DNA of 16,525 nt from Candidatus Bathyarchaeia archaeon (GCA_050010515.1 JBEKKX010000049.1:1-16525), one strand, 5' to 3'; shown: positions 1-16,525, counted from the stretch's first letter. Notes: a model not told the origin generated them from the sequence alone. Numbers and translations are program-made.

Positions 1-259
1 ATCGCAGCAAAATAGGTCGGCCATAAAATCACCGGTCAGTCTCCAGGAGTGTAATGCCAAAGGTTGGTGGATACGGCGAAGAATTCCATAGTCCCAAGGC
101 AAGCATTCCGCTTAGACCCAGAAACACTTGCTCTTTTGCCTCCCGTTTAGTTGGTCCTTTACGGCGGGCAATTAGCAGCACTGTCCACGCGGCTAGGAAG
201 CCAAAGAAAAGCACCTACCAGCTTGAGTTATAATCAAATAATAAGTTCATGCCCAGCAT
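1..259 (-). pseudogene. Decayed small membrane protein gene (runs off the window edge)
   Basis: Manual translation from ATG 259/250 gives MNLLFDYNSSW*VLFFGFLAAWTVLLIARRK...GMLALGL. After a 1-nt frameshift near 89-92 it continues MEFFAVSTNLWHYTPGD*PVILWPTYFAA. In-frame TAG (217-215) and TGA (38-36) interrupt a continuous hydrophobic protein-like sequence. Confidence 0.6.
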
Positions 260-298
260 CAAACCTACCCATCAAATAAAAATGATTGGATTAAGGCG

Positions 299-946
299 CT
301 ATGTTTTTGCCCCGTTCCTGTGAGACTTGTGGACTAGCCAGCATTTCTGGCAGTACACAGGGCGGTCTGCATGAGGTTGAAATGGCACTCTGCATTCGCA
401 GCCACAATCGCTGCAAACGGCGGTGTAAACTGGTTCTTGGCGAAATTGGCTAAACAAATGGTAGTTCTTGAGGCGTGGCCAACCTGTCTTGGCGTAACGT
501 AGCATTTCAGGGTTATTTTTTAGCCAGCGCATCATGTGGAAGAAGCTTTTACCTCTTTTTTCTTCACGTTCAGCTAATGGTTCGTAGCCTAAGTTGCGGA
601 TTTCGTCTAAGTAAGCGATTTCTGTTAACCTCTGCGCTTCGCCGACGACTCTGACGCGTTTAACGCGGTCTTCGCCGTAAACTTTGTGGAGCTCCTCAGC
701 GGCTACGTCAAAGATGCAGCCTTGGCAAATGTGGATTGCCTCGTCTGGTTTAAGGTTAAGCCATGCGACAAGTTTAGAGACGATGCGTGAGGATTCTTGC
801 AGGTACTCTTTTTCGCGGAAGATTTCTTGGTAGAATCTTACGTCGATCAGGTCGTATTTGAATTCGCCTGTTTCTTCTCTGTAAGCGCCGATTACTACGC
901 CGAAAAGTAAGTCGCCGCTGCCTGCATCGTCAATAATAAGTGTCAA
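299..946 (-). CDS. Uncharacterised RNase HII-like (RNase H fold) protein with C-terminal CxxC-x17-CxxC zinc-binding domain
   Basis: N-terminal IIDDAGSG resembles the RNase HII IDEAGRG motif; KTGW lies near the end of the core domain; C-terminal CSDC...VPFQPHADRPVYCQKC is a CxxC-x17-CxxC domain. Confidence 0.7.
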   Translation of the reverse strand: MTLIIDDAGSGDLLFGVVIGAYREETGEFKYDLIDVRFYQEIFREKEYLQESSRIVSKLVAWLNLKPDEAIHICQGCIFDVAAEELHKVYGEDRVKRVRVVGEAQRLTEIAYLDEIRNLGYEPLAEREEKRGKSFFHMMRWLKNNPEMLRYAKTGWPRLKNYHLFSQFRQEPVYTAVCSDCGCECRVPFQPHADRPVYCQKCWLVHKSHRNGAKT

Positions 947-1036
947 AGTATTAGTGCCCTCACTTCTTTCAACGCAATGCTTAATTCATGTATAAAAATA
1001 GTCCTCCCAAAAAGAAATAGAACTGATGAAGTTTAT

Positions 1037-1708
1037 CTAACTGTTGCCGGTGCTAACTCTGCTTAATACTTCAGCCGGGCTTTGTAATGTGCTGATAACT
1101 CCTTTTTTTCCAAGGCGCAGTTGCTTCTCGCCTCTAAAAACGCATATATGTGAATTCTTTATTTCAATGTTATCTCCGACAGCGACTGCGTTTATTTGTC
1201 CTTCCCATAGGCAGAGTTTGATTTTTCCTGTTTCGTCTCCAACCAAAGCGTTAACTACCCTGACAGTATTGCCAAATTGCGTGTGAACCTGCACTGGCTT
1301 AGGAATCTCAAGAACTTCAGCCTTAACATTAACCCGTTTCATACAAGCTCTCAAATCGTGAATTGTAGTGAAAACTGAATCTATATTTTGTTTAGCGATT
1401 TTTTTGCATATTTTATCAGTTGTCATCCAGCTTTCGAAAGGATTATCCTTTCTCAACAGAAATTGTTCATCAACTCTGAATTGAGCCACAGCGTTATTGT
1501 CTTTTTTTATTAGAAAAATTATTTCATCTTTCACCTTACCCCGATATTCAACTGTAAGGTTGCCGCAGACAGCTTTTTCGTTGTCTCTTGCTTTAATAAG
1601 CGCTTGGAAGACTTCAGAGGGGTAAATGTTGTGTTTTACTGAAAGAAGAGCAATGTGCTCTCCTAAGGTTGATTTTTTCTGTCTCACATTTCTTCTCCCA
1701 TGTGTCAT
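1037..1708 (-). CDS. OB-fold single-stranded nucleic acid-binding protein (SSB/RPA-like) with additional N-terminal domain
   Basis: C-terminal VNVKAEVLEI...VGDETGKIKLCLWEGQ...VGDNIEIKN...FRGEKQLRLGKKG is a typical archaeal SSB/RPA OB fold. The start is uncertain: ATG 1708 or GTG 1687 behind GGGAG are more likely than TTG 1738. Confidence 0.8.
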   Translation of the reverse strand: MTHGRRNVRQKKSTLGEHIALLSVKHNIYPSEVFQALIKARDNEKAVCGNLTVEYRGKVKDEIIFLIKKDNNAVAQFRVDEQFLLRKDNPFESWMTTDKICKKIAKQNIDSVFTTIHDLRACMKRVNVKAEVLEIPKPVQVHTQFGNTVRVVNALVGDETGKIKLCLWEGQINAVAVGDNIEIKNSHICVFRGEKQLRLGKKGVISTLQSPAEVLSRVSTGNS

Positions 1709-1975
1709 GTCAGAGTAAAGAGAAAAAGCAAAGCGCAAAGTGTTCCATACTTTCTCTCAATATTTTGAATGTCTACAATATAACGAAGTGTACCTATATT
1801 AGCTTAGCTTGAATGTACAAGAAAGCCATTTTTCCTGAATTTTTAAGGAAATTTCAAACCTTAAATTATTATAATGAAAAAAACGTTCAAAATAGTCTTC
1901 TTTATTTGCCCTTCCTATTTAAGAAAAGTTTGGGATAATAATTTGATGTTTAATCTAAAAATAGTAAGCATTCAA

Positions 1976-2050
1976 TTTATAAGCATGGAGAACACGTTAA
2001 AGGTACTGTGCAAGAAGCAATTTTTGCACAGCAAATGTAGTAGGAGTTGA
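1976..2050 (+). promoter_or_regulatory. TATA box, 5'-leader GNRA hairpin and RBS of the small zinc-finger gene
   Basis: TTTATAAG at 1976-1983. CTGTGCAAGAA-GCAA-TTTTTGCACAG (2006-2031) forms an 11-bp stem with one G-U pair and a GCAA loop. AGGAG at 2042-2046 precedes ATG 2059. Confidence 0.6.
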
Positions 2051-2058
2051 AATAGCGA

Positions 2059-2199
2059 ATGTATAATAACAGAGAAATGCACAAGGCAACCTGCGCTGAC
2101 TGCGGAAAAGAATGTGAAGTTCCTTTCAAGCCAGACGGCTCAAGGCCAGTTTATTGCCGTGAGTGCTACGCAAAACGAAGACCACCACGAAGATATTAA
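2059..2199 (+). CDS. Small stand-alone CxxC-x17-CxxC domain protein (46 aa, putative zinc-ribbon nucleic-acid-binding protein); absent from ORF track
   Basis: Manual translation MYNNREMHKATCADCGKECEVPFKPDGSRPVYCRECYAKRRPPRRY*; RBS and TATA upstream, T-rich tract downstream. Confidence 0.9.
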   Translation: MYNNREMHKATCADCGKECEVPFKPDGSRPVYCRECYAKRRPPRRY

Positions 2200-2217
2200 G
2201 CTCATTAGCTGAACATC

Positions 2218-2254
2218 TTTTACTTCGTCCTTAATTATTTTCTTTTTATTTTTT
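2218..2254 (+). terminator. Archaeal oligo-T terminator region
   Basis: Several T-runs (TTTT, TTTTCTTTTTATTTTTT) directly after the stop at 2199. Confidence 0.5.
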
Positions 2255-2341
2255 ATCATCTATCTGGACTAAAAAGCAGTTCTTTGCCAAATAACCTGTA
2301 CAAAATCTTTTTATCGCCAACCATTGCTGAGGTAAGGTTGG

Positions 2342-2479
2342 ATGAGTATGAGTAAAGGTTTCGCCTTAGTACTTGTTCTCGTCTTTCTAACAGCATCATG
2401 CGTAATGGTGGCTAAGCCTGTTTCTGGGGCTTCAGCGGTCGAAAACACCTGGGTTTCTAAAGCGCCAATGCAGGTGGCT
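2342..2479 (+). pseudogene. N-terminal fragment of a secreted, probably kelch-repeat, surface protein
   Basis: Signal peptide MSKGFALVLVLVFLTASCVMVAKPVSG followed by NTWVSKAPMQVA, which resembles the start of a kelch repeat (W...APM). The sequence then switches to an unrelated gene. Upstream TTTTTATC TATA-like box. Confidence 0.6.
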
Positions 2480-2697
2480 ATCGCTTGCTACCTGTTCCAG
2501 GACAAGTGTTTACTGAGTTGGATGCGGTGAACTTTTTGACTGGAGCCAATGCTGAATTGATTGCCGCTGGCGGCGTCTGTAGCGCAGAAGGATCATGCTG
2601 GCTGGCTGTTACTGGCACAAAAGAACAAGAGGATGCTGCCGAAAAAATCTTTGCTTCTGTGGCTTGTGAACAACCATTTAATCTCGATAACCTCTAA
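2476..2697 (+). pseudogene. C-terminal fragment of a hypothetical protein, fused out of frame to the previous fragment
   Basis: GYRLLPVPGQVFTELDAVNFLTGANAELIAAGGVCSAEGSCWLAV...; protein-like, no convincing start or RBS, different frame from 2342. Confidence 0.5.
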
Positions 2698-2948
2698 AAC
2701 CACAACTGGAATCTAACACTTCCTAAGCTAGCCATCGGCTTTTGTCTCAGGGTATTTGTGTGTGCTCAACCTACCTACCCGGTCTACTAGATGCTTCTAA
2801 TATGCCCCAAATATGATTCAACATAGATGTGCATAGAACAAAGACCGCGCACTTTGCATGCAGAACAGTGCTTTTCAACATAGAAAAGACTGTTTTTTGA
2901 TGTAGAAAAAAAGCACTAAAGAAGAAAAAACAAGAGCTAAATATACAC

Positions 2949-3154
2949 TAACTTTACTGTTTATTAGGGCACGGAGCGTTTCCATGGAGGCTTTTTCGGT
3001 AAGCATTTTGAAAATATTCTTGGCGCTTAATCCGCTGCCGAAGACGATTGCGTCAATTTTTCCAGAGGTTAAATCTTGAAAAAACTTGTCTCTCAATTCC
3101 TTGTCGACGGGCAATCCTGTCTCGTAAACGTAGACTTCTTCGATTTGAGCGCCC
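2949..3154 (-). pseudogene. hemD: Internal fragment of hemD; diverged second copy of 5862-6067
   Basis: Gap-free 206-bp alignment with 5862-6067, 13 mismatches by manual count; encodes GAQIEEVYVYETGLPVDKELRDKFFQDLTSGKIDAIVFGSG...INSKV. Confidence 0.92.
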
Positions 3155-3164
3155 GAATGGGAAA

Positions 3165-3213
3165 TCCTTTCCCGCAGGGGTTCGCAGGTTCACAACTCCT
3201 GCCCGCAGCACCA
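3165..3213 (+). repeat. tRNA-Leu 3'-half fragment, copy 1 (att-like)
   Basis: TCCTT-TCCCGCAGGGGTTC-GCAGG-TTCACAACT-CCTGC-CCGCAGC-A-CCA: anticodon-stem 3' strand, archaeal Leu-type variable arm, T-arm with expanded loop, acceptor 3' strand, discriminator A, CCA. No 5' half upstream. Confidence 0.85.
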
Positions 3214-3258
3214 AAACCTTTCTTGGCGCGTGAATCTGGGTGTGCTCTGGGTCAGCTG

Positions 3259-3338
3259 TTGTGCACAAACTGTAAACAAAAATATTTTTAAGTTCAAAAA
3301 CATATTGTTGACAAATTAGTGAAGCAATATGTCCACAA
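3259..3338 (+). promoter_or_regulatory. vapBC promoter with four TGTnnACA operator-like palindromes
   Basis: TGTGCACA 3260-3267, TGTAAACA 3271-3278, TGTTGACA 3306-3313, TGTCCACA 3330-3337, around TATA-like TTTTAAGT at 3286-3293. Confidence 0.65.
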
Positions 3339-3550
3339 CGTTTACGATTCGCATACCTCGTGAGCTTAAAGAAAAAATGGAAAAAAACGCAGCGGAATGG
3401 AGCCAAGAGGTCAGAGGTTTCATTGAAGAAAGAGTTAGGCAAATCGAGCTGATGAAAACACTCCAAGAAATAGAGTTGAGGGCAGAAAAGCGAAAAACAA
3501 AAACAGACTCAACCATACTCATCAGGGAGGACCGCGAACGCCGAGCTTAA
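3329..3550 (+). CDS. vapB: VapB-type antitoxin, ribbon-helix-helix/CopG family
   Basis: TTFTIRIPRELKEKM...WSQEVRGFIEE is an RHH pattern; the C-terminal STILIREDRER is typical of archaeal VapB; overlaps a PIN gene. Confidence 0.88.
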   Translation: MSTTFTIRIPRELKEKMEKNAAEWSQEVRGFIEERVRQIELMKTLQEIELRAEKRKTKTDSTILIREDRERRA

Positions 3551-3972
3551 TACTGGACTCTAACATACTCGTGAAACTCGTCATGGATGAACCAGGTTCC
3601 AAAGAAGCCAGAGCCTCAGTCGCCAACTTCTTGAAAAAAGGGTACACTCTCCACACGGTAGACTTAGCTTTGGCTGAAGGTCTAAACGTTATATGGAAAC
3701 ACACAAACATTCTAAAAGACTTGAAACCAGAAGAAGCAAACCCAGCGTTAGAAGACCTCACAAGAATATATGATAACCTGAATGCTATTCCAACGCGTGA
3801 ACTCACAACAGAAGCGATCCACGTCGCTTTGACTCAAAACATAACTATCTACGACTCGCTTTATATTGCCGCGGCACAAAAGATGAACGGTACACTGTAT
3901 ACTGCAGACCAAAAACTCTGCAGTGTAGCAAACGGAGTCACCAACTCAAAACTCCTAAAACCAAAAGCATAA
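3538..3972 (+). CDS. vapC: VapC PIN-domain toxin (start codon atypical, see findings)
   Basis: In-frame PSLILDSNILVK upstream of GTG 3571; LALAEGLNVIWK; ITIYDSLYIAAA; LYTADQKL, i.e. the PIN acidic tetrad. Confidence 0.88.
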   Translation, partial: TPSLILDSNILVKLVMDEPGSKEARASVANFLKKGYTLHTVDLALAEGLNVIWKHTNILKDLKPEEANPALEDLTRIYDNLNAIPTRELTTEAIHVALTQNITIYDSLYIAAAQKMNGTLYTADQKLCSVANGVTNSKLLKPKA

Positions 3973-4082
3973 AACGGCACGCAACCGCAAAATGAGTTGC
4001 ATACAATTAATCTTATGGCATACGAAATTAGCTTTCAAGTTTTGCCCTTCTGCACTCTGCCCTACCCCTGCCTGATATTTGT

Positions 4083-4127
4083 TCTCACAGGGGTTCGCAG
4101 GTTCCAGCTCCCTGCCCCGCAGCACCA
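4083..4127 (+). repeat. tRNA-Leu 3' fragment, copy 2 (att-like)
   Basis: TCTCACAGGGGTTC-GCAGG-TTCCAGCTC-CCTGC-CCCGCAGC-A-CCA: degenerate variable arm, altered T-loop, one extra C. Confidence 0.82.
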
Positions 4128-4195
4128 CTTTTGTGCTAAGTCTCAAAAAACAAGCTTAATTACTTAATTGCACAGTCTATTAATGAGGCCTAATA

Positions 4196-4405
4196 ATGAC
4201 AGAAACCGTCTCTATTCCCTTGCCTTTGCTAAAAGAGCTCTATGAACATTTTGACCGGATAGAAGAAATTCTAGCCACACTTGAAGAGCTTTCAGATAAA
4301 AAGGGATTGAAAAGAATTGAAAAAAGCCTTGAAGAATATAAGAGAAAGGAATACATCACAGTTTCTAGCCCTGAGAAAATAAGAGAAGCTCTCATGAAGG
4401 ACTAA
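4196..4405 (+). CDS. Putative antitoxin partner of a RelE/ParE toxin
   Basis: 69-aa charged helical protein 5 nt upstream of relE; ATLEELSDKKGLKRIEKSLEEY resembles the motif of 5443-5658. Confidence 0.75.
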   Translation: MTETVSIPLPLLKELYEHFDRIEEILATLEELSDKKGLKRIEKSLEEYKRKEYITVSSPEKIREALMKD

Positions 4406-4410
4406 ACAAC

Positions 4411-4665
4411 TTGCCGTATAAGCTCATCTTCATGCGCAGCTTCACCAAGCAGTTCGACAAGTTGCCCAAAACTGCAAAGGAACAAGTTCTTAAAGGACTC
4501 GAAAAAGCTGCTTCTGACCCTTATGCTGGAACAAAGCTACAAGGTAAACTTGCAGGTTTATGGAGATGGCGCATGGGTAAATACCGTGCAATCTATACGA
4601 TAGATGAGAAGGAAAGCAACTTAGTATTCGTGGATGTCGGTTTAAGGAAATCAATTTACGAATAG
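4411..4665 (+). CDS. relE: RelE/ParE family toxin
   Basis: YKLIFMRSFTKQFDKL...DPYAGTKLQGKLAGLWRWRMGKYRAIYTID...VGLRKSIY: classic RelE pattern. Confidence 0.92.
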   Translation: MPYKLIFMRSFTKQFDKLPKTAKEQVLKGLEKAASDPYAGTKLQGKLAGLWRWRMGKYRAIYTIDEKESNLVFVDVGLRKSIYE

Positions 4666-4682
4666 CGTTTTTCTGACCAAAA

Positions 4683-4716
4683 GGGTTCGCAGGTTCGAAT
4701 CCTGCCCGCAGCACCA
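4683..4716 (+). repeat. tRNA-Leu 3' fragment, copy 3 (att-like; intact T-arm)
   Basis: GGGTTC-GCAGG-TTCGAAT-CCTGC-CCGCAGC-A-CCA: canonical T-stem/loop, acceptor 3' strand and CCA, 17 nt after the relE stop. Confidence 0.9.
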
Positions 4717-4792
4717 ACTAACTGTCTAGTTATTCATAAATTACAAAAGTCTTTTTAGCGCTTACATTATTATGGATTAAAGTAGAGCAGGG

Positions 4793-5412
4793 ATGGAAAT
4801 GATAAACTTTGAATCAAAGCTAGCTATAGACACACAATTGAATCTTTTTGATTATCTTCAAAACAGGGCAGAGCATGTTAGATTTTTTAGCTATGGCAGT
4901 AACATGAATAAAGAAAAGTTTGCAGACGATATGTGCAATGCAGCAAATGAGCTAAAACTTACTTCTGAAGACAAAACCAAACTAGAGCTTGATCCTTATG
5001 CTATCAAAAGAACGTTATTAGATTTTAGAAGAGAACTCTCCAATGAATCCCAGCTAGGGCGAGCATTTTCAATTTACCCTTCGGAGAATGAGAAGGTAGA
5101 AGGGATATGTCATAACATTGATGTTTAGTTTTGCCCGTTTTTCTTAAGAAAGAGGGATTATTAAATAGAAATAACCCAAGCTACAAATTGATAAGAGTAC
5201 ATGTATTCGAAGAAGAAAAAGAAGTTCTAACGCTGATAGGTCTTAAGCCAAAATCGTTAAAATATTTAGAGGACAGGAAAATTGAAAGCACTTTGAAATA
5301 TGTGTCACAAAGCATTAAAGGCGCAGTAAATTTCGACGTATCTCATGAGGATATGAGTGAGGTTGAATCATATCTTATTAATGAAATGAAAAACAAAACG
5401 GCCATTAGATGA
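4793..5412 (+). pseudogene. Gamma-glutamylcyclotransferase (GGCT/AIG2)-like gene split by a 1-nt frameshift
   Basis: FFSYGSNMN and VEGICH in ORF 4793-5128; VLPVFLKKEG...Y in ORF 5131-5412 matches the LDxxEG...Y catalytic region; the two ORFs are in different frames; AT-rich. Confidence 0.7.
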
Positions 5413-5442
5413 ATCTGAAATATCTGATGTGGAGACTCAAAG

Positions 5443-5658
5443 TTGGTTGAAGGTTTAACAGATGAGGATAAGAAAAACCTCAAGGTCATAGCAGAGGAAC
5501 TGCCGAAGTTGCGCTCACTTGTTGAGGAGCTTATGGAAACTCTTGAAATTCTTAGCGATAAGAAACTGATGAAAAGTATTAAGGCAAGTGAGAAAGACAT
5601 CCAAGAGAACAAAGTCCTCGGCTATAAAGAACTCCAAGAAAAGCTAAAGATCGATTAA
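5443..5658 (+). CDS. Orphan putative antitoxin, similar to 4196-4405
   Basis: LMETLEILSDKKLMKSIKASEKDIQEN, a motif typical of antitoxins upstream of RelE-type toxins; GGAG RBS before TTG. Confidence 0.7.
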   Translation: MVEGLTDEDKKNLKVIAEELPKLRSLVEELMETLEILSDKKLMKSIKASEKDIQENKVLGYKELQEKLKID

Positions 5659-5661
5659 AGT

Positions 5662-6561
5662 TTACAGCTTATTGAATTCTGCCTCGTCCTTTTTCGAGAA
5701 AGAATTCAATTTGCGGTTTGAGCCAAACATGGAGCAACGTTCCCAGTGTCGTGCTAACGCCGTTAAGGCTTCTTCAAACAAGTAGTCCTGCGGCATCACA
5801 TCAACTTTTATGCCCATTTCCCTTAAGGCTTCGGCAGTCGTAGGTCCAATTGCAACAGTTGTAACTTTACCATTTATTAGGGCACGAAGCGTTTCCATGG
5901 AGGCTTTTTCAGTGAGCATTTTGAAAATATTCTTGGCGCTTAATCCGCTGCCGAAGACGATTGCGTCAATTTTTCCAGAGGTTAAATCTTGAAAAAACTT
6001 GTCCTTCAATTCCTTGTCCACGGGCAAGCCTGACTCGTAAACATAGACTTCTTCGACTTGGGCGCCCCTTTCCTTGAGCTTCTCAGTTAAAGTCGGTGTT
6101 GCTCCAGTAGTTCTTGGAATGCGTATAGTTTTGCCTGAAATTTCTTTGTCTTGCAAACACTCGATTAATCCCTCAGAACTGTACTTCAACGGCACTAAGC
6201 TCACATACACGTGATATTCTTCTTCCAGCGCCTGAGCAGTTCTCGGGCCAACAGCAATAACAAACGTCTTAGCCAAGCCCTCCTTCAATTGGCTGGATTG
6301 CTTTAGAGTTTCAGCAGCGCTGAAAAGGTATTTCACGCCGTTAGTGCTCATAAAAATAACATAGTCAACTTGCCCCTTTAGCAGTTCAGTGACAAATTTT
6401 TTTACTGGTGAAAAATCGGTTAAACCTTTGATTTCTATGGCAGGTATAAAATATGGTATTCCGCCCTTTTCCTTGATTAGTTTGCCCGCTTCTTCCGCCT
6501 GACCTGCCGGGCGTGTTATGGCAACTGTTTTGCTTTTCAGGCTAGGGGTTTTTTGAACCAT
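5662..6561 (-). CDS. hemD: Uroporphyrinogen-III synthase
   Basis: VAITRP, VIFMSTNGV, AVGPRTA, AIGPTTAEAL motifs; last gene of the hem operon; the C-terminal ~26 aa look non-native. Confidence 0.93.
   Translation of the reverse strand: MVQKTPSLKSKTVAITRPAGQAEEAGKLIKEKGGIPYFIPAIEIKGLTDFSPVKKFVTELLKGQVDYVIFMSTNGVKYLFSAAETLKQSSQLKEGLAKTFVIAVGPRTAQALEEEYHVYVSLVPLKYSSEGLIECLQDKEISGKTIRIPRTTGATPTLTEKLKERGAQVEEVYVYESGLPVDKELKDKFFQDLTSGKIDAIVFGSGLSAKNIFKMLTEKASMETLRALINGKVTTVAIGPTTAEALREMGIKVDVMPQDYLFEEALTALARHWERCSMFGSNRKLNSFSKKDEAEFNKL
5663..5740 (+). pseudogene. Possible N-terminal remnant of a RelE-type toxin
   Basis: YSLLNSASSFFEKEFNLRFEPNMEQR right after the antitoxin stop resembles RelE N-termini (compare YKLIFMRSFTKQFDKLPKTAKEQV at 4411); no start codon. 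Confidence 0.35.
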
Positions 6562-7292
6562 GCGAGTTTCCTGCCTAAGTTTGCAACTTCACCTATAACT
6601 ATGACGGCAGGCGGCTTGACATGTTTTTCTTCTGCTTCTTTTGCGAGTGTGCCTATTTTGCCAATGATTGTTCTCTGGTTCTTTAGTGTGCCTGATTCGA
6701 TGATGGCTGCGGGCGTTTCTGGCTTTAAACCGCCTTCAATCAGTTTTTCCGTTATAGCTTGAAGCGATTCCACACCCATCAAAATAACCATCGTATCCAC
6801 AGCGTCGGCTATTTTTGCCCAGTTGATTACTTGTTCCGCGTCGCCTGCCTTGTGCCCCGTGATAATTGCCACTGAAGAAGCGTAATCTCTATGCGTCAAC
6901 GGTATGCCAGCATATGCAGGAGCCACAATCGCTGAACTGACTCCGGGTACAACTTCAAATTCGATGCCATTTTCCACAAGGGCTTCAGCTTCTTCGCCGC
7001 CTCTGCCGAAAATAAACGGGTCGCCGCCCTTGAGCCTCACCACTTTGCCGCCGAGTTGGGCTTTCTCAATTATCAACTCAGTAATCTTGTCCTGTGGAAC
7101 CTCATGTTTGCCTGTTCTTTTTCCAACATAAATCTTCTCTGCTTTTTCTGGGGCTAAGTTGAGAATTGATTCGCCAACTAGCCTATCATATACTACAACG
7201 TCAGCCTCTTTTAGCAATTCGACCGCTCTAACCGTAAGCAGTTTGGGGTCGCCTAGGCCAGCGCCTACAAGGTAAACTTTACCATGCACCAT
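6537..7292 (-). CDS. cobA: Uroporphyrinogen-III C-methyltransferase (SUMT)
   Basis: VYLVGAGLGDP, VVYDRLV, RLKGGDPFIFGRGGEE, VPGVSS, GIPLTHR. Confidence 0.95.
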   Translation of the reverse strand: MVHGKVYLVGAGLGDPKLLTVRAVELLKEADVVVYDRLVGESILNLAPEKAEKIYVGKRTGKHEVPQDKITELIIEKAQLGGKVVRLKGGDPFIFGRGGEEAEALVENGIEFEVVPGVSSAIVAPAYAGIPLTHRDYASSVAIITGHKAGDAEQVINWAKIADAVDTMVILMGVESLQAITEKLIEGGLKPETPAAIIESGTLKNQRTIIGKIGTLAKEAEEKHVKPPAVIVIGEVANLGRKLAWFKKPLA

Positions 7293-8214
7293 ACTTTTCT
7301 CTCCATTCTTTCTCGAAGTCTTTGGCTCCCTGTTTTATGAGGTGTTCACCGACTTTTCTGCCTAGCATTTCAGCTTCAGCTAACGTGCCTTGTGCAGATG
7401 CGCTGATTTTCTTTCGGTCGTTAAGTGAGAAAATGCAGCCAAAAAGCGACAGGTCGTTGCCATTTGCTCGTCCTACCGCGCCTATTGGCACTCGGCAGCC
7501 GCCTTCCAATTGAAGCACAAGGCTTCGCTCAGCCGTAATCTCAGCCCTTGCCGCTTTATCTTCAACAGACCGCAAAAGCGCTATTACATTTTCGTTACCC
7601 TCTTTGGCAACTACCGCTAAAGCCCCCTGTCCCGCTGCTGATGGGAACTGATCAAGTGGCAAGCGCTCGGTTACTTCGTTTATTAAATTCATTCTTTCAA
7701 GTCCTGCTTCAGCTATGACAACGCCTGCAAACTCGCCTTTTCTAACCTTATTGATTCTAGTGTCAATGTTGCCTCTTATTGGCTGCACGTCTAAGTCGGG
7801 GTGGATGTACTTGATTTCTGCCATTCTTCTCAGGCTGCCTGTTCCAACAACTGAGCCTTTGGCTAACTCGTTTAGCGGCACTTTGTCCTTTGAGATGAAC
7901 ACGTCGTTTTGCGAGTCCCTTTTGGGGACTGCGGCTAAGACCATGCCAGTTTGTTGTTCAACAATGGGCACATCTTTTAGGCTGTGAACGGCAAAGTCGA
8001 TTTCACCTTTGATTACTTGCTGGTCGATTTCTTTTTCAAAAATGCCTTTGCAGTCAATGGTGAACAGAGGTTTGCTTTGTTCTTTGTCGCCTAAGGTTTT
8101 GATGATTTTTAGGTTAAACTCCACATGTGGATGTGCCTGTTTGACTTGTCTGAGGACTCTTTCTGTTTGTGCAAGCGCAAGTATGCTGCCTCTGCTGCCA
8201 ACATTTAGAATCAT
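7279..8214 (-). CDS. hemC: Hydroxymethylbilane synthase (porphobilinogen deaminase)
   Basis: GSRGSILALAQ, KGIFEKE, AVHSLKD, GTGSLRR, RGNIDTR, GQGAL, LEGGCRVP (cofactor Cys). Confidence 0.97.
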   Translation of the reverse strand: MILNVGSRGSILALAQTERVLRQVKQAHPHVEFNLKIIKTLGDKEQSKPLFTIDCKGIFEKEIDQQVIKGEIDFAVHSLKDVPIVEQQTGMVLAAVPKRDSQNDVFISKDKVPLNELAKGSVVGTGSLRRMAEIKYIHPDLDVQPIRGNIDTRINKVRKGEFAGVVIAEAGLERMNLINEVTERLPLDQFPSAAGQGALAVVAKEGNENVIALLRSVEDKAARAEITAERSLVLQLEGGCRVPIGAVGRANGNDLSLFGCIFSLNDRKKISASAQGTLAEAEMLGRKVGEHLIKQGAKDFEKEWREKYGAW

Positions 8215-9528
8215 TTAACTCATTTTCTCCTTTGCTACCTTGCTGAGTGCCTTGTCGAAAGCGCTTATTGTATGCTTCAAATCATCTTCCAAATGAGAGG
8301 TTGATAAGAAGCAGGTTTCAAACTGTGATGGCGGGATAAACACGCCTTGCCGTAACAGCTCATGGAAGTACACAGTAAACATTTGTGTGTCAGATTGTTT
8401 GGCACAAACATAGTCTGTGACTGGTTTTGTTGTGAAGAATATTTGGTACATTGAAGCGATATTGTAGATTTGCGCTTGCACCTTATGAGCTTGAGCTAAG
8501 TCAGTTAGGGCTTTCTTTAGTTCAGCGCAGTTTTTCTCAAGTTTTGGGTAAATTTCGTTTTTCTTTTTATTCAAAATATTTAGGATGGTGAAGCCTGCTG
8601 TTGCTGAGACGGGGTTGCCGCTAAAGGTTCCAGCCTGATATACTTTGCCGACTGGTGAGATGTTTTGCATGATTTCTTTTTTTCCGCCGAAGGCTGCCAG
8701 TGGGAAGCCTCCGCCAAGTACCTTGCCAAGCGTTGCCATGTCTGGTTTCACGTTGAAGTATTCTTGTGCGCCGCCTAAAGCTAAGCGAAAGCCTGTTATA
8801 ATCTCGTCAAAAATTAAGACAGCACCGTAACTGCTTGTTATTTTTCTTAAGTAACTCAAATAATCGTTCTTGGGCAAAATAAGGCCAACATTCGCCAAAA
8901 CGGGCTCAACAATCACTGCAGCGATATCGTTGCCCTCACGCTTCATTGTTGTTTCTAAAGCTTCAAAATCATTATACGGTACAACAATCGTGTTCCGAGT
9001 TGTTTCCTCTGGAATTCCAAGCGAGTTCGGTGCACTAAAAGTTGTAGCTCCTGACCCTGCCTTAACTAAAACGCTGTCATGAGACCCGTGGAAGCAGCCC
9101 TCGAACTTGATAATCTTTTTTCTTCCAGTATAGCCCCTTGCAGCTCGGATAGCATGCATGGTTGCTTCAGTGCCTGAGTTTACAAGCCGTAGCATTTCCA
9201 TGCAAGGTGACGATTTCTGAATTAACTCGGCAAACTCAACTTCTCGCTCGGTTGGTGCGCCATAAAGTGAGCCTTTGGCTAATTGATTCTTCACGGCTTC
9301 CACGATGTCTGGGTAAGCATGTCCCAGAAGCAAAGCGCCATACGCCATACAATAGTCGATGTACGTGGTATCGTCTACACTGTACATTTTTGCGCCTTGA
9401 GCACGTTCCACAAAGAATGGGTAAGGCTCAAAGGCTCGGACTGGACTGTTTACGCCTCCAGGCAGAGCTTTTTTGGCTCTTTCAAAAAGCATCTTTGATT
9501 TGGTTTCATTCAAGTTTGATTCAACCAC
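8215..9528 (-). CDS. hemL: Glutamate-1-semialdehyde 2,1-aminomutase
   Basis: PGGVNSPVRAF, NSGTEATM, FEGCFHG, FDEIITGFR, LGKVLGGG (PLP Lys), YQAGTFSGNP, PPSQFE. Confidence 0.98.
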   Translation of the reverse strand: MVESNLNETKSKMLFERAKKALPGGVNSPVRAFEPYPFFVERAQGAKMYSVDDTTYIDYCMAYGALLLGHAYPDIVEAVKNQLAKGSLYGAPTEREVEFAELIQKSSPCMEMLRLVNSGTEATMHAIRAARGYTGRKKIIKFEGCFHGSHDSVLVKAGSGATTFSAPNSLGIPEETTRNTIVVPYNDFEALETTMKREGNDIAAVIVEPVLANVGLILPKNDYLSYLRKITSSYGAVLIFDEIITGFRLALGGAQEYFNVKPDMATLGKVLGGGFPLAAFGGKKEIMQNISPVGKVYQAGTFSGNPVSATAGFTILNILNKKKNEIYPKLEKNCAELKKALTDLAQAHKVQAQIYNIASMYQIFFTTKPVTDYVCAKQSDTQMFTVYFHELLRQGVFIPPSQFETCFLSTSHLEDDLKHTISAFDKALSKVAKEKMS

Positions 9529-10490
9529 GATTTAATGTCCTTGGCAAAGTAGGTTATGATTAGGTCGGCGCCTGCACGTTTAATGCCTGTTAAGATTTCG
9601 CGGATCACAGTTTTTTCGTCTATCCACCCGTTTTGGGCTGAAGCTTTCACCATCGAGTATTCGCCGCTGACGTTGTATGCGACAATGGGCACGTTAAAGT
9701 TTGCTTTCGCAAGACTAATAATGTCCAAGTAAGCTAAAGCGGGTTTAACCATAATCATGTCTGCGCCCTCGTTAAGGTCTAACTCCATCTCACGCAAAGC
9801 CTCCTCTGGGCTTCCGTAACTCATCTGGTAACTTTTGCGGTTCCCAAACTTCGGCGTAGATTCCGCAGCCTCCCTGAATGGACCATAAAAGGCTGAAGCG
9901 TACTTTGCTGAGTAAGCCATAATCGGCACTTGCTCAAAACCAGCATCATCTAATGCTTCTCGTATAGCGCCTACTTGACCGTCCATCATGGCTGAAGGCG
10001 CCACAATATCTACGCCTGATTCTGCTTGGCTAACAGCAACTTTACCGAGTACATCAAGGGTCTGATCGTTTAGAACCCCGCCGTCTTTAACTAAACCGCA
10101 GTGCCCATGGCTCATGTACTCGCATAGGCAGACATCGCCGACTACTACAAGTTCTTCTCCGAAGGCTTTTTTTAATTCATGAGTTGCCTTTTGAACAACC
10201 CCTTCTTTAGCAAAAGCGCTTGTGCCTGCTTCATCTTTTTTTGCTGGAATGCCAAAGAGAAGCACGCTTTTGACGCCCTGCGCTAACGCTTGCTTGCCCT
10301 CATCTACAACTTGAGCAATTGGCAGTTTGCTGTATCCCGGCATTGCCTCGATGTGCAGGGGTTTTTTGATGTTCTCATCAACGAAGATTGGGTAGATTAG
10401 GTTGCTTGGCTGCAGGTTAACTTGGTTTAGCATGTCTCTCATGGCTGCAGTCCTTCGAAGTCTTCTCATTCTAACTGTCGGAAAACTCAA
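9510..10490 (-). CDS. hemB: Porphobilinogen synthase (ALA dehydratase), Zn-type
   Basis: RMRRLR, DVCLCEYMSHGHCG, APSAMMDG, YSAKYASAFYGPFREA, MVKPA, YNVSGEY. Confidence 0.98.
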   Translation of the reverse strand: MSFPTVRMRRLRRTAAMRDMLNQVNLQPSNLIYPIFVDENIKKPLHIEAMPGYSKLPIAQVVDEGKQALAQGVKSVLLFGIPAKKDEAGTSAFAKEGVVQKATHELKKAFGEELVVVGDVCLCEYMSHGHCGLVKDGGVLNDQTLDVLGKVAVSQAESGVDIVAPSAMMDGQVGAIREALDDAGFEQVPIMAYSAKYASAFYGPFREAAESTPKFGNRKSYQMSYGSPEEALREMELDLNEGADMIMVKPALAYLDIISLAKANFNVPIVAYNVSGEYSMVKASAQNGWIDEKTVIREILTGIKRAGADLIITYFAKDIKSWLNQT

Positions 10491-10491
10491 C

Positions 10492-11145
10492 TTACTTTGC
10501 CTCCTTTTTTTGTAAGAGTTTCATGGCTATTTCTTGAGCCTCACAAAGCTTTCCTTCTTTTAAAACTTGTTTAATGTTATTGTTATTAAGTATCTCGTAT
10601 AACATTTTGCTTCTAACCTTCGGATCAGGTACCTGCTCTTTGAGGAACCTGCGTACATGTGCTTGCAGTTGAATTTCAAGTAAATCCTCAGGCGTTATCA
10701 TTTGCTCTATCCTTTCCCTTAGCGCCCTAGCCATGGCTGGACTTTTTCCCGAAGTGGAAACTGCAATCTTTACCTCACCAACTCGCGCGACAGCGGGCAA
10801 TATGAAATCGCTCAAGGCTGGGTTATCAACTGAGTAAACCATGCACCCCGCAGACTTTGCTGCTTTAATTAGCTCAAGGTTAAGTTTAGGCTCGTTTGTA
10901 ACTGCCAAAAGTATATCTGGCTTAGGATTCAGGCTGTTAACGAAAGCCTCTGCATCTTGAATTTCAGTCTTAACCAAAGCAACTTTTTTTGCTTCATTTA
11001 ATTTTTGGATGCCGCTTGAGAAGGCTTTGCTTATAACCCAGATTTTTGCGCCTGAATCAACAAAGCTTTGGGTTTTTCGGTAGCCCTCCGAGCCTCCGCC
11101 GACTACTATAATGGTTTTTCCGTCAAGTTTGAGGTCTATGAGCAA
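10492..11145 (-). CDS. sirC: Precorrin-2 dehydrogenase / sirohydrochlorin ferrochelatase (SirC/Met8p/CysG N-terminal family)
   Basis: VVGGG NAD-binding motif, VDNPALSDFILPA, VSTSGKSPAMARALRERIE. Confidence 0.9.
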   Translation of the reverse strand: MLIDLKLDGKTIIVVGGGSEGYRKTQSFVDSGAKIWVISKAFSSGIQKLNEAKKVALVKTEIQDAEAFVNSLNPKPDILLAVTNEPKLNLELIKAAKSAGCMVYSVDNPALSDFILPAVARVGEVKIAVSTSGKSPAMARALRERIEQMITPEDLLEIQLQAHVRRFLKEQVPDPKVRSKMLYEILNNNNIKQVLKEGKLCEAQEIAMKLLQKKEAK

Positions 11146-12680
11146 TTTTGTGTTTTGCCACCTTCGGAAGCGTTAAGCTTATAGTTGGTTAGTAAATTTT
11201 TGAATTTTTCCATAAAAGCCACATAATCAATTTGGTTTAGCTTTGGAGCGTCTGCAATTCTTGTTAGAGCATCCAAGTTTATGTATTGTTCTGCTGCTTC
11301 GATGGCTTGGGCTCCGAACTCTTCATATTTTATCTCGATCTCTGGTATCATGCCTCTTCCTTCCACGTCCATTCGCGGGACAATGCCTAGCAGTTCTACG
11401 CCGATGTTTTCGAAGGCGCGTTTCATGGTCAGCTTGATTTCGTCGGTTAGGTAGCTTATGAGCGCTTTGTTTAGGATTACGCCGGTTATTTTTACTCCAA
11501 GGCTTCTGAGAATATTCACGTAATTAAGCGTGTTAATCAATGCGCCTTCTATGCCTTCTTTATCGCAGCCGACCACAACAATGGTGGATGCGCCTAAAGC
11601 CGCTGCAACTTCAGCTGTTGACGTAGGCCTCACAGCTTTATCAATTAATAATCCAGTGAAAGCGCCCATGGCTCCTTCAACGAGGAGAAAATCGTGATTT
11701 TGGCTGGCTTCCCCCACTGCTTCAGCTAAAGGTTTCCAGCCGCTTTCCCCAATTTTAATCGACGAATAATCCTTTATCGGCTCTTTAATCAAGTAAAGTG
11801 CAGGCACAGAATCTCGTATATCTCCGCCAACTTTAAGGACTCCAACTTTGAAGCCTCTCTTTTTTAATGCGCCAGCGATGCCCGTTACGATGAAAGTTTT
11901 TCCTGAACCGCTTTCCGTCGCCGTTACCAACAGTAAACGTGGCGTTTTTTGGTTGACTGTGTCTTGCTGGTAGATGTTGGTTGAGATTCCAATTTCGCAT
12001 TTGATTCGCTCCAAAAGTTTAGCATTTGCACTTCGAACTGCTTCGAGCTCGACTTCGTTGATGTTTAATGATTTAGTGATGCTTTGGATGATAGTTGGAT
12101 TCTGGTCCAGTAGTGCATGTATGAAAACACCTACAACATTGCCTTCTTTGTTGGCTACTCCTGAAACCAAATCTTGAGGGTCGTTATGATAGTTGACGCG
12201 TTTTGCGTGTGAAACAAGAATTGTTTTTGAGTCTTTGTGAAGTATGATTTTGCCGTATGTGTGGCAGTGAAAGCCTGAAACTTCTTTGCCAACTTCGTCT
12301 GTGATGAAACTTTTATCAGTTATAGTTGCGCTCACTCGGTCAGTGCAGATTAATGGCTTAAACTCTGCATCTAACAGTCCTAATCCTTCTTTAGTTATGG
12401 GGACTGTTGATAGGCGTCCTACGTCGGTTTCTTTTGCAAGTATTTGGAAGCCTGAGCAGATTCCAAGCACGAATTTGCCGCTGTCAGCCATTTTCATTAT
12501 TTCCCTTGCTACTTTCTTGTTAATGCTTTGTGATTCAACTAGGCTTCCGCCTGGGATAATTATCATGTCCAAAATTTCAGAAGCTGGCTTGCCATCTATA
12601 AGCGCATCAGAGCAAACTAGGTCGGTTGGCAAGTTTCCGAAGTCTTCGAAGCATGGAAGCGCCCCTGGAACGTAAACCAA
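11136..12680 (-). CDS. CobB/CobQ-related amidase/ligase with N-terminal class I glutamine amidotransferase and C-terminal P-loop (CbiA/BioD-like) domain
   Basis: IIIPGGS, GICSGFQIL (nucleophile Cys), GLGLLD, GFHCH in the N-half; TATESGSGKT Walker A, LVEGAMG, GVILNK in the C-half. The true start is probably a few codons upstream (RHKIGLVY is in frame). Confidence 0.8.
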   Translation of the reverse strand: MVYVPGALPCFEDFGNLPTDLVCSDALIDGKPASEILDMIIIPGGSLVESQSINKKVAREIMKMADSGKFVLGICSGFQILAKETDVGRLSTVPITKEGLGLLDAEFKPLICTDRVSATITDKSFITDEVGKEVSGFHCHTYGKIILHKDSKTILVSHAKRVNYHNDPQDLVSGVANKEGNVVGVFIHALLDQNPTIIQSITKSLNINEVELEAVRSANAKLLERIKCEIGISTNIYQQDTVNQKTPRLLLVTATESGSGKTFIVTGIAGALKKRGFKVGVLKVGGDIRDSVPALYLIKEPIKDYSSIKIGESGWKPLAEAVGEASQNHDFLLVEGAMGAFTGLLIDKAVRPTSTAEVAAALGASTIVVVGCDKEGIEGALINTLNYVNILRSLGVKITGVILNKALISYLTDEIKLTMKRAFENIGVELLGIVPRMDVEGRGMIPEIEIKYEEFGAQAIEAAEQYINLDALTRIADAPKLNQIDYVAFMEKFKNLLTNYKLNASEGGKTQNCS

Positions 12681-12736
12681 ACCGATTTTATGTCGTAAAT
12701 CCGTCCTAATTTGCCCCCATCGCGTATTTAAGTAAA

Positions 12737-12750
12737 GCTTATATTTAAGC
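12737..12750. promoter_or_regulatory. Candidate shared bidirectional TATA element between the divergent hem transcription units
   Basis: GCTTATATTTAAGC quasi-palindrome; its centre is ~25 nt from hemA ATG 12769 and ~24 nt from a minus-strand ATG at 12720. Confidence 0.55.
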
Positions 12751-12768
12751 CGGTCGGTTTATCCAACC

Positions 12769-14055
12769 ATGCATTCCTCGGCGAAGATAGATCACGTCAT
12801 CAACGTTAGAATAACGTATAAAACAGCCCGCGTGCCGTTAATGGAGGCTGTAGCGTTTAAAGATAAGGAAAAGGCGCTTGCCGAGATTCGTTCCCTTGAA
12901 AACGTGGAAGAATGCTTAATCCTTCAGACATGTAACCGCATCGAAATCTATGCTGTTATTGAAGATGGAAAAAATACCCTTAATTTGGTTAAGGATTATT
13001 GGGTGAAAAGAGCCGTGGCAAACGCTGAGGAAGCATCTCAAGCCATAGAAGCTTCAATAGACGACGAGGCTTTCAATCACCTCTTACGAGTCACTTCAGG
13101 CTTAGAATCAATGGTGATAGGCGAAGATCAAGTTCTCAATCAAGTCTGGAACGCTTACTTAGAAGCAGAAAACGCCAAAACAGTCGGTCCAATCCTAAAG
13201 CACCTGTTTAATCGTGCAATGACCGTTGGCAGGCGCGTCAGAAACGAAACAGGCATCAACAAAGGCGCCGTGTCAATTGGTTCAGCAGCAGTTGAATTAG
13301 CCGACAATTTGCTGGGCAACTTGGAAGACAAGAAAATTTTGGTTATGGGCGCTGGTGAAATAGGAACTCTTGTCGCTAAAGCCTTAGCACGACGCTGCCT
13401 AAGTCCAATCTTTATTGCTAATAGAACCCATGAACGGGCGGTAAAATTAGCTGAAGACCTCTCGGGACAAGCAGTAAGGTTCAATCAGTTTGAAGAAGTG
13501 CTCGTTGACGCTGATGTGGTAATTTGCTCGACTTCGGCACCGCATTACTTGTTAACCAAAGACATGGTTTCAAGATTAATGAAGCAACGCACAAACAACA
13601 ATGACCTTTTAATAATTGACATCTCAAATCCTCGCAACGTTGAGAAAGCCGTTCAGGAAGTTGCAAGAACAAAACTCCACAATATTGATGATTTGCAGTT
13701 AATCGCCGACAACAATAAGCAAGAACGAGAAAAAAACATTGAGAAAGCAATCAAAATCTTAGACGAGGAACTTGTTATTCTTAATCAGGATATGAAAAGC
13801 TTCTCGGTTCGTCTGATTATTTCGTCGCTGCTTTCCCATGCTGAAGAAGTCCGGCAAAAAGAACTTGCAACCGCTCTAGGCATGATAGGTGATGTGGATG
13901 AGAGAGAGCGGAAAATCCTTGAAGACTTAACATCAATTTTGCTAAAACAGACATTTGTGCCGATTGTCGAAAACTTGCGGTTAGCCGCCAAAAACGGTGA
14001 CGCGAAACTAATCGATCTGGCAGTTAAATTGTTTGAAAAAACGGAGAAAAACTAA
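12769..14055 (+). CDS. hemA: Glutamyl-tRNA reductase
   Basis: LQTCNRIE (catalytic Cys), GLESMVIGEDQVL, GAGEIG, IANRT, DISNPRNV. Confidence 0.97.
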   Translation: MHSSAKIDHVINVRITYKTARVPLMEAVAFKDKEKALAEIRSLENVEECLILQTCNRIEIYAVIEDGKNTLNLVKDYWVKRAVANAEEASQAIEASIDDEAFNHLLRVTSGLESMVIGEDQVLNQVWNAYLEAENAKTVGPILKHLFNRAMTVGRRVRNETGINKGAVSIGSAAVELADNLLGNLEDKKILVMGAGEIGTLVAKALARRCLSPIFIANRTHERAVKLAEDLSGQAVRFNQFEEVLVDADVVICSTSAPHYLLTKDMVSRLMKQRTNNNDLLIIDISNPRNVEKAVQEVARTKLHNIDDLQLIADNNKQEREKNIEKAIKILDEELVILNQDMKSFSVRLIISSLLSHAEEVRQKELATALGMIGDVDERERKILEDLTSILLKQTFVPIVENLRLAAKNGDAKLIDLAVKLFEKTEKN

Positions 14056-14056
14056 T

Positions 14057-14470
14057 TTGGCAAAGGCAGCGTTAGATAAAGTTGGTTTAATTCTGATCGG
14101 ACATGGAAGCAAACTGCCCCAGAGCCAAGAAAACCTCGAAAAGTTAGCTGAAATCTTACGTAAACAATCTGAGTTTAAGATTGTGGAAATAGCATTTATG
14201 AGCAAGAATACGCCAACCATACCTCAAGCAATAGATACGCTTGCTAAAATGGGCATATCAAAAATCGTATTGGTCCCCGTGTTCATCGCAGCTGGCGTGC
14301 ATACCACACAAGAGATTCCTGACCTCATAGATGTGAAAGAAAAGGAATCCCAACTCTCTGCAGCAGGAATCCAACTATATTATGGAGAACCTATAGGTGC
14401 AGATGAACGTATTGCAGTAATTCTGGCAGAAAAAGCGCTAAACGCGTTAGGTCGCAAATGTCCCAGTTGA
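14057..14470 (+). CDS. cbiX: Sirohydrochlorin chelatase, short CbiX/SirB family (C-terminus possibly altered by a deletion)
   Basis: LIGHGS, EIAFM...PTI, VPVFIAAGVHTTQEIP, YGEPIGADERI; GGAG RBS favours TTG 14057 over 14033. Confidence 0.88.
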   Translation: MAKAALDKVGLILIGHGSKLPQSQENLEKLAEILRKQSEFKIVEIAFMSKNTPTIPQAIDTLAKMGISKIVLVPVFIAAGVHTTQEIPDLIDVKEKESQLSAAGIQLYYGEPIGADERIAVILAEKALNALGRKCPS

Positions 14471-14891
14471 GATTGTTCCTGGCGTTACAGCTGCTACGGC
14501 TGCCGCGTCAGAGCTTGGCGCCCCATTGGTAAGTGATTTCGCGGTGATTAGCTTAAGCGATTTGTTGACTCCTTGGGAAAAAATTGAGCGCAGGTTGGAG
14601 GCTGCCTCGGCGGCAGACTTTGCCATTGTACTGTATAATCCCAAAAGCGAGGGGCGGATTGAGCCGTTAACTAAAGCGTACGAAATACTTCTCAAGCACA
14701 TGAGCCCTGATACTCCTGTGGGCATTGTAAAGCAAGCCGGTCGAGAAGGTGAAGGAGTCGTTATTACAACGCTTAAGGATATGTTGGCGGCTGAAATTGA
14801 CATGGTTACAACGATTATTGTTGGTAATTCGGCGACTAAGGTTGTTAACGGCAGGATGATTACTGCTCGCGGCTATGACCTTTTAGGTTAA
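14451..14891 (+). pseudogene. cbiH: 5'-truncated precorrin-3B C17-methyltransferase
   Basis: The frame opens after TAG 14448-14450 with [42 protein letters not shown]...ADFAIVLYNPKS...DMVTTIIVGNS...ITARGY. The N-terminal GxGPG and SGDP motifs are missing. Confidence 0.9.
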
Positions 14892-15224
14892 AATTAATCT
14901 TAATTTGTATGCGTATAGATCAGAGATTGCGGACTATTAGAGGCTGAACTGAGACTCGCTTTCTATGGTTTGCGGTTGTGGTCTTTCCAACGCTTTTAGC
15001 AGTTAAGGTTTAGCTATTTTGGAAGAGCGAATCAGGTAGCGTGGGATTTACAGAGATGCGCATAAAATAAACTAGAAAAATAAAAGTGTTAATGTAAATG
15101 GCAATGATGTCAGCCGCATATGCATTCAAATTAGCAGGAGCAACATTAGCTAGTATTGCCGTTTATTAAATAATCAAAAATCTACAATAATATTTTTTTA
15201 AAAAAAATAAAAAAAGGAAGGATT

Positions 15225-16040
15225 TTACTTTTTTGCTTCTTTTTTGGTTCTTTTTGTGTACGCGAATACTCCGACTGCAATTATTATTACGACTATTACT
15301 ACAACTACTGCTATGATGATTGCATCATCAGTTGAAATGCTGACTGGTTTGGGCGTAGCTGTAGCTGTTGGTGTTGGTGTCGGCAATGTTACGGTGCTGC
15401 TGGACGGAACCCAGATGGCTTCTATGGCTGCTCCGTTTGATGTTGGTGTGTATGTGAGTGAACTCGAAGTGTACTCGTTACTTGAAGAGCATTGTACCAC
15501 CCAGCATAGGAATTTGAAGCCGGTTCCTGGTGTCTGCGTAATGGTTGTGGAGTGGCCTATAGTGGCGGAGACGGATGCTCCAGATGTTTTTCCAGCTGGG
15601 CTTGTTGTTCCCCCGCTTGTCGCGAAGATGGTTAATGTTGATGTTCCACTTCCTGATGTTGTTGCCGTTGTGTTGCTGGTCGGAACGAAAACTGCCTCTA
15701 AAGAGCAGGCAGCTGAAATGGTTCTAGTGTATGGGTTATCAGTTGACGCAGCTGGACCTGATGCGTCGGCGTATATGAAGCATAGGAATTGGAAGCCTGA
15801 TGAAGCTGTCGCTTGGAACTTTTCTGTGTTGCCGCTGGTAAAAGTATTGCTTGCTCCCAACGTCATGGCTGTCCCGTTTGCTGTGATTGACTGTGTGCCT
15901 AATGTGGTGTAAAGGAATAGGGTCGTTGTTGTTGCTGCTTTTACGCTTGGGACACTCGGAATTATAGCCACTAGTAAGAGCATTGACGTCAATAGAATCA
16001 AAGTAAAAACTTTAAAGTTCTTTGTTGAATTCTTATTCAT
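15225..16040 (-). CDS. Membrane-anchored cell-surface protein: signal peptide, two Thr/Ser-rich beta-domain repeats, PT linker, C-terminal TM helix and basic tail
   Basis: GGTGA RBS before ATG 16040; internal repeats ATASSGFQFLCF...LEAVFVP and TPGTGFKFLCW...IEAIWVP; PTPTPTATATP; AIIIAVVVVIVVIIIAVGVFAY-TKRTKK. Confidence 0.85.
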   Translation of the reverse strand: MNKNSTKNFKVFTLILLTSMLLLVAIIPSVPSVKAATTTTLFLYTTLGTQSITANGTAMTLGASNTFTSGNTEKFQATASSGFQFLCFIYADASGPAASTDNPYTRTISAACSLEAVFVPTSNTTATTSGSGTSTLTIFATSGGTTSPAGKTSGASVSATIGHSTTITQTPGTGFKFLCWVVQCSSSNEYTSSSLTYTPTSNGAAIEAIWVPSSSTVTLPTPTPTATATPKPVSISTDDAIIIAVVVVIVVIIIAVGVFAYTKRTKKEAKK

Positions 16041-16192
16041 CGAATCACCGAATCTTTTTGCATGTTTTATAAAGTAGAAACTTAATATAAGTCTTTCCAA
16101 GTTGTCACGTCGACTTTCTAACTTTACGCTCATAAAGTGACGTTGGGAACGCTTTTACGCCTCTTTGAAAGCGAGCACGATTAAACCAGTCT

Positions 16193-16428
16193 CTATAATC
16201 GCGTCACTTTGGCTGCTTTGGGCTTTCTGGGTTTGTCTTTGAAGTATTCTCTTCCGACGTGTTTGGCTCTCCTAAGCCACCTGTGCACCGTTTGTCTTGT
16301 GGTTTCAAAAAGTTCTGCGATGCGGGTAACTGCCAAGCCCTTCTTAAGAGCTTATTGAATGCTCCTCTGATGCCGGGAGCTTTAAGTTTATCGTTATCAA
16401 TTATGTTCTATCTTAAAAATAGGCTACA
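16193..16428 (-). mobile_element. Remnant of an insertion sequence left end (IS481-like): candidate terminus plus frameshifted, truncated transposase HTH
   Basis: Minus strand TGTAGCCTATTTTTAAGATAGAACA (16428-16404), then IIDNDKLKAPGIRGAFN / 1-nt shift / ALKKGLAVTRIAELFETTRQTVHRWLRRAKHVGREYFKDKPRKPKAAKVT; no DDE domain follows. Confidence 0.65.
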
Positions 16429-16525
16429 CTCTCCTAAAATAGGGGAGTGCTTGGTTGGAACGAGATTGGGAAAAACTTAGAAAGTGGATAATCAAAAAGA
16501 GACTTGAAGGCCGATCAGTTACTGA

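Follow-up and report, generated by a model that had tools for sequence, protein, structure and literature searches.

Integrase-less toxin-antitoxin cassettes between tRNA-Leu(CAA) 3' ends inside a hemD duplication of a Bathyarchaeial genome

tRNA 3' ends, small cassettes and a duplicated hemD

Three co-oriented copies of a tRNA 3' end, interspersed with small cassettes on the same strand, lie beside an intact hemD gene in the window analyzed here, a stretch of 16,525 nucleotides from a peat-dwelling, mesophilic archaeon of the Bathyarchaeia (Table 1) whose genome is 98.5% complete in 66 contigs. Bathyarchaeia are abundant, uncultured archaea of sediment and peat. To our knowledge, their mobile elements have barely been described, and a literature search yielded no account of tRNA-att cassette arrays from this group.

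The copies were located by a gapped pattern search (3179-3213, 4092-4127 and 4684-4716), which gives one further match in this genome, on contig C36, and none in the backwards control. The exact 34-mer at 4683-4716 has no chance match in 200 shuffles, and a low-stringency search reveals no fourth copy in the window. These results bear out the preliminary description, which had reported tRNA-Leu 3' ends bounding small toxin-antitoxin (TA) cargo in units too small for a recombinase, with neither an integrase nor an intact tRNA: the contig yields no match to PF00589 or PF16795, and ARAGORN detects no tRNA in the window.

Table 1. Features of the array and its flanks, in window coordinates
Feature	Position	Strand	Description
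MITE-like dispersed repeat	2729-2937	.	~220-235 bp; full copies end in inverted repeats of ~27 bp
hemD'	2938-3154	-	Duplicated internal hemD segment, non-functional, counterpart of 5851-6067
Recombination junction	3141-3157	+	Stretch common to hemD 6051-6067 and tRNA positions 48-64, within the intron
att copy 1	3141-3213	+	tRNA-Leu(CAA) from mid-intron to CCA; T-loop mutated
Cassette 1	3214-4085	+	vapB and vapC/PIN
VapB	3329-3550	+	NF050799, 62.5 bits (cut-off 60)
PIN (vapC)	3571-3972	+	PF01850, 34.8 bits (cut-off 23.6)
att copy 2	4086 (approximate)-4127	+	Variable arm, T-arm and acceptor 3' strand; T-loop variant CCAGCTCC, one extra C
Cassette 2	4128-4680	+	Antitoxin candidate and RelE/ParE toxin
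Antitoxin candidate ORF, 69 aa	4196-4405	+	No family
RelE/ParE toxin	4411-4665	+	PF05016, 35.5 bits (cut-off 23)
att copy 3	4683-4716	+	34/34 identity with the tRNA 3' end
Cassette 3a	4717-5430	+	Frameshifted gene, ORFs 4793-5128 and 5131-5412 in different frames
Cassette 3b	5431-5737	+	Antitoxin gene 5443-5658, then a tail derived from a neighbouring module
Intact hemD (uroporphyrinogen-III synthase)	5662-6561	-	HEM4, 2e-53; comparison with G016, G004, G042 and G129

Contig C36, which is not the contig of the array, carries the source gene, an intact, intron-bearing tRNA-Leu(CAA) that begins GCTGCGG, as had been predicted (G000:C36:6684-6804). An Rfam alignment gives the anticodon CAA, an intron at 37/38 and discriminator A. 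(ARAGORN labels this tRNA Ser(CGA) and its orthologues Leu(CAA).) The direct repeats of the window correspond to the 3' part of this gene, and all three are att-type duplicates of the tRNA-Leu(CAA) 3' end. Copy 1 extends further than first described, with 3142-3213 aligning to the tRNA from within the intron at 92% over 70 nt, and the T-loop variant of copy 2 recurs in the relatives G067, G042 and G016.

Some archaea have split tRNA genes, and the copies might likewise be working 3' halves of a split tRNA, or other functional RNAs, rather than recombination scars, which would suit the identity of copy 3 with the tRNA 3' end. We consider this very improbable given that an intact tRNA-Leu(CAA) gene is present, that the T-loop is damaged in copies 1 and 2, that no Rfam family matches in the window, and that the tRNA fragments vary between loci from 28 to about 90 nt.

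Cargo was annotated with Pfam and NCBIfam profiles. In cassette 1, the gene for a VapB-family antitoxin immediately precedes one for a PIN-domain protein, the arrangement of a VapBC type II TA pair. From 3547 onward the PIN frame is open, but its first canonical start codon, at 3571, lies past the conserved Asp codon; the vapC gene of G067 likewise has no canonical start ahead of that codon. Cassette 2, in which a toxin gene of the RelE/ParE fold comes after a small antitoxin gene, is a RelBE/ParDE type II pair, and an 88%-identical homologue of its antitoxin stands behind the tRNA of G003, where the toxin gene has been deleted. Both cassettes are flanked by att copies on each side and lack recombination genes, and cassette 3 has a left att only. 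Its cargo had been described as a GGCT-like gene, an antitoxin and a relE remnant. The antitoxin holds: the gene at 5443-5658 matches no family here and is, in relatives, the partner of a RelE/ParE gene, making cassette 3b a RelBE-type pair minus its toxin, with a deletion scar at about 5620-5631. The gene of cassette 3a is possibly GGCT/AIG2-like, the sole family hint being an Atlas lead at 0.91; neither of its ORFs matches a Pfam or NCBIfam family. This cassette has a GC content of 33%, versus 42.6% for the genome, and no DNA match when 119 further genomes of its genus were searched. Each cassette appears to have an A/T-rich region of its own upstream.

At native loci of relatives, the intact tRNA gene (attL) forms the start of the array. 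Here, copy 1 starts mid-intron and is fused to hemD'. Direct repeat D1 (2949-3154 versus 5862-6067) is 94% identical, and a reading by eye against hemD sequences extends hemD' to 2938; the HEM4 match of hemD' is weak and confined to model positions 152-191. Of all 17-mer matches of hemD to the tRNA, the one at the junction is the best (15/17, a value reached in 2 of 200 shuffles). The array is ectopic, lying away from the native tRNA inside a direct duplication of an internal hemD segment, to which it is joined at a look-alike of the tRNA intron. Ancestral hemD sequence runs from 5738 and includes both the right duplication copy (5862-6067) and the look-alike site (6051-6067). The last ~25 codons of hemD and a hairpin at 5664-5717 now come from the tail of cassette 3b, and the hemD stop codon has been replaced.

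At the left edge, hemD' is cut short by a repeat with the traits of a MITE, namely a short, non-coding, multicopy sequence with terminal inverted repeats. It has 31 other matches in this genome, and an alignment of eight copies displays common ends and inverted termini, with the left end of the present copy degenerate. Its contig depth in four public runs is ~30x that of the flanks. This repeat, the hemD duplication and the look-alike junction were all absent from the preliminary description.

Misassembly, which had been named as a refutation, would mean that the repeats joined contigs of different loci or strains. Contigs of public runs do break at the repeats (2792, 3031-3090, 4688-4712 and 5944-5974), and as a result the array is nowhere covered in full by one short-read contig. 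However, contigs from four public runs (four studies, 2017-2025) reproduce the layout over 3061-4712 and 4688-5944 with 0 differences in X1 and X2, every array junction is bridged by some contig, and the same hemD'::att junction occurs in the independently assembled G042 and G129. The probability that we leave to such an artefact is accordingly negligible. Among the runs listed, 20 of 22, from 17 studies, hold at least half of the sampled words.

Cassette turnover among relatives

The hemD::tRNA junction is common to two relatives of about 95% identity, G042 and G129, which carry different cassettes. The junction in G129 (G129:C16) has one RelBE cassette, and G042 (G042:C22) has five att fragments and two hemD'::att junctions with MNT-HEPN, TIR and Mrr-like cargo. 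G016 has no array, and a decayed att remnant lies 18 bp from its hemD stop. Content differs between close relatives with breakpoints at the repeats, the outcome that had been named beforehand as favouring a cassette system. Together, the locus and its relatives form a dated natural series of 0, 1, 3 and about 5 cassettes on one common platform, which shows the turnover speed of TA and defence genes.

Individual cassettes also occur at more than one locus. The vapBC cassette and its downstream variant att are 94-95% identical to a unit directly behind the intact tRNA of G067, a more distant species, whose flanking core genes are less similar to those of our genome (86-92%). Homology stops at the CCA of copy 2, the att-defined ends are identical, and the neighbours on both sides are unrelated. 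The cassette is absent from the closer relatives G042, G129, G104 and G058. The RelBE cassette occupies the hemD locus in our genome and in G129, and the native tRNA locus in G042.

In a survey of the genus, the tRNA part was matched in 115 of 120 genomes. Among the matches listed, at least 19 genomes carry, on the contig of the tRNA, a second, partial copy that is in every case co-oriented and downstream, at a distance of 0.4-12.8 kb (median about 0.7 kb). Many of these 19 genomes perhaps share a single inherited RelBE cassette, so the independent events may be fewer than the count suggests. Other tRNAs of our own genome are accompanied by similar fragment-bounded islets of TA and defence genes.

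Homologous recombination could by itself have reshuffled such loci, if the att copies and hemD fragments served as short repeats for allelic replacement via conserved flanks and for unequal crossing-over, with no site-specific recombinase at work since an ancient founding event. The variant T-loop is joined to different downstream DNA in different genomes, which points either to crossovers at several positions or to homologous recombination or gene conversion, and not to one fixed cleavage site. The tandem hemD'::att units of G042 would be expected from unequal exchange, and the intact tRNA that is joined to the hemD operon in G058 would be expected from repeat-mediated rearrangement. Nevertheless, the blocks of identity are merely 28-70 nt long, species-unique cargo such as cassette 3a needs a route of entry, and the group possesses a dedicated integrase for exactly this site. 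We therefore judge homologous recombination improbable as the whole explanation.

A matching integrase and a proposed origin

An integrase specific for this att is present in relatives. The genome G041 harbors a 6.8-kb element, closed by a 28-nt att, whose intact integrase ORF overlaps the tRNA 3' exon. This integrase belongs to PF00589 and not to the SSV-type family PF16795, and of 36 loci with homologues, the five most similar to it each overlap tRNA-Leu(CAA). Integration would exchange only about 14 codons at the N-terminus and leave the long ORF open, so the enzyme is not clearly 'suicidal'.

These observations are most consistent with a locus that arose as an accretion array, ectopic and partly decayed, in which integrase-less TA cassettes assembled through recombination at att sites that stem from the 3' part of tRNA-Leu(CAA), and we consider this origin reasonably probable. 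In a first step, a 17-nt stretch of the tRNA intron would have recombined with its best look-alike in hemD; the structure is observed, and the mechanism is what we infer from it. The result is of the Campbell type, with a hemD 3' fragment fused to tRNA positions ~52-121 and hemD duplicated, so that one hemD copy stays whole. The founding event could equally have been microhomology-mediated illegitimate recombination, or unequal exchange without an integrase. The fusion is older than the split of our species from G042 and G129.

In a second step, visible by comparison, att copies at the platform gained, lost and swapped small cassettes, leaving entirely different cargo in these three species. 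The likely catalyst would be a Bathyarchaeial tyrosine integrase whose gene starts inside this tRNA, supplied in trans from elements like that of G041. TA modules probably predominate through addiction, their loss being penalised. The third step, observed as such, is decay: a MITE cut hemD', the T-loop mutated in copies 1 and 2, a toxin gene was deleted, a cargo gene was frameshifted and the hemD stop was replaced.

Several results count against an accretion array. No integrase of matching specificity exists in the host genome, where the enzyme closest to that of G041 shares 31% identity with it. A low-stringency search detects no att copy between cassettes 3a and 3b, and by eye no conserved arm sequences beside the att copies are common to different cassettes. 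The varied linkage of the T-loop variant points in the same direction. Contigs of the four runs contain no joints or circle junctions, which is weak evidence since contigs drop rare forms. The earlier proposal of non-autonomous islets stacked by an integrase in trans thus fares well as to cassette content, which varies at the repeats, and less well as to integrase action.

Erosion had been offered as the alternative, each unit being the stump of a larger integrase-bearing element whose deletions spared the att and the addictive TA pair, such that no mini-cassette was ever mobilised. Erosion does occur: the matching integrase is decaying in place in two relatives (three pieces in G015; only residues 1-90 in G014), the lost toxin genes of our array and of G003 are visible deletions, and integrase-less islands of 4.6 kb (G129) and 12.7 kb (G124) sit at the same tRNA. 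However, a tblastn search of ten arrays (our own and those of G042, G129, G067, G130, G107, G084, G064, G005 and G016) finds no remnant of the G041 integrase beyond the 18 residues encoded by the tRNA. Moreover, the vapBC unit with the same att-defined ends has unrelated neighbours in two genomes and exceeds its flanks in identity, and spacings among the matches listed cluster near TA size rather than spreading over all sizes. Erosion as the only process is thus unlikely, and putative mobilisation of mini-cassettes in trans is supported alongside it.

Known systems compared

Chromosomal integron arrays also contain rows of small cassettes, promoter-proximal and including TA pairs that may stabilise the array. 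Unlike integrons, our locus has no IntI, attI or attC-bounded promoterless cassettes, its repeats being tRNA fragments. The comparison with an integron drawn in the preliminary description therefore fails in the strict sense, as a platform integrase, an attI and a common promoter are all missing.

The locus is of a known kind, the integrase-made tRNA-linked gene island, and what is unusual is its integrase-less TA cassettes inside a hemD duplication. Tycheposon islands have elements flanked by full and partial tRNAs, and repeated integrations push older elements deeper (Hackl et al., bioRxiv 10.1101/2020.12.28.424599). They resemble our array in these flanks, in degenerate elements and in scattered partial tRNAs. 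In contrast, they reside in cyanobacteria beside an intact tRNA, carry nutrient-uptake and defence cargo and often retain integrases, whereas our host is an archaeon and the integrase-less, TA-sized units are detached from the tRNA. Accretion of streptococcal CIMEs with ICEs and IMEs likewise places att-flanked elements without recombination or transfer genes in tandem, movable by the integrase of a related element (PMC5704250, PMC7563491); the CIMEs described there are bacterial, conjugation-linked and experimentally mobilised, and our units, whose mobilisation is putative, are far smaller.

Our locus shares with archaeal integrative elements and their 'gene capture' (She et al. 2001, as cited by PMC7253208; review PMC8371274) an att formed by the tRNA 3' part, intron-bearing tRNAs included, and located within the reading frame of the integrase. 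Elements once captured are no longer mobile, and integrases drive chromosomal rearrangements. The differences on our side are the G041 integrase, neither clearly 'suicidal' nor SSV-type, and the mesophilic peat host. Archaeal elements that enter 3'-distal parts of protein genes bring a replacement gene end and keep the target functional (Krupovic et al. 2019, PMC6563490), as seen for the displaced hemD end. As in the secondary att site and tandem arrays of SGI1 (PMC2297512), the secondary site resembles the primary one; here it lies in a protein gene and mimics part of a tRNA intron. The duplication, at 206-333 nt, is much longer than the thaumarchaeal att sites reported, whose median is 17 bp (PMC6563490).

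A tRNA intron can thus form part of a recombination site, and a new hot spot can start from a look-alike in a housekeeping gene and leave that gene unbroken. A definite integrase family and definite substrates can now be named that bear on the question whether mini-cassettes lacking an integrase are moved in trans. We tentatively raise a broader, somewhat doubtful possibility, namely that Bathyarchaeia possess a cassette system on tRNA ends. Minimal, non-autonomous TA or defence units with att sites of 28-70 nt would be shuttled between att loci by integrases whose genes start in the tRNA, and platforms would be seeded at look-alike sites, even in an essential gene, and then grow alone. If true, this system would be functionally analogous to integron arrays, with tRNA ends as its building material.

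The tRNA-Leu(CAA) source gene and its copies

The window is a complete 16.5-kb contig (C49) from a 2.38-Mb archaeal genome. Searches for AmoA and McrA, intended to place the organism, gave no match; the AmoA control likewise matched nothing. A gapped pattern for the tRNA 3′ end recovered the three co-oriented copies claimed for it in the preliminary description, and a fourth on contig C36, whereas the reversed control pattern had no matches in this genome. Because the 34-mer of copy 3 was matched in none of 200 shuffles, it lies beyond chance expectation. ARAGORN found no tRNA in the window, and no match to the tyrosine-recombinase families PF00589 or PF16795 was present on the contig, in agreement with the earlier view that it carries neither an intact tRNA nor an integrase.

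The intact tRNA-Leu that was expected elsewhere was located on C36 when ARAGORN was run with introns allowed. In an Rfam covariance alignment of this gene, positions 34-36 read C-A-A and an insert of 33-36 nt follows position 37. Given this anticodon placement, the pairing of CUUGAG in the intron with CUCAAG in the loop, the discriminator A, and the fact that ARAGORN itself calls several orthologues Leu(CAA), we take the gene to be tRNA-Leu(CAA) and the repeats to have been correctly attributed to a tRNA-Leu. The ARAGORN label for the C36 gene, Ser(CGA), is rejected on the basis of the alignment and the discriminator.

The neighbors of this gene vary. It lies between genes A and B in two relatives (G002:C3 and G011:C1; loci L027/L028) and follows both genes on C36 and in relative G016; given this difference, the tRNA gene itself has relocated within the genus.

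Table. Coordinates of features in the window (contig prefix omitted), in the same genome (prefix C) and in relatives (prefix G)
Feature	Location	Remarks
tRNA 3′-end copies 1, 2, 3	3179-3213; 4092-4127; 4684-4716	same strand
Source tRNA-Leu(CAA)	C36:6684-6804	
hemD	5662-6561	minus strand; HEM4, 2e-53
hemD duplicate (hemD′)	2938/2949-3154	matches 5851/5862-6067
hemD stretch shared with tRNA	6051-6067	tRNA positions 48-64
Cassette-derived end of hemD	5662-5737	minus strand
Inverted repeat, 23 nt	5664-5686 / 5695-5717	
Antitoxin gene, cassette 3b	5443-5658	
MITE	2729-2937	
MITE family		~220-235 bp; ~27-bp terminal inverted repeats; 31 further matches in this genome, present in relatives too
Other MITE copies	C28:21100-21320; C32:24954-25174; C7:66652-66870; C4:46651-46884; others	
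Left-flank gene	2259-2697	last 75 residues at 2470-2694
514-aa protein	11136-12680	minus strand
Other tRNA-fragment loci	C5:10701-16309; C1:92031-92744; C7:17248-22899; C41:14389-17530; C45:6074-7632	
tRNA-Leu(CAA) joined to hemD operon	G058:C6:146000-164000 (L036)	5163-6377
Integrase element	G041:C1:134000-153999 (L048)	sites at 1448-2489 and 8305-8395; integrase gene 1521-2489

A hemD duplication at the junction with copy 1

Two features of copy 1 were overlooked initially. It reaches 5′ into the tRNA intron, corresponding to tRNA positions of about 52-121, and it is joined there to a second, 206-217-nt copy of an internal hemD segment (94% identity). The complete hemD gene heads a tetrapyrrole operon with cobA, hemC, hemL, hemB, a sirC-like gene and others. 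The change from hemD to tRNA sequence falls within a stretch common to both, where 17-mers of the two agree best (15/17), a score reached by only 2 of 200 shuffles. On its left, hemD′ is cut off by a MITE with about 30 relatives in this genome, whose contig depth in four peat runs is ~30x that of the flanks.

The intact hemD has lost its ancestral stop, and ~25 codons extend into cassette-derived DNA that contains an inverted repeat. The left-flank gene encodes 265 aa in relative G042 and belongs to no Pfam family; since just the last 75 residues survive in the window, it is a remnant there.

The preliminary description named misassembly as a reason to doubt the array. This is rejected, because the stretch is present in 20 of the 22 peat or wetland runs listed (17 studies) and contigs of four runs bridge every array junction. 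The contigs of those four runs, which cannot show absence, contained no joints or loose ends indicating circles.

In relatives G042 and G129, the flanks are about 94-96% identical to ours and the hemD′::tRNA junction recurs at the same locus, but the three genomes differ in cassette content on this common junction, the comparison that had been proposed earlier. G129 carries one RelBE cassette between the junction and an intact hemD. Although this resembles a primordial one-cassette state, hemD′ is joined directly to the flank and the hemD stop region is missing, and the array may therefore be a reduced form. G042 has five att fragments (tRNA 3′ ends) and two tandem hemD′::att units; the cargo there is of MNT-HEPN, TIR-domain and Mrr-like types, and the array at hemD lacks an integrase. 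Because the divergence between hemD′ and hemD (6%) is close to that among the orthologous hemD genes of these species (5%), the data fit a junction that would predate the species split, with complete cassette turnover since.

G016 has no array, although a decayed att remnant persists 18 bp from the hemD stop, and G004 has another neighbor beside hemD and no att remnant. In G058, the intact tRNA-Leu(CAA) follows its usual upstream genes and is linked to the hemD operon, whereas in most relatives a different gene set follows the tRNA; this linkage looks like a chromosomal rearrangement via att repeats.

Cassette content and distribution

Cassette 1 consists of vapB (NF050799, exceeding the cut-off) and a PIN gene, as assigned with Pfam and NCBIfam. 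The PIN frame lacks a canonical start ahead of the conserved Asp, which is probably not a lesion because the orthologous cassette of relative G067 shares the anomaly. Cassette 2 comprises a small ORF and a RelE/ParE gene. The third unit, described earlier as a GGCT-like gene, an antitoxin and a relE remnant, is a composite of cassettes 3a and 3b, the latter with the antitoxin gene. The partner of this antitoxin in G042 and G129 is a RelE/ParE protein of 85-90 aa, which is deleted in our genome across a 12-nt overlap. Cassette 3a is a frameshifted gene of 33% GC with no Pfam or NCBIfam match and no DNA match in any of the 119 other genomes searched of the genus; a weak Atlas lead (0.91, 152 shared features) points to GGCT/AIG2-like proteins and is the sole indication of a family. 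Its N-terminus bears a resemblance to a YGSNM-type motif.

The segment that opens with copy 1, spans vapBC and closes with the CCA of copy 2 shares 94-95% identity with the DNA that immediately follows the intact tRNA in G067. This identity takes in the odd T-loop of copy 2, stops at its CCA, and exceeds that of the core genes beside the tRNA (86-92%). The vapBC cassette is absent from the closer relatives G042, G129, G104 and G058. In our genome and G129 the RelBE cassette resides at hemD, and G042, G016, G005, G007 and G011 have it at the native tRNA locus.

Across the genus, the tRNA part was matched in 115 of 120 genomes. Among the matches listed, at least 19 genomes have a further, partial copy on the contig that carries the tRNA, always downstream on the same strand and 0.4-12.8 kb away (mostly 0.4-1.2 kb); related genomes are not independent, and many may owe this copy to a single inherited RelBE cassette.

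At several further tRNAs of our genome (Ser-GCT, Leu-GAG, Arg-GCG and Asn, plus Leu-TAG fragments), copies of the tRNA's own 3′ end likewise lie close by and bound PIN/antitoxin, Fic, AAA-ATPase and HNH cargo. At tRNA-Ser(GCT), the fragments enclose a PIN gene with antitoxin, Fic and an AAA_15/21 ATPase. Only the 5.5-kb element at tRNA-Arg(GCG) keeps an integrase, of the SSV type (PF16795).

A candidate integrase and a proposed origin of the array

Crossing integrase matches with tRNA positions identified relatives G041 and G015. In G041, a 322-aa integrase ORF (PF00589) begins within the 3′ exon of tRNA-Leu, and its ATG coincides with the intron-exon border. The 6.8-kb element also encodes an FRG protein, a GmrSD-like nuclease, a weak Rep match and a second integrase-like gene, and is closed by a 28-nt att. 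Because the frame stays open across the simulated circular junction, with an ATG 14 codons ahead of att, the att sits in the 5′ end of the integrase gene. The simulated excised form attaches another 14-codon N-terminus and upstream region to the integrase, and thus integration would swap its start and promoter, not split the enzyme. Nearly all of 36 homologue loci bear the title Bathyarchaeota or Bathyarchaeia. Each of the five closest overlaps tRNA-Leu(CAA), and remoter ones adjoin tRNA-Thr or tRNA-Ala.

Our genome has no close copy of this integrase (best relative, 31% identical). At the same tRNA, G124 and G129 carry larger islands, of 12.7 and 4.6 kb respectively, and no integrase was found among 10 proteins encoded by the larger ORFs of the two. 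The exact att 28-mer has no match in viral contigs, and thus no free element was found.

The matching integrase gene is in three pieces in G015 and reduced to residues 1-90 in G014. Erosion of larger elements, the alternative offered in the preliminary description, clearly also occurs; as the main rival account of the array we consider it unlikely, though well ahead of recombination by homology alone, a lesser rival that seems distinctly improbable. We lean toward the view that the locus is an ectopic accretion array, founded by recombination, remodeled among att copies and now decaying. Founding would have involved a tRNA-intron stretch and its hemD look-alike. Recombination between att copies would then have remodeled the array, with a Leu(CAA)-type integrase acting in trans as the most likely catalyst. 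The structures and comparisons are observed, while this enzyme, its action in trans and the argument that addiction (a penalty on losing toxin-antitoxin genes) explains their predominance are our inferences.

The general kind of this array is known. Published accounts describe tRNA-linked islands that contain partial tRNAs and have undergone repeated integration (bioRxiv 10.1101/2020.12.28.424599), att-flanked elements without integrases (PMC5704250, PMC7563491), and archaeal att sites located in tRNA genes, some of them with introns (PMC7253208, PMC8371274), or in the terminal parts of protein-coding genes (PMC6563490). The present array stands out for its detachment from the tRNA, the gene-preserving duplication of hemD at an intron look-alike site, the toxin-antitoxin-only size of its units, and the lineage.

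Elsewhere in the window, a 514-aa protein combines an N-terminal CobB/CobQ-type glutamine amidotransferase with a C-terminal CbiA/AAA_26 ATPase, the reverse of the usual order of these domains.
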